DNA of 64,000 nt from Escherichia phage REP8, in sequence record OQ174507.1. One strand, given 5' to 3'. The number at the start of each line of letters is the position of its first letter. Positions within the stretch are counted from its first letter, which is position 1. The position numbers and the translations under genes were made by a program. Of the stretch, positions 1 through 64,000 are shown piece after piece. The notes under the pieces were generated by a model. It made no database searches and had not been told where the DNA came from. It worked only from the letters and a program-made list of their open reading frames with translations.

Positions 1-7171
<7,171 letters not shown>

Positions 7172-7173
7172 TA

Positions 7174-8346
7174 ATGGCAGTAGGTGAAATTCAAATTAGT
7201 GCCTTGCCTCAAGCAGCCTTACCAATTGACCTTAGTGATATCTTCCATCTTAAGCAGGGTATTGAGGATAAGAGATGCACTCTTGAGCAATTACTTGCTC
7301 CACACTCAAGCCTAAGAAATAACCCACATGGTGTTACTAAAACACAAATTGGTTTAGATAATGTTATTAATGCTCTTCAGTTAGTCGCTGCAAATAACTT
7401 ATCAGATATTGTTAATGTAGCTGAGGCAAGAGCAAATCTACAGATTATGTCTTCAGAAGAGGTTAATAGTCTTGTTCAACAGCATATTAATGATAAGAGT
7501 AACCCGCACAATACAACTAAGGCACAGGTAGGGTTGAGTAATGTTCAGAACTGGACAACATCTAACCTTTATAACGAGGATGCAGATAAGTATGCTACAG
7601 CAAGAGCAGTAAATAACTTGTACAAGGCTGTTCAGGCTTCCTATCCAGTAGGTACTATCCATCTTTCCATGAACTCTGCAAACCCTTCTACATATTTAAT
7701 TTGTGGAGGAACTTGGGAGTTGGTTTCAAAAGGTAGGGCATTGGTTGGTTATGCCTCTGATGCAAGACCAGCAGGTTCTGTATTTGGTGCTTCAACTGTC
7801 ACTTTGTCAGTTAATAATATGCCTCAACACTCCCACTCTGTATCACTTAGTGGTGGTGGCCACACTCATAATGCAACTGTGTCAATCTCAGCTTTTGACT
7901 ATGGAACTAAGACTACCAACTCTTTTGACTATGGAACAAAAGCTACTAACACAACTGGCAACCATACACACAATGTATCAGGTAACACAAGCACAAATGG
8001 TACTCACAACCATGATGTGTATCCTAGAGAAAATGATGGTACTGGTAATGCTGTAGCTGACTCTGATGGTGGTGGAGCATGGAGAACATCAAGAACTTCT
8101 AGTGATGGTGCACACTCACACAGTTTTAACGTCACATCTGGTGCATCAGGTGACCACAGCCACACGGTTGGTATTGGTGCTCACAGTCATACTGTTGGTA
8201 TTGGCTCACATACACACAATGGTACTGTGGCAGTTTCTTCTTCTGAGCATACACATAGTGGTAACACAAATAGTGTTGGTGGAGGTCAGGCTGTGAATAT
8301 TGAGCAGCCATCCTTCGTCCTGTATGTATGGCAGAGAACAGCTTAA
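7174..8346 (+). CDS. tail fibre protein with His-rich C-terminal repeats
   Basis: Repeated HSHS/HTHN/GxHxH motifs and tandem FDYGTK repeats in C-terminal half; C-terminus homologous to that of the next gene. Confidence 0.6.
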   Translation: MAVGEIQISALPQAALPIDLSDIFHLKQGIEDKRCTLEQLLAPHSSLRNNPHGVTKTQIGLDNVINALQLVAANNLSDIVNVAEARANLQIMSSEEVNSLVQQHINDKSNPHNTTKAQVGLSNVQNWTTSNLYNEDADKYATARAVNNLYKAVQASYPVGTIHLSMNSANPSTYLICGGTWELVSKGRALVGYASDARPAGSVFGASTVTLSVNNMPQHSHSVSLSGGGHTHNATVSISAFDYGTKTTNSFDYGTKATNTTGNHTHNVSGNTSTNGTHNHDVYPRENDGTGNAVADSDGGGAWRTSRTSSDGAHSHSFNVTSGASGDHSHTVGIGAHSHTVGIGSHTHNGTVAVSSSEHTHSGNTNSVGGGQAVNIEQPSFVLYVWQRTA

Positions 8347-8392
8347 TTTCTTTACAGGGGCTTGATAGCCCCTTTTAAGAGGAAAATTTATA

Positions 8393-10750
8393 ATGGCAGA
8401 TTACAAGTTGAGTGAATTAAACTCAATCGATACAATCCGTTCAGATGACCTTCTTCATGTCAGGGTTAAAAAGAGACCTGAAATGCTAGGTGATGAAGAC
8501 CGTCGAATGACCTATCAAGATTTCTTAGCATCTTTTAAGCTTGAAAGATTTGTTCAGATTGCTGGTAGTACTATGACGGGTGACTTAGGGATTGTTAAGT
8601 TACTTTATGGTGGTAAGGCAGTCTTTGACCCAACAGGCTCTTCTGAGGTTACTATTGGGGATGTTTTAAAGACTTTTAAAATCAACGCAAATGGTCTTAG
8701 ACTAACTATTGCAGATGCTTCAAGGTCAGCAACTGTTTATCATACTCTGAATAAACCAAGTCCTAATGAACTTGGGATGAGAACTAATGAAGAGAATGAT
8801 GCAAGATATGCAAGACTTGCTGTTACAAACTCATTCCAAGCTAAACAGAGTGTCGTAGCAAATGGTGAGCAGTTGACACTGAAGACCCCTGCGGGTGCAA
8901 GTGAGGCATACTCCGCTATTGTAGGTCGAAATGCCAATAATGATAAAACTTGGGCTGTTGGTAATCTAACTCAAGGAAGTCTTGATGTTCATCTCGAAAA
9001 TAGCAGAGGTTCAAGAATCACTCTAGGTGCAATTGTGTCTGTTAATAAGGCTCTTGCTATTACTGGTCAGGTTAAACCCTCTGATTGGTCTAACTTAGAT
9101 GCTAGATACTTTACTCAGACAGCAGCTAATCAGAGATTTGCACAGTTAACTACGAATAACACTTTCACAGGCGCTAATACATTTAGGGATATGCGTGTTA
9201 TCTCGAATTCTGCTGCTGTTACACTACAATGTGCATCAGCAAATGAATCATTTTATCTACTTGGAAAAGATTATCAAGGTGGTAACTCATGGTTTATTGG
9301 TAGAGGTAGTTCTGGAACAGAGGTTACACTCTATAACTATGTTAGTGATACATCTTTAGTGTTGTCTGAGACGGCAAGATTTAATAAGTCTGTAGAAATC
9401 ACTGGTCAAGTACAACCTTCTAATTGGACTAACATTGATTCAAGGTATGTTCCGAGTTCTCTGACAAGAGTTCTTGCAAGGACTGATTTAACTAATACTT
9501 TCACTAAAGCACAGATTATCTCTACTAGCAACGGCAACCTTTTTAGACTACAGACAACAGTACAAGATTCTGAACTCTACATGTCTGCACATAATGCTGA
9601 TGGGAACAGGAGATGGTGGTTGGGTATTGGTGGTGCTGGTCAAACCACAGTGGCACTTACCAATGATGTAACAAAAAAGTCAATCAATCTTGGTACTAAT
9701 TTAGATGTGAATACACATGTGAATATTGTTGGGCAAGTAAGACCAAGTGATTTCTCTAACTTAGACGATAGATACTACACCCAATCTGCCGCAAACTCTA
9801 GGTATATGCTTGCAGGTTATACTGGTGGAGCTTCAGAAGCAGATGGTAGTGATGGTGTTGCATGGAATGCAAAAACAGGATTATACACTGTCTCCAACGC
9901 AGCTAAGACGTATACTTACCTTGTGTATAACATGTTTTCGGGGGATGGTTCCACACCATCTGCACAATTAAAATTTCAGTTTCAAAATGGTGGGATGTGG
10001 TATAGGACATCAAGAGATGCCCATGGCTTCGAAGATAACTGGTCTAAAGTTTACACGGAAGCACAAAAACCAAAACCTTCAGATATTGGTGCATACTCTA
10101 AAGCAGAAACTGACCAGAAGATTGCACAGGCAATTAGTGACTCTACAGACCTTAACAAAATCTATCCAGTAGGCATTGTAACGTGGTTTAACAGTAATGT
10201 TGACCCTAATACAGCACTTCCTGGGTTAACTTGGACGTACCTGAACAATGGTGTTGGTAGAACTATCAGAATTGCAGCAGCAAACGGTTCAGATGTTGCT
10301 ACAACTGGTGGTTCAGATTCTGTGACGTTAGCTGTTGGTAACTTACCATCACACACCCATAGTTTCTCTGCTACCACTTCATCTTTTGATTATGGTACGA
10401 AGGGAACTAACAGTACGGGTGGGCACACTCACTCTGGTAGTGGTTCTACTAGCACAAATGGTGAGCACACTCACTACATTGAGGCGTGGAATGGTACTGG
10501 TAGAGGTGGTGATAAGATGTCATCATATGCCGTATCATACAGGACGGGTGGGAGTTATACTAATGCAGCAGGGAACCACAGTCATACTTTCTCTTTTGGG
10601 ACTAGCGGTGCTGGCGACCATTCCCACTCTGTAGGCATTGGTGCTCACAGCCACACAGTTAGTGGTAACACTGGTGGTACAGGTTCTGGTTCAGCATTTA
10701 GTGTTACTAACCAGTTCTACAAGCTAATGGCTTGGGTGAGAACTGCTTAA
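8393..10750 (+). CDS. long tail fibre protein
   Basis: 785 aa; three internal repeats of GQV[KQR]PS[DN][WF][ST]N[LI]D[AS]RY; His-rich C-terminus shared with 7174-8346. Confidence 0.6.
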
Positions 10751-10828
10751 TCCCTTGTTGACTGATTGTTAAGATGGTGTTAATATTCTTTAGGGTATTC
10801 TCACCATCTTGGCTGATGAGGTGATTAA

Positions 10829-11023
10829 ATGCCTACAATCCTAGCAATTCTTCTAAAAAATCTAGGTAGCTTCTTCTGGAAACTCATTTTATCCCTTCTA
10901 AGTGAATACATGATTGAGAAAGTGTTCTTTAAGCTTGCAAGATACCTTGCGAGTAAAACAGACACACCTATTGATGATGAGTTCGTAGATAACTTAGAAA
11001 AAGCTTTTAAGGGGGAGAAGTAA
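10829..11023 (+). CDS. small hydrophobic protein
   Basis: 64 aa, N-terminal hydrophobic segment. Confidence 0.3.
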   Translation: MPTILAILLKNLGSFFWKLILSLLSEYMIEKVFFKLARYLASKTDTPIDDEFVDNLEKAFKGEK

Positions 11024-11395
11024 ATGAAGTGGTTAGAGGAAGCTTTTAAAAATAATATTGGTGCAATTGTAGTTGGTATTTTTAGTGTTATCGGGATGTA
11101 TACCACGATGCAAGTGTCAAGTGGTAAACAAGAGGTGTCTGTCAAAACAAAGTTACAACAGTTGGATAATTACACAAGTAGCAACTATTCAGCTATTCGT
11201 GATTTACAGTCTGACATGAGACTTATTCAGTTAGGGATGGAGAACCAGAAAGTTCAGTTAGAGAATGTTAAGGGTGAAAACGCAAAACTTACCAAAACTC
11301 TTGATAAATTCTCTGACAGTGTGAACAATCTGGCTCAATCAGTATCAGCCCTCCAAGCTATTACTGAAAAGAACACAAAGAATACTGAAAAATAA
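11024..11395 (+). CDS. membrane-anchored coiled-coil protein
   Basis: N-terminal TM helix (IGAIVVGIFSVIGMY) followed by heptad-like region. Confidence 0.3.
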   Translation: MKWLEEAFKNNIGAIVVGIFSVIGMYTTMQVSSGKQEVSVKTKLQQLDNYTSSNYSAIRDLQSDMRLIQLGMENQKVQLENVKGENAKLTKTLDKFSDSVNNLAQSVSALQAITEKNTKNTEK

Positions 11396-11400
11396 AGTTT

Positions 11401-11430
11401 AAGGCTCCTTTTTACGGGAGCCTTTTTTGT
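11401..11430. terminator. intrinsic terminator (possibly bidirectional)
   Basis: GGCTCC-loop-GGAGCC hairpin followed by TTTTTT; sits between convergent genes. Confidence 0.55.
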
Positions 11431-11431
11431 T

Positions 11432-12331
11432 TTATTTACCTACTGACAAAGGTGCTTCAATCTTTCCTGCATGTTGATAGTTGCTAATACCACCGATAAA
11501 GTCACTTGCAGTAAGATGTTTTAAGTCACTTAAAGTGTTAAGCTGTACACCAATCTCAAAAGTGGGTGCATGGAACTCTTCATTGTTCATCAGTTCATAA
11601 ACCTGTTTCATATGGTTCTGATAAATCTGAGTATCTCCAAAGACACCTATCAAGTACCGTGGAGTGTATCCAGTCATCTTACAAAGAACTTCTAAGATGA
11701 AACCATAAGACGCAATATTAAACGGAAGTCCTAAAAAGGTGTCTACTGAACGCTGATACCATTGCAAATCCACTTCACCCTCGTTAGTGATGTAAATCTG
11801 AAACAGAACATGACAAGGTGCTAAAGCCATCGAGTTGGCTGCAATATCTGCTGCATTCCAAGCATTAACAAGCATGTAACGGTCTGTGATATCACCTTTC
11901 ATCTTCGTTACTAAGGTCTCTAACTGGTCTACAACACAACCGTTATGACCTTCAAAGTTTCTCCACTGAACCCCGTAGATTCTCCCACCTGCATCTTCTA
12001 ACCAGTCTTGTTCAGAAGAATAATTAGAGCTTAACCAGCGTTTAAAATCATCTGACCAGATTGTCCAACGTTCTCCGTCATTTTCACCCCAAGTACGATA
12101 ACGGAGTTCACCCAGCTTATTCTCGCCATTCAGGAACCATAAAGCTTCCCCAATAACTTGCCGTGTAAACACCTGTTTAGATGTTAAGAGCGGGAAACCA
12201 GTTCGCATATCAAAACGAAACTGAGGTGGAGCAAATGCAGAGATGACATCTCCAGTTCGTGTAGTACGCAGTTCACCAACTGATAAAACATGGTTCAGGA
12301 TATTTTTGTAACTCAAATCAGCTTGTGACAT
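11432..12331 (-). CDS. thyA: thymidylate synthase (ThyA family)
   Basis: Motifs LAPCHVLFQ and QRSVDTFLGLPFNIASYG match the ThyA active-site region; a dNMP hydroxymethylase cannot be formally excluded. Confidence 0.65.
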   Translation of the reverse strand: MSQADLSYKNILNHVLSVGELRTTRTGDVISAFAPPQFRFDMRTGFPLLTSKQVFTRQVIGEALWFLNGENKLGELRYRTWGENDGERWTIWSDDFKRWLSSNYSSEQDWLEDAGGRIYGVQWRNFEGHNGCVVDQLETLVTKMKGDITDRYMLVNAWNAADIAANSMALAPCHVLFQIYITNEGEVDLQWYQRSVDTFLGLPFNIASYGFILEVLCKMTGYTPRYLIGVFGDTQIYQNHMKQVYELMNNEEFHAPTFEIGVQLNTLSDLKHLTASDFIGGISNYQHAGKIEAPLSVGK

Positions 12332-12332
12332 A

Positions 12333-12878
12333 TCAAAAGTGTCCTTTTACTTGTGGAACATAAATCTCAAAGGTTGCTTTACCATCATCTGAGGGTCTTG
12401 ACTGCACCTTTGCAAATACACGGCTATCATACAGCTTCTCAAAGAAGTTTTCAAAAGGTAAATACACAGTGGCCTCTTCAGTAACTTTATGGAAAACTGT
12501 ATGGAAAACTACACCAGCATACGGCAAAGCATTGACAAGAACACCTGCACCACCAATTACAAAGACATCTTCATCAATAGAGCTATCAAGATACTTCAAA
12601 AATGCTCCAAATGACTCTTTACTGGCTTTAGCATACATTACATCATCTTTGCCAAAGTCTATGCCTAAGTATGGTACAGAATTTGTTAAGATGAGGTTTG
12701 CACGTTCTGGTAAAGGTTTACTACCCAGAGTCTTAAAAGTCTCATTACCCATAACTACTAAGTTGTCTTTAGTGAGTCTCTTAAACTCTTTCATATCTTG
12801 CTTATGTCGAGGCCACGGCATACCAGTTGGAGTACCGAACTCCCCATTTTCACCACTTGCAAAGATTAATTTAATCAT
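12333..12878 (-). CDS. frd: dihydrofolate reductase
   Basis: N-terminus MIKLIFASGENGEFG..MPWPRHKQDMKEFKRLT..VVMGNETFKTLG fits DHFR signature; adjacent to thyA. Confidence 0.65.
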   Translation of the reverse strand: MIKLIFASGENGEFGTPTGMPWPRHKQDMKEFKRLTKDNLVVMGNETFKTLGSKPLPERANLILTNSVPYLGIDFGKDDVMYAKASKESFGAFLKYLDSSIDEDVFVIGGAGVLVNALPYAGVVFHTVFHKVTEEATVYLPFENFFEKLYDSRVFAKVQSRPSDDGKATFEIYVPQVKGHF

Positions 12879-13135
12879 TTTGTAAACCTTTTCTTAATGA
12901 ACCAGTTGATAACATTCTTCACAGATTTATTGCTATGGTAGATTAAGTGCGGCGTGGGTTGGTATGAACCATAAGCCCAGAAAGCGATAATTTCATTACA
13001 CCCTGTGCATCGGGTACTTTCTTCAGTAATATGACCGTTGACTATTTCACTTACCTCACCTTGTAAGTCTGTACACCCACAATGTGGACATCGGATAGGT
13101 GTCCCATCAGACTCATAGCAGTGTTCAATTTTCAT
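12875..13135 (-). CDS. zinc-ribbon protein
   Basis: CPHCG...CTGCN cysteine pairs. Confidence 0.3.
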   Translation of the reverse strand: MKIEHCYESDGTPIRCPHCGCTDLQGEVSEIVNGHITEESTRCTGCNEIIAFWAYGSYQPTPHLIYHSNKSVKNVINWFIKKRFTK

Positions 13136-13651
13136 CTATTTAACCTCAAAAACTGGTTCAAGAACCAATATAAAGTCTACACAGTCATCTTCTTCATCCA
13201 GAATACCATCAAAGTTCTTAGGAACGAAGTCGAAGAGGCTCATCACAAAGCAGTCAGAAGTGACCTTGATAGTTCCTCCCATGTTCTCTACAGTCAACAC
13301 TGTACGACTTTCTTTTACCTCCCTCAGAAGATTACCCACAAAGTCATCTAAGAAATACTTCATCAGTGACTTGAAACCTTTAGGGTAATCTGTACCAGAG
13401 TATGTTTCAATCTGAGGAACAAGTTTAACATTTATACTAGTCTTTGTTAAGAACGTTTTAGAGAACATACTATCAGGTAGCTTACAAACAGTCTTTCCAG
13501 TACCTTCATGTTCAATCTCAACAAAACCAGCTTCATCGCCACATGTAACTATTTTAAAAGATGCTTCATTCTCATACTGTGAAGCCATAAACTTTTTAAG
13601 CATCACTTTAAGGAAATCTGCATGAGCATCTTGTAAGTAGATATCAATCAT
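13136..13651 (-). CDS. hypothetical protein
   Basis: ORF only. Confidence 0.3.
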   Translation of the reverse strand: MIDIYLQDAHADFLKVMLKKFMASQYENEASFKIVTCGDEAGFVEIEHEGTGKTVCKLPDSMFSKTFLTKTSINVKLVPQIETYSGTDYPKGFKSLMKYFLDDFVGNLLREVKESRTVLTVENMGGTIKVTSDCFVMSLFDFVPKNFDGILDEEDDCVDFILVLEPVFEVK

Positions 13652-13664
13652 AGTTAATCACCTA

Positions 13665-14024
13665 TTATGGGAACAGACACTTAATGTCATCATTTTTGAA
13701 AACAAAACTTGTGTAGTTATGACCGTCAACATCCAGCCAAACAGCCTGAACATCCACACCATCAAGATTCTGGTAAAGCTCTTTGATGAAGTGGTCTTTC
13801 ACAACCTGACTGCTAGTTGTTTCCAGCTTAATGTTTGAGATTGCTGAGCCTACAGCCATATAGCCCATGACACGTTTCTTCTCAGTGTGCTTAATCTTAC
13901 CATCTTTGTAAGCCATAATGAGATTGGAAAGAATCTTCACACCGTAGTACTTTTCAAGGTGAGTTGGTACGCCATAAAAGCCTAATGCGAAGTTTTCAGA
14001 GTGGATAATGTTTTCACGTTTCAT
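13665..14024 (-). CDS. hypothetical protein
   Basis: ORF only. Confidence 0.3.
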   Translation of the reverse strand: MKRENIIHSENFALGFYGVPTHLEKYYGVKILSNLIMAYKDGKIKHTEKKRVMGYMAVGSAISNIKLETTSSQVVKDHFIKELYQNLDGVDVQAVWLDVDGHNYTSFVFKNDDIKCLFP

Positions 14025-14025
14025 A

Positions 14026-14355
14026 TTAATCTGCCAACCTTAAATTGAAATTAACACCAAATTTTTCACATACTTCCAACATATACTCAAGGGAGACGTT
14101 ACCAGTGAGATGGATTATGTTGGATACACGAGCCTGAGAGATACCACAAATTTTAGCAACTTGCTCTTGAGAAAGACCTCTGGATTTAATCTCTCTCTTA
14201 AAACGATGTGCAACGAAGTCTCTCATTTCGTCTACATCCATTGGACAAATATAACTCTCCATTTCAGCCTCTCTGTCAGCCTCCCAATCATCTTGTGGAG
14301 CATAAGGGTCAAAAACCTCATTCATCTTTCTTCCTCCGTTTGCGTGGAGTGTCAA
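14026..14355 (-). CDS. helix-turn-helix DNA-binding protein
   Basis: LSQEQVAKICGISQARVSNI resembles an XRE-type HTH. Confidence 0.4.
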   Translation of the reverse strand: MTLHANGGRKMNEVFDPYAPQDDWEADREAEMESYICPMDVDEMRDFVAHRFKREIKSRGLSQEQVAKICGISQARVSNIIHLTGNVSLEYMLEVCEKFGVNFNLRLAD

Positions 14356-14530
14356 TCAATGAATCTATGTTTGTAGCCCTAACCTTTTCACGTTCATCAT
14401 TAAGATAATCATCAAGAGCCTTTTCAATCTGTGAATCATCTTGACAGATAACTGTAAAGACTGTAAAGCCGTCTGTATCGTCAATTATCTTACCATAACC
14501 GCTTCTGGGATGTAACTTTTTAAGAGCCAT
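14318..14530 (-). CDS. hypothetical protein
   Basis: ORF only. Confidence 0.25.
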   Translation of the reverse strand: MALKKLHPRSGYGKIIDDTDGFTVFTVICQDDSQIEKALDDYLNDEREKVRATNIDSLIDTPRKRRKKDE

Positions 14531-14531
14531 A

Positions 14532-14915
14532 TCAAATACCTGTGCAGCTTCTGTTTTCTAAGAAATACTCCACACCGTACATAGCTTTTTGCATCAAATC
14601 TTCTTTAAACTGGATACGATGGTTGAGCATAGCCTGTACATCAATATCATCATGGTGCTTCTCTTTAATATTTGCAGATTGCAGGAAATACTCTGCAAGA
14701 ACACGATACTGATAGTCAGTCACCTTATCAGTCATCTCTGTTAAAGATTCTTCAGAGATTGGTTTAAGTAGCTCACCTTTGGATAAAGCAACACCTTTTA
14801 CAATCTGGCAAGTGTCTTCTGGAACACCTGATAAGTTCACATTTGGTAGTTCTGTTGCACTAACTGGTGAACTTATTGCCATAACCATTGCAGCAGCTAA
14901 TAGAATCTTTTTCAT
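14532..14915 (-). CDS. secreted/periplasmic protein
   Basis: N-terminal signal peptide MKKILLAAAMVMAISSPVSA. Confidence 0.35.
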   Translation of the reverse strand: MKKILLAAAMVMAISSPVSATELPNVNLSGVPEDTCQIVKGVALSKGELLKPISEESLTEMTDKVTDYQYRVLAEYFLQSANIKEKHHDDIDVQAMLNHRIQFKEDLMQKAMYGVEYFLENRSCTGI

Positions 14916-14959
14916 AATGACCTCAAAGTTATATTAAATTTTGTATTACGTTGAGTATA

Positions 14960-14988
14960 AAAATAAGCTATAACACCTGACTTGTCAA
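14960..14988 (-). promoter_or_regulatory. sigma70-like promoter with flanking 9-bp inverted repeat
   Basis: Minus strand TTGACA-N17-TATTTT; AAGCTATAA/TTATAGCTT inverted repeat brackets the -35. Confidence 0.35.
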
Positions 14989-15005
14989 CAGATTTTATAG
15001 CTTAT

Positions 15006-15128
15006 TTGGCAGATTTTTTATAAGGCTACTGCCATCCTTCCATACATTACCTAACCAGACCAGACCTTACCTTACCAAACACCACCCCACCTCATTAAAA
15101 GACCCTCTTTAAAGACCTTTTAAAAAGG
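15006..15128. repeat. ~125-bp intergenic repeat element, copy A
   Basis: Shares two near-identical blocks with 16261-16397; plus strand almost G-free. Confidence 0.6.
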
Positions 15129-15146
15129 AGCCTCCGAAGAGGCTAC
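15116..15146 (-). terminator. intrinsic terminator
   Basis: Minus strand AGCCTC-TTCG-GAGGCT hairpin followed by TTTTT. Confidence 0.5.
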
Positions 15147-15155
15147 CTAGTCAAC

Positions 15156-15596
15156 TTAGAAAGGTTTTCTACGTTGCTTGTTAATATTAGCTTTCATAGC
15201 AGCTAAATGGTTTTGCTGTTCAATTAGTCGTGAACGTTCTTGGTGGCTAAGTGCCATAGTGTTCACATTCTCAATCGCTTGAGTGGCTTGCTTTAAAGCA
15301 CGACCAATCTTACCAGACATTTTGCGTTTTGCAATAGTTGCTTGATGCTTAGGTTCAACCACACGATAACCAACACCCATTGAAGCAACCAGATAAATCT
15401 TCTCTTCTTTAAGAAGCTTCTCAATAAACTTCTCAAGCCGGTTTAGACGTGTAAGTGCATAAGCCTTCATTTCATCTTCGTACTTAACAATGTCACCTTG
15501 ATAAGTTGGCTTCACAATACCTAAGAAGGTATCCATCTCAGAATGTGATACAGTGTCACCGTAACTAAACTTTGCTGCTAATGCTTTTGTATTCAT
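15156..15596 (-). CDS. hypothetical protein
   Basis: ORF only. Confidence 0.3.
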   Translation of the reverse strand: MNTKALAAKFSYGDTVSHSEMDTFLGIVKPTYQGDIVKYEDEMKAYALTRLNRLEKFIEKLLKEEKIYLVASMGVGYRVVEPKHQATIAKRKMSGKIGRALKQATQAIENVNTMALSHQERSRLIEQQNHLAAMKANINKQRRKPF

Positions 15597-15598
15597 AA

Positions 15599-16204
<606 letters not shown>

Positions 16205-16260
16205 TTAGTTGATTGTTAAGTTGTTTGTAAAGAACCCTCAACAGAAGACTCTTTAGAAAC

Positions 16261-16397
16261 TTGGCAGATTTTTTTATAAGGCTACTGCCATCCTTCCATA
16301 CATTACCAAACAGTACCGTGCCACAACACACCATACCCAACTCCACCTAACCCTACCACACCTTATTAAAAGACCCTCCTAAAGACCTTTTAAAAAA
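16261..16397. repeat. ~135-bp intergenic repeat element, copy B
   Basis: Homologous to 15006-15128; followed by a further C/A-rich tract to ~16490. Confidence 0.6.
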
Positions 16398-16561
16398 GTA
16401 AGTCTCATTTTAATGTAGCTGAGACTAACTACCCACACCAAACCTTACTTCACCGGACCCTACCACACCCTACCTAGCCTTGCATTACCGTACATCACTT
16501 AAAAACCCTCTTAGAAGACCCTTAAGTGATGCTGGTGAGTACCCGTTGGTTTATGCTGCTC

Positions 16562-16590
16562 AGTATACTCACCAAATTTTCTATGTCAAC
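16562..16590 (-). promoter_or_regulatory. sigma70-like promoter with hairpin over the -10
   Basis: Minus strand TTGACA-N17-TATACT; GGTGAGTA...TACTCACC inverted repeat overlaps the -10. Confidence 0.4.
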
Positions 16591-16596
16591 AACTTT

Positions 16597-17700
16597 TTAT
16601 TCGTAGTCTCGAATAACTAACCCAACAGGGAACTGTAAAGAACCTTTACGAGTCATCTTCTGGAACTGAACCGTCAAAGGTTTCCCGATAAACTCTTCAG
16701 GATGTTCAGCAAGATACTGTTTCTTCTCATGAGTAGTCTTCCATGAGACATCTACAAAGACGTTAGGAAGAGTCTCTACAACGAACTTGCCATGACCACG
16801 CTTATCAGTCTTTACACCAGTCACTTTAAACTCTTCAGTGTGCATCTTCTTGTGCTTAATCAAGAAGTATGAACGGTGACAGCACTCATAGAAGGAGTCT
16901 TCAGAGATTGAACGGTACATTGCACCTTCAAACTTAGCTTCAACCCACTTATCATGAGCTTCATCAAACTCTTCCCAAGAATTTACACGACGAGACTTAA
17001 CAGGGATAACTTTACAGCCATCTCTAAAGTCATTCAATGGTGAAGTCTCAATAATATCTCTACGCTCAGGCCACGTCTTAGTACTGTCACAGATATCATA
17101 CCAGTAAAACTTGAGCAAGTGTCTGTCAGGATTGTCTTCATTTTTAATCATGGAGACGATATCTTCTAAGTCCCACCCATGAGCATAAATCTCTCCATCA
17201 AATTCATCAACATCTTTGTGGAGCCTTAACATTGCCATAATGTCAGGTATTAGTTCAGTAGGTATTTTGTAAACAGTATTCTCACGAGAATATGCTGTAA
17301 ATACACTGCCAATGCTTAAGTGCCTTGAAATCCTACAACGGACACCATCAAGTTTCGGTTGAGCATCAGCAGGGAACTTCAGATACTTTGCATGGCTAAC
17401 CTTTGCAGCATCATGAGCAAGTTGTACACCTACCTTCTCAGTATTCTGTGCAGACTCTTTTGTGTAAGCATAACCTTTGCGGTCAACTTGCTTTTTATAC
17501 TTAGCAGCAACTTCAAAGAGAGCTTGCTGTTCAGCATTACGCTCATTCTTTTTACCGATGTTTTTCGGTTCTGCTGTATACTCTTCAAACATCATCTTGC
17601 CATTTTCTTTACCGTAGGTTGTAATAACTTTGTCACCTACAGCAACGCATGACCAGACGTTAAAAGAGCCATCTTTATTTTGTTTGTATAGAATTGTCAT
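16597..17700 (-). CDS. ATP-dependent DNA ligase
   Basis: KLDGVRC nucleotidyltransferase motif I; 367 aa, T7-ligase-like size. Confidence 0.65.
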   Translation of the reverse strand: MTILYKQNKDGSFNVWSCVAVGDKVITTYGKENGKMMFEEYTAEPKNIGKKNERNAEQQALFEVAAKYKKQVDRKGYAYTKESAQNTEKVGVQLAHDAAKVSHAKYLKFPADAQPKLDGVRCRISRHLSIGSVFTAYSRENTVYKIPTELIPDIMAMLRLHKDVDEFDGEIYAHGWDLEDIVSMIKNEDNPDRHLLKFYWYDICDSTKTWPERRDIIETSPLNDFRDGCKVIPVKSRRVNSWEEFDEAHDKWVEAKFEGAMYRSISEDSFYECCHRSYFLIKHKKMHTEEFKVTGVKTDKRGHGKFVVETLPNVFVDVSWKTTHEKKQYLAEHPEEFIGKPLTVQFQKMTRKGSLQFPVGLVIRDYE

Positions 17701-17903
17701 TTTCTCTTACCACCAATCTCTACGTCAATCACTTGAACATCACCAGCAACATCAAACTTATGAATGATGCTTTCCACAGTGTAAGTCCAACCCTCGATTC
17801 GAACCAACTCACCTTCTCGTGGGACGATTGGGTTACGTTGAGCTACGGTTGTAGTGGAGTGAGCAACATCATAACAGTAGATATAGTTTACTAGGACTTG
17901 CAT
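17697..17903 (-). CDS. hypothetical protein
   Basis: ORF only. Confidence 0.25.
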   Translation of the reverse strand: MQVLVNYIYCYDVAHSTTTVAQRNPIVPREGELVRIEGWTYTVESIIHKFDVAGDVQVIDVEIGGKRK

Positions 17904-17912
17904 ATCTTTCCC

Positions 17913-18146
17913 TTAAAAGGATAAGTCAATATCAATACGTTCACCCTTAAGGACTCCAGTGCGGTCTCTTGCAATCTTGCCGTCAACAATAAGGATATGC
18001 GCAGACCTTAAAGATTCACTATTAAAACCTTTTACGAACTTGCTAGGCATAACCACAATAAGCATCTCTTGAATCAACTCTGGGGTGTAGCAGTTGTCGT
18101 GAAGTTGCTGAATAACGTCTGAAAGTGTCATTTTTGGTGTCTCCAA
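17913..18146 (-). CDS. hypothetical protein
   Basis: ORF only. Confidence 0.25.
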   Translation of the reverse strand: METPKMTLSDVIQQLHDNCYTPELIQEMLIVVMPSKFVKGFNSESLRSAHILIVDGKIARDRTGVLKGERIDIDLSF

Positions 18147-18337
18147 TACTCAATATCTACAAGTTCTTGTGCAATGCTTTTAAGGTTACCTTTCAAGAAA
18201 ACCTTCTCAGAACCTGAAAGAGATGAATTGTCAATTAACCTGTTCATTCTCTCAAACAACTTCTGCTTACGGTTCTTGATAGTTTCATTTGAAGCACCTT
18301 TCATCATCGCTGCATGGGTTCTTCCACGGTGGCTCAT
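18128..18337 (-). CDS. hypothetical protein
   Basis: ORF only. Confidence 0.25.
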   Translation of the reverse strand: MSHRGRTHAAMMKGASNETIKNRKQKLFERMNRLIDNSSLSGSEKVFLKGNLKSIAQELVDIEYWRHQK

Positions 18338-18388
18338 AAGCCCTCCTATACAAGATATTGTATAAGGTACTCTTCCATGAGCACCTTG

Positions 18389-18925
18389 TCAACTTAGTTT
18401 TGCAAACTCTCCGTGGAGTTTCATAGCAGCTTCACAGTAAGCTTTATGGGCTTCTTCAGGGGTGTCATGGTGACCTAAAAACATCTTCTTACCTTTATAA
18501 CTTATCTGTGCGACCCACTTACCAGACTTCTTCTTAAGACTTACACCCTTGTACCCAGATTTATTGGTGACTGGTTTGCCTTTATTCCAAGCACTTTGAA
18601 AGTCATCTGCTTCCCTTAAGTTTACAATCCTGTTGTCAAGTGAGTCTCCGTTGATATGGTCAATGATACCTTTTGGCATCTTGCCATACACGTAAAGCCA
18701 TGCGAGTCTGTGTGCTTTATGTGCTTTCTTGTCAAAATAGATACTAATCTGTTTATGACCACTTGAATCAGTCTGGATATTACCTGCCACCTTTCCTGCA
18801 TAATTACTGTTAAAAACACTAACAGCTCTTGATTTACCTTCTCTGCGAAGCCAAGTAAAGACCCCTGTTTCGGGGTCATAGTGTAGTAGCTCCTTTAAAC
18901 GTTTTTGTGAAATAAAATCCATCAA
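18389..18925 (-). CDS. HNH homing endonuclease with AP2-like DNA-binding domain
   Basis: HINGDSLDNRIVNLR HNH motif plus YKGVSLKKKSGKWVAQISYKGKKMFLGHHDTPEEAHKAY AP2-like segment; starts immediately after the polymerase stop codon. Confidence 0.65.
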   Translation of the reverse strand: MMDFISQKRLKELLHYDPETGVFTWLRREGKSRAVSVFNSNYAGKVAGNIQTDSSGHKQISIYFDKKAHKAHRLAWLYVYGKMPKGIIDHINGDSLDNRIVNLREADDFQSAWNKGKPVTNKSGYKGVSLKKKSGKWVAQISYKGKKMFLGHHDTPEEAHKAYCEAAMKLHGEFAKLS

Positions 18926-19482
18926 TCAATGTACCTCATACCAACTCTTACCAACCTTTGCTGTACCAGTTACAAGTGTTTCTTTCTTCAAACCTAAGTT
19001 TTTTGAAGCTTGCCCATACATCCAGTCAGCAATTGCTTTCATATCATGTGTCATATTCTCTGGGCATTCCCAACTATTTTCGTCGTGATATGCCAGAAGT
19101 AGTCTTGCTCCGATAGCTGGTTTTCGAGCATTCAGTTTTGTCAGGCCATCTTCACAGGCTTTTCTTGCTGCTAGGTTGATGGCCTCATTCTGAATCTGTG
19201 CTTCCGAACTCATCAGGAGGTAGTTCAGTAGTTTATGTGGAGATTTGCACCATATCCATGCTCCAGCGACCCTGATATAACCACCCTTAGCAATTGAAGA
19301 ATTCTTCCCAAAAACCTCTTCCAGAGCCTTTTTAGACGCCTTAAAATCGGCTTCTAAGCTATCAAGTAAACTCTTAATCTTCGGTAGACGCATATAGTAA
19401 GTCTGCTTAGTCAATGCACCTTCCTCTGTAGAAGCTGCCTTAATGGTTTTGGCAAACTTCTCATCACCTGCACCGAACAATA
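18926..19482 (-). CDS. DNA polymerase (family A), exon 2 (C-terminal part)
   Basis: FGAGDEK (motif B continuation), LLLAYHDE (motif C), C-terminal ...WYEVH ending typical of Pol A. Confidence 0.65.
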
Positions 19483-19750
19483 CATCTGGTCAATACACTC
19501 GCAAGGTGTACCAGTTCTCTTATGAACTTCTCCGCATTTCTACGGAGTGTCGGACTATATCACGTAGTAGTAATACTACCGTTGCACTTGGGAATGGTCA
19601 TTAGCTTACCACCCTACTCTACTCAGTTCATACATTAAGTATGCTTTTCGATAGTCTCTGAACGTTCCTCTCAAGAGGCTTCGCTGCTGATTACCGTATC
19701 TTCTCAGACTTAGGCTTCCAGCAATTCACAACGTTTTACATGCGCCACTG
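19483..19750 (-). ncRNA. putative group I self-splicing intron in DNA polymerase gene (boundaries inferred, +/- a few nt)
   Basis: 268-nt ORF-less insertion inside Pol A motif B; minus-strand R-like GTTCAGAGACTATCG (19664-19649) and S-like GATATAGTCC (19564-19550); 5' exon ends in U, insertion ends in G; joining restores KNGIYALLFGAGDEK. Confidence 0.55.
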
Positions 19751-21923
19751 ACGCATAAATGCCATTTTTGGCTTTCTTACGACCTTTTGTAATCTCGTGG
19801 AGAAGTTCCTCATCCTGTGTCTCCCTGCAACGAACAATATCCTCTTCTTTGTTAAGACCAAAGTAAATACTGTTCAGTGTATGCGCATCAGTCCCTGTGT
19901 AGACTTCATAGAGGTCGTTCTCAGCATCATAACGAAGATACTTATCAGTTTCTGGATTAAGATACTTATCGAGATGCTTGCAATAGTATCTGCCATCTTC
20001 TTGCTTAGTGAACTCTACTGACTCTTTACCCTCAGTTACCGCTTTGGTGAACTCTTTATCACCCATAAAGTTACAAAGAAGAACAAGCTGTGCAGAGTTC
20101 TGGTCAACTGAAACGATATTAGTCCCTTCCTCGCAAATCCAAACCTCCCTCATAGGCGCTCCATAGACAGCAGCACCAGACGGTACGTTTACAATACCAT
20201 ATTGTGTCATACGTCCAGTTGAAGTACCAAACACCATTGCACCAGCACTAAGGCGACCATCAGGACGAATCTGGTTCAACCAACCTTTTTCATCATCCTT
20301 TGAGTTCTCAATAGTTCTGCGTCGGTGCATCAAAGTATAGTACTTAGCAATCTTCTGTCCAAGCTCACCTTCAATCGTGTCATAAGATGATTCAGTAAGT
20401 TTTGGTGAAGTACGGATTAAGCAAGGCTCAAGCAAATCTGTGTATTTCTTCACAGACCAGTTATGTTCAATGTACTGTACACCTTCATGCTCAACATAGC
20501 TCAAACCACACCGCTCAACCATTTCCTGCCACTTAGGATGCTTTGTAATCATCTTTTTATTGTCTTTGAAACGACAAACTTTAACAGGGCGACCATCTGA
20601 GTCTTTCTTGTAGTTCCAGTCATCTGGAATCCAACCAACTGATTTCAAGTAGTCTTTAACAACTGCTACCTGAGTCATACGAGAAACTTCAAACTCAATT
20701 GGTGTATACGGTGCATCAATCAAACCTGTGTAGCGACTCGACTCAAGCTCAAAGTGGTTAACAACGTGGCTGTTATAGTACTTCACAGTTTTGACTGTTT
20801 TTACTGGCTTCCAGTCTTTGCATTTCTTACCAATCTTTGCGTTCAACTCATTGCAAATTGCACGAGCATCCTTCATTGCTACAAAACCTTCTTTGTACTC
20901 TTCACCAGTTACAGAGTTGGTTGGTGTATAGCAATTCCGCTTTTCAATGTTAAAAATCTTTGTAGTTGGCTTACCAAATGGCTTGATTTCATATGTCTGC
21001 ATCTCACCGTTACGTACCTGTTGACGATACTTTGTCTTAGGGTACTTGGTAATTCTCTTCAGTCCATCTGCATGACCAAATGCTTCAACATACTCATTCC
21101 AAGCTTTTGCAAACTCTTCTCCAGTGACTTTACCTTTGGTCTTAATAGTTGGAGGTAGATGTGGTTCAACCTCTGAAGCAAGCTCATTAGTCAACTTGTC
21201 AAGTTCCTTTACATGGAACTCCATAAGTTCTTTATCAGCTTTCCAGCCATTGATAGCTTGTTGACTCATCCAGAAAGATGTTTCTTTAGCTCGCATGTAG
21301 GTTTCATAGGTGTCTACGCCACACTTCTTTAGCTTCAGATATTCATTATCCAATGCACGTTTAGTTTTGGCGTTGATACGGATATCTTCTACAACACGAG
21401 TGAAGATTTCTGCATTCCACACACCCCAATGTTCAATCTCTGGTTTACGAACACCAACACGAGCACCCCATGCAGCCAAGCCATGAGCACCTTTATAACC
21501 CTTTGGAGTTGGCCTATCCATCCACTGAACACGAGACTGGATAAGAGAATCCTGAAAGAAATTACTCCACGGTTTACACTTTGGATTATCAAAGTTCCAT
21601 AAATCAGGTGCAATGTGATTGAAAACCCACCAGTCATAACCGAGACCGTTATGGATGCAAAGACGTTTTGCCTTTAACGCAAATTCAACACCTTCACGTA
21701 AACCACCCTTGATGTACTTAGTGTACTTGTGACCGAGGATAGGTTCATCTGTAAAGACCCATACAGGTGGCTCTTCATCGTCAGATTTATAGTCTGCGAA
21801 AGCCATTACGTGCACTTTAGTGAACTCAAGAAGTAAACCATCAGTTTCTGTATCACCAACTAAATGTAAGTTTTTAAAATCTACGTTTTCCATTTTTACT
21901 CCCTCTAAAATCATTAACCTCAT
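19751..21923 (-). CDS. DNA polymerase (family A, T7-like), exon 1 with 3'-5' exonuclease domain
   Basis: DTETDG Exo I motif; VSVDQNSAQLVLL motif A; RKKAKNGIY start of motif B; the ORF then reads into the insertion for 12 codons before a stop. Confidence 0.7.
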
Positions 21924-22088
21924 ACATTACTGCAAAAAATTATAAAAAGCAAGTTGACAATGTACTTGACAAGGTGTTAATCTTTGCGAAGTGGGTTTTT
22001 ACTTAAAAGGTTACTTAACAGTTTAACTATACAGATACTTTAAAACTCTTAAAAGATTATTTAATAGCTTTTAAAAAGCTTTAAAGTA

Positions 22089-22107
22089 TAACGTATAGAA
22101 TACGTTA
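22089..22107. promoter_or_regulatory. perfect 19-bp palindrome in divergent intergenic region
   Basis: TAACGTAT-aga-ATACGTTA between the divergently transcribed polymerase and 22151 genes. Confidence 0.35.
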
Positions 22108-22150
22108 AGATAAAAGATTAAAACTTAATAGTTACTTAAAAGAGGCTTAC

Positions 22151-22573
22151 ATGCAGAAAATGTTTGTTCACCCAGACATAGCTGACTTTGTTAGGGCTTT
22201 GCAGAAGTTGGAAGAACTTGACATTGCTGCTCAACGGGAATATGCTCACCATCACAGGAGAATGGTTGATATACAACATGAAATAGAGTTGTCTGAAAAC
22301 TATGAAGATGACTTAAAATGCTCTGTATTTGAGCATATGAAAGATGTTGCTACAGCGAGACGTAAAGCTAAAGACACAGTTGCTTTACTAGATTCTCTTA
22401 AAAAGAGGTTGCAAAGTGGTACAGACCTGTGTAATCTAGCGTCACTGATTAACGATGTTGAAACTTCTTGGGATAGACATTACTATCCACGTTCTGAAAA
22501 GACACTTGACTTTTCTTCATCAGAAAACTTAAAATGCTCTAGAAAGAAACTTAACCAACTGAGAGAGAAATAA
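22151..22573 (+). CDS. hypothetical protein
   Basis: ORF only. Confidence 0.3.
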   Translation: MQKMFVHPDIADFVRALQKLEELDIAAQREYAHHHRRMVDIQHEIELSENYEDDLKCSVFEHMKDVATARRKAKDTVALLDSLKKRLQSGTDLCNLASLINDVETSWDRHYYPRSEKTLDFSSSENLKCSRKKLNQLREK

Positions 22574-22574
22574 T

Positions 22575-23375
22575 ATGAACACTACTGTAGACCAAATACT
22601 TAAAGAAAAAGGTATTGACGAAGCATTCTTAATCAATGCCGTAGAAAGCATGGCTATGATTCTTCGTGGAAACAACTACACAGAACAGTTTATGCCTGCA
22701 AGCTATAACTTGCCTAAAGACAAGTCTGATAACGGTGCTTTTGCAGAACAGGTTAATATGATGCTGTGTGACAAAACACTTGCTTTAGCATCTATCGTTG
22801 TAGGTGTTGATGCTCTTGCAGAGTTCATTTTTTATGAGATGCAGAAAAATGACTATATTGCAATGACCTCTGAAGAAAAAGACTCGTTACTGCTCTTAGG
22901 CTATGATGAGCTAGTTAACCTATTAATTTCGTCAACGAGTGCTGTTATGGCTGCTCTTGAGAAGCGCATGGAAGAGAAGCTGTCACGATATGAAAAACTT
23001 GATTGGGGCGTAGAAGAGTTAAACCCACGAATCAAAGAGATTATCCAGCAAACTAAAGACTCTTTAGCAGAAGCTGTGAAAGATGACTCTGTAGCTGATG
23101 TAGAACCACTACAGGTGAAAGTTGCATTGATGATTCCAGCTATCTCTACGATGATGAATATCGTTGCACTAATCCAACTTTCACAGATGATGGGTACAAG
23201 CATTGAGTTCATTGAGAGTATGACTGGTGGTGTGAGTATGCAAGCAATCAATGATGTTTTGGTAAGCATCGGTGCTTCAATCATTGAAGAGAAGCTTCGC
23301 ATTAACTTCGGCGATGATTTTGTGAAGCAAATCTCAGCTATGGCTGAAAAAGAGTATACTGACCAACTGCACTAA
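22575..23375 (+). CDS. hypothetical protein
   Basis: ORF only. Confidence 0.3.
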   Translation: MNTTVDQILKEKGIDEAFLINAVESMAMILRGNNYTEQFMPASYNLPKDKSDNGAFAEQVNMMLCDKTLALASIVVGVDALAEFIFYEMQKNDYIAMTSEEKDSLLLLGYDELVNLLISSTSAVMAALEKRMEEKLSRYEKLDWGVEELNPRIKEIIQQTKDSLAEAVKDDSVADVEPLQVKVALMIPAISTMMNIVALIQLSQMMGTSIEFIESMTGGVSMQAINDVLVSIGASIIEEKLRINFGDDFVKQISAMAEKEYTDQLH

Positions 23376-23436
23376 GTCTTTATAAATCTCACAAGCCTCC
23401 TTAGTTGGGGGCTTTTTAGTAATTAAGGAATATAAA

Positions 23437-24180
23437 ATGAGTAGTATTGTTGCATTTACTGGAAAGGCACGTTCTGGAAAAGACACCTCATGTTCTATTG
23501 TGAAGAACATCTTAGAGGATGAATACGGCTATAATGTTGCTGTAATGGCCTATGCAGACAACCTTAAGCTATCTGCATCAAAGATATTTGACCTGACTTG
23601 GAATGACCTGTATGGTGAAACTAAAGAGACTCCACAGGTTTTTGATTTATCATATCCTGAACTGATGTTCAAAGTTACAGAAGCTATGGAGTTCACCTTC
23701 AAAGGTGAACGTTACCATACGGACTTTAAACTTATGTCAGAGTTAACCGGACGATTAATCATGGAACTTAAGAAGGTTGCTAAACCGACTCTATTAACAC
23801 GTCTGGGATTTAGTAAAAAGTATAAATTCTCATCAAGACAAATTCAACAGATTTGGGGCACTGAAGTTATCCGTAAAGTTCTGGGTGACAAGTTCTGGGC
23901 TAAAGACCTCGAAAAACGAATGGTAAATTTCTTTGATGTTTGCTCGCTTAGAAATCAAGAAGGTGTTGTTTTAATCAGTGATTTAAGATTTGACTCTGAA
24001 GCTGAGTGGCTGAGTAGATTTGCACACCAAACCATTGAAGTAAAAAGAGACAATGTGGACAAAGTTTCATCACATGTTTCAGAAAATGGGATTTCTACAA
24101 AATATGAGCGTGACATTATTCATAATAATGGTACTCTTGCAGACCTTGAGAGCAAGCTAAGAGCTATCCTGAAAATTTAA
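23437..24180 (+). CDS. deoxynucleoside monophosphate kinase (T4 gp1-like)
   Basis: N-terminal P-loop VAFTGKARSGKDT resembles T4 dNMP kinase LSGVKRSGKDT; similar length. Confidence 0.5.
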   Translation: MSSIVAFTGKARSGKDTSCSIVKNILEDEYGYNVAVMAYADNLKLSASKIFDLTWNDLYGETKETPQVFDLSYPELMFKVTEAMEFTFKGERYHTDFKLMSELTGRLIMELKKVAKPTLLTRLGFSKKYKFSSRQIQQIWGTEVIRKVLGDKFWAKDLEKRMVNFFDVCSLRNQEGVVLISDLRFDSEAEWLSRFAHQTIEVKRDNVDKVSSHVSENGISTKYERDIIHNNGTLADLESKLRAILKI

Positions 24181-24188
24181 AAGAGAGA

Positions 24189-24389
24189 ATGAAGATGAGA
24201 GTAAAAGATAATTTTAAGGTTATTGACCATCGTTTAGTGGAACTCTCATCTCTTTCCAATGAGGTAATGATTGAACGTCTTAAGAGAGTTGAATCACGAA
24301 GGAAAGAGATTGCAGATGAAATTCATGAACTGGACAAGATTGAAAATGGATTGAAGGCAGAACTACAACGAAGAGGTGCTAATGTCTAA
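24189..24389 (+). CDS. hypothetical coiled-coil protein
   Basis: ORF only. Confidence 0.25.
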   Translation: MKMRVKDNFKVIDHRLVELSSLSNEVMIERLKRVESRRKEIADEIHELDKIENGLKAELQRRGANV

Positions 24390-26367
24390 AGGTCGTAAAT
24401 TGAAAGAGGCTGGTCAGTTTATTGGTCATTGTGCATGTCCACGTTGTGGTTCATCAGATGCTGGTTCAATCTACCATCATGACGATGATTCTTATTCGAT
24501 GACTTGCTTTAGCTGTAACAAAGGTTTCCCAGAGTGGGATTTTGATAAAGGACAAATCGTGAGCACTTACTCTACTGGTTCAGACAATAAAAACCGTACT
24601 TTCCGTGGAATGGATTTAGCCGATGTAAAAGAAAACCTTGAAGCAATGGACTTAAAAGACAGGAAGATTCCTGCAAAAGTTCTTGAGCGTTTGGGTATCA
24701 AGGTTGACATTGACAGTGACGGTGAAATTGACGCACATTTCTACCCAACTTACAAACGTAATGAAGATGGTAAGTTAGAGCACGTTGGTTACCGTGTACG
24801 TCACCGTTACCCAGAAGACCATCCAAAAGAGCACCTACGTGGTAAGCTAAAAGACTTTTCTGGTGGTGTCGGAGACATTAAAGGTGAACTGGCAATGTTC
24901 GGTTCATGGATTGCTCCAGAAGGTGGTAACCGTCTATTCATCTGGGAAGGTGAGATGGAATGTGCGACAGCAATCTACATGACTTCTTTGGCGATTAAAG
25001 ATAAGTCTCGTCGTAAGAATTACTGTCACGTATCTGTCCCATCAGGTGCAAACATCAAGTCTATCAAAGATAACTATCAGTACATTACATCATTTGATGA
25101 GATTTACTTGTGCTTTGATAACGATGAAGCAGGTGCTAAAGCCACTAAAGAGGCTGCTGGTATCCTACCTATTGAGAAGGTTCGTTTATTCCAGTATCCA
25201 GAAGGTGTAAAAGACCTTAACGAGTGGTGGACAAAGTTCTATAAAGAGAAAGATACAGTTCTGGAGGGGTTTAAGCAGCGTATCTACAATGCACCTCGTT
25301 ACTGTCCTGCTGGTATCAAGAACTTCGCAGATGGTTTTGAGGCAATGAAGAATCGTGGTCAGATTCCATTGATTCCTTTCCCAGAATCTTTCGGGGATTT
25401 GAACAGACTGACTTATGGTGGTTACGGTTTAGGCGAGATTACGACTATTGCAGCACCATCCTCAGTAGGTAAATCAGCTTACACCCGTGAAATGATTTAC
25501 ACTGCTTGGAAAGAAACTGATTATAATATTGGTGTAATTCCTGTAGAGGATACCTATGAAGAGTTGATGGAGATGCTCTGTGCAATCCACCTAAGCAAGC
25601 AGATTTCTGAGATTCCTTATGATGAACGAGATTGGGATGAATTAAAGGGAGCACACGCCGAGCTTTCAAAAGGTCGTCGTATCCATATCGTTGACCATCA
25701 AGGGGCAATTGACCAAGATAACTTGCTGGAGTTTGTTGACTATCTTGTTAACAGCTTAGATTGTAAGATTATTATTCTTGACCCTATTACGTTGGCTCTG
25801 TCACGTTCAGATACGGATGAAGAGGAAGTTTTGTCTGAGCTATTGCGTCGTTGCAAACGCTACCAGTATGCGCAGGTAAACGTATGTCACGTTCGTAAGA
25901 GTGCAGGTGGTCAGAAAGCTAACTCTGAAGGTGGGGATATCTCTGAAGAGGATATCAAGGGTTCTGGTGCGTATTTCCAGATTTCCATGAATAATATTTT
26001 GTTAATGCGTAACAAGGTTGACCCAGACCCTGTTAAGAAAAACTTGACAAAAATCAAGTTAACTAAATGTCGTCGTCACGGTAAGTCAACGGGTATTGCT
26101 GGTCATACTTGGTACAATCCAGATACAGGGCGTCTCATTAAAGCATCTGGTTGTGGAGTTGACATTGATGGTGCAGCAGAAAATATCCGTCAACAGTTTG
26201 GTATTGGTGAGGCTGAAGACCATTACGATGACTCTTTGCCACATTATGAGGATGAAGTGTTTGACCGTGAGACTGGTGAAGTCTATACTGATGAGCAGCG
26301 TCAAAGCTCAACGATTCCACCTGTATTAAGTGAGGATGCAGATGACTGCCCGTTCGAAACTGAGTGA
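24376..26367 (+). CDS. bifunctional DNA primase/helicase (T7 gp4-like)
   Basis: N-terminal Cys4 zinc finger (CPRCG...CFSCN), central TOPRIM-like region, Walker A APSSVGKSAYT and Walker B IIILDPIT of a DnaB-type helicase. Confidence 0.7.
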   Translation: MLMSKGRKLKEAGQFIGHCACPRCGSSDAGSIYHHDDDSYSMTCFSCNKGFPEWDFDKGQIVSTYSTGSDNKNRTFRGMDLADVKENLEAMDLKDRKIPAKVLERLGIKVDIDSDGEIDAHFYPTYKRNEDGKLEHVGYRVRHRYPEDHPKEHLRGKLKDFSGGVGDIKGELAMFGSWIAPEGGNRLFIWEGEMECATAIYMTSLAIKDKSRRKNYCHVSVPSGANIKSIKDNYQYITSFDEIYLCFDNDEAGAKATKEAAGILPIEKVRLFQYPEGVKDLNEWWTKFYKEKDTVLEGFKQRIYNAPRYCPAGIKNFADGFEAMKNRGQIPLIPFPESFGDLNRLTYGGYGLGEITTIAAPSSVGKSAYTREMIYTAWKETDYNIGVIPVEDTYEELMEMLCAIHLSKQISEIPYDERDWDELKGAHAELSKGRRIHIVDHQGAIDQDNLLEFVDYLVNSLDCKIIILDPITLALSRSDTDEEEVLSELLRRCKRYQYAQVNVCHVRKSAGGQKANSEGGDISEEDIKGSGAYFQISMNNILLMRNKVDPDPVKKNLTKIKLTKCRRHGKSTGIAGHTWYNPDTGRLIKASGCGVDIDGAAENIRQQFGIGEAEDHYDDSLPHYEDEVFDRETGEVYTDEQRQSSTIPPVLSEDADDCPFETE

Positions 26368-26623
26368 TATCTATAAAAGAGAGGGGTTCATACCCTTCTT
26401 TGAAGAAAAAAGTTTAAATAAATTTCAGGAAGAGTGTTTGACAAAGGTTGATAGGTTCTATAGAATGCTCTACATGAAATGTGATGGGGGTGTTGAGGTA
26501 GAAGAAAAGTTCCATCACAGCATAATCACAGTCACTATTACTATACCTAAACATAATATTGGTTGGCTGTTTATAATGAAAGAAAATGTGTTTGAATATC
26601 AAGTATATCGGAGAATATCATGA
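26330..26623 (+). CDS. hypothetical protein
   Basis: ORF overlapping helicase 3' end. Confidence 0.25.
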   Translation: MRMQMTARSKLSDIYKREGFIPFFEEKSLNKFQEECLTKVDRFYRMLYMKCDGGVEVEEKFHHSIITVTITIPKHNIGWLFIMKENVFEYQVYRRIS

Positions 26624-26769
26624 AACACTCTAAAGCATTTGAAAAAGTTTTTGGGGATTCCTTAAAAGCCACTGCTGGAAAACCAGCAAAATACTATGAA
26701 GAGAAGCGTGTAAGAACTGGAAAAACTGCACGTAAAGCAGCTTCTAAAGATAAGCACAACTTCCAGTAA
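26620..26769 (+). CDS. small hypothetical protein (49 aa, below ORF-track cutoff)
   Basis: ATGA start/stop overlap with upstream ORF; basic, Lys-rich. Confidence 0.2.
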   Translation: MKHSKAFEKVFGDSLKATAGKPAKYYEEKRVRTGKTARKAASKDKHNFQ

Positions 26770-26776
26770 TTAATGT

Positions 26777-26805
26777 TTGACAATAGAGTATCAACAAATT
26801 AGAAT
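26777..26805 (+). promoter_or_regulatory. sigma70-like promoter
   Basis: TTGACA-N17-TAGAAT upstream of SSB-like gene. Confidence 0.45.
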
Positions 26806-26841
26806 TGGTACTCTTCATAAATTGAGATAGAGGTTTAAATA

Positions 26842-27696
26842 ATGTCTAAAGTTGTTAAAATGAAAGCTCCGGTAGAGAAGTACAACGGTACTGAACGTCA
26901 AACTCTGCGTTACCTTCTGAAAGATGTCTGGTTTTATTACCTGAACACTTCACCACGTCCGGGTAAAGGTAAATCTATTGACAAGAAATTCCCAGGAAAA
27001 GATTGTAACTACAGCGTATCAATTCTGGCAGAAGACGGTAACAAACTCTTTAAAGAGTTTACTAAGTCTAAGAAGAACCCAGAAGGTTGGGATAAAGTTA
27101 CTACTGAAGCAGTTGATGCAGATGACTTCGAAGAGAAGTTTGGCTGCAAACCACCATTTGAAGCAGACACTTACTACATCTTGAAAGTAAGTCGTGCAGC
27201 AGCTTATAAAGATGGTGCTGTATGGACAGCTAAACAGTCATTCCCTGTAATGCTGATTGAGGAAGTAAATGGTAAGCGTGTAGCTGTTAAACAGCCGATG
27301 AAGAAAATCAAAGCTCAAGCATCTGATAAACATGAAGATGACAAGAACTATGATGTAATTCATCCAGATATTGCAGTTGGTAACGGTTCTTTCGGTAGTG
27401 TGATTCTCTCTACTCACTTCTACACTTTTGAGAACAATGTTCTGACAAAACCTATTCAGGAACAGTTTATCATTGATACTCTTGTACCTTACACTGGTGG
27501 TAACGGTGCTAATGGTGAACCTGAACTGGATGAAGATGAACTGGCTATGCTTGGTCTTGATGGTGTCGAAGATAACGGTGAAATCACTGAAGAAGACGCA
27601 AAAGACCACAAACCTTCGAACGATTCTGATGATGATGATGAAGATTTGCCAGACCCAGATGACGAAGAAGATGAAGACTTCGATACAGAAGATTAA
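26842..27696 (+). CDS. single-stranded DNA-binding protein (T7 gp2.5-like) with acidic C-terminal tail
   Basis: Position in replication module; extremely acidic C-terminus SNDSDDDDEDLPDPDDEEDEDFDTED. Confidence 0.45.
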   Translation: MSKVVKMKAPVEKYNGTERQTLRYLLKDVWFYYLNTSPRPGKGKSIDKKFPGKDCNYSVSILAEDGNKLFKEFTKSKKNPEGWDKVTTEAVDADDFEEKFGCKPPFEADTYYILKVSRAAAYKDGAVWTAKQSFPVMLIEEVNGKRVAVKQPMKKIKAQASDKHEDDKNYDVIHPDIAVGNGSFGSVILSTHFYTFENNVLTKPIQEQFIIDTLVPYTGGNGANGEPELDEDELAMLGLDGVEDNGEITEEDAKDHKPSNDSDDDDEDLPDPDDEEDEDFDTED

Positions 27697-27757
27697 TCTC
27701 TAAAGTTGCTTTAAAGCCCTGTACTCCGTATGGGGCTTTTTCATATGGAGAGCCATA

Positions 27758-28798
27758 ATGGAGAAGTACACATTAACAAAACTTCCCGATTCAGTTACAC
27801 ATGTTTTTATTGACTCTGACAGTATTGCCTATAAAGGTGCTTGTGTAGTTGAGAAAGCAAAATATAAATATGTCAATAAACTCACAGCAGAAGAGTCTGA
27901 GCCATTTGATAATGCGAAAGATGCTGCAAGATGGTTAGCAGACCAGAGAATCCTTGTGGAAGAGCTTGGTCTGACATTTGATGAAGATGAATGGGAAAGA
28001 CAGACTTGGAAAGAAGCTAAGAGTGAAAAAGAAGCTATCATGGCTACTCAACAGGTGCTTCAGGAATGGCTTAAGGTTGTTGGTAAAGAGAGAACTTGGG
28101 TAGGTTATTTAACAGAGAAAGGTGTGCATAAACATAAAGACATTAAAGGTCTTGAGCACCAATATCAAGGGAACCGTAAAGATGCTGTCACACCAACACA
28201 CTTAGTTGCTTGTCGTGAATACCTTTTATCCAGACCAGAGTTCAAGCTGATTCTTGATGGATTTGAAGCTGACTCTATCGTTATTGCTAAAGCTGAAAAG
28301 ATGGGAAAAAAGGCTGCCTTAATGAGTATTGATAAAGACCTTCGCCAAGCTGAAGGGACTTACTGCATTGATATGACCTATGAAAAGTCGCCTTTGATTT
28401 TTATTGCTGATAACAACGTTGGTGAAATTTGGGATTGTCCAATAAAATCGACACCAAAAGCTAAGAAGACAGTTGGTGTGGGTTTTAAATTCCTTTGTTA
28501 TCAAGCTGTGGCTGGTGACAATGCTGATAATTATTTTGGTTTAAAGGGCGTTGGTAAGGCTACTGTAATGAAAGCCCTTGAAGGTAAAAATACTTATAAA
28601 GAGTGTCTTGATGCTATCTATGAACTTTATGCTAAGAAAGAGTCATACACTTATGTATCATGGGATGGTCAAACAATTACCAGAACACCTTTAGAGTTAA
28701 TGCAGCAACACTTTTTCTTAGCTTATCAGGAAAGAAATAAGAAAGACGATTTTACTTTTAAGAAATATAATTGGGAGCCGTGTATGAATGAAGATTAA
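27758..28798 (+). CDS. 5'-3' exonuclease / flap endonuclease
   Basis: Acidic-residue N-terminal domain and helix-3-turn-helix-like NYFGLKGVGKATVMKAL. Confidence 0.55.
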   Translation: MEKYTLTKLPDSVTHVFIDSDSIAYKGACVVEKAKYKYVNKLTAEESEPFDNAKDAARWLADQRILVEELGLTFDEDEWERQTWKEAKSEKEAIMATQQVLQEWLKVVGKERTWVGYLTEKGVHKHKDIKGLEHQYQGNRKDAVTPTHLVACREYLLSRPEFKLILDGFEADSIVIAKAEKMGKKAALMSIDKDLRQAEGTYCIDMTYEKSPLIFIADNNVGEIWDCPIKSTPKAKKTVGVGFKFLCYQAVAGDNADNYFGLKGVGKATVMKALEGKNTYKECLDAIYELYAKKESYTYVSWDGQTITRTPLELMQQHFFLAYQERNKKDDFTFKKYNWEPCMNED

Positions 28799-29285
28799 AG
28801 GATTTGGTAATTGCCCCACCTATGGTCATTGGGTATCTTTATGTGGGGAAGTTGACCCCACTAAACATTTTGGTTTTGTCTATTTAGTACACTGTAAGAA
28901 AACCGGACAATATTATATAGGAAGGAAACAGTTTAACAGTGTTACCAAAAGAAAAGTTGCTGGAAAGACTCGGAAGAAGGTAGTCACTAAGGAGAGTGAT
29001 TGGATGACTTATGAGACTTCTTCTGAGTATATTAAAAAAGATATTGAGAGCTTTGGAAAAGAATTTTTTGACTTTTACATTATTCAGACCTACTACACAA
29101 AAGGTGGCCTAGTTTATGGTGAAGCAAACCTTCAACATAAGTTCGATGTAATGACAAAAAGGATTGACTCGAAGCTCAGACTCTTCTACAATGCCAATAT
29201 TGCAGCAATTAAGTTTATCACTAAAGAAACTTATGAAGATGCTGAAAAAAGAATCCATAAGGTAATGAAAGCAAATTGTGCTTGA
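28788..29285 (+). CDS. GIY-YIG-like nuclease
   Basis: GFVYLVHCKKTGQYYIGRK matches GIY-(~9)-YIG spacing; overlaps 3' end of exonuclease gene. Confidence 0.4.
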   Translation: MKIKGFGNCPTYGHWVSLCGEVDPTKHFGFVYLVHCKKTGQYYIGRKQFNSVTKRKVAGKTRKKVVTKESDWMTYETSSEYIKKDIESFGKEFFDFYIIQTYYTKGGLVYGEANLQHKFDVMTKRIDSKLRLFYNANIAAIKFITKETYEDAEKRIHKVMKANCA

Positions 29286-29291
29286 TAACTA

Positions 29292-29555
29292 TTGAGAGAG
29301 AATAAAATGTTTAACAAAAGCAAAGCTGTGAGTCATGTAGCAAAAGTTGACAGCAAGATTGAAGAACTTGAGCGCATCCTTGCAAATGCTAGAGAGTCAA
29401 TAATCAAAGAAGTTGAAGCTGTTGAATCTCAAATGCAGCACCTAATGCTTAAACGTCAAGAGCTACGTGAGCATCTAGAATATATTGAAACACGAGAGCT
29501 AAAAGTTAACAGATATTTTAAGGAGTCCGAATGTTTAACTCAAGAGAATCAGTAA
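29292..29555 (+). CDS. hypothetical coiled-coil protein
   Basis: ORF only. Confidence 0.25.
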   Translation: MRENKMFNKSKAVSHVAKVDSKIEELERILANARESIIKEVEAVESQMQHLMLKRQELREHLEYIETRELKVNRYFKESECLTQENQ

Positions 29556-30286
29556 AAAACTGGAACCTTCGTTGTGGAAACACTCAAAAGCAACCTTACA
29601 GTAATGAGTATTGGGAATCTTTAAAATCTCAATCTCTGTGTATGCTTGAAGAAGCAAAAGAGCTTGTAAAAGCAATTGAAGAGAAAGACCCCATTGAGAC
29701 ACTGGATGCTCAGGCAGATTTACAATATGTTCTTGACGGTTTGATTTACCTGTCACAACATGACCATAACGGTGCTATGGAAGCTGTTTGCCATAATAAT
29801 GACCTGAAGTACACAGATGACTATGAAGAAGCTTTAAAGCGTCTTGCAGATGTTGAGAAGCGTACTGGTCAAGAGTGTATCATCAGAATGTCAGTGGTTG
29901 ATGGTAAAGAGTGGTATGCGATTGTCCGTGCAGCCGATGGGAAGATTATGAAGCAATCTAACCTCCCTAAAGTACAGCTTGGCGAATACATTGTAGAGCT
30001 TGAAAGCCAAGAACTTTTTGTGGTAGTATCTGAGACATGCGTTATCTGCAAAGGTATTGTAGGTAGCTTAAAGGATTTGGGTGTAGGTGGTTTTGTAGAA
30101 GTTAATCCAATTACCTCTAAAGCAGATAAAGATTTCTGTAAAGAGAATGGACTATGGATTGCAGATATTGTCTACTATGATGGTGAGCAGTTCCATGTAA
30201 CCTCATACCCGAAACTGAATTATGATGCTAATAACCTGAAGTGCTGGTTAAAAGGGGTTGGTTATAATGGATTCACAGAGCATTAA
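29531..30286 (+). CDS. hypothetical protein (possible MazG-like NTP pyrophosphohydrolase)
   Basis: LEEAKELVKAIEEKDPIETLDAQADLQYVLDGLIYL resembles MazG EExxE...D motif; weak. Confidence 0.3.
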   Translation: MFNSRESVKNWNLRCGNTQKQPYSNEYWESLKSQSLCMLEEAKELVKAIEEKDPIETLDAQADLQYVLDGLIYLSQHDHNGAMEAVCHNNDLKYTDDYEEALKRLADVEKRTGQECIIRMSVVDGKEWYAIVRAADGKIMKQSNLPKVQLGEYIVELESQELFVVVSETCVICKGIVGSLKDLGVGGFVEVNPITSKADKDFCKENGLWIADIVYYDGEQFHVTSYPKLNYDANNLKCWLKGVGYNGFTEH

Positions 30287-30590
30287 TAAAGAAGGTGTGG
30301 CTCAGAAGAGCCACTTCTCAAACTACAATATCTCTATGACGGTGTTTATGTATGACCCGTTACTTGAGAAGTATGGTGAGACTCCAGATACACTTCTGGA
30401 TAATGAACAAGTTTTAAAAGCAGTCCTGTACAAATATGGGATTGATATCGAGAAAGAGTATTCCTTTGAAATCTGCCTACACAGAAATACTTTTGGGAAA
30501 GTTGTGATGGCTCCACTCTTCATGGGTGTAGAAAGAACTGACTATGGTTGGTTATATCTAAAAAGAAACTTGGAGAAATACCGTGTCTAA
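30258..30590 (+). CDS. hypothetical protein
   Basis: ORF only. Confidence 0.25.
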   Translation: MVIMDSQSINKEGVAQKSHFSNYNISMTVFMYDPLLEKYGETPDTLLDNEQVLKAVLYKYGIDIEKEYSFEICLHRNTFGKVVMAPLFMGVERTDYGWLYLKRNLEKYRV

Positions 30591-30918
30591 AGCAAAAAAG
30601 CTATCTTATGATGACATTATCTCAGGTGCTAAATTAGGTGTTGATAGTATCGGACAAGATGTTAAGCACGGGGACACAGTTATGTACTGTGATGACCGAA
30701 GAGGCAGAAGTGCAATCTTGTTTGGAAGAATTGTTTGCAAGATGCGAGGTAATTACGTTGTTGCAGACATGGATGAGAACACTACACAAGAGCTTGAAGC
30801 AATTATGAATGGCAACACATCATCGTGGTTCCTGAATTGTATGCACACTTCTTCAGTCACAAAGGTAAGTGATAAGTTTTACGATATGTGGCAGAATGAG
30901 CAAATTTTCAAGATTTAA
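30583..30918 (+). CDS. hypothetical protein
   Basis: ORF only. Confidence 0.25.
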   Translation: MSKAKKLSYDDIISGAKLGVDSIGQDVKHGDTVMYCDDRRGRSAILFGRIVCKMRGNYVVADMDENTTQELEAIMNGNTSSWFLNCMHTSSVTKVSDKFYDMWQNEQIFKI

Positions 30919-30923
30919 ACTAG

Positions 30924-30946
30924 GGAGCCTCTTCGGAGGCTCTTTT
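30924..30946 (+). terminator. intrinsic terminator
   Basis: GAGCCTC-TTCG-GAGGCTC hairpin followed by TTTT. Confidence 0.55.
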
Positions 30947-30964
30947 CATCTGTAGGATTCAAAA

Positions 30965-33199
30965 ATGATTAAGACAATTAAAAAATCAAACGGTACAGTA
31001 GTAAGCTTTGACCCAGAAAGATTGAATAAATGGGCATCATGGGCAGATAAGCGTGGAATTATCTGGTCAGAAGTCACTATGGAAGCTATGAAACGTGTCT
31101 ATGAAGGTTGCACTACAAAAGAGATGCACCAAGCCATGATTGATGTTTGCGTTGATAAACAAACTCAAGAGTACTCAGATATGGCTGGACGACTGCTTTT
31201 GGGTATTATCTACAAAGAAGCCTTTGGAGGTTTTACTAAGGTTCCTACGCTGATTACCTTCGTTAAAAATATGGAGAGAGCAGGACTTTGGGAGAAGATG
31301 GATTATTCACAGGAAGAGCTTGAATACCTGCAAGGTTACATCGTACACTCAAAAGATATCTCTTACGGTTATGCAGTCTTGAAACAGTTCAGAGACAAGT
31401 ATGGTATCCGTGATATTAAAACGGGAAGACTTTTTGAGTCACCGCAATTTATGTTTATGGGTATGGCTATGAAAGCCTTTGAGAAGCAACCAAAGCACCG
31501 TAGACTGCAAGATGTTATCAAGCTGTACACTTACCTATCTGACCTGAAGATTAACGCTCCTACACCTTATTTAAACGGTTTAAGAGCAACTAAATCAGGC
31601 TATGCGTCATGCTGTTTGATTAAGGCAAATGATACTGCTGAATCACTTGGTATTGCTGCAAAGGTTGCTTATGATATGACTACAAAGCAAGCTGGTATCG
31701 GTATGCTGATGGAGACTCGCACTATTGGTGATGGTATCCGTCAAAACACGATTGAGCACATGGGTAAGCTACCTTATTACAAGCTTGTACGTTCATCTGT
31801 AGAGGCAAACAAACAGAAGAGTCGTGGTGGTTCAGCTAATAACTTCTACACTGCTCTAGACCCGCAGATTGAAGATTTACTGCGTTTGAAGCACCCTACA
31901 ACGGTTCCTTCTAAACGTATTAATGAGATGGACTACTCATTCGGCACAAACGATTATTTCTGGCAGTGTGTTCAGTATGATACGGATTGGTTGCTATTCT
32001 CTTACAAAGATGCACCAAAACTCTATGACATGTTCTACACAGCATCTGCTGATGAGTTTGCTATGGCAGTTGGTCACGCAGTACATTCAGGTGTTAAACA
32101 CAGACGAGTAAAGGCTCGTGAAATTGCCAAGCTGTTTATTCAACAGCGTTATGCAACAGGCCGTGTGTACCCATTCTTCACGAATAATGCAAACACACAT
32201 ACACCATTTAAAGAGCCTTTGAAGATGTCAAATCTTTGTATGGAAATTGTGTTGCCAGTGTATGGTTTTGAGAAAGAGACAGACCTTTACAGAGATGATG
32301 CTGTGAAAGAAGATGGTGAGGTAGCTCTTTGCTTCCTAGCTAGTTTGGTTGCAGGGAGAATTTCAGAAGATGAATACGCTGACGTTGCTTATTATGCTCT
32401 TGCAATGGTTGACTCCGTTATTGACCTTATGGATTATCCGTATCCGTCGATGCGTAACCATGTTCAGAAGCGCCGTTCTGTTGGGATTGGCCTTACAAAT
32501 GTGGCTCATTACCTTGCGAAGAACTACGTGAACTACTCTTCACGAGCAGGTAAAACGAAACTTCATGAACTGGCAGAGATGCACTCTTACTACTTACACG
32601 AAGCCTCTCTGAGACTTGCTAAAGAACGTGGCGTGCCAGAGTACATGAAGTTCACTAAGTACCCTGAAGGCTGGGTTCCTCCAAAGACAGCCAACAAGAA
32701 GATTGATGAAAAGCATGATGCAAAACTACGATATGATTGGGATGACTTAGCACAACGTATAAAAGAAAATGGTGGAATCCGAAACTCTGTATTAGAAGCT
32801 TACATGCCTAATGAGAGTTCTTCACTAGCAACTAACACGACAAATGGCTTGTACCCAATTCGTGACTTTATTTTAACTAAAAAGTCTGCAACTGGTAACG
32901 TACTGTTTATTGTTCCAGATTATGAAGAGTTGAAGTATGTTTATGAAATTGCTTGGGATATTGACACCTTTGATATGATTGATTGTTATGCAATTGTTCA
33001 AAAGTTCACTGGTCAAGCTATTTCTTCAGACTTCTATGTTGACTATGCAAAGTCTAAGAAGGTATCATTAGCTCAAGCTTTGAAGTACATGATTTATGCC
33101 AACTCGGTAGGTATGAAAACCATGTACTACCTTAACAGTCGCATTGGTGTAGGTAAATCTGCACTGCAAGATGCTTATTGCGAGGGTTGTGGTGTTTAG
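30965..33199 (+). CDS. nrdA: ribonucleotide reductase class Ia large subunit
   Basis: 744 aa; N-terminal ATP-cone-like segment; followed by nrdB. Confidence 0.8.
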   Translation: MIKTIKKSNGTVVSFDPERLNKWASWADKRGIIWSEVTMEAMKRVYEGCTTKEMHQAMIDVCVDKQTQEYSDMAGRLLLGIIYKEAFGGFTKVPTLITFVKNMERAGLWEKMDYSQEELEYLQGYIVHSKDISYGYAVLKQFRDKYGIRDIKTGRLFESPQFMFMGMAMKAFEKQPKHRRLQDVIKLYTYLSDLKINAPTPYLNGLRATKSGYASCCLIKANDTAESLGIAAKVAYDMTTKQAGIGMLMETRTIGDGIRQNTIEHMGKLPYYKLVRSSVEANKQKSRGGSANNFYTALDPQIEDLLRLKHPTTVPSKRINEMDYSFGTNDYFWQCVQYDTDWLLFSYKDAPKLYDMFYTASADEFAMAVGHAVHSGVKHRRVKAREIAKLFIQQRYATGRVYPFFTNNANTHTPFKEPLKMSNLCMEIVLPVYGFEKETDLYRDDAVKEDGEVALCFLASLVAGRISEDEYADVAYYALAMVDSVIDLMDYPYPSMRNHVQKRRSVGIGLTNVAHYLAKNYVNYSSRAGKTKLHELAEMHSYYLHEASLRLAKERGVPEYMKFTKYPEGWVPPKTANKKIDEKHDAKLRYDWDDLAQRIKENGGIRNSVLEAYMPNESSSLATNTTNGLYPIRDFILTKKSATGNVLFIVPDYEELKYVYEIAWDIDTFDMIDCYAIVQKFTGQAISSDFYVDYAKSKKVSLAQALKYMIYANSVGMKTMYYLNSRIGVGKSALQDAYCEGCGV

Positions 33200-33254
33200 T
33201 TTTAACAACTATGAGGGTCGTAAAAGACCCTCTAAAAATAACTTTGGAGAGACC

Positions 33255-33512
33255 ATGAAAGATTTAATAGAAAAACATGAGCGACCTATATACTTGCTCC
33301 ACAAGCCTCGGAAAACGATGTACTATGTGAGTAGCACAGATATGATGATAAAACAAAATGATGACTCATGGGTTGCTGGTATCTCTTACATCTCTACAGC
33401 AGATGGTAAAATCTACGCAAGACCTTATGAGATGTTTAACAAAGAAAATTGGGAAGTTTTAGACAGAAAACAAGCCTTAGAAATGATAAAGAAAGGAGAA
33501 ATCACGCTATGA
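33255..33512 (+). CDS. small hypothetical protein between nrdA and nrdB
   Basis: ATG at 33255 with GGAGAG SD; stop overlaps nrdB ATG (ATGA). Confidence 0.25.
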   Translation: MKDLIEKHERPIYLLHKPRKTMYYVSSTDMMIKQNDDSWVAGISYISTADGKIYARPYEMFNKENWEVLDRKQALEMIKKGEITL

Positions 33513-34582
33513 TTAACCAGCACCCAATCTTTTTAGGTGGTGAGAGAAAGACATTTGACTCACTTAATAAACACTACCCAAAAATCTTTGAGCTTTATAA
33601 ACAACAAAAGGCACAAGACTGGTCAGAAGATGAGTTTCCTTTTGAACAATCACGTCTTGATTTTGAGAGTGTGCCAGCATCAATGTCAGGTGTAATGCTT
33701 GAGATTCTTAAGTGGCAGTGGGAAGCAGATACCCAAGTTGCTAAGAGCTTGGCATTTGCCTTTGCACCATTTATCTCTGATGACATCTATGCAACTGCAA
33801 TTATGAAGCAGTCTGAGATTGAAAACCTACATGCTCTTACTTACTCAGAGATTGTAAGGCAATGTATTAAAAACCCTGAAACAATCTTAGATGAGATTAA
33901 CCAGAATGTTGCTGTGCAAGACCGATTAAAAACTGTGAATCGTGTTCTTGAAGAATTACTGGATGAAGGCATAAACTATCGCCTGAGTTATGTGCGTGAT
34001 TCGCTTCTGGACAAAGACCCTTTACACTTCCATAAAGTGATTCTAAAAGGTCTATTTGCAGTGACTGCACTGGAAGGTATATCTTTTATGGCATCCTTTG
34101 CATGTACTTTTGCACTTGATGCTCAAGATAAATTTCAGGGTATTGCTCAAGCTGTCCAGAAAATTATGCTTGACGAAATCCTTCACACTAAAATTGATAT
34201 TGAAGTTTTAAAAGAAACTTTAAGAGATGATGAGTGGCAGAAAGCTTTTCAACAAATTCTTCCAGAGATTAAAGTAATCTTAGATGAAGTGGTTGAAAGT
34301 GAAGAGAAATGGTCGTATTATATCTTCTCCGAAGGACGTGCTGTAGTCGGCTTAAATACAAAGCTTCTTCATGAGTGGGTTTACTATAATGCTGCCCCAC
34401 TGTATGATATGTTTGGCATTCCCAGAGATTTTGTAGCTCCTAAAGAACCACCTTTGAAGTACATGATTAAGAAGATGGAAATTGATAAAGAGCAGAATGC
34501 TAATCAGGAGCAGCAGAACGGTGCGTACCTGTTGAATACTGTTGTAGATGATTTGAATAGTGGATTTTTAGAGGTTCCTTAA
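33509..34582 (+). CDS. nrdB: ribonucleotide reductase class Ia small subunit (start placed at internal ATG with AGGAG SD)
   Basis: Position after nrdA and size; glutaredoxin gene follows. Confidence 0.75.
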   Translation: MINQHPIFLGGERKTFDSLNKHYPKIFELYKQQKAQDWSEDEFPFEQSRLDFESVPASMSGVMLEILKWQWEADTQVAKSLAFAFAPFISDDIYATAIMKQSEIENLHALTYSEIVRQCIKNPETILDEINQNVAVQDRLKTVNRVLEELLDEGINYRLSYVRDSLLDKDPLHFHKVILKGLFAVTALEGISFMASFACTFALDAQDKFQGIAQAVQKIMLDEILHTKIDIEVLKETLRDDEWQKAFQQILPEIKVILDEVVESEEKWSYYIFSEGRAVVGLNTKLLHEWVYYNAAPLYDMFGIPRDFVAPKEPPLKYMIKKMEIDKEQNANQEQQNGAYLLNTVVDDLNSGFLEVP

Positions 34583-34824
34583 TGACTTATGTAATTTACT
34601 CCAAAACTGGATGCCCTCAGTGTGAGACTGCAAAGAATTTTGCAAAAGCTCGTGGTATTGACCATGTTGTGAGGATGTTAGGGCAGGATTATGAGCTATC
34701 AGAACTAATGGACATTGCACAGATGCCAGTTCGTCAGATGCCATTCATCATGAAAACTGATGGACAAAACCTAAAACCTGTTGGGACGCTACAGAATTTT
34801 ATGGCAGAGGTGAATAATGCTTAA
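34582..34824 (+). CDS. glutaredoxin-like protein
   Basis: 80 aa with CPQC active-site motif near N-terminus. Confidence 0.55.
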   Translation: MTYVIYSKTGCPQCETAKNFAKARGIDHVVRMLGQDYELSELMDIAQMPVRQMPFIMKTDGQNLKPVGTLQNFMAEVNNA

Positions 34825-35023
34825 ACGCCTTTGGGAAGGTTTGGTTGTTGATGCACCAGCTATTGTGATTGGTATGCTTATTGTTAACCTATTTACTGAC
34901 TTTGAACAAGGTTCGTTGTTTGGAGCCATGTTACTATGGGTTATCTTCGAAATATTAGAGATACAGTTAGGTATCACTGAAAAACTAAGAGAACTCTTTG
35001 CGAAGTTTTCTAAAAAGATTTAA
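34817..35023 (+). CDS. small membrane protein
   Basis: Two hydrophobic segments. Confidence 0.3.
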   Translation: MLKRLWEGLVVDAPAIVIGMLIVNLFTDFEQGSLFGAMLLWVIFEILEIQLGITEKLRELFAKFSKKI

Positions 35024-35029
35024 AATGAA

Positions 35030-35052
35030 AGGGTCTCTTCGGAGACCTTTTT
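35030..35052 (+). terminator. intrinsic terminator
   Basis: GGTCTC-TTCG-GAGACC hairpin followed by TTTTT. Confidence 0.55.
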
Positions 35053-35071
35053 AGAATGTAAAGGGGCAATA

Positions 35072-36268
35072 ATGAACAAAGTACAGATTATTAAAAAGAA
35101 TGGCTCACTCGAAGAACCTGATATCAAAAAAGTTTTAACAGCAGTCACAAAGTCAGCTAATAGGGTTGGGTATAAAGAACTCCCGCCAGATGTTACCCAA
35201 GCTCTTGAGTCAGCATTTATGAGGGTTCTGGTAAAATCCACTAAGCAGAATAATTTACTCGTTTCAGTAAATGATATTCACAGTATTGTTGAGGGTGCTT
35301 TGGCAGAAGTCAATCACGAGATTTATGAGTCTTACTCAACATATAGAAATTACCGTAAAGAGGTTGCTCAAAACTGGGATGAACTCTACCAGAAGACTAA
35401 AGATACACTCTTCTTAGGTGACCGTGAAAATGCTAATTTTGACAGCAGTTTAATTTCTACGAAAGGTTCAATTATCCGTGGTTACCTGACTAAAGAAATC
35501 TTTAAACAGTATCATCTAACACCAGAGGAACTTGAAGCCATTGAGAAAGGCTTTGTCTATATCCATGATTTAAGAGACCTGATTTTTGGTGGTATTAACT
35601 GTTGCCTGTTTGACATTGGTAAAGTACTAAAAGGTGGCTTTGAAATGTCCGGCATTGAGTACTGTGAACCTAAATCTGTACTGTCAGCGTTGCAGGTTAT
35701 TGGTGACGTAGTACTTTCAGCAACTGCACAGCAATTTGGTGGTTTTACTTTAGCAGAGATTGATAAGGTACTTGTACCGTATGCGAAGAAGTCTCTACGC
35801 TATCATGCTGAGAAAGCATCATCTTATGGTATCCCTAAAGAGCATTACCACAATTATGTCATGGAGCAGCTACAGATTGAACTGACTCAAGGTTTCCAGT
35901 CGCTTGAAATGAAACTAAACACTGTACCTTGTAGTCGTGGGGATTTTGCATTTACAACTTTGACATTCGGGTTACTTGACTCAGACATGTCTAATGAAGA
36001 CAACCGACTGCAATACATGATTGCAAGTACTCTCCTAGATGTTCGTATGAATGGACAAGGTAAGAGTAAGAAGCCTGTTGTATTCCCTAAACTGGTTTAT
36101 ATTTATGACCAGAAGAGACATAATGAGAATATCTGTCAAGGCCACCTGTACAGTAAAGCTATAGAGTGTTGCTCTAAAGCGATGTATCCAGATTTCTTAA
36201 GTGTATCTGGTCATGGTGCTGTAGCAGAAGCTTTTGAGCGTTCTGGTAAGGTTATTTCACCGATGGGT
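35072..36268 (+). CDS. nrdD: anaerobic ribonucleotide reductase, exon 1
   Basis: ORF ends ...VISPMG then TAA; continuation found in frame at 36585. Confidence 0.7.
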
Positions 36269-36584
36269 TAACAAGCTCTATAGCTCATCTAAAACGTGCC
36301 TAAACAGGGAAACTCTACAGATGTAGACAATCCTGTGCTAAATGATGTACGATGTAAGAAACTATACAACATAGGGGTCTTACATGCCAAATAACTTCGA
36401 ATATGAGTTTGGATACATCTAAATGCCGAACGACTAACCGTGATGAATGTAGCGGTGTAGGGTCAAGCGACTCGAAATGGTACGCTACTTAGAAATAAGT
36501 AGAAGATATAGTCTGGACTTACTGGCGACAGTAAGCAGCTTGAATAAAGCGGGGTAAGCGTAGCGAACTTACCTGAACAACAAG
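36269..36584 (+). ncRNA. putative group I self-splicing intron in nrdD
   Basis: 316-nt ORF-less insertion; 5' exon ends in U, insertion ends in G; S-like AAGATATAGTCTGG (36503-36516) and R-like CGAACGACTAACC (36428-36440); downstream frame encodes CRAFLSPYHNEDGEEFYVGRANIGAVSLNLP. Confidence 0.55.
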
Positions 36585-37532
36585 TGTAGAGCGTTTTTAT
36601 CACCATACCATAACGAAGATGGTGAAGAGTTTTATGTAGGTCGTGCTAACATTGGTGCTGTATCTTTGAACTTACCAATGATTTACCAGTACTCTAAAGA
36701 GAATGGTTTAGATTTCTGGAAAGAGCTTGATAAGTACCTAGAAATGATTCGCAGCTTCCACAAGAAACGCTACGAAATGATTGCTAATATGCCAGCAAGT
36801 TCTAACCCTCTTGCATTCACACAAGGTGGTCTGTACAAAGGGACTAAGAAACCTACTGACAAGGTTGGTTGGGATATCGTGAAGTCCTTCACAGCTTCTT
36901 TTGGGGTTACTGCGCTTGATGAGCTATCTGTTCTTGCTGAAGGTAAACGACTTCATGAAGTTGGAAGCTGTAGTTTTGCATACGATGTTCTGGAATACAT
37001 CAACATGAAAACTGAAGAGTTTAAGAACGAAGATGGCTTCTTGTATGCGGTATATGGCACTCCAGCAGAATCACTTTGCGGAACTCAGCTAAAACAGTTC
37101 AGAGATATGTTTGGCGTTATTAAAGGTGTCTCTGACAAGGAATACTTTACAAACAGTTTCCATATGAATGTTGCAGCAGACATTACACCATTTGAGAAGC
37201 AGGACTTAGAAGAACCCTTCTTTCATATCTGTAGAGGCGGCAGAATCCAGTATGTAAGGGTAGCTAATCCAGAAAACTTATCAGCACTTAAAAGTTGTAT
37301 TACAAGAGGGATGTTGAAAGGTTTCTATCAGGGACTTAACTTTGACTTAGCAATCTGTGAACATTGTGGTAACAGACCAAAGGCTGATGTTGAAGAATGT
37401 GAGGTTTGCCATTCACACGATATCTCTGTGATTAACAGGGTGTGCGGGTACTTGTCATTCACAAAAATTAAAGGTCAGTCTCGAATGAATGACGCTAAGA
37501 TGGCAGAAATTAAGGATAGAGTATCTATGTAA
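36585..37532 (+). CDS. nrdD: anaerobic ribonucleotide reductase, exon 2 (glycyl-radical domain)
   Basis: C-terminal Cys cluster CEHCGN...CEVC and glycyl-radical motif RVCGYLS. Confidence 0.75.
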   Translation, partial: CRAFLSPYHNEDGEEFYVGRANIGAVSLNLPMIYQYSKENGLDFWKELDKYLEMIRSFHKKRYEMIANMPASSNPLAFTQGGLYKGTKKPTDKVGWDIVKSFTASFGVTALDELSVLAEGKRLHEVGSCSFAYDVLEYINMKTEEFKNEDGFLYAVYGTPAESLCGTQLKQFRDMFGVIKGVSDKEYFTNSFHMNVAADITPFEKQDLEEPFFHICRGGRIQYVRVANPENLSALKSCITRGMLKGFYQGLNFDLAICEHCGNRPKADVEECEVCHSHDISVINRVCGYLSFTKIKGQSRMNDAKMAEIKDRVSM

Positions 37533-37685
37533 AACTTGACAAGGTGGTGTGGGTCTTGATAGGCTTACATCACCTTTTTATTGGATGTTAGATATGGCTG
37601 AGAGTATTATTGGGTTGTTCATAGGTTCTGTCTTACTAGGGTTCTTTTTAGGACTCTCTTATTGTGAATTGAGAGATAAGTTAAA

Positions 37686-37886
37686 ATGTTTAAAATATCA
37701 AAAACGTTGATATACATACTCCACATTTTAATCTTCTTCTTTGGGGTTAGTGTTATGGTATGGGGTTTTTCAGACCCACAATGGAGTTTATCATATCATG
37801 GTCAGATGGATTTATGGTCATGCTTCAAACCATTTTTAGGGTTAGCTATAGCATTCAGTGCATTACCAACTAAGGTGAAATTATGA
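37686..37886 (+). CDS. small membrane protein
   Basis: Two predicted TM segments. Confidence 0.3.
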   Translation: MFKISKTLIYILHILIFFFGVSVMVWGFSDPQWSLSYHGQMDLWSCFKPFLGLAIAFSALPTKVKL

Positions 37887-38278
37887 TTAAGTTAAACCAA
37901 AAACAGTTAGAGTGGCTTAAAGATTATGCCTCAGAGTGTGGCTCTTATGAAAAGAATCACGTAAGATACTCAACATTCCACACGACCTTTACATTGTACA
38001 TTAGTGACAACGTTCTAAGTGATTCCGTAGAAGATTGTGCAGCGTTGCCTAATGAGTTGCTTGACAAATTAGTTGTAGTCACTGGAACTTGGTCTGAAGA
38101 AGACGGCCATGAATTATCTAACGATGTTGTCTTCTACAGTCTTGAAAATATCATGAATCCAGAGTACATTATGCTAATGACTTGCGCACAAGACTGTGTG
38201 CCATTACAAAACTTCATTAAAGAACACTGTGAAGAATTTATTACTAAACTGGTCCCTTGTCAGGTAGTGTTTGAATGA
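37883..38278 (+). CDS. hypothetical protein
   Basis: ORF only. Confidence 0.3.
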   Translation: MIKLNQKQLEWLKDYASECGSYEKNHVRYSTFHTTFTLYISDNVLSDSVEDCAALPNELLDKLVVVTGTWSEEDGHELSNDVVFYSLENIMNPEYIMLMTCAQDCVPLQNFIKEHCEEFITKLVPCQVVFE

Positions 38279-38313
38279 GTAAAATAATTAAATAATATTG
38301 GTGAGGTAACTAG

Positions 38314-38799
38314 ATGAATTACATGGAGATTAGGCCATTTGATACAGCTAATGGTGAAGGGGTTCGTGTAAGCCTCTTCGTAGCTGGTTGTAAGCATCAC
38401 TGTGAAGGCTGCTTTAACAGGGAGTCTTGGAAGTTTAATGCTGGTAAAGAGTTTACCTATGCAAACCTCTACGGCATCATTAAGTTAATGGATGATAATG
38501 ATGTCAGTGGTTTGTCAATACTTGGTGGAGAACCTCTGGATGATAGAAATATTCAAGAGGTTACCAACATATGTAAACGTATTAAAACTGTTTATCCAGA
38601 GAAGACTATATGGCTCTGGACAGGTTTTCAGTTACACGAAAAAATTCACCTAGATGTGATGAAATATGTTGACGTGGTTATTGATGGTAAGTATGATTCA
38701 TCTAAACCAACAGTTAAACCATATCGTGGTTCTGATAACCAAAACCTCTGGAGAAAAGAGTATGGGTGGCAAGGTGATTGTCAATGGCGAGCAGAGTGA
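38314..38799 (+). CDS. nrdG: anaerobic ribonucleotide reductase activating protein (radical SAM)
   Basis: CKHHCEGC matches CxxxCxxC radical SAM cluster; follows nrdD. Confidence 0.7.
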   Translation: MNYMEIRPFDTANGEGVRVSLFVAGCKHHCEGCFNRESWKFNAGKEFTYANLYGIIKLMDDNDVSGLSILGGEPLDDRNIQEVTNICKRIKTVYPEKTIWLWTGFQLHEKIHLDVMKYVDVVIDGKYDSSKPTVKPYRGSDNQNLWRKEYGWQGDCQWRAE

Positions 38800-39037
38800 T
38801 TATTCTGGCAAGTGGACTTATGACATCAACAAGTTAGATACCTGGATGATTTATACGAGAGAAAAATTTGGTGCACGTTCATTATGTGCTCTTGCAACGA
38901 TGGTGAAGAACGTTACCTTTGACATTCATGAATCTGATAAGTTTGGAGACTTCTACAGGATTCAAAACATCAGAGAAGGTATAACTCCAATCGGTATCAC
39001 TGAAGAAGAACTTCATAAGTTCTGTATCAAACTTTAA
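38762..39037 (+). CDS. hypothetical protein
   Basis: ATG at 38762 overlapping nrdG 3' end. Confidence 0.25.
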   Translation: MGGKVIVNGEQSDYSGKWTYDINKLDTWMIYTREKFGARSLCALATMVKNVTFDIHESDKFGDFYRIQNIREGITPIGITEEELHKFCIKL

Positions 39038-39040
39038 TGA

Positions 39041-39319
39041 GTGAGACTAAAAATGGGAATTTTAGGTAATATGAAAGCTGGCTTCTTGAAGGCACTGGCA
39101 AAAGCAGCAGCAATCATTTCTATGACTGGAAAGCAGGTTGGTGTGGATGCTTCAGCAATTACACAAGTTCTTGCAAGCCAAATTGAACAGCAACCTTACA
39201 TCCACGTAGGACGTGGAAAAGGTGGTAAGAAACAAGCACATCGACCAACTGGTGCAGCAGCTATTAAACGAGCAGCTAAAAAAGCTCGTAACCGTAAACG
39301 TAACAAGAAGGCTAAATAA
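39041..39319 (+). CDS. hypothetical basic protein
   Basis: Lys/Arg-rich C-terminus. Confidence 0.25.
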   Translation: MRLKMGILGNMKAGFLKALAKAAAIISMTGKQVGVDASAITQVLASQIEQQPYIHVGRGKGGKKQAHRPTGAAAIKRAAKKARNRKRNKKAK

Positions 39320-39321
39320 TC

Positions 39322-39642
39322 ATGAGCAAAGTTTATAACACTCGTAAATTACAGATTTTCGTACTGTGCCAGTTTATGGCTAAAGAATACAACTTCTACT
39401 ATTGTGGTACAGGTTTTATTAGCGATGATGATGGCTCATACCTCCCATTCAAAGAAGCTGTGAAACTCTTTAATGAAGAGAAAAGCTCTAAGAAAGATAT
39501 TGAAAAGGTTAAGCTAACCTACAGCAAGAAAGATAAGAAGATTATCTGCCTAGATAACTTTGTAAAAGTTACTGGAGAAGCAAAAGAGTTTATGGATGAG
39601 AGTGAGATTTCATTCACAAGCATCTTGAAAGTAGCTCAGTAA
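39322..39642 (+). CDS. hypothetical protein
   Basis: ORF only. Confidence 0.25.
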   Translation: MSKVYNTRKLQIFVLCQFMAKEYNFYYCGTGFISDDDGSYLPFKEAVKLFNEEKSSKKDIEKVKLTYSKKDKKIICLDNFVKVTGEAKEFMDESEISFTSILKVAQ

Positions 39643-39653
39643 ACAGATACTAT

Positions 39654-39682
39654 AAGGGAACTGTAAAGGTTCCCTTTTTATT
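39654..39682 (+). terminator. intrinsic terminator
   Basis: GGGAAC-loop-GTTCCC hairpin followed by TTTTTATTTT. Confidence 0.5.
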
Positions 39683-39693
39683 TTGGAGATAAA

Positions 39694-40209
39694 ATGTATC
39701 TGTCAAACCTGAAACGTTCGGCTGCAATGTCAGTGTTAAGACTCAGCTTTGAGGAACGTCAAGAGTTCATTGACTCCCACCAATACGACCCCTCAAACTC
39801 CAATCACATGATTCTCTGGAATCGTGAAAGTGCTCGTGAAAGAGCACTATTCCGTTATTACCCACACTACACCATAGACAACCTGTATGAATGTTTTGTT
39901 GTGAAGAACACCATTACAGTACTCAATAAACTTTGCAGATACACAGGTAGTCAATCCTTCACATTAGGCCACCACAAACCTGTTACAAAGGGTGGTGAGC
40001 ATCACTGTGCAAACTGGTTTATCCAGACTAAACTTGATAACCAGAAGCAGGGAGATAACCTTCTAAGCACACCTAAGATGACCTACGAAGAACAAGAGAA
40101 ATATATCAAAAATAATATGCCAGATGTGCTTGACAACAACTATACAGATTTGGCAATATCTCTCCTGTTGAAGTTCGAGACAGTTTATAGGGCAACTTAT
40201 AATGGCTAA
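39694..40209 (+). CDS. HNH-like nuclease
   Basis: LGHHKPVTKGGEHHCANW...N resembles the HNH His/Asn core; weak. Confidence 0.3.
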   Translation: MYLSNLKRSAAMSVLRLSFEERQEFIDSHQYDPSNSNHMILWNRESARERALFRYYPHYTIDNLYECFVVKNTITVLNKLCRYTGSQSFTLGHHKPVTKGGEHHCANWFIQTKLDNQKQGDNLLSTPKMTYEEQEKYIKNNMPDVLDNNYTDLAISLLLKFETVYRATYNG

Positions 40210-40480
40210 AGAAAAGTGGGAGATTTTACCATTAGTCAGTGAAGGAGGTAATGGTTGTGAGATGTACATGATACGTGGTCATGTTCCAGAACCAATTGCA
40301 CTTGAGATGGTAAACAACTTTACAGATGGTTCTTACAAAGACTTAGGAGAGCCAACTATAAAGCATCAATGGGTAAAGCCTGTACCAGACAGCACAGGTA
40401 ACTGTAGTGTACTTTACCACGTTGTAGACCCTGTAAAATGCAAATCTGCAATGGCAGTAACAAACGTAACTTTTGATTGA
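40202..40480 (+). CDS. hypothetical protein
   Basis: ORF only. Confidence 0.25.
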   Translation: MAKEKWEILPLVSEGGNGCEMYMIRGHVPEPIALEMVNNFTDGSYKDLGEPTIKHQWVKPVPDSTGNCSVLYHVVDPVKCKSAMAVTNVTFD

Positions 40481-41373
40481 GAGAGAAAACTATGAAAACA
40501 TCTATCCGTGTCACAATTCATTCACCGACTAAAGGAACTCACGAAGAAGAGTTTAACATCATCCAATTCCCCTCTGGTGAGATTGGTGGCCACTTTTCAC
40601 AAGAGCTTGTTGATTTTACTGCTTATGCAGCATCATCTATTAACAATGTGGTTATGATTGTAAAGGGTTATGACAAAGACACACTGTTTGCTGTGGCACT
40701 GGCTAAAGAAGCAATTGACGATTTAGTTCCTCATGATTATGCCCTGAAGACTGTCATTTTTTACTACTTGCCAAATGCACGATACGACCGTCACATGTTT
40801 AAAGGCGACGCAGCAGCTTTAAAGGTTTTTGCTAAACAGGTAAATGCAATGGGATTTGGTGCAGTCTGTGCAGTTGACCCTCACAGTTATGTACCAGATA
40901 ACCTGTTTAACTGCTTCCAAAGTATTCCTCAAAAGGAAATTGCAGTCCATTATGCAAATGACCCTCTGATTGATTACTTAGTAGCCCCAGATGCAGGTGC
41001 TTCTAAGAAGATTGCAGAGACTGCTAAAGAGGTGGATAAACCATATATCACAATGTCTAAAGTACGTAACCTTAAGACTGGTGAAATTACTGGTATGCGA
41101 ATCCTTGATGATGTTGATTTGACAGATAAAACCGTCATGATTCTGGATGATATCTGTGATGGTGGTCGAACCTTCGTAGAAGCAGCGAAACATCTTCGTG
41201 AAGCAGGTGCAAAACGTGTGGAACTTTATGTAACACATGGTATTTTCTCTAAAGGTGTTGAAAACTTACTTGACAATGGTATTGACCACATCTACACTAC
41301 AAACTCTTTAGGAGAAGCTAAAGACCGTAGCTTAACACATTATAGTCAAGTTACTGTAGCAAACCTTGATTGA
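40477..41373 (+). CDS. ribose-phosphate pyrophosphokinase-like enzyme (Prs family; candidate ADPR-PP synthetase)
   Basis: PRPP-binding motif VMILDDICDGGRT; ~300 aa; immediately upstream of NAMPT-like gene. Confidence 0.6.
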   Translation: MREKTMKTSIRVTIHSPTKGTHEEEFNIIQFPSGEIGGHFSQELVDFTAYAASSINNVVMIVKGYDKDTLFAVALAKEAIDDLVPHDYALKTVIFYYLPNARYDRHMFKGDAAALKVFAKQVNAMGFGAVCAVDPHSYVPDNLFNCFQSIPQKEIAVHYANDPLIDYLVAPDAGASKKIAETAKEVDKPYITMSKVRNLKTGEITGMRILDDVDLTDKTVMILDDICDGGRTFVEAAKHLREAGAKRVELYVTHGIFSKGVENLLDNGIDHIYTTNSLGEAKDRSLTHYSQVTVANLD

Positions 41374-41382
41374 AAGTTTATA

Positions 41383-41404
41383 GGGGCTTAAAAGCCCCAT
41401 TTTG
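41383..41404 (+). terminator. hairpin with weak T-tract (possible attenuator)
   Basis: GGGGCT-loop-AGCCCC followed by ATTTT. Confidence 0.35.
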
Positions 41405-41418
41405 AGAGAGATTAAAAG

Positions 41419-43200
41419 ATGACTAAATCACTTTATGCAGTACCAGCAGGTCTTAATGCAGATGCTTACAAGGCATCACATATATATCAGTATCCAGATG
41501 CTACGCAATATCTTATGTTGAACCTGACACCACGTAGTGATAAATGGTTTAACAGCCCCTTAGCAATTGATGGTGTAGTTGCTTTTGGTATTCAACGTTT
41601 TGTTAAAGATTACTTGATAGACCACTGGAACGCCACTTTCTTTGAACGTGATAAAAAAGAAGCAGTTGACGAAATCTTAGAAGTCATGAATGGTGTTCTG
41701 GGTAAAGATGCTATCGGTCGAGAGCATTGGGAAGCACTTCACGATTTAGGCTATCTACCAGTTGAAGTATACGCTGTAGAAGAAGGTACAGTTGTTCCTA
41801 TGCGTGTTCCAATGATTGTCTTCCAGAACACTGTTTCAGGTTTCCATTGGGTAGCAGGTTATCTGGAAGATGCTTTCTCTGCTGAGATTTGGAAGGCTTG
41901 TACCATTGCAACTATCGCATTGCACTACAAACGCATCTGTAAGAAGTGGGCTGACCTTACTTGTGACAACGACTTACATTTACCTTATCAGTGTCACGAC
42001 TTTGCTATGCGTGGTATGTCCGGCTTTACTGATGACGCATTTAATGCTGTAGGTCACTTAACCAGCTTTAAAGGAACTGATAGCTTCCCTGCTGTATATA
42101 CAGCTAAACGTATCTATGGTCAGTCTTACCCAATCTCTGATATTGGTAGTTCTGTACCAGCCACTGAACACTCTGTAATGTGTGCAAACATTGCTTGGGA
42201 AGGTGGTAATGAGTTGATTGAAGAAGAAAGACGCTTTAAAGGTGAGTTGCAAACCTTCCGTCGTTTCTTAACAGAAACTTACCCAACTGGTATTGCAAGC
42301 ATTGTTTCAGATACTTATAACTTCTGGAGAACTGTGTCAGAAATCTTACCAGCACTCCGTAAAGAGATTATGGAACGTGATGGCAAACTGGTAATTCGTC
42401 CTGACTCTGGAGACCCTGTACATATTGTCACAGGTTATAAAGCAATCCACTTAGAGTGTGCTAAAAAGGCTTATTACGAACACTTAAGCAAGCTTGAAGC
42501 CAGCGACACAATGTTGAATGCTGTTCTGAACATGAAGCTTGAAAACATCAATTATGGTATTGCTGGATGGCTACTGTCAGAAGGCTACGAAATGGTTGTT
42601 GACAGAGAAGACTTTGAAGTTGCTGATACAGTGCTGTTGAAAAACGCTTATATGGTTGGTTCTGCAAACGTTGTAACACGTCCTGTAGCTGAGATTGATG
42701 GAGCTATTAAGACACTGTACAACATCTTTGGGGGAACTATTAACTCTAAAGGGTTTAAGGTACTGGATGAGCACATCGGCCTTATCTATGGTGACTCTAT
42801 CACGTTGGAACGTGCAAACGAAATCCTGAAGCGTTTGTATGAAATGGGTTTTGCAAGCTCTAACGTAGTGTTTGGCGTAGGTTCTTACACTTACCAGTAC
42901 ATGACTCGTGACACCTTTGCATTTGCTGTCAAAGCAACTCTTGCAAGCATTGGTGGTAAAGAGATTATGCTTGCAAAAGACCCTAAAACAGATAGTGGTG
43001 TTAAGAAATCTGCTTTTGGTGGTGTAGCACCTATGTGGGATGGTGATAAGTTGAAAGCTGTAGATGGCTATGGATTCCAGAGCTTTGCAGATGTACTTGA
43101 ACATCCAGCTTGTGCTTTACGTTTAATCTTTAGCGACTCTGAGCAGTTCGGTTACACAACGCTTGGTGATATTCGAAATAATATTGACAAGCAGCTTTAA
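41419..43200 (+). CDS. nicotinamide phosphoribosyltransferase-like enzyme (NAMPT family)
   Basis: 593 aa; overall resemblance to NAMPT/NadV as recalled; paired with Prs-like gene. Confidence 0.6.
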   Translation: MTKSLYAVPAGLNADAYKASHIYQYPDATQYLMLNLTPRSDKWFNSPLAIDGVVAFGIQRFVKDYLIDHWNATFFERDKKEAVDEILEVMNGVLGKDAIGREHWEALHDLGYLPVEVYAVEEGTVVPMRVPMIVFQNTVSGFHWVAGYLEDAFSAEIWKACTIATIALHYKRICKKWADLTCDNDLHLPYQCHDFAMRGMSGFTDDAFNAVGHLTSFKGTDSFPAVYTAKRIYGQSYPISDIGSSVPATEHSVMCANIAWEGGNELIEEERRFKGELQTFRRFLTETYPTGIASIVSDTYNFWRTVSEILPALRKEIMERDGKLVIRPDSGDPVHIVTGYKAIHLECAKKAYYEHLSKLEASDTMLNAVLNMKLENINYGIAGWLLSEGYEMVVDREDFEVADTVLLKNAYMVGSANVVTRPVAEIDGAIKTLYNIFGGTINSKGFKVLDEHIGLIYGDSITLERANEILKRLYEMGFASSNVVFGVGSYTYQYMTRDTFAFAVKATLASIGGKEIMLAKDPKTDSGVKKSAFGGVAPMWDGDKLKAVDGYGFQSFADVLEHPACALRLIFSDSEQFGYTTLGDIRNNIDKQL

Positions 43201-43213
43201 AAGTATATGATAA

Positions 43214-43238
43214 GAGGCTCCTACGGGAGCCTTTTTAA
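43214..43238 (+). terminator. intrinsic terminator
   Basis: GGCTCC-loop-GGAGCC followed by TTTTT. Confidence 0.55.
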
Positions 43239-43253
43239 TTTCTGGAGAAAACT

Positions 43254-43589
43254 ATGAAAATCAAAGAGATGAATATCAACATTGTCTTAGAGGAACGTTG
43301 GGAGAACATTAAGAAACCTGAAGATGGTAAAAAATTCCTTAACAAAATTTTAGTAGCAGCTAAAGAAGAACTGACTGGTAAGGTTGCAGCAGCAATCACA
43401 ATAAAGGTTTGTGTAAAAGGTCTTCCACAACATCACCAATTTGCACTTGACGAGTTTAAAGAGAGCTTCTATAATCCAAACAAACAGATGCTTGAAAGTA
43501 ACTTTGCAGTATCTACAAGTATCGTTCATGACAGAAGCTTTATCCTTTACAAGAATATGAGAGGTGAGTCATGCAAGCATATTGGATAG
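43254..43589 (+). CDS. hypothetical protein
   Basis: ORF only. Confidence 0.3.
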   Translation: MKIKEMNINIVLEERWENIKKPEDGKKFLNKILVAAKEELTGKVAAAITIKVCVKGLPQHHQFALDEFKESFYNPNKQMLESNFAVSTSIVHDRSFILYKNMRGESCKHIG

Positions 43590-43747
43590 AAATTTTGCTG
43601 TCACTTGGTAGTGTAGCAGTATTTGTTTACCTTCTTTGCAAGTACTATGCAGAGCACAAAAAATGTGACTTCTGTAACGGAGAAGGTTATACAAGAGCAG
43701 GTTGCTGCCCTATGTGTGGTGGTTCTGGTAAAATGTTTAATAAGTAA
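43571..43747 (+). CDS. small membrane protein with two DnaJ-type CxxCxGxG zinc-finger motifs (58 aa, below ORF-track cutoff)
   Basis: N-terminal hydrophobic helix followed by CDFCNGEG and CPMCGGSG. Confidence 0.35.
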   Translation: MQAYWIEILLSLGSVAVFVYLLCKYYAEHKKCDFCNGEGYTRAGCCPMCGGSGKMFNK

Positions 43748-43775
43748 TTTAACAGTAAACTAAGAGGAAAGTATT

Positions 43776-46142
43776 ATGCGCATGGTAAACGACCACGCAG
43801 AAGTGATTAAGAGTTCAACTTCTTTAGAGACGTCTCAAGCACAGATTACAATGACACCTGAAATGTTCAGCCTTTTGAGTTCTGGTGTATATACCTTTAA
43901 AGAAAGGGCAGTTATTCGTGAACTGTCATGTAACGCAGTAGATGCTCAGAAAGAAGCTGGAAAAGAGAATATCCCGTTCCATGTGCATTTGCCTACTCGT
44001 TTTGAGCCTTACTTTGAAGTTCGTGATTTTGGAACTGGATTGACTCATGATAAAGTTATGAGTTTGTATCTGAACTACGGAGCTTCTACGAAGAATGACT
44101 CTAATGATTACATTGGTGCAATGGGTATCGGCTCAAAGTCACCATTTGCAATTGCTCAGTCATTCACAGTATCTAGCTATGTTGACGGTGTTGTTAATAA
44201 GTACTCTGTTTATCTTGAGAATGGTATCCCTCAAGTAACTAAGCTGACCACCAACCCAACAAAAGAACCTAATGGTTTAGCTGTACGTGTAGCAGTTGCT
44301 GACCATCGTATCTCAAAGTTCTTTGAAGAAGCTGGTCACGTATACTCATACTTTGCTGTAAAACCAGAAAGTAACATCGAGTATGACGATGTATTAGCAG
44401 ATATGAATGTCATTGCCCGTGAAGAAGGTGTTTATGATGCCATGATTCATAAACAAAGCTGGCGTTCTAGTGGTAACAGGACAGAGTTTAACGTGGTGAT
44501 GGGTAACATTGCCTATCCTGTTAACATGGAAGCATTACTTGGTGATGATTTCTTCAAAATCTTGCCAGAATTTTTCCGTAGGAGCGTAGACCTTGTAAAC
44601 ATCTACATGCCTATTGGTTCAGTTGCTATTGCAGCTTCTCGTGAAGCATTGCAGATGAATGACACGACAAAAAATGTTATCATCGAGGCTACTAAAAAGA
44701 TAACTGAAGCAATTACAAAGGATGTTATTAAGGGAGTTAATAGTCAACCTACACTTATGGATGCTGCACAGGCTTATGCAGAGTTACGTTTGAACTCACG
44801 AGAAATGTTTAATGCTGTGTGTCCAAAGCTAGAGTGGGGAGGCGTTAAGCTTGATTCTCTGGAAGAAGAATTGCTAAACATTCGTCGTGGGATTATCTAC
44901 GCAGAAGATGGCTCAGTCATTTATGAACGTGACGGTAAAGGCAATATTAAGGTTGATAGGAACGGAAACAACATCCCTAAAGTAGATTATCTTTATGACC
45001 CAGTTGCTTATGTCAAGTTCAACTCTTTAGAGAGTAAGATTCGTGCAACAGCACTTTCCTACACTCAAGAGGCAAGTATGTTCAATATCTTTGGTGCAAT
45101 GCGTAAAAGCCAAATTGAACAGTTTTTGTTTGTGATTAATGACCGTCGCAATAAAAACGGTACTGAGAAGACTGTAGGCCGCAATCAGATTCTGCGTGGT
45201 GCATGTCGAGACTACGCCAGTGAGTCAAGTCTGTTTCACAGATACAATGGTATTGTGTTTGTATTCTCGACTGAAAAAGAGTTAGATGATTTAATCAATC
45301 TACACAAACTTGATAAAAGCTTGTTAAAGATTGTGAAGATGTCTGATAAGGAACATCATTATCAGCGTAAAGAAGCTGTAAGAGGTGTTGTAAAACTTTG
45401 GAAAGCTGTTCCAGCAGAAGGTGTAGCTTCATACAAAGAGGTGTCAGAAGACTTAGATACGATTGAAGAGCCTCAGCTTTATATTAAGGCAGTAGGCGAC
45501 ACAGTTGATGGCGAATGTTTTTGCTCATCTCCAGAAGATGTAGCTAAGTCAGTTGCCAATGTCATTGGAAAGACAGTATATGTTTTCCGAAAAGCAAATT
45601 GGAAAAAGATACCAGAAGACTGGATTGAAGTAGATGAGAAGCTCTTGAACGACAGCTTAACTGATGTTCACTGGATTAATCACAACAGGTATATGACACG
45701 TATCTATATGAATGGTGTCCTAGACCTCACAAGCAGTTGGATTATTGCCAGAAACTTTACGTTCAATAACAGGAAGATTTCTCGTGGCTATTGCTATTCA
45801 CGAGATACAAACAAAACTATCTTCCTAGAAGGTAATGAAGATGCTGTTGAGGCAATGTTTGGTAAAATCCAATACGTTGCTGCACCGTTTGCATACACTT
45901 ACACTATTAGTCGGTTGCAAACTTTGAAAGAGTGCCTTGACAATGATACAAAGCTGTACAAGAAAATTAAGAAAGCTGGTGACCGTATGGTTATTAAGGT
46001 GACAAACTACCTTTCAAAAAGAAAACAAGAAAACTTCTTGCTTTCTCATTTAGATTGGAATAAAGTGTCACCCATCGAAGTGAGTAAGTTCTTAGGCTTT
46101 GATGTGAAGTGTGTTCCAGAAGGGACTACAATTTACGATTAA
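43776..46142 (+). CDS. rIIA: rIIA-like protein
   Basis: 788 aa; N-terminal GHKL-type ATPase motifs (ELSCNAVDA, DFGTG, GAMGIGSKS). Confidence 0.5.
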   Translation: MRMVNDHAEVIKSSTSLETSQAQITMTPEMFSLLSSGVYTFKERAVIRELSCNAVDAQKEAGKENIPFHVHLPTRFEPYFEVRDFGTGLTHDKVMSLYLNYGASTKNDSNDYIGAMGIGSKSPFAIAQSFTVSSYVDGVVNKYSVYLENGIPQVTKLTTNPTKEPNGLAVRVAVADHRISKFFEEAGHVYSYFAVKPESNIEYDDVLADMNVIAREEGVYDAMIHKQSWRSSGNRTEFNVVMGNIAYPVNMEALLGDDFFKILPEFFRRSVDLVNIYMPIGSVAIAASREALQMNDTTKNVIIEATKKITEAITKDVIKGVNSQPTLMDAAQAYAELRLNSREMFNAVCPKLEWGGVKLDSLEEELLNIRRGIIYAEDGSVIYERDGKGNIKVDRNGNNIPKVDYLYDPVAYVKFNSLESKIRATALSYTQEASMFNIFGAMRKSQIEQFLFVINDRRNKNGTEKTVGRNQILRGACRDYASESSLFHRYNGIVFVFSTEKELDDLINLHKLDKSLLKIVKMSDKEHHYQRKEAVRGVVKLWKAVPAEGVASYKEVSEDLDTIEEPQLYIKAVGDTVDGECFCSSPEDVAKSVANVIGKTVYVFRKANWKKIPEDWIEVDEKLLNDSLTDVHWINHNRYMTRIYMNGVLDLTSSWIIARNFTFNNRKISRGYCYSRDTNKTIFLEGNEDAVEAMFGKIQYVAAPFAYTYTISRLQTLKECLDNDTKLYKKIKKAGDRMVIKVTNYLSKRKQENFLLSHLDWNKVSPIEVSKFLGFDVKCVPEGTTIYD

Positions 46143-46147
46143 AGTGT

Positions 46148-46177
46148 TTGACAAGGGGCTTTGAAGCACCTTAGAAT
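46148..46177 (+). promoter_or_regulatory. sigma70-like promoter
   Basis: TTGACA ... TAGAAT with imperfect hairpin in the spacer. Confidence 0.4.
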
Positions 46178-46221
46178 AGCTTTACAAAATGATTTATTAA
46201 CTAACAAGAGAGAGTAATAAG

Positions 46222-47331
46222 ATGACTACTAAAACTAAAGCACAGATTGACGCAGAAATTTACAAACTGGTTAAAGAAGGCAAGCTGACTAAAACAGCTA
46301 TTGCACAGAAGTTCAATACTTCAACCCGTTCAGTTGGTCGTGCTGTAGAGCGTCATGAAGCAACCTTAAAAGGTAAGAAAAAGGTAGCTTCGACACCAGC
46401 TAAGAAGACTTTGAAGCAAGTTGCTAAGTCAGTTAAAAAGAAAGCTGGAAAACCAGTTGAAAAGGTTGTTAAAGACACTGTACAGAAAGTTCCAGTAAAT
46501 AAACTGCACGAAGCTATGCAGAAAGATGACAAGATTGAGTACATGATTACTGGTGACTCTGTAATTATGACTTATGGTTCAGAATCTGAAATTGTTGAGT
46601 CTACTCATCCGAACTATCAAGAGATTGTAGTTCATGTTGTGAAAGGTGAGTTCAAGAAAGCTTTCGAACTGATGAACATTCGTAAATCTATCGAAAACTT
46701 CACTCAGGGTGCTATCACAATCAAAGGTGACAAGTTATTCTACGGTGCTGTTGAGATGCGTTCTACTCTGGTTGACCGTATTCTTCACATGATGAAGACT
46801 GGTGATAAAGGTTTTGAACGACTTGTAATGTTCTTCGAAAAACTGATGGAAAACCCATCTAAAGACTCTGTAGAACAACTTTGGGGATTTGTATCTCACC
46901 TTGATGTTGAAATTGATGAAGAAGGCTACATCATTGGTTGGAAGAAAGTCTCTACTCGTGAAGGAAAACTGGTTGACTCTCACACCTACAAAGTACCTAA
47001 TGATTTGGGTAACATTGTAGAGATGCCACGTTGGATGGTTGATAACAACCGTAACGTAACTTGCTCTCAAGGTCTTCATGTTGGTGCTTGGGATTATGTT
47101 CGTTGCTTCTCAGGTGATACCATCCTGAAGGTTCGCGTCCATCCACGAGATGTTGTATCTGTTCCAACTGATTATAACGATATGAAGATGCGCTCGTCTC
47201 GTTATGAAGTTGCAGCAATCGTTGATAATCAACGTAAAGTGCTGGAAGCATGGGATGGTAAGACTGAAGCTTTACATGTCATCGTCGGTACTGCTGGAGA
47301 ACTTATCTCTCAGCGTAAACGTGAAATCTAA
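46222..47331 (+). CDS. rIIB: rIIB-like protein
   Basis: Follows rIIA-like gene; N-terminal HTH-like segment; size close to T4 rIIB. Confidence 0.4.
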   Translation: MTTKTKAQIDAEIYKLVKEGKLTKTAIAQKFNTSTRSVGRAVERHEATLKGKKKVASTPAKKTLKQVAKSVKKKAGKPVEKVVKDTVQKVPVNKLHEAMQKDDKIEYMITGDSVIMTYGSESEIVESTHPNYQEIVVHVVKGEFKKAFELMNIRKSIENFTQGAITIKGDKLFYGAVEMRSTLVDRILHMMKTGDKGFERLVMFFEKLMENPSKDSVEQLWGFVSHLDVEIDEEGYIIGWKKVSTREGKLVDSHTYKVPNDLGNIVEMPRWMVDNNRNVTCSQGLHVGAWDYVRCFSGDTILKVRVHPRDVVSVPTDYNDMKMRSSRYEVAAIVDNQRKVLEAWDGKTEALHVIVGTAGELISQRKREI

Positions 47332-47345
47332 TAAGTAATTTCTTA

Positions 47346-47370
47346 AAAGGCTGCTTCGGCGGCCTTTTTT
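47346..47370 (+). terminator. intrinsic terminator
   Basis: GGCTGC-TTCG-GCGGCC hairpin (one G-U pair) followed by TTTTTT. Confidence 0.5.
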
Positions 47371-47399
47371 ATTTGTATTTTGTGCAGAGTGCTGTATAA
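47371..47399 (+). promoter_or_regulatory. sigma70-like promoter with consensus -10
   Basis: TATAAT at 47394-47399; weak -35 TTTGTA 17 nt upstream. Confidence 0.4.
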
Positions 47400-47431
47400 T
47401 TGAGGTCACGATAAACTAAACAGGAGAACCA

Positions 47432-47980
47432 ATGAAGAAGTTGATTCTAGGTTTGTGCTTAATGTTTACAGCACACTTATCTTATGCAGTTGACTGCCCA
47501 GAGCTATCAATTAGCCAAAAAGTAAACATGTTAAAAGCTTACCAGTATGGTGAGAATAATATGGGTAAAGGATGGGGCATCACTCTAGCTGCTATAGCCT
47601 TACAAGAGTCAGAGTTAGGTCTGAATATGGAGAATAAAAAGACCCATGACTATGGTATCTTCCAGAATCACTTGAAGACTGTTGTAAAGCGTAACAAAAT
47701 CAGTCCTAATGTGGCTAAAAAGAAACTCTTAAAAGACTTCGACTATGCTGCAAAGGAAACACACAAAGAGCTTGAGTTTTGGACGAAGGTACATGGTCAA
47801 CCAAAGTCAAAGAAGACTTTACAAAAAGTTTTAGCGTCATATAATGCTGGGTATTCGTACAAAATCCCTAAAGCTAAGAAATATTCTCAGGATGTCTATA
47901 ACAATATGAAAGTTATCGCTCAATGTGAATTTGCAACAAACATTTCTAAGGTAAATCATGAAAAAATTAAGAAAGTTTGA
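47432..47980 (+). CDS. secreted protein, possible lytic transglycosylase
   Basis: Signal peptide MKKLILGLCLMFTAHLSYA; AIALQESELG weakly resembles the transglycosylase ES motif. Confidence 0.3.
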   Translation: MKKLILGLCLMFTAHLSYAVDCPELSISQKVNMLKAYQYGENNMGKGWGITLAAIALQESELGLNMENKKTHDYGIFQNHLKTVVKRNKISPNVAKKKLLKDFDYAAKETHKELEFWTKVHGQPKSKKTLQKVLASYNAGYSYKIPKAKKYSQDVYNNMKVIAQCEFATNISKVNHEKIKKV

Positions 47981-48653
47981 TGAAGTACTGTGTCATGCTT
48001 ATGACTTGCATCCTCATGAGTTAGGTCTTGATTCCTGTGTATGGACGTCAGAACAGTGCAGGGATTTTGAAGACACTGCAAGAGAAGTTGTATGTTCACT
48101 TGAAGAGTTCCACACATCAGAACCAATCGTGAACGTTGTGGACAAAGAGACTGGACAAACTGTAGGAGTGAGACGTGACAGCCTAGTCATAGTCAATAAA
48201 GACCTTGTAGAAAAAGGTAACCTCATCTTAGCAGATATTGATGGCGTTCTTACAAATTTTAATCACGAAGATTACTCCACAGAGTTGACTGACGGGTCAT
48301 TTTCACAGTACACTAATCTTCTTGACTCTGTAAGAGCAAAACCAACGTATGTTTTTAGTATTATTGATGCAATTGCTAATCATGCTGCTATCGGACTCTT
48401 GACAGCAAGAGGTGAAACTCAGAGAATACCTACTGAGATGTTCTTGAGGCACAATATAGAGCATGATTACATGCTTTTTATGCGTGGTTTTGGAACTAAC
48501 TCCCTAAGTGCAGAAAGTTTAAAAGTGAGGATGATTCAGTCTTGCATTCTCCCTTACTTTAATATAGTATGTTTTATAGAAGATACAGAGAAGAATGTTC
48601 AGAAGGTAAACCAAATCCTTCCACACATCAAAACCATGTTAGTTAAACATTGA
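47958..48653 (+). CDS. HAD-superfamily hydrolase-like protein
   Basis: LILADIDGVLT matches HAD motif I (DxDG[TV]). Confidence 0.35.
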   Translation: MKKLRKFDEVLCHAYDLHPHELGLDSCVWTSEQCRDFEDTAREVVCSLEEFHTSEPIVNVVDKETGQTVGVRRDSLVIVNKDLVEKGNLILADIDGVLTNFNHEDYSTELTDGSFSQYTNLLDSVRAKPTYVFSIIDAIANHAAIGLLTARGETQRIPTEMFLRHNIEHDYMLFMRGFGTNSLSAESLKVRMIQSCILPYFNIVCFIEDTEKNVQKVNQILPHIKTMLVKH

Positions 48654-48663
48654 GAGAAAACTT

Positions 48664-49128
48664 ATGAACAATATCATTACGGTAGCACTGGACGTTACGG
48701 AAAACAAATCTGAAGTAGTTCGTAACATTATCAAGAGCAACTTTGAGGGTAAAATCTTCCGTGCTGTCAATGTAAAAGCAGACGGCAATATCAGAGAGTA
48801 TCGTGCTCTTCTGAATGTTAAGAAACACGTCAAGGGCGCTGGTTCGACGACTGCACACAAAGAAAACCTGATGACTATCTATGATATGGGTATGGCTTCA
48901 GAGTTAGGTGCTGAAGGTATTGTTAAAGAAGGTGCTCCGTATCGCTCTTTCAATCTGGAAACTGCTCTTATGCTTTCCTTTACAAGTGGTTCTAAAACAA
49001 CTACTTATCTCTTTACTGATGCTGCAACGGTATCTGCTATTAAGGATAGCACTGTCAAAGCTGGGGTAGCTGCTGCTGCAAAAGCTTCTTCGATGGCTGC
49101 AAATGTCCTTGCTAAAGTCCTCAGTTAA
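48664..49128 (+). CDS. hypothetical protein
   Basis: ORF followed by strong terminator. Confidence 0.3.
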   Translation: MNNIITVALDVTENKSEVVRNIIKSNFEGKIFRAVNVKADGNIREYRALLNVKKHVKGAGSTTAHKENLMTIYDMGMASELGAEGIVKEGAPYRSFNLETALMLSFTSGSKTTTYLFTDAATVSAIKDSTVKAGVAAAAKASSMAANVLAKVLS

Positions 49129-49138
49129 GGTTAAGATA

Positions 49139-49162
49139 CAGGCTCCTTCGGGAGCCTTTTTC
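49139..49162 (+). terminator. intrinsic terminator
   Basis: GGCTCC-TTCG-GGAGCC followed by TTTTT. Confidence 0.6.
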
Positions 49163-49180
49163 ATTTCAGGAGATTGTTAA

Positions 49181-49528
49181 ATGACATTTAAAGAGTTCTG
49201 CCAAGCTACTTTCATAATTGTTTTCTTAGTTGGAGCAGGTGTCTGGGGAGGATACTCTTACAGAGACTATCAAGTTGCTGAAGCTGAGCTAAACAATGAG
49301 AAACTAATAAGTGTTGCTAAAGATGCTTATCAGGAAGGTTTAGTCACACTGAGCACCAATTACAAAAATGATTTGAAAGATGTGCTTGCTAAGAATAAGC
49401 ATACAAAAGAGGTACTAACATATGAAAAAACTAAGCCAGAATTTTATAATGTTTGTGTTACTGATAATTATGTCAGGGTGTTCAACGAACAAAGTGAACA
49501 GTACATTCAAAAACTCCCAAGTAAGTGA
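49181..49528 (+). CDS. candidate i-spanin (Rz-like)
   Basis: N-terminal TM helix followed by charged, helical periplasmic region; contains an embedded out-of-frame lipoprotein ORF. Confidence 0.4.
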   Translation: MTFKEFCQATFIIVFLVGAGVWGGYSYRDYQVAEAELNNEKLISVAKDAYQEGLVTLSTNYKNDLKDVLAKNKHTKEVLTYEKTKPEFYNVCVTDNYVRVFNEQSEQYIQKLPSK

Positions 49529-49691
49529 GAGTGATAAGTACACTCAAGAAGAATCACGGTATACTGTCAAAGGGAGCACAGGCAGTGATGTAGCAGCAGC
49601 ACTTGAGTTCTACCGTGACGGCTTTTACCAGTGTACAATCAAAGCTAATAACCTTATTGACATGATTTTATTAGGGAACAAACAGCAATGA
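49422..49691 (+). CDS. candidate o-spanin (Rz1-like lipoprotein)
   Basis: Signal peptide ending in lipobox-like IMSGC; starts inside 49181-49528 in another frame. Confidence 0.35.
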   Translation: MKKLSQNFIMFVLLIIMSGCSTNKVNSTFKNSQVSESDKYTQEESRYTVKGSTGSDVAAALEFYRDGFYQCTIKANNLIDMILLGNKQQ

Positions 49692-49957
49692 CAGAGAATG
49701 AAGACACTTTCTATGTAGAAGGGTACTTACTGCTACCACGACCAAAAGATACTTATATGCGAATTGACTTCATACCAACCATTATGGATAATGTGATGTG
49801 CCATATCTTTATGCAAGGTGTCACAGCACAGCTTAAGCATGTTGGTAAAGAGTGCAAAATAAAGGTTGACACTCATCCAGAAATCAAAGAGAATCACTAC
49901 ACATGGTTCTTACCAGACTCTAAAGAAATCTTAGCAATTCTTAAAACGAGGAAGTAA
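49688..49957 (+). CDS. hypothetical protein
   Basis: ORF only. Confidence 0.25.
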   Translation: MTENEDTFYVEGYLLLPRPKDTYMRIDFIPTIMDNVMCHIFMQGVTAQLKHVGKECKIKVDTHPEIKENHYTWFLPDSKEILAILKTRK

Positions 49958-49959
49958 CT

Positions 49960-50283
49960 ATGCAGATTAATGGAAGAGACTTTGTAGCCGTTTACTATGA
50001 GAACGATAAAGAAGTTGGTGTAGCACAAGTAACCTACGGCAACGGTATGTGGTTATATGGAACAATAGCAGTAGTAGGCACAAGAAGTGATACAAAAACT
50101 TTTAAAGATTGTGTTGACCTTCTTGAAGAATCCATTCAGAATCATTGGTGTCTGATATGGATGACTGATAACGAAGTGATGGAGCGTTTCAAAAAGATTG
50201 ATATCAACATTGATAGCATTGAGCATGTTGATTTGTATGAGCTAACTGAGAAGGTAAGCTATGAAAGCTCTAGAGGTAATTGA
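49960..50283 (+). CDS. hypothetical protein
   Basis: ORF only. Confidence 0.25.
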   Translation: MQINGRDFVAVYYENDKEVGVAQVTYGNGMWLYGTIAVVGTRSDTKTFKDCVDLLEESIQNHWCLIWMTDNEVMERFKKIDINIDSIEHVDLYELTEKVSYESSRGN

Positions 50284-50488
50284 TAAAGATACTGGAGAAG
50301 TGACATCAGCATGTGTTTTCATTAGTAACGACACAGTGATACCATTTTACAATCTCGATAGCTTTAGTTTTACAGGGATAACTCCAGAGGAATACTTTGA
50401 AGACCTCACCTTTGCCAGAATCTCTATAGACACATTCTATAAATGCTTCTATGATGAAGGTAAAGAATTACGAGAAACTGAACTATAA
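50261..50488 (+). CDS. hypothetical protein
   Basis: ORF only. Confidence 0.25.
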   Translation: MKALEVIDKDTGEVTSACVFISNDTVIPFYNLDSFSFTGITPEEYFEDLTFARISIDTFYKCFYDEGKELRETEL

Positions 50489-50500
50489 GGTGTATATGAT

Positions 50501-50701
50501 ATGGCTGACTTCTGCAAAGATTGTTCTATCGAAATGTTCGGACGTGATACAGGTGACTTAAAAGGTCTTATCACTGAAGATGACTTTAAAGCTGGCTATG
50601 TAATGCCAGTAATTTGTGAAGGTTGTGGATGTATCTGGGTAGACCACGAAGGGCAACGTGTAAAACCTTCAGAAGATAAAGAATCTTGGGAGAGATGTTA
50701 A
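50501..50701 (+). CDS. small Cys-rich (zinc-binding) protein
   Basis: CKDC...CEGCGC. Confidence 0.3.
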   Translation: MADFCKDCSIEMFGRDTGDLKGLITEDDFKAGYVMPVICEGCGCIWVDHEGQRVKPSEDKESWERC

Positions 50702-51487
50702 ATGGGTATTGTAAAAATCATCAAAGGTGATATCTTTGACGCCTTTGATAAAGGTAAATTTGATATCATTGGTCATGGTTGCAACTGTATGAATTTCATG
50801 GGTGCAGGTATTGCAGCAACTATTTCTAAGCGTTATCCAAAAGTGTATGATACTGACACAGAAGTTTACCTGTTTGCAGGTGGCATTCGTCACAAACCCT
50901 GTGAAAATTTACTGGGTAATTTCTCCGTAGCACGTTTAAAACAAGGTCGTGTAGCTAACCTTTACACCCAACTCCATACTGGTAAAGATGCCCGATACAG
51001 CGCTTTAGAGTCATCTTTGAAGAAACTTAACAGATACTGTGAAGTTAACCAGTTGAAGAAGGTCGGTCTACCTATGATTGGTGCAGGTATCGGTGGACTT
51101 GACCCTCAAGCTGTCACAGTTATCATTAATCAGGTGATGAAGAGTGTAGATGTTTATCTGTATGTCTACGAGACAGAGATGTACAACGAGTTACACTCAG
51201 GTTGGAAGAACTACTGTGAACCAGAATACTTTGCAGGTGTAGCAGTGTTCACAGATAATGCAGTTACCCTCTTCAGACGAAGACAAGGTAAGGTACATCA
51301 AAGTAACCCTCCGGTTGAAAAGATGTCTCTAAGTAACGCTCTAGTTACCCACCTGTCGAAGAGCAGTCACAGGATTGCAGTAACATTTGGCAGTGATGCA
51401 GATGCTTACATCTATGCAAGAACTGATGAGGATATCGAGACGGTTTTCTCTTCACCAGAAGTTACCTTCTTAGACGCAAAGAACTAA
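50702..51487 (+). CDS. macro domain protein (ADP-ribose binding/processing)
   Basis: IKGDIFD...DIIGHGCNCMNFMGAGIA...LPMIGAGIGGL matches macro-domain Gly-rich loops. Confidence 0.55.
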   Translation: MGIVKIIKGDIFDAFDKGKFDIIGHGCNCMNFMGAGIAATISKRYPKVYDTDTEVYLFAGGIRHKPCENLLGNFSVARLKQGRVANLYTQLHTGKDARYSALESSLKKLNRYCEVNQLKKVGLPMIGAGIGGLDPQAVTVIINQVMKSVDVYLYVYETEMYNELHSGWKNYCEPEYFAGVAVFTDNAVTLFRRRQGKVHQSNPPVEKMSLSNALVTHLSKSSHRIAVTFGSDADAYIYARTDEDIETVFSSPEVTFLDAKN

Positions 51488-51518
51488 GAAACTCTGTAAA
51501 ATATTCACAATAGACTAA

Positions 51519-51561
51519 GCCTTCCTTATCTGGGAAATCTTTCAGGTAAGGAGGGCTTTTT
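51519..51561 (+). terminator. intrinsic terminator
   Basis: 10-bp stem GCCTTCCTTA/TAAGGAGGGC followed by TTTTT. Confidence 0.4.
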
Positions 51562-51738
51562 CATTTCAGGATTGTGCAGGTAGATTTCTGTAGAGAAATC
51601 TGTAGAGAGAATTTTGAACTCCAAAGAGAAAATTCATTTTCAAACTGTGCAGGTAATCTCCAAAGAGCTTTTTCATTTTCAAAACGTGCAGAGAAAAATC
51701 AGGTCGGGCAAGAAAAATCATTTTCGAATTGTGCAGGT
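51559..51738. repeat. four ~23-bp imperfect direct repeats (iteron-like)
   Basis: TTCATTT(T)C...TGTGCAGGTA at ~51562, 51633, 51672 and 51714. Confidence 0.5.
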
Positions 51739-51915
51739 AGGTGGGTGCAGGTGGGGATGTCGCCATTTCTCACAAGGCTACCACATCTGAAAAGAAAAGT
51801 CAACAGAAAAATTTGTAGCGGATTGAAAAATAATTCTTGATTGTAGTTCTGTTTTGTGGTAGTCGCGTGCGCCCGTTTCATTACATTTTTGCCAAAAATA
51901 TTTTTAAAATTTTTA

Positions 51916-51944
51916 TTGACTCCTCGAACGGGTTTTTATAGTAT
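51916..51944 (+). promoter_or_regulatory. cassette promoter 1 (sigma70-like) with downstream 5'UTR hairpin and SD
   Basis: TTGACT-N17-TAGTAT; hairpin GGGGAGG...CTTCCCC 51955-51974; AGGAG 51996-52000; ATG 52009. Confidence 0.5.
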
Positions 51945-52008
51945 TTGCATCAACGGGGAGGAAATGACTTCCCCACTAAATAAAACCCTTAAACTAGGAG
52001 ATTCTAAA

Positions 52009-52392
52009 ATGGCATATCGTGCACCTAAATTCATCAATAAAGACAACTTCCGCAACGCACTGGAAAAATCACTTGATGAGAATTTTACAGGTCAGATTAT
52101 TGTTGTTCACGCATATAATTTTAAGTATGATATTAACGGGAACAGAATCAACCATTACACGGCAACCATGTTAGATGGTGCGCTATCAAGTGAAAAAGCT
52201 GTACTGAATGCACTTGCTGGACGTGGTAAAAACCTGATAAAATGCAATAAGAGACGTTATCAGGGCGGCGCATATGGTTACGATGACGCTGTTTATCATC
52301 TTGAGAATATGGGCTATTCAGTGGAAAAAGCTGGAGTGTCTCAAATAATCGGCAGTGACGGCTATGTGACAATATTCAAAATTAACAAATAA
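52009..52392 (+). CDS. hypothetical early protein
   Basis: Start placed at ATG after SD; the ORF-track N-terminal extension reads through the cassette. Confidence 0.35.
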   Translation: MAYRAPKFINKDNFRNALEKSLDENFTGQIIVVHAYNFKYDINGNRINHYTATMLDGALSSEKAVLNALAGRGKNLIKCNKRRYQGGAYGYDDAVYHLENMGYSVEKAGVSQIIGSDGYVTIFKINK

Positions 52393-52397
52393 AGTAC

Positions 52398-52426
52398 TTT
52401 ACAAGGGGTTTATAGTTCGATAAAGT
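52398..52426 (+). promoter_or_regulatory. cassette promoter 2 with stem-loop spanning the spacer
   Basis: TTTACA-N17-TAAAGT; GGGGTTTA (52405-52412) pairs with TAAACCCC (52426-52433). Confidence 0.5.
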
Positions 52427-52477
52427 AAACCCCAGATAAAGAGCTTTACCGCTAAATCCTAGACTGGAGATTCTAAA

Positions 52478-52774
52478 ATGAAATTATCGAATAACGTTCG
52501 TGAAAATCTAAGCAAATTACTCAATAAAATCAATTTTATTGAGACCTCAAGAAATACTCATGAGGTTATGGAATGGATACACGGGAAAATAAATGGTCGT
52601 CGTGTAGTAATTTGCTTATGGAATAGTTGCAGGGAGTATAAAAAACCTGTCTTACAAATTAATATTTATGACGATACTTTTAAAAGCCCAGTAAAGTCTA
52701 AAAGTGACTTATTAGAATCTTATGAGATAACTTTAAATGGCAAGGTATCACGTAAAGAGGAAACACCATGTTAA
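52478..52774 (+). CDS. hypothetical early protein
   Basis: ORF after cassette with GGAGA SD. Confidence 0.35.
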   Translation: MKLSNNVRENLSKLLNKINFIETSRNTHEVMEWIHGKINGRRVVICLWNSCREYKKPVLQINIYDDTFKSPVKSKSDLLESYEITLNGKVSRKEETPC

Positions 52775-53100
52775 TGATGGGGACAACTGCAATCATCGCC
52801 ATTATAGCACTTTATAAGGCATATAAAGCCTATAATCTGGCAAGTAAGGCAATCACGCAGCAGGTTAATAATAGCCTTGTAGAAAGCTTTCTAGGGCGTT
52901 TAAGTGATGAGCAAATAAAGCGGCTAGAGATGAGCTTCAGATATAAAGCGAAAACCTATCAGATAAGTGACATATTCAAAGATGATTTTCAGCTTGTCGA
53001 TGATTATAATGCTCTGATAAATGCTTTAAATATCAGTGACTTAAAAGACTACTACGCTGTAATTGTTCAAGAACTGAGCAAACGAAAACAAAATGCTTGA
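52768..53100 (+). CDS. hypothetical membrane protein
   Basis: N-terminal TM helix. Confidence 0.3.
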   Translation: MLMMGTTAIIAIIALYKAYKAYNLASKAITQQVNNSLVESFLGRLSDEQIKRLEMSFRYKAKTYQISDIFKDDFQLVDDYNALINALNISDLKDYYAVIVQELSKRKQNA

Positions 53101-53125
53101 CACTGGTTTTTAAGTAGGTTAAATT
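53097..53125 (+). promoter_or_regulatory. cassette promoter 3
   Basis: TTGACA-N17-TAAATT; 5'UTR hairpin GGGGG...CCCCC; AGGAGA SD. Confidence 0.55.
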
Positions 53126-53187
53126 ACACATCAACGGGGGCGGTAAACCCCCCACTAATTAAAACCCTTAAACTAGGAGATTCTAAA

Positions 53188-53460
53188 ATGTATACTACTA
53201 ACAACGGTCGCACCTTAAACGTAACCCTGCGCCACTATGTAAACGGGGTAATGCACTTCGAGGATTTACAAGCTGAACAACATATCTTGGATTGGCAACT
53301 TGCAGGATTCCAAAAAACTGCTACCGGATACGGGAAAAAGATTCCAACTAGTTGGAAAGTATACTACGAAGGACGTTTGCGCAGAATTTATCAGGATGTT
53401 TACAGCAATAGCGCAACAAGTTACATCATGGTAAAAGGTAAAAAATTGCACTTAGTGTAA
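53188..53460 (+). CDS. hypothetical early protein
   Basis: ORF after cassette. Confidence 0.35.
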   Translation: MYTTNNGRTLNVTLRHYVNGVMHFEDLQAEQHILDWQLAGFQKTATGYGKKIPTSWKVYYEGRLRRIYQDVYSNSATSYIMVKGKKLHLV

Positions 53461-53465
53461 AGTAC

Positions 53466-53494
53466 TTTACAAGGTGCTTATAGTTCGATATAGT
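53466..53494 (+). promoter_or_regulatory. cassette promoter 4 with stem-loop
   Basis: TTTACA-N17-TATAGT; GGTGCTTA...TAAGCACC inverted repeat. Confidence 0.55.
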
Positions 53495-53545
53495 AAGCAC
53501 CAGATAAAGAGCTTTATCACTAAATCCTAAATTGGAGATTCAAAA

Positions 53546-53950
53546 ATGGCTATTAATAACCGTGATTTATTAATCTTAAAAGCACGTTTGACCGTTAACC
53601 GGATTAATGTTATTACGTCATCAGCACCAGACGAGACACTGCAAAACATTATCGGGAAGATTCAAAGTGTTATCTTAGACGTTGAAAACGTGAAAAACTC
53701 ATTAACTGACGTTGCAGCAGGTATCACGCTAGACGGTGCACAATACGAAATGGCTGACATGTTGGGCAAATCTAAGGTAATGAATAAAGAGCTTGATTTA
53801 AAAATGTTCAGATTCGCTGTGAAAGTGTGGCTATCTGTTGAGTATGATGCTAATTATGCAATCGCTGACTTTTTCGCCACTTGGTTGCAGCGTAATTTGA
53901 CAAATCACGATTTTCGCAATATCTGCGATGCAATTTATGCAGAACTTTAA
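53546..53950 (+). CDS. hypothetical early protein
   Basis: ORF after cassette. Confidence 0.35.
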   Translation: MAINNRDLLILKARLTVNRINVITSSAPDETLQNIIGKIQSVILDVENVKNSLTDVAAGITLDGAQYEMADMLGKSKVMNKELDLKMFRFAVKVWLSVEYDANYAIADFFATWLQRNLTNHDFRNICDAIYAEL

Positions 53951-53958
53951 AAATTTTC

Positions 53959-53987
53959 TTGACACTGGTTTTTAGATAGATTAAATT
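53959..53987 (+). promoter_or_regulatory. cassette promoter 5
   Basis: TTGACA-N17-TAAATT; 5'UTR hairpin; SD. Confidence 0.55.
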
Positions 53988-54051
53988 ACACATCAACGGG
54001 GAGGAAATGACTTCCCCACTAAGTAAAACCCTTAAACTAGGAGATTCAAAA

Positions 54052-54255
54052 ATGGCTATTATTAACGGTTTAAACATTGAAACAACGCACATCAAAGATA
54101 TTAAAGTTGGTGATGTGGTTCTCTTTCACGGCGTAGAAAAAACCGTCACGGCGAAAGATATTACAGAGGACTCCTTCATGGGTCGGTCGCTCTTCGGTGA
54201 TTCTTATTGCTTAGGTTACCGTGCAGTTTTAAAAGTTGTCAAAAATAACAAATAA
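54052..54255 (+). CDS. hypothetical early protein (67 aa)
   Basis: Start placed at ATG after SD. Confidence 0.3.
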   Translation: MAIINGLNIETTHIKDIKVGDVVLFHGVEKTVTAKDITEDSFMGRSLFGDSYCLGYRAVLKVVKNNK

Positions 54256-54260
54256 AGTAC

Positions 54261-54289
54261 TTTACAAGGGGTTTATAGTTCGATAAAGT
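54261..54289 (+). promoter_or_regulatory. cassette promoter 6 with stem-loop
   Basis: TTTACA-N17-TAAAGT; near-identical to cassette 2. Confidence 0.5.
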
Positions 54290-54342
54290 AAACCCCAGAT
54301 AAAGAGCTTTACCACTAAATCCTTAAACTAGGAGATTCAAAA

Positions 54343-54885
54343 ATGAAATGCTTCCACGGTACTACTCAAGAAAACTTCATCAACCTGATTAATAACGGTG
54401 ATAAGCCATCAGGTGCATGGAATTGTTCGGATATGGATGGGAATTTTTACGTTTATCCAGAAAATAAAATCTATGGCGACGATGCGGAAGAGATAGCATC
54501 TGAAGGTATCCAGCAAGCGTTAGGCAATGCCGCTATCACCGCAGCTTTCCAGATGAAAACTCAAAACATTGTTATCTTGGAACTTGATATTCCAGAAGAT
54601 GAGTTAAACGATGATTACTCTTGTGATAATATGGCGAACGTGGCAAGTTTTACAGAGTATTTCGATTTAAAATGGATTAAAAAGGTTTATACCACTGAAT
54701 TTAATGCTATGTTTTCACCATTTTGTCTGCCTTCACTGGATAACCCAAATATGAATTATCTTGATGAGACATTAGAACTACTTGCCAAAAGCGTTCAACA
54801 GTCCGACAGTATTCAGGTTTTTTGTGACATCATGGACACACTGACGGGAAACATCGCAGAAGAGGATTTAAAGAGCTTTTTTTAA
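54343..54885 (+). CDS. hypothetical early protein (acidic)
   Basis: ORF after cassette. Confidence 0.35.
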   Translation: MKCFHGTTQENFINLINNGDKPSGAWNCSDMDGNFYVYPENKIYGDDAEEIASEGIQQALGNAAITAAFQMKTQNIVILELDIPEDELNDDYSCDNMANVASFTEYFDLKWIKKVYTTEFNAMFSPFCLPSLDNPNMNYLDETLELLAKSVQQSDSIQVFCDIMDTLTGNIAEEDLKSFF

Positions 54886-54927
54886 AAACCTATACAATCA
54901 CCTTATAAACACTATTCAGCACCTTGT

Positions 54928-55185
54928 GTGTGCTTCTGGAGTGCTTTAATCATGCTTACAACCGTTTACCTCATCCTTTCCATGTGTAATGGTCATTCAT
55001 GCGATTTCGAAGAGCTTGGGGAGTTTACAGGGAGTAAAGAAAACGCTATTCAGGTTTGTCAGATAGAAAGGCAAGACTACCCCGCCAGTGATGATATAAA
55101 ATGTTACTTTAAGACAGAAGACAGCGACGGCGTTTATTTTGACAGTGTTGACGGGCAAGATGAAATTATCATTGATAAAGACTAG
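54928..55185 (+). CDS. hypothetical protein with N-terminal hydrophobic segment
   Basis: ORF; no cassette upstream. Confidence 0.3.
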   Translation: MCFWSALIMLTTVYLILSMCNGHSCDFEELGEFTGSKENAIQVCQIERQDYPASDDIKCYFKTEDSDGVYFDSVDGQDEIIIDKD

Positions 55186-55211
55186 ACAAGCCGGATAAAA
55201 GCAAGTAAATT
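55183..55211 (+). promoter_or_regulatory. cassette promoter 7
   Basis: TAGACA-N17-TAAATT; 5'UTR hairpin; SD. Confidence 0.4.
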
Positions 55212-55277
55212 ACTAATCAACGGGGAGGTAATGAACTTCCCCACTAAGTAAAACCCTTAAACTAGGAGATTCAAAAG

Positions 55278-55619
55278 ATGGCTTATGTAACTGTAATTAC
55301 CAATAAACCGGATTCATCTTGGTCAACTCAAGTAAGCGATAAGATGACACCTATGCAGTGCCTAAAATACTTTGAGCAATGGAATAAAGGCGAGGAAACA
55401 AGTCCCTTCCAAGTGATGCAGATTATCCATGTAAGTAATGAAGGGACTAAAACGGTTTTAAATAGTGAGTACTATGCAACCAGATTTGAGACGAGATGTA
55501 AAACGATGAAGCTATTACGTGAATCCGGCTATTCTCATATTGCCGCACTAATCTGGGATGACCTGCTAAAAAATCAGCGTATCAGCTATGTAAAACATGA
55601 AAAAATATTCATCAGTTAA
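55278..55619 (+). CDS. hypothetical early protein
   Basis: ORF after cassette. Confidence 0.35.
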   Translation: MAYVTVITNKPDSSWSTQVSDKMTPMQCLKYFEQWNKGEETSPFQVMQIIHVSNEGTKTVLNSEYYATRFETRCKTMKLLRESGYSHIAALIWDDLLKNQRISYVKHEKIFIS

Positions 55620-55652
55620 TCAATAACTTACAAAAAACTTTTAAAAAAAGTG

Positions 55653-55681
55653 TTGACAATGCCCCTTGACATTGGTAATGT
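55653..55681 (+). promoter_or_regulatory. sigma70-like promoter
   Basis: TTGACA-N17-TAATGT. Confidence 0.4.
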
Positions 55682-55750
55682 TGTTCGAGGGGGTTTATCT
55701 TAAAGGGATTCACTTAAAAGATTTCTTTAAAGATAAGCTTAAAAAATTGC

Positions 55751-55779
55751 TTGCAATCAGCTATCAAAACAAGTAAATT
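55751..55779 (+). promoter_or_regulatory. cassette promoter 8
   Basis: TTGCAA-N17-TAAATT; 5'UTR hairpin; SD. Confidence 0.5.
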
Positions 55780-55844
55780 ACTAATCAACGGGGAGGAAAT
55801 GAACTTCCCCACTAAGTAAAGTCCTTAAACTAGGAGATTCTAAA

Positions 55845-56375
55845 ATGAACAAATTTCAAGCTATCAACTATATTCGTTCCGTCAATGTCATGTCAAAGCC
55901 TGTAAAAGATACGTATGAATTTCGTTGTAATGGTGTACACTTCGCAACAATCACCAAATCAGAAAACGGAACTTATTACGTCCATCGTCGTAATGTTGCA
56001 ACCGTTGTTGTCTCTCATTTTATGCAAGCTGTCGCGGAACTTCTCCCGATGTTTTTGGGTCTTTACTTGGATGAGTGTAAAAACGTTCAAAATCACGTTA
56101 AAAACCTTTTAAATAGTTATAAAATGGCTTACGAGCGTTCTATCAAGCACTTAAACAAGTTTTACAACGCACCTGAAAATACTGTATCAATGGCATATGC
56201 TGTAAATGGTGAGGCGGTGAGTCTCTTTGAAGTGGAAAAAATTAACCTGTATGATTTACGCCCTCACGGTTACACTAAGACACTGGGAGAAGGTTTAACG
56301 TTCAATATCAAGAACTTAGAAAAAACTTTAAAAGATATTGAAAAAGACATTGACGAGACCATCAAAAATCTGTAA
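55845..56375 (+). CDS. hypothetical early protein
   Basis: ORF after cassette. Confidence 0.35.
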   Translation: MNKFQAINYIRSVNVMSKPVKDTYEFRCNGVHFATITKSENGTYYVHRRNVATVVVSHFMQAVAELLPMFLGLYLDECKNVQNHVKNLLNSYKMAYERSIKHLNKFYNAPENTVSMAYAVNGEAVSLFEVEKINLYDLRPHGYTKTLGEGLTFNIKNLEKTLKDIEKDIDETIKNL

Positions 56376-56378
56376 ATT
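56350..56378 (+). promoter_or_regulatory. cassette promoter 9
   Basis: TTGACG-N17-TAAATT overlapping 3' end of upstream gene; 5'UTR hairpin; SD. Confidence 0.5.
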
Positions 56379-56443
56379 ACTAATCAACGGGGAGGAAATG
56401 AACTTCCCCACTAAGTAAAACCCTTAAACTAGGAGTTATCAAG

Positions 56444-56707
56444 ATGGAAAACGTAGAATTAATCACGCTCTTACAAATCGCAACCGACAAAGAAAACGTA
56501 GCATTATTACACCGCATTGAAAGTGATTTGTTCAATGGTGAAATCATCAAAGAATCTTATGAAGTTGTCGGATTCAAAGATGGTAAAGCATTTGGATTCT
56601 TTGACCTCGACAAAGGCAACGCTGTTACAAATTACGATGTTTTATCTTGTGAGATTCTTACAAAATACAACGAAAAAAGGCTTGCAACATACGCCAACAT
56701 GCAGTAA
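56444..56707 (+). CDS. hypothetical early protein
   Basis: ORF after cassette. Confidence 0.35.
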   Translation: MENVELITLLQIATDKENVALLHRIESDLFNGEIIKESYEVVGFKDGKAFGFFDLDKGNAVTNYDVLSCEILTKYNEKRLATYANMQ

Positions 56708-56710
56708 ATT
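56682..56710 (+). promoter_or_regulatory. cassette promoter 10
   Basis: TTGCAA-N17-TAAATT; 5'UTR hairpin GGGGAGG...CCTCCCT with compensatory changes. Confidence 0.5.
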
Positions 56711-56775
56711 ACTAATCAACGGGGAGGTAATAGCCTCCCTACTAAGTAAAGTCCTTAAACTAGGAGATTCAAAAA

Positions 56776-57024
56776 ATGGCAACTATCCGCGCAACTGTCA
56801 ATGCTTATGGCTGTTATACTCTGGACGTTAAATTTGATATTGGTGGGACTGATGAATGTTTTTCCTTAGTGAAAACAGTTATCAAGCAAGTTATCCCAGA
56901 ATATAACCCTGCTGATGACTTCTGGAAAGATGCCGTAAAAGAGGCCATAAACGATGAGCACCACTATCATTACTGGGGTGATTTGATTGTCTCCCTGTAC
57001 TACAATAAACAAGGTTACAACTAA
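56776..57024 (+). CDS. hypothetical early protein
   Basis: ORF after cassette. Confidence 0.35.
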   Translation: MATIRATVNAYGCYTLDVKFDIGGTDECFSLVKTVIKQVIPEYNPADDFWKDAVKEAINDEHHYHYWGDLIVSLYYNKQGYN

Positions 57025-57063
57025 TCGACGCAGCGGGGATAAATAACCCCAGATACCCCTAAA

Positions 57064-57089
57064 AGCACCTATTTAAAGGTGCTTTTTTA
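57064..57089 (+). terminator. intrinsic terminator
   Basis: AGCACCT-loop-AGGTGCT followed by TTTTTT. Confidence 0.55.
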
Positions 57090-57099
57090 CGTCTATTGA

Positions 57100-58780
57100 A
57101 TCCTTATACAATCCCTTTCCCTCACCTTTCCAGAATCTATCCACTGATTCGATAGAACCTATCTCATACCTTAAAAAGCAATAACTCTATAGTCTACTCT
57201 ATAACCTTTTATCAAATCAACTTAAATAAAAGCCAATAACCCCAGAAAGGGGATGGCCTCTTATTGGTATTGTTACCAATCCCTAAAACGCTCTATAAAG
57301 CTCTATAACAGCCTTATCAACCTAACTTAAGGGATTGCATTAACCAACCTTAAAAAGCTCTTTACAAGGCTTTATAGAGGCTTAAAAGAATCTTATAAGG
57401 TTATAAGCTTTATTATCTCGTTAGCTATCTTGTGAACTACTAAAAGTGCTATGAGATAGGAATCTATGAGGGTAATTCATTACCTGAATCACTATCGAAT
57501 CCTATTGTTATTGTCTTAAAAGTATGTTATAGGGTGCTATAAAGTTACTTTGAAGTAGTTTAAAAGTTACGTAAATGCTAGCCACCTTAACATTTTCTTA
57601 ACAATTTCTTAACAATCCCTACATAGTTATGCTTTTAAGGCACTTGTTAGCAACTTGTTAGCACCTTGTTAAATCTCTGTTAAAACCACGTAAAAGCCTT
57701 GTAAGAACCTTTGACATAGCCTTTAAAGCACCTGTAAAGCACTATAAAGAGCTATCCATACAGTTGAGGGGTAAATACTAGGGAGAGCCTTAAAAGAGCC
57801 TATAAAGAGCTATAGAGAGCTTTTAAAAGGTATGTTTAAGAAATCACTAAGAGGGAAAGGGAACGATAAGAAAAGAGGTAGTGACCATGTTAATAGCTTG
57901 TTAAAAAGGTTAAACACTTGTTAGGAACTTGTTAATTATCTAACTGGTATTGTTACCAATCCCTAACAAAATAACCCTTAAAAATTAACCTGTTAGCTCT
58001 TGTTAGTCATCTATTAAGATTCTGTAAAGCCTATTCAGTACTTGTTAAAAGACTGTTACCCTCTTGTTAAAACTGTTAGAAATCTATTAAGACCCTTAAA
58101 GAGATGTTAAAAGGTTGTAAGAACTGTTGAGAGATTGTTAATGATATTTTAAAATTTTGCAAAGGGGATGTTAAGGAGCTGTTAAGGGCTACCAAGCAGA
58201 TATACATCCTCAACAGATATTTTTGAGTTCCTTCAAAGACCCTAAAAAAATGACTTGATAGTCCTATTTTATAAAAATTTTAAAATTCTGAATAATTACC
58301 TATACAGTCTTTCTAAAATACAGGTAGAAACAGGCTTATAAGATACCTTGTTAGTACCGTGTTAGACCTTGTGAGATAAGGTCTGTAAAGATATTCCTGT
58401 TAAGTTTGTTAAAACAGTCTATATAGAGGCTTAGTAATACCTAGTGAACACCTATAGAGGGTATCATAGCTGACATAGAGATTAAGAGGTGTATAGGAGC
58501 TTCTAAGAGGGTATATAGGGATGGTTAAGGTGATTGTATAGGTTGTTAAGAAGACTTGTTAGAGGGCTTGTTAGAGGGCTTGTTAGAAGGATTATACAGA
58601 GGGGCTATTAAGACCACTAGGTAGTTACTAAGATACTATATAGTACTATATAACTATATAGAGAGTAAGATTAAAAAGGTTGTTAAGAAGGATAGATATT
58701 TTGTTCACATATGATGGTGACCCAGAGGTTGGGACAACCGATAAAATTTTATAAAAAATATAAATTTCGTAAATTTTACT
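57100..58780. repeat. ORF-free AT-rich repeat-dense region (candidate origin, packaging or regulatory region)
   Basis: No ORF >=60 aa in any frame; many TTGTTA(A/G) motifs; 13-bp tandem repeat x3 at 58555-58590; identical 22-bp repeat at 57265-57286 and 57945-57966. Confidence 0.5.
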
Positions 58781-58783
58781 CAA

Positions 58784-58808
58784 TAAAAAGCCCCCAATTA
58801 AGGAGGCT
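58784..58808 (-). terminator. intrinsic terminator
   Basis: Minus strand GCCTCC-loop-GGGGGC hairpin followed by TTTTT. Confidence 0.45.
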
Positions 58809-58819
58809 CTTAAGATATT

Positions 58820-59413
58820 TTAAATCAGTGTTTCCAGAACTGTCTTCAGTGATGATTTGGTTGTCTGATAAAAATGAGTAAAGCCATTGTTGTTATCAAA
58901 TACCTGCATCATGATATCATCTCCCTTGATTGGGTACACTCGGATATCATAGTGAAAACCATTAAAGACACAAGAGCCACTACAGAATGCACTAAAGTCA
59001 TTAACTGAGATATACTCTTCATGACCTGTGATTTTTATACAAACACCTTTACTCGGTCTCTTAGGGTTGATATCTTCCATCACAGACATACTCTGTCCAC
59101 CAAGAGATACCATAGCGACCACTTTACGGTTCTTCTGTTTAAAGTACATTTTAACTTTCTGTAAAGTGTCTTCATAGAACGGATAAGACTTCTCTACAAA
59201 GATTCCTTCAAGTGGCTCTTTACCATTTTCAACTTCTCTGTTATGCCGTACTGCAAAGATAATTTGTTCAAACCAGTCAAGATTTTCTTCGGAGAGTGCT
59301 TCCCGAATATCATTCCAGTCAAGGACTAGGTAGTTGCCTTCAACTTCTTTTAAGTTATCTTTTTCCATAGCTATCACACCATTATCGTAAAACTTGGTAG
59401 GCTGGTACTGCAA
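58820..59413 (-). CDS. hypothetical protein
   Basis: ORF only. Confidence 0.3.
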   Translation of the reverse strand: MQYQPTKFYDNGVIAMEKDNLKEVEGNYLVLDWNDIREALSEENLDWFEQIIFAVRHNREVENGKEPLEGIFVEKSYPFYEDTLQKVKMYFKQKNRKVVAMVSLGGQSMSVMEDINPKRPSKGVCIKITGHEEYISVNDFSAFCSGSCVFNGFHYDIRVYPIKGDDIMMQVFDNNNGFTHFYQTTKSSLKTVLETLI

Positions 59414-59846
59414 ACTTGTTGCTATTGTTCCTAATAAGGTCTTCTTCTGTTACTAAGAATGTAATCCCACATAAGTGTGTATAGTGGCTGTCATACTCAA
59501 ATATTTTAAGTAAGTATTTACCATCATGGTAGACAGATTCTACTACACCTTTTGCAACAATCTTTCCAGTCTTGAAGTCTTTAATAGGGTATGTATTACC
59601 AACTTTAGGGACTGTTTTCACTTCAGGTTCTTTTAGCTTCTCACCAGCTTCTACATCACCTAGCAAGTGAGAACTTTCAAACGCTACATATTGCATATAA
59701 GCTTCTGAACATTCCCAGATAAAACAATGTACAAGAGCCTTAGCAGCATGTCTTGAGCAGTTCAACTTATCACAAATTTCTGTGTACATCTCATCTTTAG
59801 TAGAATTGTCAAGCATTGCTCTTTGCACTACTTCTTTAACTTTCAT
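59382..59846 (-). CDS. hypothetical protein
   Basis: ORF only. Confidence 0.3.
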   Translation of the reverse strand: MKVKEVVQRAMLDNSTKDEMYTEICDKLNCSRHAAKALVHCFIWECSEAYMQYVAFESSHLLGDVEAGEKLKEPEVKTVPKVGNTYPIKDFKTGKIVAKGVVESVYHDGKYLLKIFEYDSHYTHLCGITFLVTEEDLIRNNSNKFAVPAYQVLR

Positions 59847-60264
59847 AAGCTCTCCGAATAACCCTATTAAGCATCTCTAAAGTCAACTTTCCAGATTCTA
59901 AATGTGGCATAACAAGCTTTAAAGCTTTTTCAACATCATGCACAACATCTATTATACCTTCTTCATAGGCTTCTACAAGGATATCTTTTACGTTTTGTGG
60001 ATTACCTTTTTGTGGTATCACTAGACGCATATCAAACTCATTTGCTTGAGGATGGTTCTTACCACGCCAGAAACCGTCCTTATCAAAGCTTATAAAGTTA
60101 TCCTCATTAAAATTAATACCACAAACCTCAAATTTGTCTAGCACTATGCAGTTAAGAGGATAAAAATCACTCATATCACTAATTCCAAGAAACTTAACAG
60201 TGGTTATATACTTCTGTGTCTTTGCATCTACAATGTCAAGCTCTTTACCTACATGCTCTTTCAT
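59836..60264 (-). CDS. hypothetical protein
   Basis: ORF only. Confidence 0.3.
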   Translation of the reverse strand: MKEHVGKELDIVDAKTQKYITTVKFLGISDMSDFYPLNCIVLDKFEVCGINFNEDNFISFDKDGFWRGKNHPQANEFDMRLVIPQKGNPQNVKDILVEAYEEGIIDVVHDVEKALKLVMPHLESGKLTLEMLNRVIRRAYES

Positions 60265-60318
60265 TTCGCTACCTTCTAAGTTTCTACAAAGGGGCTATCA
60301 AGTAACCCCCTCAAGTTA

Positions 60319-60543
60319 CTACTCAGACTTTTCAGTCTTCTTATCGGATTTCTTACTAGTCTTCTTCTCAGCTTTCTGCTCAGGTTCCTTCTCAGAAGTT
60401 GCCTTGATAACCATATCAAGAAGCTCTGATAAATCACTCTTCAGCAGAGTAACAGGCTGCTCGTTGTAGAAGTTTTTGTCAAGATAAACTTTGAACTCTT
60501 CAATAGAAGGAAATCCAAAAATTGGTACAGGTGTCTTAATCAT
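60319..60543 (-). CDS. hypothetical protein with Lys-rich C-terminus
   Basis: ORF only. Confidence 0.25.
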   Translation of the reverse strand: MIKTPVPIFGFPSIEEFKVYLDKNFYNEQPVTLLKSDLSELLDMVIKATSEKEPEQKAEKKTSKKSDKKTEKSE

Positions 60544-60619
60544 TACTTAGTCTCTCCATAGGCATCTTTTAAGATTGCCTTGTTAATCATTTCAGCGATT
60601 GCAAAACGAACACATACAG

Positions 60620-61123
60620 CTATAATTGTAGGTTGCATTCTTTACTTACCTCTTCAAGTTTAACCTCAGAGTCCTTAAGTCGTTTCTTATGAACTCTGAA
60701 TCTTAGTAGTGAGATGATGATACCAGCTAAAGGAACAGCATACAAGTACCAAACATCATGTACCTTTGCAGTAATCTGTGTAATGGTCAAGTCTTGAGCT
60801 ATACAACTGATTGCTGATACTGCCAGTAACATTGCTAAGAAGAACGCCAGTACCATAACAATACTCAGGCAGCCTCTGGCATGGTGTTCATGCTTAATGC
60901 ACTTATTCTTTTCGTCAACAACCCTGTTGTAGTCATTTGTAAAGTCTCTGTAGAAGGCTTTCAAGTATTCTTGACTGTAGCCCTCAAAGCAACCTGTACC
61001 GTACCAATAATCACCACCAAAATGTGCTATGATACCAGTATCCCCATTTGGTTTGGTTACTCTTAGTGAAGTATGATGACCAGTCTTCTGATAGTCTATC
61101 TTGTATCTTTCTTCGTAAATCAT
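60620..61123 (-). CDS. membrane protein with two C-terminal TM helices
   Basis: Hydrophobic segments LSIVMVLAFFLAMLLAVSAI and YLYAVPLAGIIISLL followed by charged tail. Confidence 0.3.
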   Translation of the reverse strand: MIYEERYKIDYQKTGHHTSLRVTKPNGDTGIIAHFGGDYWYGTGCFEGYSQEYLKAFYRDFTNDYNRVVDEKNKCIKHEHHARGCLSIVMVLAFFLAMLLAVSAISCIAQDLTITQITAKVHDVWYLYAVPLAGIIISLLRFRVHKKRLKDSEVKLEEVSKECNLQL

Positions 61124-61338
61124 TTACCAACCCCTCTCAATCTTTTGTTCCACTCAAGGTCAACAAGTCTTTGCAGGACTTTCCCTCTAGGTGTTACACC
61201 TTTTAAATCTGCATCGTAGCAACGGTAGAAGTCACCTTCAGCGTGTTTACCATAGCATTTTCTGATATTTTGGCTCCTACGATACTGCTCTAACAGGGAC
61301 AGTTTGTAGTAGTCTTCAACTGTAGTTAGTTTTTTCAT
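61120..61338 (-). CDS. hypothetical protein
   Basis: ORF only. Confidence 0.25.
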   Translation of the reverse strand: MKKLTTVEDYYKLSLLEQYRRSQNIRKCYGKHAEGDFYRCYDADLKGVTPRGKVLQRLVDLEWNKRLRGVGK

Positions 61339-61421
61339 TCTTTTACCATGTCTCTTATCTAGAAACTAAAAAGGGAACTACCTCTCGATAGCTCCCATCA
61401 TAATCAGTGTTGTATACTCGG

Positions 61422-62003
61422 TCAAGAGTATTTTTTAGGCAGCAATGCACTGCGCTTGTTGCTCTCTTCACTCAACAGTGCAATGAAATCATCACTTTTA
61501 CCTTTCCACGGGCTGAATGAAGGTATGCGTTCACGGATAGCCTCAATCACTGTTTTAAGTGCTGTGTTCTTCATCCACCAATCAGAATCTGCTGATGCTA
61601 CCACGTAGTATCCACCGTCATCAGTTAGGATTGGCTCTGAAATACATGGTGAAATCAAAGTGGTGATGATTGAACCATTGTTCATGTAGTATGTACGCTT
61701 AATAACCTTTTCAAGAAGCTTGTGAAGGTCACCAAACAGTGTTACAAGTTCTTTGTGGTCAATGTCTTTTTCGAGATTTGCTCGATACTTCAAAAGTGCA
61801 GCATCAACTTCTCTGTCATTAAACTTGAAGTACTGGACTTCCTCAACAAGACAAACGCTGATGTTGTTAACATTCATAGTCAACTTACAAACTTTTGCAG
61901 GGGAATTGATACTTGGCTGAAAAAGTGCAATACACCCTTCAATGTTTCCAAAATGCTGTACCAGTGTTACTTGTGGAGTGATATTCTGTTGCTCTTCGGA
62001 CAT
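61422..62003 (-). CDS. hypothetical protein
   Basis: ORF only. Confidence 0.3.
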   Translation of the reverse strand: MSEEQQNITPQVTLVQHFGNIEGCIALFQPSINSPAKVCKLTMNVNNISVCLVEEVQYFKFNDREVDAALLKYRANLEKDIDHKELVTLFGDLHKLLEKVIKRTYYMNNGSIITTLISPCISEPILTDDGGYYVVASADSDWWMKNTALKTVIEAIRERIPSFSPWKGKSDDFIALLSEESNKRSALLPKKYS

Positions 62004-62347
62004 TACAGTTTCCTCATTAAATACTTTTTAAGTTGTGTGTTAGGTTTCTCAAAAACTTCTATAGAAGATATCTTGACAGATTCACCACGCATACCTGTAT
62101 GCTTGAATATATAGTACTCTAACATTCCTATATACTTTGCTGGTAAGTCATGTTTGACATACACCGTTACAGAGTCTTCAAATTCAACAACCTTTGTACC
62201 ATCTTTGTAATTAAACTCTTTAGGATGGTTGTAATTGTCGATGTCGTACATTAAAAAGAGTCTTTTCCGTTGCATGTCAAGCTTATTGGTTAAAGACTCT
62301 TTGATGTCTGAGAAGTTTTTGTACACTGTGACATGGAGCTTACTCAT
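62003..62347 (-). CDS. hypothetical protein
   Basis: ORF only. Confidence 0.3.
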   Translation of the reverse strand: MSKLHVTVYKNFSDIKESLTNKLDMQRKRLFLMYDIDNYNHPKEFNYKDGTKVVEFEDSVTVYVKHDLPAKYIGMLEYYIFKHTGMRGESVKISSIEVFEKPNTQLKKYLMRKL

Positions 62348-62633
62348 CGTTAAACTCTCTGACGAAGAAGTAGTTGACTTTATTATTACCTACCATAAGG
62401 TCAAAGCAGGTATTCTCAAAAGGTTTGTTGTAGGCATCATATGAAGTGTACGTATCAGCTACTTGTTTGGTGTTGAGCTTTTTACTTGATGGATTTAAGA
62501 GGCCACCATACAGTTTCTTGATAGCCTCTTCTACAACAGACCAGATGATTTCGTCAGTAATTTCTTCGTACAGGCCAAGTTCACGCTCTAGTGAGAAGTC
62601 ACAAATTGGGAAAATAACCTGTACTTTACTCAT
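62340..62633 (-). CDS. hypothetical protein
   Basis: ORF only. Confidence 0.3.
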   Translation of the reverse strand: MSKVQVIFPICDFSLERELGLYEEITDEIIWSVVEEAIKKLYGGLLNPSSKKLNTKQVADTYTSYDAYNKPFENTCFDLMVGNNKVNYFFVREFNDE

Positions 62634-63028
62634 TAACGAATAACCTGTGTTACCTGAATAGCTTCAGTTACTGACAAATCACCAACCGTTTCTTCTTTGA
62701 CGAAGGTGAAGGTCAGTTCAATAGGCTCTTGCTCTTCTTGCTCAACAGGAACACCATTAAGCTCATCAAAGATTGATTGAGTTGTCCAGTCTTCTCCACC
62801 ATCTGGGTAGTGGATGGCATAAAGAGGAAACTCTAAATTATACCAAGCAAAAACAGGGCAACCATCTACATCATCTCGGCATCTGTGGAGATATGTGTTT
62901 GTACCTTCAAAATGCAAATGTAGATTACCATTCTTCTCAAAGAGAATAGCATCTTGCAGGTCTAATTCCTCATTTTCGCTGTAACGGCTGACATCAACTT
63001 TAACGTGAATATGACTGTTATTATTCAT
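62633..63028 (-). CDS. hypothetical protein
   Basis: ORF only. Confidence 0.3.
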   Translation of the reverse strand: MNNNSHIHVKVDVSRYSENEELDLQDAILFEKNGNLHLHFEGTNTYLHRCRDDVDGCPVFAWYNLEFPLYAIHYPDGGEDWTTQSIFDELNGVPVEQEEQEPIELTFTFVKEETVGDLSVTEAIQVTQVIR

Positions 63029-63419
63029 AAAAACCTCTCTCTGCTTGTTCGATTTTCGCTTTTAGAACTTCACACCGTTCAATGTGATATCTGGCTTCAT
63101 TCTCATGTGTCGCCAAAGTTCTTTCAAGAATGGTTTTATAGTAACCTGCAAGCTGCTCTCTTGTCAATGGGTTCTCTGAAATAATATCGAGACCACTTTC
63201 ACCCAGAGTATTAAACTGCCCATGTTCATTTACATGATAAGTCTCAAACTTGAATAAACCGTTATTAGCAGTGTCAATAGGTGAGAGTTCAACCAACTCA
63301 ACGGTGAACATTGTATGCACCCTATCACCAACTGTAACAATGTTACTTCCAATGATGCGTACAAGCGAACCATTACGAGTGTACTTAAAAGTCCCAAAAT
63401 CACTAGCCCAAAGCTTCAT
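63021..63419 (-). CDS. hypothetical protein
   Basis: ORF only. Confidence 0.3.
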   Translation of the reverse strand: MKLWASDFGTFKYTRNGSLVRIIGSNIVTVGDRVHTMFTVELVELSPIDTANNGLFKFETYHVNEHGQFNTLGESGLDIISENPLTREQLAGYYKTILERTLATHENEARYHIERCEVLKAKIEQAERGFYE

Positions 63420-63433
63420 AGTTTTCTCCTTAG

Positions 63434-63460
63434 AAAATAAAAAAGGCTCCCGAAGGAGCC
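63434..63460 (-). terminator. intrinsic terminator
   Basis: Minus strand GGCTCC-TTCG-GGAGCC followed by TTTTTTATTTT. Confidence 0.6.
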
Positions 63461-63470
63461 TATGAAGATA

Positions 63471-63935
63471 TTACTTTGGATATACGCTGTCAAGATAAAT
63501 GTCAGCTTCCATTCTACGTCTGTTTTTCAGACCGTTTGAAGTGACCTTCTTACCTTTGACTGTAACCTTGTTCCACCACTGCATAGCTTCTGCACAACCT
63601 ACCTTATTACCAGCATTGTGGCGCTTGATAAATGTGGAATCCTGCATAGCTGTGATACCGATGTTGTATGTTTCACTTACAAGTGCATCGAACTCGTTCT
63701 GAGAAGTTGGAACCTTGATGGCTTTGTTCACTGCTGCAACGAACTTCTCAACATCTGCAAGAAGATACTGTTCAGCTTGTTCAGCAGTAATCTTCATACC
63801 CATCTTAACAGGTTTACCAGCAATACGGATTGTTCCATACCCAATTGTAGGGATTCCAGCAGAATCTTCGTAAGCCTCTAGCTTAAGACCTTCAAAGAAC
63901 TTAATAGCTTCTAAACCTTTTCTTGAGAGTTGCAT
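63471..63935 (-). CDS. endolysin, GH24 (T4 lysozyme-like)
   Basis: EGLKLEAYEDSAGIPTIGYG matches the T4 lysozyme catalytic region [21 protein letters not shown]; 154 aa. Confidence 0.7.
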   Translation of the reverse strand: MQLSRKGLEAIKFFEGLKLEAYEDSAGIPTIGYGTIRIAGKPVKMGMKITAEQAEQYLLADVEKFVAAVNKAIKVPTSQNEFDALVSETYNIGITAMQDSTFIKRHNAGNKVGCAEAMQWWNKVTVKGKKVTSNGLKNRRRMEADIYLDSVYPK

Positions 63936-64000
63936 TATGCCTCCCCTGCTGGGTTAACTGTAACTGTTGCTGCATTAGATGTTACAGAGCCACCTGCACC

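Follow-up and report, generated by a model that had tools for sequence, protein, structure and literature searches.

Seven Fe ions are bound by the histidines of the T4 long tail fibre protein gp37, and these residues are indispensable (PMC6957217). Within the genus Felixounavirus, a cryo-EM study of phage Bas63 (JohannRWettstein; Sci Adv 2025, PMC12609058) described a T4-like collar, a needle with HxH motifs, and a head on both tail fibres, compared these with the T4 gp37 tip structure 2XGF, and found the fibre tips to be highly variable.

Here we analyze two neighbouring fibre genes within a 64,000-nucleotide stretch of phage DNA (the window). These genes encode the short (STF) and long (LTF) tail fibres of a Felix-O1-type E. 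coli phage. We estimate a probability of about 0.9 for the overall reading that both Felixounavirus fibres are homotrimers composed of a collar, a metal-pinned HxH needle, and a receptor-binding head, with heads that are exchanged as cassettes.

Locus and gene organization

Escherichia phage REP9 (Ounavirinae; Felixounavirus) was 100% identical in DNA to the window. Both genes are annotated as tail fibres in REP9, with the STF gene listed as 'tail fiber protein'. Gene order followed that of Bas63 gp23-gp27, where proteins of 489, 285, and 100 aa (wedge 2, wedge 1, and fibre platform) precede STF and LTF. The three upstream proteins were equal in length to those of Bas63 and 97-98% identical. 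The last of them, Bas63 gp25, was named in the cryo-EM paper as the T4 gp9-like attachment point of the long fibre (PMC12609058). Table 1 lists the features of the locus. The first gene begins at 7174 and not, as in the initial annotation, at 7780.

A GC-rich hairpin separates the two fibre genes. A simple terminator scan left it unflagged because only four T residues follow the stem. In the relatives wV8 and AYO145A, a rho-independent terminator is annotated in the corresponding STF-LTF gap. Immediately 3' of LTF are two small ORFs (10829-11023 and 11024-11395) that matched only PHROGs of unknown function. In relatives, a transmembrane segment is annotated in each of them. They were not adopted as candidate chaperones.

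Table 1. Predicted features of the fibre locus, in window coordinates
Feature	Position	Strand	Basis
Long-fibre platform protein, 100 aa (upstream context)	6869..7171	+	phrog_4141; 98% identical to Bas63 gp25, equal length
STF gene, 390 aa	7174..8346	+	ORF; phrog_2097 tail fibre, E 1e-135; orthologue of Bas63 gp26, 76% identical
STF collar, first part, residues 151-217	7624..7824	+	Pfam Gp10_C (PF21939), E 6.6e-17 over residues 154-265; matches T4 gp10 2FKK
STF needle, outgoing strand, residues 218-280	7825..8013	+	aligns to T4 stem residues 882-931
Two 10-aa FDYGTKxTNx units, STF outgoing strand	7894..7953	+	24/30 nt identical (7894-7923 vs 7924-7953)
STF head (tip) domain, residues 281-307	8014..8094	+	counterpart of T4 tip residues 932-959 in the alignment
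STF needle, return strand, residues 308-373	8095..8292	+	HxH at nt 8113, 8155, 8182, 8209, 8248
Two 9-aa HSHTVGIGx units, STF return strand	8155..8208	+	21/27 nt identical
STF collar, second part, residues 374-390, ending ...LYVWQRTA	8293..8343	+	aligns to T4 1010-1026 (...FNYIVRLA)
GC-rich hairpin then TTTT between the fibre genes	8356..8375	+	GGGGCTTGATAGCCCC then TTTT; folds at -16.5 kcal/mol, z -2.7
LTF gene, 785 aa	8393..10750	+	ORF; phrog_4277 tail fibre, full-length match; orthologue of Bas63 gp27, 67% identical
Three shaft repeats of ~100-113 aa, each closed by GQVxPSxxxNxDxRY	8813..9781	+	Pfam gp37_trimer (PF20744), three stretches, E 2.1e-51
Knob domain before the collar, LTF residues 474-585	9812..10147	+	Pfam gp37_C (PF12604), E 1.3e-17; 8JU3, E 6.5e-18
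LTF collar, first part, residues 586-652	10148..10348	+	Gp10_C, E 2.6e-5; alignment to STF and T4 collars
LTF needle, outgoing strand, residues 653-694	10349..10474	+	HxH at nt 10352, 10424, 10466; one FDYGTK unit
287-bp patch common to T4 gene 37	10373..10659	+	264/287 nt, 92% DNA identity, AF158101 159233-159519
LTF head (tip) domain, residues 695-722, T4-like	10475..10558	+	length equals T4 932-959
LTF needle, return strand, residues 723-768	10559..10696	+	HxH at nt 10577, 10619, 10646
LTF collar, second part, residues 769-785, ending ...LMAWVRTA	10697..10747	+	alignment

Predicted tip fold and histidine motifs

Both fibres are homologous to the T4 gp37 tip. Searches of the PDB with phmmer matched STF residues 146-361 and LTF residues 651-764 to 2XGF (E 4e-28 and 9.5e-51, respectively). 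Pfam matches comprised Gp10_C, three stretches of gp37_trimer, gp37_C, and Phage_fiber, with the LTF Gp10_C score falling just short of the Pfam gathering cut-off. Boundaries of the STF collar were set by alignment to the limits of the T4 D10 domain. PMC6957217 and PMC12609058 supplied the T4 domain limits and iron sites, and PMC6957217 also the stem/tip boundaries and receptor-contact residues. A W.R.A C-terminal ending was conserved across the family.

The two fibres share an HxH-rich C-terminal module, as the initial annotation had proposed (BLASTP of STF 126-341 against LTF 549-756; 37% identity, E 2e-30). STF contains nine HxH motifs (residues 219, 230, 264, 278, 314, 328, 337, 346, and 359) and LTF contains six (654, 678, 692, 729, 743, and 752). 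Every histidine of the modules lies within an HxH motif (18/18 in STF, 12/12 in LTF). Shuffled sequences averaged 1.4 (STF) and 0.39 (LTF) motifs, and none of 20000 shuffles reached the observed nine or six.

These motifs aligned column for column with the Fe-binding motifs of T4, and the histidines were nearly invariant in the family alignment. All seven T4 motifs were matched in STF, which carried two more, and six of the seven were matched in LTF. On the STF outgoing strand (HxH at nt 7828, 7861, 7963, and 8005), motifs 219, 264, and 278 aligned with T4 883, 915, and 929, while motif 230 was extra. On the return strand, 314, 328, 337, and 346 aligned with T4 966, 980, 989, and 998, with 359 extra. 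The LTF return motifs aligned with T4 966, 980, and 989, and a counterpart of the fourth T4 motif (998) was absent. Given this direct homology to 2XGF, the earlier comparison to the histidine boxes of T4 fibre tips held, with metal binding predicted by analogy.

By this homology, each protein would form a homotrimer with an N-terminal baseplate-binding part, a shaft, a gp10/gp12-type collar, and a long needle inserted in the collar. The shaft would be short in STF, whereas in LTF a knob would follow three repeats of ~110 aa. The LTF repeats were pairwise 30-39% identical by direct alignment, which together with Pfam revealed them; self-BLASTP of LTF at E < 0.01 did not. Their closing GQVxPSxxxNxDxRY units lie at nt 9065, 9404, and 9731, and a fourth, degenerate unit (KPSPNELG...NDARY) occupies LTF residues 121-139. 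Each needle chain would run out to the small head and then return, generating a six-stranded beta structure in the trimer. The segment order comes from the alignment, and the matched numbers of outgoing and returning repeats described below fit this topology. A beta-helix had been suggested initially; the fold predicted here is instead a six-stranded out-and-back needle within a gp10/gp12-type collar (PMC6957217, PMC12609058).

Single-chain AlphaFold2 models had a mean pLDDT of 67.9 for STF 143-390 (61-sequence alignment) and 65.9 for LTF 570-785 (40 sequences). The collars were predicted confidently (about 88 in STF and 87-90 in LTF). Needle values were about 45-70, as expected, because one chain of a presumed intertwined trimer cannot fold correctly alone. 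Foldseek searches of the PDB with these single-chain inputs returned gp10-type collars only (E about 0.04), and never 2XGF, so the predicted needle was not confirmed by modelling.

As with Fe in T4 gp37, stacked metal sites would pin the needle core, with all three chains contributing one HxH to each site. Judged by the number of motifs, up to nine sites could fit in the STF trimer and six in the LTF trimer; T4 has seven. When the T4 out/back register (G921 to F970) was carried over, STF motifs 230 and 359 fell at nearly equal height near the collar, making a separate site for each uncertain.

The motifs might instead bind zinc, another metal, or none at all, either sensing pH or metal or simply providing polar packing in the core, in contrast to the iron pins of T4. 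A single HxH site in T4 gp12, a protein with the same collar fold, binds Zn. The Bas63 map, moreover, was too poor for side-chain placement (PMC12609058). We nonetheless consider this unlikely, as the alignment pairs these motifs one to one with the Fe-binding ones of 2XGF, the histidines are nearly invariant in the family, and substitution of T4 H929 or H931 with Ala is lethal (PMC6957217).

Matched repeats and shared head cassettes

Every repeated string quoted in the initial annotation was present: FDYGTK twice and HTVGIG twice in STF, and GQVxPSxxxNxDxRY three times in LTF. In STF, FDYGTK spans nt 7894-7911 and 7924-7941, and HSHTVGIG spans nt 8155-8178 and 8182-8205. T4 also has two 10-aa units (TDLGTK and FDYGTK).

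Comparison of homologues revealed a relationship between the two repeats. Of 111 homologues, 108 had as many 10-aa units on the way out as 9-aa HxH spacings on the way back, across eight length classes from 1 to 6 units (Spearman 0.98), with unit numbers of 1, 2, 3, 4, and 6 represented. Here, the longest His-free outgoing gap was compared with the number of 9-residue spacings. The raw HxH spans of the two strands correlated at only r = 0.50, because some architectures lack a flanking HxH and the head gap is then mis-assigned. From these alignments, the FDYGTK and HxHTVGIG repeats appear to be two sides of one unit. Needle length would shift in matched steps, with one 10-aa xDYGTKxTxx unit going out for each 9-aa HxHxVxIGx unit coming back. 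No statement of this rule was found in the literature searched, which excluded the original 2XGF paper.

A different origin for the repeats and the shared module would be a recent duplication of a fibre gene within this genome, followed by fresh slippage at FDYGTK and HTVGIG that is now altering host range. The genes are adjacent and share the module, and Tandem Repeats Finder detected a 27-nt repeat (8149-8204; 2.1 copies, 82% matches). Small duplications in the corresponding region are also reported to have expanded the host range of T4 (Tetart 1996). However, the two modules are merely 37% identical, while the LTF needle and head are far nearer to T4 gp37 (about 85% in protein, 92% in DNA). 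All 35 of the closest STF orthologues, and T4 too, had exactly two units. Furthermore, only 4/6 (FDYGTK) and 4/8 (HSHTVGIG) codons were identical between copies, indicating that the copies are old. Recent duplication and slippage are thus largely refuted and highly improbable. The DNA-level tandem repeats noted initially do exist, but they are modest and old, and reflect a conserved structural periodicity instead of recent slippage.

The head was the most divergent part of the tip. Among 49 STF orthologues compared with REP9, the head window (residues 282-313) was 23% identical, whereas the N-terminal, collar, and C-terminal segments were 80-88% identical. Head types also crossed between fibres. 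Some STFs from other phages (P0004 and P0018) had T4-like heads, an STF-like head was present in a T4-type gp37-like protein (P0053), and Salmonella phage SP116 carried one head type on both fibres. Shared head cassettes occur in both fibre types and in T4-type gp37. Within LTF, the 10373-10659 patch was closer to T4 (92%) than to AYO145A (86.8%) or phiWec177 (90.2%), with no DNA alignable to T4 gene 37 on either side. These data bear out the initial proposal of recombination hot spots and suggest that the head, lying between histidine boxes, is the swap point. We interpret the small head as the variable, specificity-determining part and the His-rich repeats as a conserved scaffold whose units are likely crossover sites. 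Conserved flanks would permit heads to be exchanged between both fibres and with T4-type phages, changing host range.

More tentatively, and at odds clearly short of even, the needle may serve as a modular ruler. Units would be gained or lost in matched pairs, with one HxH (a predicted metal site) per step, and would act as crossovers for heads circulating among short fibres, long fibres, and T4-family gp37; Felixounavirus tips would also fold without a gp38/gp57A-like chaperone.

At the far end of the needle, the head would contact the receptor, and segment 8014..8094 is the likely contact in STF. The LTF head retains all of the T4 residues required for plaque formation (I933, N937, G938, G940, G942, G943, S947, and Y949). 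Two residues of the OmpC patch, K945 and Y953, are conserved, and Val replaces I951. Because this head nearly duplicates that of T4, its probable ligands are sugars of the LPS core, with OmpC as a further possibility. The OmpC part of this prediction is weak because LPS, rather than protein, receptors are generally reported for Felixounaviruses. The STF head, unrelated to that of T4, probably binds a different LPS-core feature. In the phiWec set of Felixounaviruses, infection needs LPS outer-core genes, and both reported fibre variants map to head domains, with phiWec177 K286E located in the STF head.

The Bas63 authors suggested that STF may act like the T4 short fibres, deploying after the long fibres bind (PMC12609058). 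On such a view, the 390-aa protein would be a late, irreversible-binding fibre like T4 gp12, or else a structural brace, and its head would have no effect on host range. This seems quite unlikely to us. The head is the most variable STF segment, the pattern expected of a specificity determinant, and apart from the collar the tip is gp37-like and not gp12-like. A late-binding role would, in any case, still rest on receptor recognition by the head.

Taking both heads as receptor-binding, REP9 would carry two different heads on a common scaffold, one of them almost that of T4, which predicts LPS core and perhaps OmpC as receptors. For engineering, 8014-8094 (STF) and 10475-10558 (LTF) are candidate swap points with conserved histidine boxes on both flanks, and the matched out/back rule provides a simple design constraint for longer or shorter tips. 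The practical value is modest but real, and current understanding of phage fibres is unchanged.

Comparison with known fibre systems

Two chaperones, gp38 and gp57A, are required by T4 gp37. When the window and the other 22 kb of REP9 were searched by tblastn, neither yielded a homologue (best E 0.19 and 9.5, respectively), and no ~86-kb, Felixounavirus-sized record occurred among the 25 of 348 gp38 matches listed. Such chaperone dependence belongs to the accessory features of T4 and not to the fold itself. The absence of these homologues suggests that these tips might be easier recombinant products than T4 gp37.

Collars of the T4 gp10/gp11/gp12 type (PF21939; 2FKK) resemble the region around the needle in both fibres, by sequence and in the confident part of the AlphaFold2 models, although no long HxH needle interrupts the gp10 collar. 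No gp12 structure was among the PDB sequence matches, and likeness to this group is limited to the collar fold, via gp10. With its nine HxH motifs, the STF tip is gp37-like and not of the gp12 type, in which a gp12-like shaft carries a head with just one Zn-binding HxH. The similarity of LTF to the Mu/P1 tail fibre S (8JU3) is confined to the knob domain (LTF 474-578 against residues 327-427, E 6.5e-18) and does not bear on the tips.

A close parallel is the T4 gp37 tip (D10-D11; 2XGF), which shares with both fibres, in one and the same order, a collar, an HxH needle predicted here to run out and back, a small head, and a hydrophobic C-terminal return (..W.R.A in these fibres, ..IVRLA in T4). 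STF, LTF, and T4 gp37 have nine, six, and seven HxH motifs, with stems of about 63-66, 42-46, and 50 residues per strand, respectively. The heads of LTF and T4 are both 28 aa, and needle plus head are ~85% identical in protein, while the STF head is unrelated to that of T4. The shafts upstream also differ, and the fibres here are single proteins on the baseplate in comparison to the kinked, four-protein fibre of T4.

Tips of this type are already published for the genus, making our finding real but ordinary. Relative to Bas63, the REP9 STF has nine HxH motifs (spacing 11, 34, 14, head, 14, 9, 9, 13) where Bas63 gp26 has seven (11, 80, 9, 9, 9, 14), along with three DYG units. There are also differences in the heads, the LTF head being T4-like in REP9 but not in Bas63. 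Beyond the Bas63 study, our analysis adds the absence of a detected gp38 or gp57A homologue, the head as a probable swap point marked by a T4-like patch, and the matched-repeat rule.

Organization of the fibre locus

The region spanning both fibre genes (7174-10750) was 100% identical to Escherichia phage REP9 and its siblings REP10-12 (Ounavirinae, Felixounavirus), in which both ORFs are annotated as 'tail fiber protein'. The first encodes a short tail fibre (STF) and begins at 7174, not at 7780 as the initial annotation had it; the second encodes a long tail fibre (LTF). The 390-aa protein already goes by 'GP37' in earlier annotations of Felix O1, wV8, and SP116. Three upstream genes encode proteins of 489, 285, and 100 aa, equal in length and 97-98% identical to gp23 (wedge 2), gp24 (wedge 1), and gp25 (long-fibre platform) of Bas63, a relative with a cryo-EM structure. 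The Bas63 fibres gp26 (STF) and gp27 (LTF) were 76% and 67% identical to those of the window.

Coordinates of features at the fibre locus
Feature	Position	Strand	Description
STF gene	7174-8346	+	complete, 390 aa
STF shaft repeat, copy 1	7318-7371		residues 49-66
STF shaft repeat, copy 2	7495-7548		residues 108-125
Inter-fibre hairpin	8356-8375		GGGGCTTGATAGCCCC, then TTTT
LTF gene	8393-10750	+	complete, 785 aa
LTF knob	9812-10147		residues 474-585, before the collar
LTF patch resembling T4 gene 37	10373-10659		264/287 nt identical
Small ORF	10829-11023		64 aa
Small ORF	11024-11395		123 aa
Two-way hairpin	11401-11424		AAGGCTCC...GGAGCCTT

The GC-rich inter-fibre hairpin lies inside the 46-nt gap separating the two genes, where relatives carry an annotated rho-independent terminator, and may lower read-through into the LTF gene. 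The small ORFs 3' of the LTF gene are conserved in all relatives examined. Their PHROG matches were confined to families of unknown function (402, 4038), and each has one transmembrane segment in the AYO145A annotation. The terminator-like hairpin beyond them, with T runs on both strands, marks the junction of the rightward structural genes with a leftward thymidylate synthase and DHFR block, and the sign of GC skew flips there.

The three GQVxPS...RY units noticed earlier in the long fibre each end one of three shaft repeats of ~100-113 aa, which Pfam matched to gp37_trimer (three copies, E 2e-51); LTF also matched gp37_C and Phage_fiber repeat. The knob matched both gp37_C and the Mu/P1 tail fibre S structure 8JU3 (E 6.5e-18). 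LTF is therefore a mosaic of modules common to Mu/P1-type and T4-type fibres. The STF shaft contains NPHxxTKxQ(I/V)GLxNVxN twice, in a stretch that draws matches from numerous unrelated PHROG families of tail and fibre proteins; this repeat may correspond to the 'triple alpha-helix and turn' motif of Bas63.

His-box tips and their matched repeats

Every string quoted in the initial annotation was found in the sequence, and both C-termini are His-rich as described, with nine HxH motifs in STF and six in LTF. All histidines of these modules fall inside HxH (18/18 and 12/12). Residue shuffles averaged 1.4 and 0.39 motifs, respectively, with 0 of 20000 reaching the observed counts. The two C-termini are homologous (37% identity, E 2e-30).

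The suggested likeness to the metal-coordinating His boxes of T4 also held. The T4 gp37 tip structure 2XGF (residues 785-1026) was matched by STF (E 4e-28) and LTF (E 9.5e-51), Pfam identified a gp10-type collar in both, and HxH motifs align with T4 iron-binding positions. T4 gp37 has seven HxH, at 883, 915, and 929 and, beyond the tip, at 966, 980, 989, and 998. In a three-way alignment STF has HxH at all seven positions plus extras at 230 and 359, whereas the six of LTF include no counterpart of T4 998. Coordinates of STF and LTF parts were transferred from the T4 limits: collar (D10) 811-881 and 1010-1026, stem (needle) 882-931 and 960-1009, and tip (head) 932-959 (PMC6957217). In T4, these histidines bind seven iron ions along the needle, and changing H929 or H931 to Ala is lethal (PMC6957217). 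AlphaFold2, run on single chains of the two tips, gave pLDDT values of ~88-90 for the collar and ~45-70 for the needle; Foldseek returned gp10 collars (E ~0.04) but not 2XGF. Such an outcome is expected for one chain of a predicted intertwined trimer and speaks neither for nor against ordered His clusters.

The tandem repeats claimed for the first fibre are present, with FDYGTK doubled as 30-nt units (24/30 nt identical) and HSHTVGIG as 27-nt units (21/27 nt identical; TRF score 77). As DNA copies, however, they are old, since the copies disagree at about half of their codons, and all close STF orthologues, like T4, have two units.

HxH spacings were listed for 120 STF-tip homologues, the window proteins, T4, and Bas63, and the longest outgoing-strand stretch free of His (G1) was compared with how many HxH spacings of the return strand measure 9 residues. 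The resulting pairs were (24,1), (32,2), (34,2), (42,3), (44,3), (52,4), (54,4), and (74,6). This rule was obeyed by 108 of the 111 sequences with G1 >= 24, although these are related by descent, which leaves the eight length classes as the roughly independent units. Two of the three exceptions retain length and have simply lost one His pair. The outgoing stretch is built of 10-aa xD(Y/L)G(T/S)Kxxxx units, whose number equals that of the 9-aa HxHxVxIGx return steps for 1, 2, 3, 4, and 6 units. Both STF duplications are therefore two faces of one structural unit, present twice in STF and T4, once in LTF, and three times in Bas63 gp26. The rule is consistent with an out-and-back topology and the published T4 G921-F970 contact, in which case the units would pair physically.

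A second needle style, found in five homologues (P0059, P0077, P0079, P0094, P0100), has 10-11 HxH per chain, equally spaced on both strands (14x4 and 14x4, or 12x5 and 12x4), and contains no DYGTK units.

Head exchange and predicted receptors

Comparison of 49 STF orthologues with REP9 gave identities of 88% for the N-terminal part, 82% for the collar, ~70% for both needle strands, and 80% for the C-terminal return, against 23% for the head. The His boxes on either side of the head are fixed, and the length between them ranges from ~34 to 58 residues. In LTF, the patch resembling T4 gene 37 is 92% identical at the DNA level, and the DNA outside it is unalignable. REP9 is less similar to the same patch in AYO145A (86.8%) and phiWec177 (90.2%) than to T4. 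The REP9 LTF head is, by alignment, T4-like, as are heads in STFs of other phages (P0004, P0018).

In Salmonella phage SP116, the short (837-2003) and long (2050-4392) fibres have nearly identical head cassettes (…VGGRYGGDSIGGKQRVQVSGTNQ…), which suggests exchange between both fibre genes inside one genome. The head of P0053, a 328-aa metagenomic protein with a T4-type C-terminus (...FNYIVRLA), reads VINPKENDGTGNAIADSDGGGATRTSW and resembles the REP9 STF head, VYPRENDGTGNAVADSDGGGAWRTSR. Counterparts of both REP9 heads thus exist among gp37 proteins of the T4 type.

The proposal of a recombination hot spot for host-range switching is thus supported at the head, which is variable between conserved flanks and common to STF, LTF, and T4-type proteins. 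Judged from sequence, the head is the swap point of the fibre tips. A mediating role of conserved motifs in such swaps among T-even fibres was reportedly proposed by Tetart et al. in 1996 and 1998.

The LTF head keeps all T4 residues whose Ala substitution abolishes plaques (I933, N937, G938, G940, G942, G943, S947, Y949). Within the OmpC patch, K945 and Y953 are kept and I951 is changed to Val. Of four other differences, V941R, N944D, and N959Y lie at Ala-tolerant T4 positions, and A955T is not listed in the T4 paper. T4-like recognition of LPS core glucose, and possibly of OmpC, is therefore predicted. LPS dependence is generally reported for Felixounaviruses, and resistance to the phiWec172/174/177 set mapped to waaV, waaW, and waaY. 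The long fibre heads of this set are also T4-like, and the reported fibre variants N777S and K286E both align within head domains.

Comparison with T4 and Bas63

T4 gp37 needs the chaperones gp38 and gp57A. Searches with tblastn found homologues of neither in the window or the remaining 22 kb of REP9, though both fibres end in gp37-type tips and one nearly copies the T4 needle and head.

The T4-like His-box tip is a known feature of Felixounavirus: the Bas63 cryo-EM paper described a collar, an HxH needle, and a head on both fibres, with seven HxH motifs in STF, six in LTF, and highly variable tips (PMC12609058). Beyond that account, the present analysis contributes three modest and unsurprising points: the matched-repeat rule, a T4 cassette 92% identical in DNA, and the lack of chaperone homologues.

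Follow-up and report, generated by a model that had tools for sequence, protein, structure and literature searches.

The open reading frame (ORF) at positions 18,389–18,925 (minus strand) of the DNA analyzed here, a 64,000-nucleotide stretch of Escherichia phage REP8 (OQ174507.1; hereafter the window), is almost certainly a free-standing homing endonuclease cassette, with a nuclease activity predicted from its domains. It directly follows a DNA polymerase gene that is split by a group I intron lacking an ORF. The pattern in which gene, intron, and insertion-site sequence occur together among related phages fits collaborative or trans homing but does not prove it. Our preferred reading, held tentatively and with slightly less than even confidence, is that the HNH-AP2 enzyme and the ORF-less intron may form a homing partnership targeting the uninterrupted motif B of the polymerase.

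The HNH-AP2 gene and its product

Across the 5.5 kb that were compared, the window and Escherichia phage REP9 (OQ174508, Felixounavirus) show 100% identity, and the REP9 record already annotates the gene (WBY53821.1, "HNH endonuclease"); the allele and its protein are named after REP9 below. This free-standing gene, the "type A" allele, was characterized by its ORF, Pfam matches, annotation, an AlphaFold2 model, and dN/dS. It encodes 178 aa from a TTG at 18,925 or 177 aa from an ATG at 18,922, the latter being the start given in GenBank, and its stop codon occupies 18,389–18,391. As the polymerase stop codon TGA lies at 18,926–18,928, the frame opens 0 nt (TTG) or 3 nt (ATG) after it, just as an earlier note on this DNA had claimed in placing the start directly after the polymerase stop. 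A Shine-Dalgarno-like GAGGT is found upstream of the start, within the final polymerase codons.

Profile searches recovered both parts of the free-standing HNH endonuclease with an AP2-like segment that had been proposed from the letters alone, each above its Pfam cut-off: HNH_3 (PF13392; E 9.1e-15, 54.5 bits against a cut-off of 24.8) and AP2 (PF00847; E 8.1e-13, 48.9 bits against a cut-off of 33.3). The HNH_3 (His-Me finger) catalytic core covers residues 70–105 of the 178-aa ORF (18,611–18,718, minus strand) with the motif DH...N..NLR...N, and was placed by Pfam, alignment, and structural match. The AP2 DNA-binding domain covers residues 123–172 (18,410–18,559, minus strand), as located by Pfam, sequence matches in the PDB, and Foldseek. 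In a family alignment of 41 homologs, D88, H89, N101, L102, R103, and N113 are invariant, and all are kept in the REP9 protein; D88 precedes the catalytic His H89, and the structural and metal-binding Asn residues are likewise retained. A less conserved Asn three residues before N113 is a Ser in the REP9 protein. We considered whether this Ser, found in "FQSAWN", meant that the metal-binding Asn had been lost, and rejected the idea, since in the family alignment it is the following Asn, N113, that is invariant, and the REP9 protein has it.

The AP2 part matches plant AP2/ERF domains in the PDB by sequence, namely WRI1 (E 9e-07), ERF096, TEM1, and AtERF1. The AlphaFold2 model of the protein (mean pLDDT 94.4) gives this part the AP2 fold of a three-stranded sheet and a helix, which superposes on the AP2 domains of AtERF1 and TEM1 with an rmsd of 1.1–1.4 Å over 55–57 residues (Foldseek). 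Among solved structures, the homing endonuclease I-HmuI matches the whole model best (1u3e; Foldseek E 7.9e-04, probability 1.0, global TM 0.42). A search of 5.8 billion proteins returned 7768 homologs at E ≤ 1e-05, nearly all of them HNH_3 proteins with or without AP2. The gene is confirmed at the level of its domains as an I-HmuI-like HNH module fused to an AP2 DNA-binding domain, and its product is predicted to be a nuclease.

[quoted passage not shown]

The earlier note had described an intron without an ORF in the polymerase gene, and a group I intron of 268 nt with no ORF was indeed identified at 19,483–19,750 (minus strand) by Rfam (RF00028; 61.7 bits against a gathering cut-off of 50) and by comparison with intronless relatives, its boundaries being set by that comparison together with the restoration of the reading frame. 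Exon 1 of the family A polymerase (19,751–21,923, minus strand; ORF, Pfam, annotation, and splice collinearity) starts at 21,923, or at 21,893 as in GenBank. Exon 2 (18,926–19,482, minus strand; Pfam DNA_pol_A and splice mapping) comprises 185 codons including the split Leu codon. Removal of the intron restores a polymerase of 909 aa that is collinear with those of HY02 and Felix O1. In the predicted splice, the 5′ exon ends in ...AUGCGU, and the intron begins with CAGUGGCGCAUG and ends in ...CCAGAUG with a terminal G; the P1 pairing AUGCGU/GCGCAU, read directly from the sequence, gives a U.G at the 5′ splice site. The insertion point falls inside polymerase motif B, between KNGIYA and LLFGAGDEK, and corresponds to the T3/T7 motif-B sequence AKTFIYGFLYGAGDEK. 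The distance from the intron to the cassette is 555 nt.

The ORF-less 268-nt form of the intron is present in 44 records (complete list). Another 41 records carry the same intron (core 96–99% identical) with an ORF of 160 aa in a peripheral stem. This ORF matches Pfam Endonuclease_7 (E 5.9e-20), and the proteins of EC6, JH2, and FSL SP-010 are listed as intron-encoded EndoVII-motif nucleases (PMC6083498). The ORF-containing intron entered the empty-slot genomes EC6 and Barry, where the conversion tract is centered on the insertion site. The intron of S19cd is 310 nt long and retains both ends of the ORF insertion, the deletion scar of an ORF-containing intron. Comparison of the 268-nt intron with the ORF-bearing form revealed no deletion scar; its stem is closed by a tetraloop and shows a compensatory change (CCUCU/AGAGG against UCUCU/AGAGA).

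The slot after the polymerase is polymorphic

To compare the region among relatives, loci were fetched from IMG/VR (16) and GenBank (25), and a census by junction-specific BLAST against 50,697 GenBank phage records yielded ~253 related genomes. The slot after the polymerase stop is empty in 99 records and occupied in 154. The presence/absence comparison suggested by the earlier note, which had named conservation regardless of intron status as evidence against its reading, gave the opposite picture: the gene is absent from 99 of the ~253 genomes, and its presence tracks the state of the insertion site.

Comparison of 8 empty and 8 occupied loci showed that the empty-slot junction reads CACTAA-TTAGTA-TTGACAAGG ..., that is, the polymerase stop, TTAGTA, and then TTGACA. 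In the window, the TTGACA that overlaps the HNH stop codon (18,387–18,392, minus strand) marks the right cassette boundary. A related record, AYO145A, annotates a promoter at this junction; a generic sigma-70 scan called no promoter there.

The HNH-AP2 genes found in the slot fall into at least four divergent alleles: A (REP9), with a sub-type A′ in SUSP1/2 that is ~86% identical in nucleotides and 88% in amino acids; B (171 aa; Meda and VSe11); C (183–187 aa; LNA1); and D (167 aa; Felix O1). HNH_3 and AP2 are found in all four, the AP2 score of allele C (26.6 bits) lying below the Pfam cut-off of 33.3. Alleles A to D are ~35–50% identical to each other except for their last ~25 residues, which are identical. 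The corresponding last ~75 nt of the gene (TPEEAHKAYCEAA.KLHGEFAKLS; 18,389–18,463, minus strand) are nearly identical in the four alleles according to protein alignment, nucleotide junctions, and component BLAST, and in the latter only this 3′ end (~75 nt) was common to different allele types. Judged from these sequences, the segment is probably the right-hand recombination anchor for cassette exchange, and the allele pattern as a whole looks like exchange of cassettes via shared flanks. The view that the polymerase locus is a hotspot of selfish elements is borne out.

Comparison of the type-A gene with its sister alleles gave a dN/dS of 0.12–0.20, by which measure the protein is under purifying selection, and frameshifted type-A copies occur in several relatives (D1-2, RPN213, IME338, and MBP4696116). 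A domesticated, non-homing role, such as the exclusion of competing phages, DNA processing, or AP2-mediated regulation, could keep such a protein under selection; AP2 is a sequence-specific DNA-binding domain of transcription factors, and the cassette ends exactly at the promoter-like TTGACA. We regard this as quite improbable, however, because the 99 empty-slot genomes and the frameshifted copies mark the gene as dispensable, because allelic turnover and flanking mosaicism are hallmarks of a selfish nuclease gene, and because purifying selection is equally expected of an actively homing nuclease.

Insertion-site haplotypes and a diverged polymerase block

The uninterrupted insertion site exists in two forms. 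The common form (S-type), which reads AATGGTATCTATGCAC before and TGCTGTTCGGTGCAGGTGATGAG after the insertion point, is present in all six of the sampled empty-slot intronless genomes and in some genomes with allele B or C. The recoded intronless form (R-type), with AATGGCATCTACGCCC before and TGTTATTTGGAGCCGGAGACGAG after the insertion point, is present in 28 records (complete). Felix O1 itself has the R-type site, in keeping with the Felix O1 genome paper (2010), where six HNH genes were noted and no introns were reported (PMC3185647). Between R-type alleles and intron-bearing alleles of the same haplotype, a 22-nt patch spanning the insertion site holds 9 synonymous changes. In the best pair of R-type and intron-bearing alleles, the 210 nt following the 22-nt patch show 0 differences, and in four of five pairs the recoded patch is the densest 24-nt window of the 2.7-kb polymerase gene. 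A cut at the same site is also expected of the EndoVII-type nuclease that the ORF-containing intron encodes, and this enzyme could itself have selected the R recoding.

Around the site, the polymerase gene falls into two deep lineages, "a" and "b", over a stretch of ~1 kb that begins ~420 nt upstream of the insertion site and runs to the polymerase stop. Within this block the lineages are ~76% identical (24% divergence), with a dS of about 1.9–2.5, and the rest of the gene is 93–97% identical. Exon 2 of the window belongs to the "a" haplotype block that goes with the cassette, with 94–95% identity to type-A genomes versus 73–79% to empty-slot genomes. Exon 1, by comparison, is 93–96% identical between the occupied "a" and the empty "b" lineages, a contrast of the sort left by co-conversion or marker exclusion beside a homing endonuclease gene. 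Mosaic recombinants between the two lineages exist. In genomes that combine allele B or C with an S-type site, the divergence or conversion tract is confined to the final ~350 nt of the polymerase gene, a position suggesting that the B and C enzymes of these genomes probably cut nearer the slot. Locating the cut from the edges of the conversion tract was attempted for the "a" genomes as well and abandoned: the left edge, ~420 nt upstream, is common to all of them whatever their allele; it is an old boundary and uninformative.

Association between the insertion site and the slot

An HNH-AP2 allele fills the slot in each of the 44 records that carry the ORF-less intron (31 A, 8 B, 2 C, and 3 D; the 31 come from the type-A list and the rest from fetched loci, with phiWec174 put in B from its near-identical relatives). 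The slot is likewise occupied in 28 of 28 R-type records, 11 of which were counted without an allele type. Among the 41 records with an ORF-containing intron, the slot is empty in at least 12 and occupied in at least 11, counts that leave 18 records out. Taken together, 72 of 72 records with an ORF-less intron or an R-type site are occupied versus 82 of 181 others.

With records treated as independent, Fisher tests gave p = 2e-11 for the ORF-less intron against all other records and p = 2e-07, under the same treatment, for ORF-less against ORF-containing introns. Overall, the p-values range from 1e-07 to 1e-20 on that basis and come to ~0.04 with ~7 distinct haplotype combinations; they overstate the association, because the records are not phylogenetically independent. 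The intron and the nuclease gene are co-inherited, with a strength limited by the kinship of the records.

Put differently, the ORF-less intron was never seen away from a neighboring nuclease gene in its 44 records, and its ORF-bearing sibling often lies beside an empty slot.

The alleles differ in the sites that they adjoin. The REP9 allele (41 records at ≥95% identity) is accompanied by the ORF-less intron in 31 records and by the R-type site in 10, and none of the 41 pairs it with an S-type site or an ORF-containing intron. Allele B, which sits at the same distance in this slot, occurs with the S-type site, the R-type site, the ORF-less intron, and the ORF-containing intron, so the restriction seen for type A is not forced by proximity alone. 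Allele C occurs with the S-type site and with the intron. A plain S-type site lies beside an A-like allele of 75% identity (L045), and the sub-type A′ of SUSP1/2 adjoins a near-S site.

These associations could in principle be due to passive linkage. The cassette and the intron would then be independent of each other and would have arrived together on one introgressed, diverged 3′ block of the polymerase gene, in which ~76% identity makes recombination rare; the R-type site would confer immunity to the EndoVII-type nuclease, and the ORF-less intron would be an immobile remnant left after loss of its gene. The old left edge that the "a" blocks have in common, ~420 nt before the insertion site, and a dS of ~2 agree with such a history, as do the clear ORF-deletion scar of the S19cd intron, the spread of the ORF-containing intron alone into the empty-slot genomes EC6 and Barry, and the proposal of Barth et al. 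that nuclease-gene turnover is the origin of such arrangements. We nevertheless find this explanation improbable. Linkage between site and slot is not absolute, since recombinants between them exist (EC6 and Barry, allele B with four site states, and allele C with the S-type site and the intron), and still every one of the 72 records with an ORF-less intron or an R-type site is occupied against 82 of the 181 others. Moreover, the 268-nt intron, with its clean stem and compensatory change, bears no scar.

A different possibility is trans homing by hitch-hiking, as with T4 MobE: an active enzyme would cut near its own slot, at the 3′ end of the polymerase gene or at the intergenic junction, and the intron and the recoded site would be carried along passively without giving protection. 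Free-standing endonucleases of T4 co-convert up to ~2 kb, and MobE moves the nrdB intron without a cut at its insertion site (PMC2790892). This would account for four different alleles homing to the same slot, for the coexistence of B and C with S-type sites in genomes whose divergence from empty-slot genomes begins ~350 nt before the polymerase stop, and for the S-type site that adjoins the A-like allele of 75% identity. It would leave unexplained why type A (41 records) is never found beside an S-type site when B is found with every state, and also the 22-nt synonymous patch at the insertion site, unless another nuclease was responsible for it. We consider hitch-hiking of this kind rather unlikely.

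Proposed collaborative or trans homing at motif B

In the homing partnership that we prefer, the REP9 enzyme would, during a mixed infection, nick or cut the polymerase gene of a co-infecting relative at the S-type motif-B sequence. Repair would then copy donor DNA in a tract that starts at the break, crosses the 555-nt exon 2, and reaches into the slot, and the nuclease gene and the ORF-less intron would hence be inherited together. With a cut at the insertion site this would be strict collaborative homing, and with a cut nearby, trans homing. Collaborative homing was also proposed in the earlier note, whose interpretation the analysis supports in part. The polymerase gene of the donor would be protected, its site being interrupted by the intron or, where the carrier is intronless, altered by the nine synonymous changes. 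The nuclease activity, the position of the cut, and the protection by intron or recoding are all inferred.

Collaborative homing would be expected to leave such a pattern, in which the type-A nuclease is tolerated only where its presumed target is split or rewritten. Our confidence in the strict version stays below even because the cut site is only presumed, because intron or R-type site and cassette lie in a diverged linked block, because the EndoVII-type nuclease offers an alternative, and because of the sites beside A′ and L045 and the tracts of B and C.

Ten of the 41 type-A genomes lack the intron and have the recoded site instead, which speaks against an obligatory partnership. Against strict homing, the intron or R-type site and the cassette lie on one "a" block, whose 24% divergence should itself suppress recombination, and linkage over 555 nt can yield the same associations. 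The sister alleles A′ and L045 beside near-S or S-type sites, and B and C beside S-type sites, likewise count against it.

The diversity of alleles also allows a broader scenario, possible but on balance doubtful, in which Felixounavirus would be the scene of a two-site arms race: enzymes of the REP9 type, and perhaps those of the Felix O1 type (D), would target motif B, polymerase genes would escape through the intron or through the 22-nt rewrite, and competing alleles would swap through their shared flanks.

Comparison with known systems

Free-standing nucleases that target the insertion site of a neighboring ORF-less intron are documented, according to the accounts given in PMC3984707, PMC10448857, PMC2790892, and PMC6083498. 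In the T3/PhiI case, as summarized in three of these sources, the gene 5.3 HNH nuclease and an ORF-less intron in polymerase gene 5 act in collaborative homing (Bonocora and Shub 2009, via PMC3984707, PMC10448857, and PMC2790892). The arrangement in the window is similar, with an ORF-less intron in a family A polymerase gene and a free-standing HNH gene immediately downstream, and the catalytic domain of T3 gp5.3 is also HNH_3 (E 4.6e-19). However, gp5.3 is a protein of 101 aa with a zinc-binding loop and no AP2, and it aligns only marginally with the REP9 protein (E 0.006 over 28 residues); in T3/PhiI, moreover, cleavage at the insertion site is demonstrated, whereas for REP9 it is presumed. 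The REP9 protein was accordingly rejected as an ortholog of gp5.3, the two having only the HNH_3 family in common, with no AP2 in gp5.3 and marginal similarity. The T7-like phage Berlin likewise has an intron in motif B, but its insertion site lies 10 nt upstream of the REP9 site, and the two introns share a 51-nt core stretch at 74.5% identity. The idea that REP9 has the same intron as the T7-like phages was rejected on these grounds, with the Berlin site 10 nt away and the introns barely similar.

In cyanophage S-PM2, the psbA intron prevents self-cleavage and the nuclease F-CphI gives the intron mobility (Zeng, Bonocora and Shub 2009; PMC6083498). There, too, a free-standing nuclease gene adjoins a gene whose intron is ORF-less; F-CphI, however, is a member of the EndoVII-motif (DHHRN) family and not an HNH-AP2 protein. 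In Felixounavirus, by comparison, the EndoVII-motif nuclease sits inside the intron, in 41 relatives. The T4 nrdB intron, with its defunct I-TevIII, offers another likeness, in that the free-standing HNH nuclease MobE mobilizes a neighboring immobile intron by co-conversion (PMC2790892). MobE does so without cutting the intron insertion site (PMC2790892), and for the REP9 enzyme the cut position is a prediction.

I-HmuI, from the polymerase intron of SPO1 (1u3e), is also of the HNH_3 type and tied to a family A polymerase gene. It differs in being intron-encoded and in having a helix-turn-helix C-terminal domain where the REP9 protein has AP2; the two are 18% identical, and their different arrangement of domains accounts for the low global TM of 0.42. 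A family of HNH-AP2 homing endonucleases with the same two-domain architecture as the REP9 protein is known, as cited in PMC10448857 (Magnani et al. 2004), and genes of this type often lie beside DNA polymerase genes (29% of the related IPA-HNH class; Barth et al.). Our literature search found no paper linking HNH-AP2 genes to the polymerase intron in Felixounavirus.

Implications for Felixounavirus

The gene was already annotated and the class of mechanism is known; what the REP9 pair adds is a new candidate case of collaborative homing. To our knowledge, only two phage systems, T3/PhiI and S-PM2, have been described as such. If the REP9 enzyme cuts the motif-B site, the pair would become the third such case, one that evolved independently and the first to use a DNA-binding module of the AP2 type, and the recoded allele would, if the reading is true, be a natural, nuclease-driven synonymous rewriting of an essential polymerase motif.

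Felixounavirus offers ~250 sequenced, easily grown isolates with the combinations that a clean test requires of the slot (empty or occupied), the four nuclease alleles, the intron (none, ORF-less, or with its own nuclease gene), and the recoded site. If the arms race is real, the same intron would be found side by side in two states, served by a neighbor or carrying an unrelated EndoVII-type nuclease, and the origin of mobile introns, from a pre-adapted neighbor or from nuclease-gene turnover, would be testable with existing isolates. For the phages used in the biocontrol of Salmonella and E. coli, these mobile elements explain both the polymerase annotated as two genes and the mosaic polymerase region.

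Alleles and boundary of the HNH-AP2 slot

The TTGACA motif at window positions 18387-18392 (minus strand) contains the stop codon of the HNH-AP2 gene, and the same holds for every HNH-AP2 allele. The junctions of L007-L012, L023, and L036 were considered together with that of the window. When the slot directly after the polymerase gene is empty, the polymerase stop is followed by TTAGTA and then by TTGACA. A promoter is annotated at this junction in the related record AYO145A; a generic sigma-70 scan did not call the junction as a promoter.

Further occupied slots were found in two contigs. In L045 (Logan SRR5677825), an allele resembling that of REP9 (75% identical) lies behind an intronless polymerase with the plain, common uninterrupted insertion site. 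L046 (ERR8529448) comes from a more distant relative, with 66% amino acid identity in the polymerase; its motif B reads KNGIYCLLFGGGDEK, and its slot likewise holds an HNH-AP2 gene (58% identical). The Felixounavirus polymerase-HNH region was also present, at 95-99% identity, in MG065664 and MG065668 ("Campylobacter phage A132/A126") and in GU169904 ("Staphylococcus phage SA1"), which are probably mixed or contaminated assemblies.

Within the HNH gene, a GC hairpin with a run of T after it (18860-18877, minus strand) resembles a terminator. It overlaps the stretch that encodes the conserved YDPETGVFTW segment, and the resemblance has probably arisen by chance from the coding sequence.

Group I introns in nrdD and in jumbo phages

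A second ORF-less group I intron of the window (36161-36535, plus strand; Rfam, 55.4 bits) interrupts nrdD, the anaerobic ribonucleotide reductase gene; the flanking ORFs lie at 35072-36271 and 36666-37532. The nrdD gene of T4 is likewise intron-split, as in REP9. REP9 has a single HNH-AP2 locus, and no HNH-AP2 gene adjoins its nrdD intron.

A 47-nt stretch of the polymerase intron core (about 19649-19695) was matched at 93.6% identity in six jumbo phages of ~240 kb infecting E. coli and Salmonella (EC001, JN03, Lh1B, SPLA3, SPLA5c, and 1252; hits H245-H250). The match suggests that this unrelated phage group has a group I intron related to that of the polymerase.

Loss of the intron ORF or of the intron

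In Salmonella phage S19cd (L028), the polymerase exons are separated by a 310-nt intron in which the EndoVII-ORF insertion is still present at its two ends, down to the final codons of the ORF. This intron is a deletion scar, which shows that the polymerase intron can lose its own nuclease gene. The intronless polymerases of phiSUSP1 (L013) and SUSP2 (L014) end their "exon 1" with the four nucleotides GCGT, the sequence required by the intron for P1 pairing, in surroundings otherwise like those of the common uninterrupted site. Precise loss of an intron may have left this GCGT behind.

Follow-up and report, generated by a model that had tools for sequence, protein, structure and literature searches.

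A predicted ORF-less, IA2-like group I intron within motif B of the family A DNA polymerase gene of Escherichia phage REP8

The 268 nucleotides at positions 19483–19750 (minus strand) of the Escherichia phage REP8 sequence analyzed here, a stretch of 64,000 nt from record OQ174507.1 that we refer to as the window, are best explained as a splicing-competent, ORF-less, IA2-like group I intron in the gene for a family A DNA polymerase, a reading to which we assign a probability of about 0.93. The in silico support for this reading covers the fold of the RNA, the boundaries of the insertion, the restoration of the polymerase reading frame, and the polymorphism of the element among related phages. 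We infer that the intron is spliced and that splicing is autocatalytic; the literature that we searched yielded no experimental splicing evidence for a Felixounavirus polymerase intron.

The window derives from a Felixounavirus. The 3.7-kb stretch around the intron is 100% identical to the corresponding sequence of Escherichia phages REP9–REP12 and 94–97% identical to that of many Salmonella and Escherichia Felix O1-like phages (genus Felixounavirus). The REP9 record lists two “DNA polymerase” CDSs here and, after them, an “HNH endonuclease”, without an intron feature, and most GenBank records of relatives likewise annotate two separate “DNA polymerase” CDSs. An earlier reading of this DNA, made from the sequence only, had described the polymerase as two minus-strand ORFs in different frames, and the sequence and the ORF list agree with that description, the ORFs lying at 19710–21923 and 18926–19480. 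The upstream ORF encodes the exonuclease together with the beginning of the polymerase domain and closes with ...KKAKNGIYA, 13 unrelated codons, and UAA. The stop had been placed 12 codons past KNGIY in the sequence-only reading, which is incorrect; it comes after 14 codons because the upstream ORF runs 13 codons into the intron, and the ORF physically ends at 19710. The downstream ORF opens at ...FGAGDEK, and the TTG “start” assigned to it at 19480 is an ORF-calling artefact. The likely start of polymerase translation is at 21893: the ATG there comes with a Shine-Dalgarno sequence, GAGGGAG, and the REP9 annotation uses it as well, whereas the ATG at 21923 is a less likely start. The features of the locus are collected in Table 1.

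Table 1. Coordinates of the polymerase exons, the predicted intron with its modeled elements, and the adjoining endonuclease-like gene, in window numbering
Feature	Position	Strand	Description
DNA polymerase exon 1, 2143 nt	19751..21893	-	Last base U19751, which opens the split Leu codon; the ATG annotated in REP9 maps to 21893
DNA polymerase exon 2, 557 nt including stop	18926..19482	-	Begins UA UUG UUC GGU (...L L F G AGDEK); Pfam DNA_pol_A hit over the C-terminal half
Group I intron, 268 nt, ORF-less, IA2-like (predicted)	19483..19750	-	Starts CAGUGGCGCAU, ends CCAGAUG, omega-G at 19483; Rfam RF00028, 61.7 bits
P1 (model)	19740..19756	-	5' exon AUGCGU (19756-19751) paired with internal guide GCGCAU (19745-19740); U19751.G19745 wobble at the splice site
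P10, 3'-exon strand UAUUG (model)	19478..19482	-	5 bp with CAGUG, 19750-19746
P3, 5' strand CGUUGUG (model)	19727..19733	-	Pairs with UGCAACG, 19586-19580
P4-P5-P5a domain (model)	19685..19723	-	P4, 19723-19718 paired with 19690-19685; P5/P5a within 19715-19693; the unconstrained MFE fold agrees
P6/P6a hairpin, CCUC UUGA GAGG (model)	19662..19684	-	Loop is the site of the 537-nt Endonuclease VII ORF insertion in relatives
R element, GUUCAGAGACUAUCG	19649..19663	-	Holds the P7 5' strand: G93, bulged A94, GACUA = 19658-19652
P7.1 (19643-19629) and P7.2 (19614-19592) (model)	19592..19643	-	Subgroup IA peripheral hairpins; GUA directly 5' of P7.2
P8 hairpin, GUAGUA-UUAC-UACUAC (model)	19564..19579	-	
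S element, GAUAUAGUCC	19552..19561	-	Holds the P7 3' strand UAGUCC (19557-19552)
P9 (19547-19530) with GAAA tetraloop and P9.1/P9.1a extension (19514-19486) (model)	19486..19547	-	
Free-standing HNH_3 + AP2 homing-endonuclease-like gene	18389..18922	-	Pfam HNH_3 54.5 bits, AP2 48.9 bits; PHROG 99

On the minus strand, the junction region reads GCG T (19751), then CAGTG...CAGATG (19750–19483), then TA TTG TTC (from 19482). When the exons are joined in silico by cutting after U19751 and rejoining at U19482, 268 nt are removed and the sequence becomes GCG U/UA UUG UUC (the slash marks the junction), which gives KNGIYALLFGAGDEK; the exons of 2143 and 557 nt are then in frame and encode a protein of 899 aa. 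The spliced mRNA is predicted to read ...UAUGCGU/UAUUGUUCGG at this point, and the spliced polymerase to carry the junction peptide NGIYALLFGAGDEK. The joined 899-aa protein scores 53.3 bits against Pfam DNA_pol_A (PF00476), above the threshold of 34.3; exon 1 alone has no Pfam match, and exon 2 alone reaches a subthreshold 25.9 bits for the same family. In a phmmer alignment, GRKKAKNGIYALLFGAGDEKFAKTI is matched to TRDNAKTFIYGFLYGAGDEKIGQIV of T7 gp5 (residues 517–541), and the splice junction falls residue for residue on TRDNAKTFIYGFLYGAGDEK in motif B, with the K..(F/Y)G..YG signature of this motif aligned with K522–K536 of T7 gp5. The split Leu codon corresponds to F528 of T7 gp5, between Y526 and Y530 in the motif B O-helix, a position that, by our own residue mapping, we take to lie at about L764 of E. 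coli Pol I. The resemblance to T7 motif B, which the sequence-only reading had pointed out, is thus real by phmmer, and the placement of the insertion inside this motif was correct. So were the terminal nucleotides that it had proposed, the 5' exon ending in U (U19751) and the intron in G (G19483).

Intronless alleles, in which the two coding segments are contiguous, define the intron boundaries to the nucleotide. With a query of 668 nt (the intron and 200 nt on either side), some genomes, among them those of ULIM9, ECOH1, bumzen, and FGS030, match in two pieces that span exactly 400 nt. Exon 1 adjoins exon 2 directly in all 15 of the 15 intronless Felixounavirus alleles examined (bumzen and 14 IMG/VR loci), and bumzen, the sole intronless allele aligned in full, is exactly 268 nt shorter. 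The boundaries cannot slide, because the first base of the intron differs from the first base of exon 2 and the last base of exon 1 differs from the last base of the intron. All 15 intronless alleles encode EI(T/S)KGRKK(A/S)KNGIYALLFGAGDEKFAKTIKA, which is the predicted spliced product of five intron-bearing alleles. The proposal that joining the exons at 19751/19482 restores the polymerase is borne out here, the restored sequence being the same as that found at the junction of the intronless alleles.

The Rfam Intron_gpI covariance model (RF00028), a search that the earlier reading had suggested as a check, gives a positive result on the minus strand at 19813–19530, with 61.7 bits (E = 3e-13) over the full model (1–253) and a gathering score of 50 bits. 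The match is offset from the true boundaries because the P1–P2 portion of the model is forced onto exon sequence and the 3' end stops at P9. A model of the intron from P1 to P10 was constructed manually, with the covariance-model alignment and local folds as guides. All 77 of its 77 pairs are canonical; it lacks P2 and includes P7.1 and P7.2. P1 is the same in all 8 Felixounavirus introns compared, and its loop, CAGUG (19750–19746), is the P10 guide. The R-like element GTTCAGAGACTATCG (19663–19649) and the S-like element GATATAGTCC (19561–19552), which had been singled out as able to form P7, do so in the model. This helix consists of G93:C199, the bulged A94, and GACUA/UAGUC, is crossed by P3, and is 100% paired in the Felixounavirus variants; the R element is invariant even when the N4-like relatives described below are included. 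The occurrence of P7.1 and P7.2 between P7 and P3', together with a GUA-containing linker, is the criterion for subgroup IA2 as quoted in PMC3428280, and from these hairpins and the GUA we describe the intron as IA2-like, an assignment made against that quoted criterion rather than by a formal subgroup classifier. An unconstrained minimum free energy fold recovers most helices of the model (MFE −70.7 kcal/mol), with a z-score of −1.49 relative to shuffled sequences that is not significant alone, and thermodynamics was dropped as evidence. There is no intron-encoded homing endonuclease, since 19483–19750 holds no sense-strand ORF apart from exon read-through, and the description of the intron as ORF-less stands.

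The pairing scheme was further compared across intron variants. Among 8 distinct Felixounavirus variants, 99.8% of helix cells are paired, as opposed to 25–44% when the partners are slid by 1–3 columns. Two pairs are changed on both sides (C:G to U:A in P6a and U:A to C:G in P8), and three changes on one side only (G.U to G:C or U:A to U.G) are all compatible with pairing. Most pairs never vary, because the Felixounavirus introns are 84–100% identical to one another. A more distant comparison is provided by the N4-like introns, for which anchor-based extraction was used because MAFFT misaligned the P7.2–P3'–P8 region; sequence anchors set the register of P3, P4, P5, P5a, P6, and P9. Over 87 helix cells, 58 are unchanged, 22 are changed on both sides, 3 are changed on one side, and 4 are non-standard. 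In P3, both partners differ at three positions in ZQ2 and Moonfish and at two positions in MIF8; P5, P5a, and P9 covary in this manual alignment as well, and P6a, P7.1, P7.2, and P8 are kept as hairpins of unrelated sequence. Resting on a manual alignment of three related sequences, this cross-family covariation is supporting evidence for the fold and not decisive.

In the mechanism that we propose, the polymerase gene would be transcribed as a single pre-mRNA, in which the intron would fold into its P3–P9 core. P1 would present U19751 in a U.G wobble pair for attack by an exogenous guanosine bound in P7, and P10 would then position the 3' exon so that omega-G19483 could be displaced. Ligation of the exons would give GCG U/UA UUG and an uninterrupted 899-aa polymerase with its motif B O-helix intact.

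Two other explanations were weighed. The 268 nt could be an unspliced spacer, in which case polypeptides of 727 and 184 aa would have to associate, or the gene could be a pseudogene. The paired “DNA polymerase” CDSs in GenBank for REP9 and many relatives and the in-frame TTG at 19480 in exon 2 agree with a split polymerase, and polymerases split by selfish DNA have a precedent in T4-related phages, as cited in a passage of PMC8351571. However, the break would fall inside the O-helix, between the equivalents of T7 Y526 and Y530, exon 1 would gain 13 unrelated residues, and the TTG is preceded by no Shine-Dalgarno sequence (GACCAGAUGUA UUG). The supposed spacer is, moreover, a complete group I fold kept by compensatory changes; at least 113 phage records, mostly of propagated isolates, have the intron here, and in intronless relatives the protein is continuous and has the same junction. 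Taken together, these observations make an unspliced spacer or a pseudogene extremely improbable.

A decayed relic would share the group I fold and differ in activity: it would not be autocatalytic and would need phage or host protein cofactors, or its splicing would be too inefficient to be of consequence and the polymerase would be provided in another way. All core helices are nevertheless intact with canonical pairs, and the R and S elements, the bulged A in P7, the omega-G, and the U.G wobble are invariant across variants. The missing P2 and ORF could be taken as signs of decay, as could the unremarkable MFE z-score, but the Pf-WMP3 intron also lacks P2 and yet self-splices in vitro (PMC3428280). 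The polymerase gene is presumably essential, and the phages that carry the intron are viable. We therefore consider a relic very unlikely and retain the splicing-competent group I intron as the preferred reading.

The Felixounavirus polymerase intron is already on record, and it is of a well-known kind. The Meda genome paper (Neff et al. 2019, PMC6486253) reports that the DNA polymerase gene contains an intron and that this intron has no HNH endonuclease. Salmonella phage Meda (MH586731) has the same 268-nt ORF-less form in the same gene and at the same site, with a joined CDS in its annotation; the two introns are 96.3% identical, differing by a few point changes that include a compensatory pair in P8, and the downstream HNH gene of Meda is another allele. 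For EC6, JH2, and FSL SP-010, Fang et al. 2018 (PMC6083498) list Endo VII (DHHRN) proteins as intron-encoded. These phages have the same ribozyme at the same site, 95–99% identical outside P6a, but with an insertion of 537 nt in P6a where the REP8 copy has a 4-bp P6a with a UUGA loop; unlike the REP8 window, EC6 also has no free-standing HNH gene downstream. The SPJ41 paper mentions “two introns” from an ncRNA scan, and the 2010 genome paper on Felix O1 gives a polymerase of 906 aa and no introns, so that the type phage itself appears intronless.

Outside Felixounavirus, the nearest relatives of the intron lie in the RNAP2 gene of the N4-like Schitoviridae vB_EcoP-ZQ2, Moonfish, and MIF8. They are 72–79% identical to it over the P3–P9 core, with identical J3/4–P4, P7, and J7.1/7.2 sequences, and differ in the host gene, which encodes an RNA polymerase, in the presence of P2, and in an HNH ORF located 3' of P9. 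These N4-like introns (L022:460-703, L023:2455-2698, and L024:2455-2702) score 91–94 bits with Rfam, and their records give split “RNA polymerase” CDSs and no intron.

Closer in position is the DNA polymerase intron of LUZ24, a group I intron with an Endo VII-type ORF according to Ceyssens et al. 2008 as cited in PMC6083498. Like the REP8 intron, it interrupts motif B of a related family A polymerase, with U as the last base of the 5' exon and G as the last base of the intron. At 669 nt (L033:1216-1884; NC_010325 ~19115-19783), it interrupts AKTFI-Y-AFIYGAGD within the Tyr codon, whose T7 counterpart is Y526 and not F528, and the possibility that the two introns occupy the same site was rejected, the LUZ24 insertion lying 6 nt upstream in the same motif. 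The LUZ24 intron has no Rfam match at the gathering score and does not occur among the matches listed for the DNA search with the Felixounavirus intron. Further IA2-type introns with P7.1 and P7.2 occur, as in REP8, in the family A polymerase genes of PhiI/W31, Pf-WMP3, SPO1/SP82/Bastille, and phiL7. In these introns the ORF, if present, is in P6a, and that of Pf-WMP3 is without P2 (PMC3428280). They encode HNH endonucleases and their splicing has been demonstrated experimentally, whereas the REP8 intron is ORF-less and its splicing is predicted. In E. coli Pol I numbering, they are inserted at 674 (SPO1/SP82/Bastille/Pf-WMP3), 676 (phiL7), and 881 (PhiI/W31), as compared to ~764 for REP8, a site that is not new given LUZ24. 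The intron itself shows no departure from textbook phage group I introns.

At least 113 phage records, most of them of propagated isolates, carry the intron in the polymerase gene at 80% identity or more; the denominator for these ~113 intron-bearing records is the 205–262 records that hold flanking polymerase sequence. Four allelic states are found in Felixounavirus: no intron, the ORF-less form of 268 nt, an ORF-deleted form of 311 nt, and a form of ~800 nt with Endo VII in the P6a loop. The last is represented by EC6, JH2, FSL SP-010, VpaE1, and others, in which the 537-nt insertion sits in the P6a loop of the same ribozyme, flanked by intron nucleotides 77 and 80; in the EC6-type insertion, the ORF encodes a 160-aa Endonuclease_7 protein (PF02945, 71.4 bits). 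In garuso, Mushroom, and S19cd, the intron is 310–311 nt long, with a long P6a stem retained and the ORF lost (garuso, Rfam 63.3 bits). The REP8 intron is one allelic state of an apparently mobile intron that is polymorphic among Felix O1-like phages.

In VpaE1 (L027:409-869), two overlapping CDSs are annotated where the Endo VII ORF has been disrupted, and the intron measures 780 nt compared to 805 nt. An endonuclease gene in decay fits the homing-cycle model of gain, degeneration, and loss. Felixounavirus polymerase sequence with the intron (95–98% identity) also appears in three records labeled otherwise, MG065664 and MG065668 (Campylobacter phages A132 and A126) and GU169904 (Staphylococcus phage SA1), which are probably cases of contamination or chimeric assembly.

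The exon sequence around the site was compared among alleles. The junction UAUGCGU/UAUUGUU, which matches what P1 and P10 require, is present in 11 of 11 intron-bearing alleles examined. Intronless alleles on the same polymerase backbone differ at 13–14 of 60 nt around the site, relative to a mean of 2.5–3.3 elsewhere, and this intron-plus/intron-minus contrast puts the site in the top 1–2.4% of 60-nt windows. No significant excess of similarity at the site is seen among intron-plus alleles from different backbones, which have 5 differences over 60 nt (mean 6–7) and share identity tracts of 7 nt upstream and 31–34 nt downstream. Because this 60-nt co-conversion test is not significant, the claim is limited to the sharp intron-plus/intron-minus contrast and the short identity tracts. 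The pattern would be consistent with homing and short co-conversion tracts, without proving homing.

Presumably, the only routes by which the ORF-less copy still spreads are passive transmission and the help of an endonuclease acting in trans. The HNH-AP2 gene adjoins the polymerase stop codon and is 557 nt from the intron. Because it directly follows the polymerase gene, the ORF-less intron and this neighboring endonuclease are conceivable as a homing pair. In such a collaborative scheme, the HNH enzyme would cut the intronless motif B site or a place nearby, and the intron would protect its own genome and hitch-hike on the repair; we regard this as doubtful, and the role of the HNH-AP2 gene in it, although conceivable by analogy, is unsupported. 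In the relatives, the HNH slot holds one of three allelic forms (~97%, 85%, and 50% identity) or is empty, independent of the intron state. A strict association of the gene with the intron was rejected: some relatives have the gene but lack the intron, others have the two together, and the gene itself comes in three allelic types. It resembles a homing-endonuclease cassette with a mobility of its own. Recoding of the target site in intronless alleles as a means of resistance to the HNH enzyme was likewise considered and is unsupported: the same tract occurs with two HNH alleles (L019 versus L002), and its divergence is also within the range of other windows.

Free-standing endonucleases beside intron target genes are reportedly represented by T3 gene 5.3 and by F-CphI of a cyanophage. 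The arrangement here resembles that of T3 gene 5.3, in that the HNH gene is directly downstream of the polymerase gene and starts at the polymerase stop codon. Similarity of the Felixounavirus HNH protein to T3 gp5.3 is nonetheless limited to the HNH motif (pairwise E = 0.006), and homology of the two was set aside as motif-level similarity only. If collaborative homing did operate, the Felixounavirus locus would show every stage of the Bonocora-Shub pathway of mobile-intron assembly, namely endonuclease alone, intron alone, intron with a neighboring endonuclease, and intron with an internal Endo VII.

These findings bear on annotation as well. REP9–REP12 and most of the at least 113 records should have one joined 899-aa CDS and an intron feature, and the 2010 statement that the Felix O1 group is without introns fails for the genus. 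The intronless, ORF-less, ORF-deleted, and Endo VII-bearing alleles, together with the polymorphic free-standing HNH gene, form a natural series in easily cultured phages that are therapeutic candidates, and this series is usable for the study of intron gain and loss and of endonuclease turnover.

A second ORF-less group I intron, of 316 nt, was noticed in the window at 36269–36584 (plus strand), where it splits nrdD, the gene for anaerobic ribonucleotide reductase; the Rfam match scores 55.4 bits at 36161–36535. The boundaries of this intron, taken from the intronless VpaE1 allele, are ...CCGAUGGGU/UGUAGAGCG, which restores ISPMG/CRAFL. In other Felixounaviruses the nrdD intron is either absent or carries an HNH homing-endonuclease ORF (+426 nt), and both the Meda paper and the UAB_Phi87 paper refer to the interrupted nrdD and to its HNH gene. 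Vibrio phage 11895-B1 has two Rfam group I matches of 82–84 bits (L025:2403-2682 and L025:3326-3577) in and just before its terminase large-subunit gene; as this gene is annotated as a two-piece join, one of the two introns may be unannotated.

Follow-up and report, generated by a model that had tools for sequence, protein, structure and literature searches.

A stand-alone GIY-YIG endonuclease domain fixed beside a flap exonuclease gene in Felix O1-like phages

Several described systems resemble, each in part, the phage gene reported here. The Seg-type free-standing homing enzymes, such as SegE of phage T4 (PF19835 or PF01541 domains with NUMOD tails), share its catalytic-domain family, are likewise free-standing and likewise lie between conserved phage genes. 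Genes for homing endonucleases also favour sites beside conserved replication genes. I-TevI, whose catalytic domain is available as PDB 1LN0, differs in being intron-encoded and in carrying a long linker followed by a DNA-binding region with a zinc finger and an HTH. T4 endonuclease II (DenA, PDB 2WSH) shows that a phage can use a GIY-YIG nuclease for housekeeping: it is non-mobile, has no DNA-binding domain and is encoded beside nucleotide-metabolism genes. Slx1, the N-terminal domain of UvrC and HIGLE are minimal GIY-YIG nucleases that cut branched, flapped or damaged DNA at no specific sequence and act together with other nucleases. Phage T7, with endonuclease I (gene 3) and the gene 6 exonuclease, has an endonuclease and a 5'-3' exonuclease in one replication module. 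The T7 pair offers an analogy for the way in which two such enzymes might cooperate on branched DNA, although the fold of endonuclease I is unrelated to GIY-YIG.

We analyzed a stretch of 64,000 nucleotides from Escherichia phage REP8 (OQ174507.1), here called the window, which is a segment of a Felixounavirus genome. The 4 kb around its GIY-YIG gene match Escherichia phages REP9-REP12 without a difference (100% identity) and many other Felix O1-like phages at 96-97%; a position in the window equals the REP9 position plus 13092. The gene belongs to a block for replication and nucleotide metabolism that encodes a primase/helicase, a 284-aa protein, a 5'-3' exonuclease, the GIY-YIG protein, a MazG-like protein and NrdA/B. 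An earlier note on this DNA, made from the sequence alone, had described a GIY-YIG-like nuclease gene that shares 11 nt with the 3' end of the exonuclease gene. This description is confirmed by the reading frames, by a match to Pfam PF19835 and by the match of the exonuclease to PHROG 107 (E 1.7e-65). The Pfam 5_3_exonuc hits of the exonuclease are weak; in BLASTP it matches a marine FEN (E 2e-8) that itself has Pfam 5_3_exonuc matches. The overlap between the exonuclease stop and the GIY-YIG start suggests translational coupling, and the two genes are probably translated together. A scan of the locus for promoters and terminators gave a signal no better than chance. The GC3 of the gene is ordinary, and no compositional anomaly was seen. 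A downstream ORF for an 82-aa coiled-coil protein was considered as a DNA-binding partner of the nuclease and dropped because its conservation ends outside the closest genera. The features of the locus are listed in Table 1.

Table 1. Features of the exonuclease/GIY-YIG locus, in coordinates of the window.
Feature	Coordinates	Strand	Basis and remarks
Partner gene, 5'-3' exonuclease of the FEN/RNase H family, 346 aa	27758..28798	+	
Shine-Dalgarno-like motif GGGAG	28773..28777	+	Inside the exonuclease coding region, 10 nt 5' of the GIY-YIG ATG; sequence reading
GIY-YIG nuclease gene, 165 aa, pI 9.5 (basic), single domain	28788..29285	+	ORF; Pfam PF19835; PHROG 447
Overlap of exonuclease stop and GIY-YIG start, 11 nt; empty HNH-AP2 insertion site	28788..28798	+	
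GIY-YIG catalytic domain, residues 21-138	28848..29201	+	Pfam
'GIY' motif G29-F-V-Y32	28872..28883	+	G29 and Y32 invariant in 162/162 family members
'YIG' motif and invariant Lys, Y43-I-G45-R-K47	28914..28928	+	Alignment
Basic beta-hairpin, residues 50-69, candidate DNA-contact element	28935..28994	+	Secondary structure of the model, hhalign gap, composition
Family-specific motif, invariant W72, Y75, S78	29001..29021	+	Alignment
E112, invariant Glu on the third helix	29121..29123	+	Aligns with the T4 SegE Glu; positional equivalent of I-TevI E75 (metal ligand)
N135, invariant Asn of the 'YYN' motif	29190..29192	+	Positional equivalent of I-TevI N90
C-terminal helix, residues 150-164, beyond the Pfam domain	29235..29279	+	In only about half of short forms; no DNA-binding domain match

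The product of the ORF is a GIY-YIG endonuclease domain standing alone; it belongs to the PF19835 ('SegE-like') family and has no separate DNA-binding module. The Pfam model (SegE_GIY-YIG) matches residues 21-138 with an E-value of 1.7e-28; the score is 99.8 bits, the cut-off being 25, and the match takes in positions 10-123 of the 123 in the model. The assignment made in the earlier note thus passes the Pfam check, and the predicted structure has the GIY-YIG fold. The motif spacing it had pointed out was also borne out: 10 residues lie between Y32 and Y43, in agreement with the spacing of about 10-11 that defines the superfamily. An AlphaFold2 model from 74 diverse homologues (mean pLDDT 96.4) displays the superfamily fold, a three-stranded sheet with helices, and has I-TevI as its best structural match; it replaces a model from 12 homologues that was unusable at residues 111-143, which include E112 and N135. 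The family profile built from the 74 sequences aligns with T4 SegE in hhalign at a probability of 96% (E 1.4e-9), and its alignments with T4 EndoII and I-TevI are not significant. A profile from the shallow 12-sequence alignment gave non-significant results against T4 EndoII, I-TevI and SegG alike, and a PDB sequence search with the single protein returned chance-level hits only (E>0.7). Identity to the I-TevI catalytic domain is 15%. T4 SegE itself is marginal in the PF19835 model (36 bits over half of the model), compared with 187 bits for a short cyanophage form. In GenBank records the gene is labelled 'NAD synthetase' or 'GIY-YIG homing endonuclease'. The former label, found in many records and in PHROG 447, was rejected: no NAD synthase family matches in Pfam or NCBIfam at E<=1, and the fold is that of GIY-YIG.

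Residues W15, G29, Y32, Y43, G45, K47, W72, Y75, S78, E112 and N135 vary hardly or not at all, whether among the 85 short or the 77 long relatives; G29, Y32, Y43, G45, E112 and N135 are identical in all 162. Both E112 and N135 align with the Glu and the YYN motif of T4 SegE; their correspondence to E75 and N90 of I-TevI is read from the order of structural elements and not from a residue-level superposition. The active site departs from that of I-TevI at helix alpha-1, the bearer of Arg27, which is replaced by the beta-hairpin. The stretch 49-69 (21 residues) contains 8 Lys/Arg, and the basic surface hairpin, 19 residues in the alignment, is absent from T4 SegE, as is the N-terminal extension of the phage protein. 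Among the candidates for a counterpart of R27 of I-TevI, position 62 (R62 in the window protein) holds Arg in only about 40% of members, 63 and 64 hold Lys or Arg, and K47 is invariant; no Arg is invariant. Since T4 SegE is also devoid of helix alpha-1, the missing Arg helix characterises the subfamily and does not mark a defect of this gene. With no invariant canonical Arg, the argument for activity draws on family-wide conservation and not on a canonical active site: the protein keeps all residues that are invariant in its NUMOD-bearing relatives, which suggests that it is catalytically active.

With 2274 clusters at 50% identity (E<=0.001), the family is large, and its members are bimodal in length. 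Long members (220-390 aa) have C-terminal matches to NUMOD3, NUMOD1 or HTH-type domains in 10/10 sampled, about half of them under the Pfam cut-off; a nuclease joined in this way to a DNA-binding part is the classic two-part build of Seg/Tev enzymes. The window protein and the other members of 120-200 aa consist of the nuclease domain alone. Beyond residue 138 the window protein has no Pfam match, and its tail of just 27 residues holds no NUMOD or HTH module; at 165 aa, it thus lacks the C-terminal DNA-binding module of the Seg-type enzymes (205-390 aa). In a neighbour-joining tree of the domain, built on about 154 columns, the short forms do not separate from the long ones but are mixed among them, with 42 state changes against a mean of 54 and a minimum of 42 in 200 shuffles; some of the metagenomic short forms may be incomplete gene calls. 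The interspersion suggests that the short form shares recent ancestry with probable homing enzymes. We do not claim a single ancient clade of short forms; judging from the tree, the short form may have arisen several times.

In the Felix O1-like phages the gene is a vertically inherited core gene and not a mobile homing-endonuclease gene. The earlier note had likened it to homing endonucleases inserted between conserved genes, and a comparison of presence and absence among related phages reveals no sporadic pattern. At a threshold of at least 80% identity in tblastn, the GIY-YIG protein is found in 253 phage records, against 256 for the adjacent exonuclease. It directly follows the exonuclease in 34/34 Ounavirinae-like IMG/VR loci, one copy being truncated by a contig end and one frameshifted, and the same order is present in another genus, in Kolesnikvirus phiEa104. 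No natural allele devoid of the gene was seen among the relatives examined. Identity to Kolesnikvirus is 62% for the GIY-YIG protein, 54% for the exonuclease, 57% for NrdA and 38% for the MazG-like protein. To a more distant lineage, L036, it is 53% for the GIY-YIG protein, 48% for the exonuclease and 28% for the MazG-like protein, and NrdA was not found there. The identity of the GIY-YIG protein therefore declines in step with that of the flanking genes, only more slowly, and the agreement of the ranking across genera points to vertical descent. When seven proteins of the neighbourhood were compared between genera, it proved the best conserved. Its pairwise dN/dS of 0.03-0.055, similar to that of the exonuclease, indicates strong purifying selection; at deep divergence, where dS saturates, its dN is the lowest among the neighbouring genes compared. 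Overall, we consider it likely that the protein is a core, non-mobile nuclease.

A different nuclease gene behaves as a mobile element at the same junction. A gene for an HNH_3+AP2 protein (166-174 aa) sits exactly between the exonuclease and the GIY-YIG gene in 13/34 loci, and also in phage Mushroom. Its alleles are 48-99% identical, even among phages whose GIY-YIG proteins are 99% identical. By its occurrence and divergence, this HNH-AP2 ORF is the real mobile gene of the junction, and its sporadic presence and divergence, set against the universal and slowly evolving GIY-YIG gene, provide an internal control for telling a mobile nuclease from a fixed one. One locus thus offers a clean example of a fixed housekeeping nuclease next to a sporadic, fast-evolving mobile one. 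The window carries the empty site, with no HNH-AP2 gene at the junction. The suggestion that the GIY-YIG gene is a third selfish nuclease in the window is unsupported, the gene being fixed and under purifying selection. Of the two HNH genes cited alongside it, the ORF at 18389-18922 encodes a genuine HNH_3+AP2 protein, and for the one at 39694-40209 Pfam gives no HNH match.

In several deep phage lineages the nuclease-only form has reached fixation or come close to it, and in most of them its gene is physically linked to that of the flap exonuclease. Loci retrieved with the GIY-YIG protein itself showed it within replication modules of unrelated marine phage contigs, adjoining or near a FEN-type exonuclease. 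Because these loci had been chosen through the gene in question, we sampled anew, starting from its neighbours. A marine primase/helicase used as bait (48-100% identity) gave the order FEN, GIY-YIG, primase/helicase in 44/44 loci with enough upstream sequence. With PolA as bait at 58% identity or more, the GIY-YIG gene lay immediately upstream of PolA in 26/26 loci, and a FEN lay 2.3-2.9 kb downstream wherever the fetched sequence extends that far. In distant PolA loci (33-40% identity), it directly followed the FEN in 9/9 with a complete FEN. The identity of the marine FEN was checked by Pfam on seven representatives. A cultured roseophage, DSS3_VP1 (Naomviridae), has the gene order PolA, 5'-3' exonuclease, GIY-YIG, primase/helicase, RNR. 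In T4-like cyanophages nrdA/nrdB are a few kb away from the short form, and the loci examined showed no FEN. The short form occurs there in about 397 records compared with 472 that have NrdB (each at 60% identity or more), or about 84% of cyanomyoviruses. Coupling to a phage exonuclease is therefore not obligatory.

We lean towards a role of the GIY-YIG protein as a core stand-alone endonuclease, predicted to be active, that works alongside the flap exonuclease on intermediates of phage replication and recombination. Such an enzyme would choose where to cut by the structure of the DNA, or with little regard to its sequence, and would not be confined to one homing site. It would incise, for example, branches, forks or nicks in the phage's own intermediates, and the flap exonuclease would trim the flaps and ends left by the incision. 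By analogy with Slx1, UvrC and HIGLE, the favoured functional model, structure-selective cleavage of nicks, flaps, forks or junctions would be the most plausible activity; a specific branched-DNA mechanism with the FEN as partner is put forward more tentatively. The whole REP9 genome has no annotated Holliday-junction resolvase or EndoVII, and tblastn with T4 gp49 found no EndoVII homologue in it (best E 0.77). Synechococcus phages were not among the top ten organism names of the gp49 hits. Together these results weakly favour a structure-selective role. DSS3_VP1, in addition to the GIY-YIG gene, has a gene annotated 'endonuclease VII', with one of the two parts of a split terminase gene on either side. 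The GIY-YIG protein thus need not be the sole branch-cutting enzyme of a phage, and the search for an anti-correlation with EndoVII is only weakly supportive.

A bolder possibility, which we regard as rather speculative, is that the FEN and the stand-alone GIY-YIG protein form an unrecognised two-nuclease module of replication and recombination. The GIY-YIG protein would then be the missing branch or junction cutter where no resolvase is annotated, a counterpart of T4 EndoVII, T7 endonuclease I and Slx1, and a homing-type domain would have turned into a housekeeping enzyme. The proposed module ranges over the Ounavirinae, the Naomviridae and several large uncultured marine lineages, with the GIY-YIG gene alone in most cyanomyoviruses.

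Among the other explanations, a domesticated conflict nuclease is unlikely. In this case the protein would be directed at co-infecting phages, satellites or other invaders, whose DNA it would cut in the manner of Seg-type marker exclusion or of the Odn nuclease of ICP1, and the benefit would keep the gene fixed. Rapid evolution and patchy occurrence are usual for conflict genes, but the GIY-YIG gene is slow and universal; the protein has no recognisable specificity domain, and the fact that it has stayed paired with the flap exonuclease in deep lineages speaks for a housekeeping role.

A part in the breakdown of host DNA, like that of T4 endonuclease II, had been our first choice, favoured by the nrd neighbours and by the cyanomyoviruses without denA and denB; we now hold it to be quite unlikely. 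According to this explanation the enzyme would nick or cut host DNA, and the exonuclease would release nucleotides for MazG and the ribonucleotide reductase. T4 EndoII is likewise a GIY-YIG domain without a DNA-binding module, encoded beside nrdB (PMC2764454), and the GIY-YIG gene is flanked by exonuclease and nucleotide-metabolism genes. Cyanomyoviruses lack denA, denB and ndd (PMC2984593; PMC2993671) and carry the GIY-YIG gene near nrdA/B, and reviewers have proposed that they possess an undescribed route of host-DNA degradation (PMC2984593). No sequence homology of the protein to DenA was found, the profile comparison being non-significant. The explanation was demoted on the experiments with SUSP1 and SUSP2, two Felix O1-like phages that release intact, transformable plasmid DNA, as reported by Keen et al. 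(PMC5241400). In lysates of SUSP2, the phage for which this was measured, the excess over T4 lysates is more than 30-fold for host chromosomal DNA and about 10-fold for intact plasmid (PMC5241400). Keen et al. state that SUSP1 and SUSP2 encode no known hydrolytic endonuclease (PMC5241400), and we found that both carry orthologues at the same locus, 87% identical to the GIY-YIG protein. Since phages with such close orthologues leave host DNA intact, a promiscuous nuclease of duplex DNA and bulk degradation of host DNA are unlikely, and the protein probably does not shred the host chromosome. The T7 enzyme pair also destroys host DNA, a part of the analogy that is unlikely to hold here.

It is very unlikely that the gene encodes an active free-standing homing endonuclease that spreads, like SegA-G of T4, by cutting genomes without the gene near its insertion site in mixed infections. 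The protein shares its Pfam family, and all invariant residues, with probable homing enzymes that bear NUMOD domains; the hhalign result with T4 SegE, the structural match to I-TevI, the position between conserved genes and the label in some GenBank records are further points in favour. As homing genes also choose such sites, linkage alone is ambiguous, and the case rests on fixation, purifying selection and the absent DNA-binding module. Here every testable feature of a free-standing homing endonuclease, as the earlier note had it, fails: there is no DNA-binding domain, essentially all relatives have the gene, so that no empty target alleles were seen, the low dN/dS belongs to the slowest-evolving protein of the neighbourhood, and the identity ranks track the flanking genes, in contrast with the sporadic HNH-AP2 gene at the junction. 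Least probable of all is that the protein has kept the fold and lost the chemistry, and serves the exonuclease or replisome as an inactive accessory or structural partner. Such a role would account for the beta-hairpin in place of the canonical Arg helix, but 162/162 members, among them NUMOD-bearing forms that need activity to home, show no change at the Tyr, Tyr, Glu and Asn positions, and in the alignment T4 SegE, annotated in the T4 record as a site-specific homing endonuclease, is also without that helix.

The gene itself is not new, since its protein is in GenBank and belongs to a known Pfam family. We found no prior description of a fixed, slowly evolving, nuclease-only variant of the Seg-type domain, of its pairing with a flap exonuclease across many phage lineages, or of the fact that the label 'NAD synthetase' is wrong and the label 'homing endonuclease' unsupported. 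Our literature searches found no biochemical or genetic data on any member, and no paper on the Felix O1-type gene, PF19835 as SegE-like family or PHROG 447. If the favoured reading, a core endonuclease acting with the flap exonuclease, is true, hundreds of deposited phage genomes label the gene wrongly or misleadingly, including those of Felix O1-type phages under consideration for biocontrol and therapy and of abundant marine cyanophages. The protein would be an apparently essential-looking nuclease of the replication module. Its function bears on how branched intermediates of replication and recombination are processed in phages without an annotated resolvase, and on why the Felix O1-like 'superspreader' phages spare host and plasmid DNA despite encoding an endonuclease.

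The junction between the 5'-3' exonuclease gene and the gene for the GIY-YIG nuclease is a site of polymorphic insertion: a gene of 166-174 aa encoding an HNH_3+AP2 endonuclease fills it in 13 of the 34 Ounavirinae-like loci, and also in phage Mushroom. The alleles found at this position are only 48-99% identical. In the one pair compared, the occupied form (L005) and the empty form, which is that of the window, have exonucleases that differ in their C-terminal ~20 residues.

The same pair of domains occurs elsewhere in the window: of the HNH genes proposed in the earlier note, the one directly downstream of the DNA polymerase gene's second exon proved to be genuine. A group I intron lies across the interval that separates the two DNA polymerase ORFs of the annotation and runs into the 3' end of the larger ORF; insertions in such genes were not reported in the Felix O1 genome paper (PMC3185647). 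A second group I intron takes in the 3' end of the first annotated nrdD ORF along with most of the interval preceding the second ORF. The other HNH gene that had been proposed, at 39694-40209 (+), was not borne out: the Pfam search returned no HNH match for this ORF, giving only a sub-threshold DUF7167 hit, and it is annotated as "hypothetical" in phage REP9.

Features of the window and of other phage loci (L numbers)
Feature	Locus	Coordinates	Strand	Basis
HNH_3 + AP2 protein, 177 aa	window	18389-18922	-	Pfam domains
DNA polymerase ORFs	window	about 18926-19480 and 19710-21893	-	annotation
Group I intron	window	19530-19813	-	Rfam RF00028, 61.7 bits, above gathering score
Exonuclease/GIY-YIG junction, empty	window	28788-28798		
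nrdD ORFs	window	about 35072-36271 and 36678-37532		annotation
Second group I intron	window	36161-36535	+	RF00028, 55.4 bits
Junction insertion	L005	4480-5004		
Junction insertion	L003	2501-3001		
'NAD synthetase' label	L002	3941-4381		
'NAD synthetase' label	L202	5986-6510		
Exonuclease frame open into the GIY-YIG ORF	L068	4159-5483		
Exonuclease frame open into the GIY-YIG ORF	L069	432-1756		
Exonuclease frame open into the GIY-YIG ORF	L070	4078-5462		
'Endonuclease VII' ORF and split terminase large subunit gene	L204 (DSS3_VP1)	4390-6410		annotation

In one marine lineage (L068-L070), the frame of the FEN-type exonuclease continues without a stop codon over 250-330 nt of the GIY-YIG ORF, which is read in a different frame. 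Exonuclease homology in two divergent members of this lineage ends at about residue 274, ahead of the overlap. The extended frame could reflect a genuine overlap of the two genes, a site of frameshifting or simply chance.

The label 'NAD synthetase' has spread over the GIY-YIG family in many GenBank records, from Felix O1-like phages to T4-like cyanophages and roseophage DSS3_VP1. PF19835, the Pfam model that takes its name from T4 SegE, gives the nuclease-domain-only short form of cyanophages a score of 187 bits, but SegE itself only 36 bits. In DSS3_VP1, an ORF annotated as 'endonuclease VII' has an annotated part of the terminase large subunit gene on either side, and looks like another endonuclease insertion interrupting a conserved gene.

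Follow-up and report, generated by a model that had tools for sequence, protein, structure and literature searches.

A compact group I intron interrupting nrdD in a Felix O1-like phage, very probably derived by deletion from an endonuclease-bearing intron

The window, the whole 64,000-nt stretch of DNA from Escherichia phage REP8 (OQ174507.1) analysed here, carries an nrdD gene for anaerobic ribonucleotide reductase on its plus strand, where all features of the locus described below also lie. Exon 1 (35072–36268) encodes amino acids 1–399 and ends in ...VISPMG; an insertion of 316 nt (36269–36584) follows, whose initial UAA closes the exon-1 frame and whose last base is G36584. Exon 2 (36585–37532) encodes amino acids 400–714, starting with Cys400; from 36585 it reads CRAFLSPYHNEDGEEFYVGRANIGAVSLNLP, and over a longer start CRAFLSPYHNEDGEEF... 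Over the whole region from 35072 to 37532 the window matched Escherichia phage REP9 (OQ174508) and the sibling phages REP10–12, of the genus Felixounavirus, with 100% identity. In the GenBank record of REP9 nrdD is entered as two separate CDS, and the second nrdD CDS in records of this type begins at an arbitrary internal codon and lacks the catalytic cysteine. For an endonuclease-bearing allele, that of the BASEL phage JohannRWettstein (Bas63), GenBank annotation as a spliced gene already exists, with a two-piece joined CDS and an internal homing endonuclease.

Joining 35072–36268 to 36585–37532 produced a reading frame of 2145 nt, that is, 714 amino acids plus the stop. The uninterrupted nrdD genes of ESCO49 and O157 typing phage 11 are also 2145 bp, exactly 316 bp shorter than that of the window, and the joined protein was colinear with these intronless NrdD proteins over the junction (...SPMG|CRAFLSPY...) as well as with T4 NrdD, Cys290 and Gly580 included. 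An initial annotation, made from the sequence, had the NrdD frame ending at ...VISPMG with a TAA at 36269, which is exact (36269–36271), and had the 5′ exon ending in U and the insertion in G, which agrees with the T and G found at 36268 and 36584. It had also described the protein as continuing in frame after 316 nt. The protein does resume at 36585 and includes the glycyl-radical motif RVCGYLS (amino acids 684–690 of the joined NrdD, in exon 2), but it is in frame only once the intron has been removed: 316 is 3 × 105 + 1 and not a multiple of three, so the genomic frames of the two exons differ. With 36666 as the earliest possible translation start in the exon-2 frame, Cys400–Ser426 can be obtained only from a spliced mRNA. 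An intein or other protein-coding insert was ruled out by the length, by the stop codon formed by the first three bases and by the fact that no ORF in the insertion exceeds 47 amino acids.

A T follows both boundaries, which leaves a one-base ambiguity, and removal of 36270–36585 would yield an identical mRNA; we chose 36269–36584 because group I introns have a U before the 5′ splice site and a G as the last intron base. The intron thus begins with UAACAAG and ends with GAACAACAAG, so that AACAAG is found at both ends (36269–36275 and 36575–36584). The Rfam model RF00028 (Intron_gpI) matched the window at 36161–36535 over model positions 1–253 with 55.4 bits (E = 2.4e-11; gathering score 50). 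We did not adopt these coordinates as the intron ends, which were set from the intronless alleles; the match is offset because the model puts P1 and P2 within exon 1, starting at 36161, and ends with P9 (36535), having no positions for P9.1 and P9.2. The score above the gathering threshold, the 316-bp shorter intronless alleles and the fold described next together bear out the initial reading of the insertion as a group I intron interrupting nrdD.

A complete subgroup IA2 secondary structure, without a P2 helix, could be drawn in window coordinates. The internal guide sequence (36276–36289) consists of a P10 strand, CUCUAUA (36276–36282), that directly adjoins a P1 strand, GCUCAUC (36283–36289). 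The latter pairs over 7 bp with GAUGGGU, the last seven bases of exon 1 (36262–36268), placing U36268•G36283 at the cleavage site, and the former pairs with UGUAGAG, the first seven bases of exon 2 (36585–36591). The core contains P3 (36295–36300 with 36479–36484), P4 (36304–36309 with 36331–36336), the P5 hairpin (36314–36318 with 36323–36327) and a P6 region which, with its extension, occupies 36337–36426 and comprises P6 (GC at 36337–36338 with GC at 36425–36426), P6a (36344–36349 with 36414–36419) and P6b (36352–36359 with 36378–36385), the last of these located in the window only. The next region (36427–36484) starts with J6/7 and the 5′ strand of P7 and also holds P7.1 (36437–36440 with 36453–36456), P7.2 (36460–36464 with 36469–36473) and the 3′ strand of P3. 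It is followed at 36486–36535 by the P8 hairpin (36486–36491 with 36496–36501), J8/7, the 3′ strand of P7 and the P9 hairpin (36518–36524 with 36529–36535). The last part of the intron (36538–36584) contains P9.1 (36538–36541 with 36547–36550) and P9.2 (36552–36558 with 36568–36574), both outside the Rfam model, and then a 3′ tail, GAACAACAA, before the terminal G36584. P7 itself pairs GACUA (36432–36436) with UAGUC (36509–36513) and has a bulged C before its 5′ strand. The R-like and S-like elements noted from the sequence are both present, at 36427–36439 (CGAACGACTAACC) and 36503–36516 (AAGATATAGTCTGG), and contain the 5′ and 3′ strands of P7, respectively. The P7 sequence A-[C]-GACUA / UAGUC-U (36430–36436 and 36509–36514) recurs unchanged in the T4 td and T4 nrdD introns, and this sequence match points to the P7 G-C pair beside the bulged C as the putative guanosine-binding site. 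An unaided minimum-free-energy fold recovered P10, P3, P4, P5, P6/P6a/P6b, P7.1, P7.2, P8, P9, P9.1 and P9.2 (z = −2.8). The insertion therefore has the U•G pair in P1, the terminal G, the P3–P8/P4–P6 core and the P3/P7 pseudoknot with covariation that characterize group I introns. It also has, between P7 and the P3 3′ strand, the two additional helices typical of subgroup IA2, P7.1 and P7.2.

Covariation was assessed in six introns: that of the window, those of phi92, navn and F97, which occupy the same Gly|Cys site, and the T4 td and T4 nrdD introns. ORFs and P6 interiors were removed by hand before alignment. The count covers ten helices reliably aligned by MAFFT; P8, P6a, P9.1 and P10 were left out of it and checked in each sequence separately, because the placement by MAFFT of P8 and part of P7.2, as well as of the F97 and T4 nrdD 3′ splice sites, was wrong. 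Across the ten helices and six introns 95% of cells were paired, compared with 33–43% when the partners were slid by 1–3 columns, a comparison that favours the drawn structure since it was derived from one row of the alignment. Both sides had changed in 21 of 54 pairs, and none of 500 shuffles reached the observed value on any measure. P3, P4 and P9 were 100% paired, with compensatory changes in four of the six P3 pairs and in three pairs of P9; such changes were also seen in three of four pairs of P7.1 and four of seven of P9.2, and P7 was invariant in all six introns. The 14 core helices drawn (P1, P10 and P3 to P9.2, P6b excluded) were fully complementary in the window, phi92, navn and F97, with P5 weak in navn (3 bp). 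In the T4 introns 12 (T4 td) and 10 (T4 nrdD) were complementary, the strands of P9.2 in T4 nrdD having been entered at unequal length so that this helix had no valid check there. Drawing by eye gave no convincing P1 for T4 nrdD and no P10 for T4 td or T4 nrdD, and these were omitted from the helix table. The most telling covariation is that of the guide sequence, in which P1 and P10 change along with the exons of phi92, navn and F97: the distal P1 pair is G-C in the window, C-G in phi92 and navn and U•G in F97, and the F97 guide, GAUUGGCA, fits the differing exon 2 of that phage, UGCCGAUC, where the window has CUCUAUA/UGUAGAG.

The intron sits between Gly399 and Cys400. Cys400 aligns with Cys290 of T4 NrdD, the radical-bearing active-site cysteine of that enzyme, and Gly687 aligns with T4 Gly580, its glycyl-radical residue; the intron thus lies immediately before the codon for the catalytic cysteine. 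Phage introns usually target the most conserved codons, and this site fits that pattern. The initial annotation had likened the intron to the one in T4 nrdD. Gene and subgroup are indeed the same, but the site is not: protein alignment placed the T4 insertion, at T181/L182, opposite K281/L282, about 118 codons upstream of G399|C400, so the two are independent insertion sites. Like the window intron, the T4 nrdD (sunY) intron is of subgroup IA2, lacks P2, possesses P7.1/P7.2 and P9.2 and resembles it in the L9.2 loop (GUAGCGAA), and its core is 69.5% identical to that of the window; unlike the window intron, it is 1033 nt long and encodes the GIY-YIG enzyme I-TevII in its 3′ part rather than in P6. 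The T4-type nrdD intron of phage JB75 was 87.5% identical to parts of the 5′ half of the window intron. The T4 td intron (I-TevI) shares the IA2 class, an ORF in the P6 loop and a UAA right after the 5′ splice site, and its 3′ half is 70.7% identical, but it interrupts a thymidylate synthase gene, has a P2 helix and encodes a GIY-YIG endonuclease.

The closest relatives of the intron occupy the same site. In Bas63/JohannRWettstein (MZ501086) and Mushroom (KP143762) the ribozyme is 96–99% identical to that of the window outside the ORF, and the alleles are 742 nt long with a 154-aa HNH_3 protein encoded in the P6 loop, whereas the window lacks 426 bp of that ORF. Introns at the same Gly|Cys point (...SMG|CRSF..., ...YMG|CRSL...) and with the same P2-less architecture are present in phi92 (NC_023693), the Vequintavirus navn and Vibrio phage F97. 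The phi92 intron (279 nt) is ORF-less, its gene being annotated as a 'spliced variant', and those of navn and F97 carry an HNH ORF in the same loop as in Felixounavirus and have guides adapted to their own exons. These phages belong to different families, and their intron cores are just 67–71% identical to the window, with different lengths of P8, P7.2 and P9.x. The nrdD genes of navn (520–4888) and F97 (50–4184) are each annotated in four pieces; that of navn is interrupted at least three times, twice by stretches with ORFs, and that of F97 has two HNH-bearing interruptions and a break at 3803/3804. The gene seems to have been hit repeatedly, in several phage families.

Alignment of the window intron with that of Salmonella phage Mushroom showed the same layout interrupted by a clean gap of 426 bp (142 codons) in the P6 loop, the site of the HNH ORF in Mushroom, JohannRWettstein, navn and F97 alike. 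The Mushroom ORF encodes 154 amino acids with a Pfam HNH_3 domain at residues 43–86, inside the part missing from the window. What is left at 36384–36422 is ATG CCA, the last ten codons and TAA, a 12-codon stub (MPNNFEYEFGYI*) with the deletion junction between 36389 and 36390; the deletion is in frame and the whole catalytic domain is gone. Thus, no intact homing-endonuclease gene lies inside the window intron, and a tblastn search across the window with the HNH protein matched only the 10-aa tail and identified no paralogue. The intron of Salmonella phage RPN213 (292 nt) was shortened by another deletion, which took 24 bp more than the one in the window and so probably measures about 450 bp; it keeps ...GVKEH of the 3′ end of the HNH ORF and has lost the start codon. 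In ESCO56 the ATG of the stub is mutated to ATA. Because the window retains both ends of the ORF and the RPN213 deletion has other end points, the ORF-bearing form is ancestral: the window intron is a deletion derivative of the HNH-carrying intron of its sister phages, and the endonuclease has been lost at least twice, independently. The earlier description of a compact intron without a homing endonuclease ORF was consequently right as to the present state, there being just the stub, but the intron is not primitively ORF-less. The HNH proteins of Mushroom, navn and F97 share 40–50% amino acid identity and are encoded in the same loop, which indicates that intron and endonuclease are an old partnership tied to the Gly|Cys site. 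The P6b stem contains the A and U of the stub AUG and would restrain translation of the endonuclease in ORF-bearing alleles.

Megablast against phage genomes separated the nrdD genes of Felixounavirus into three classes, with 87% query cover in two pieces, with colinear alignment and with an extra 426 bp; intronless, ORF-less and HNH-bearing alleles coexist in this one genus. In an approximate census that includes RefSeq/GenBank duplicates, 223 records had most of the gene, 93 had at least 80% of the intron and 61 had the HNH ORF, short matches of 39 nt to the ORF being taken as ORF-less alleles; the remainder comprised ∼30 ORF-less and ∼130 intronless records. The 154-aa HNH gene is therefore present in the P6 loop in about two-thirds of the intron-bearing Felixounavirus records. 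The same intron, at 99.1% identity, was found in two records labelled as Campylobacter phages, A132 and A126 (MG065664 and MG065668); a further record, A13b (MG065677), is marked UNVERIFIED and classified as Vequintavirus, and the host labels of all three look unreliable.

Among the other Felixounavirus alleles, the intron diverged from that of the window by 0.6–2.5% (4.8% in RPN213), compared with 3.7–7.5% for the exons, or 3.7–6.9% in the alleles whose introns differ by 0.6–2.5%; structural constraint, rather than recent spread, could account for part of this low divergence. The JohannRWettstein intron had 12 differences from the window in the multiple alignment. In REP5, ESCO56, SEP1 and Mushroom every intron substitution fell in loops or in the P6 extension, with the loss of one P6b pair in SEP1, and the single core-helix change in RPN213 (in P9.2) kept the pair; across the four ORF-less alleles no substitution broke a core pair, which speaks for selection on the ribozyme. 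Synonymous codon differences greatly exceeded nonsynonymous ones in both exons of the intron-bearing alleles (e.g., 41:5 and 32:4) and there were no premature stops, a pattern expected only if full-length NrdD is still made.

The distribution among phages was that of a homing intron: a presence/absence polymorphism at a single site was accompanied by a substitution patch in the flanking exon. The patch (36587–36638) was found in all intron-bearing alleles and was absent from intronless ones: the first 60 nt of exon 2 had 12.7 differences between intron-plus and intron-minus alleles, compared with 1.5–6 in every other 60-nt bin, including the last 60 nt of exon 1, so that the patch has no exon-1 counterpart. 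The changes were mostly synonymous, with one Phe-to-His replacement (SPYF to SPYH), and were common to ORF-less and HNH-bearing alleles; one of them (UGC to UGU) improves P10. From its position and distribution the patch looks like a co-conversion tract that arrived with the intron, and it may make the carrier resistant to the endonuclease. The related enzyme I-HmuI contacts mainly the downstream exon, which would fit a one-sided patch.

Two further observations concern other parts of the window. Some 780 bp separate nrdD from nrdG (37533–38313) and contain small ORFs of 53, 66 and 131 aa, of which the last two have no Pfam match. The corresponding spacing is 64 bp in ESCO49, ESCO56 and SEP1, and the gap in Mushroom has a NUMOD3 homing endonuclease inside, so this looks like a second variable, endonuclease-prone spot. 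The other Rfam Intron_gpI match in the window (19530–19813, minus strand, 61.7 bits) lies within a gene for a family A DNA polymerase, which it splits. The ORFs at that locus, all on the minus strand, are 19710–21923, 18926–19480 and 18389–18925; the upstream ORF ends in ...KAKNGIYA, the downstream one corresponds to a C-terminal portion of Pfam DNA_pol_A, and an ORF for a 178-aa HNH_3 + AP2 endonuclease directly follows polymerase exon 2, outside the intron.

Taken together, the sequence comparisons make it very probable that the nrdD insertion is an IA2 group I intron of Felix O1-like phages that lost its HNH gene by deletion. Its guide (36276–36289) would pair with the last seven bases of exon 1 to form P1, with U36268•G36283 at the cleavage site. 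By the established group I pathway, a free guanosine held at the P7 G-C pair, next to the bulged C, would attack after U36268, and G36584 would then take the same P7 site; the 5′ half of the guide would hold exon 2 through P10, and ligation would produce GGU|UGU (Gly399–Cys400) and restore the 714-aa NrdD. The UAA at intron bases 1–3 would stop and release ribosomes at the splice site so that the ribozyme is not unfolded, as in the T4 td intron; a UAA is found at the start of the intron in F97 as well as in T4 td, and three codons in for phi92 and navn. Historically, the intron would have arrived with a gene for an I-HmuI-like HNH homing endonuclease in its P6 loop, specific for the Gly|Cys site, and the in-frame 426-bp deletion in the lineage of the window would have left a compact ribozyme unable to drive its own homing.

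We considered three other explanations. The intron might be a dead relic whose inefficient splicing leaves nrdD effectively a pseudogene, tolerated because the aerobic nrdAB genes, upstream in the window, suffice. Deletion of the endonuclease gene, mutation of the stub start codon in ESCO56 and the coexistence of intronless and intron-bearing phages, which implies that the element is not needed, are all in keeping with such decay; moreover, the phages were isolated aerobically, where nrdD may be dispensable, so their viability is no proof that nrdD works. However, the core helices are all intact, with the changes in the ORF-less alleles confined to loops and the P6 extension, and both exons remain open with a synonymous excess that extends downstream of the intron, so we regard this explanation as improbable. 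Still less credible is that the intron was originally ORF-less and that an HNH gene entered the P6 loop later in other lineages. Endonuclease genes do invade intron loops independently of the ribozyme, and the phi92 intron at the same site is also ORF-less. Yet an incoming gene would leave no ends in genomes that it never entered, and the window keeps the ORF start, the second codon, the last ten codons and the stop in frame, while RPN213 keeps a different piece of the 3′ end; the homologous HNH genes in the same loop of navn and F97 also argue that the pairing is old.

That no splicing occurs at all, with NrdD assembled from two polypeptides, would be in line with the two separate CDS of the REP9 record and has a precedent in Aeromonas phage Aeh1, where nrdA is split by the mobE endonuclease gene and the two polypeptides assemble (recounted in PMC3653736). 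Against this, a second half starting at 36666 would miss Cys400 and the next 26 residues, which are nevertheless conserved, and the intervening DNA is a complete ribozyme with a guide that matches both exon ends; we consider a gene in two pieces extremely unlikely. We therefore retain the reading of a group I intron with a deleted HNH gene.

Under this reading, loss of the endonuclease would not necessarily end the mobility of the intron, since intronless phages could still acquire an ORF-less copy if the enzyme were provided by a relative infecting the same cell. A stronger form of this idea, that the endonuclease-less intron is a successful 'hitch-hiker', spread through the Felix O1-like phages by the HNH endonuclease of co-infecting relatives in trans, with the exon-2 patch protecting its carrier, is speculative, and we think it rather unlikely. 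If true, it would explain an intron divergence of 0.6–2.5% beside exons differing by 4–7%, and the loss of the endonuclease at least twice. A weaker possibility is that splicing beside the codon for the catalytic cysteine gates NrdD production by the translation or growth state of the cell.

The Felix O1 genome paper reported no insertions in these genes in Felix O1 itself (PMC3185647), and the description of phage SPJ41 lists 'two introns' among its non-coding RNAs, with no detail (PMC9951933). In our literature search no paper dealt with the Felix O1-like nrdD intron, with its derivatives lacking the ORF or with the Gly|Cys site common to these phages. The intron is unexceptional within its well-known family of phage introns, the kind itself being textbook material, and it leaves current knowledge of group I introns unchallenged. 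Its main value lies in a correction of annotation, since nrdD is split into two unrelated CDS in REP9 and dozens of related records where one joined CDS is warranted, and in a tidy natural example of the cycle of endonuclease gain and loss. At this one site the genus has the homing-endonuclease life cycle in its three stages: empty, intron with the endonuclease and intron without it. Felixounavirus, several members of which grow easily on E. coli K-12, thus lends itself to the study of intron invasion, trans-mobilisation and decay in a natural setting.
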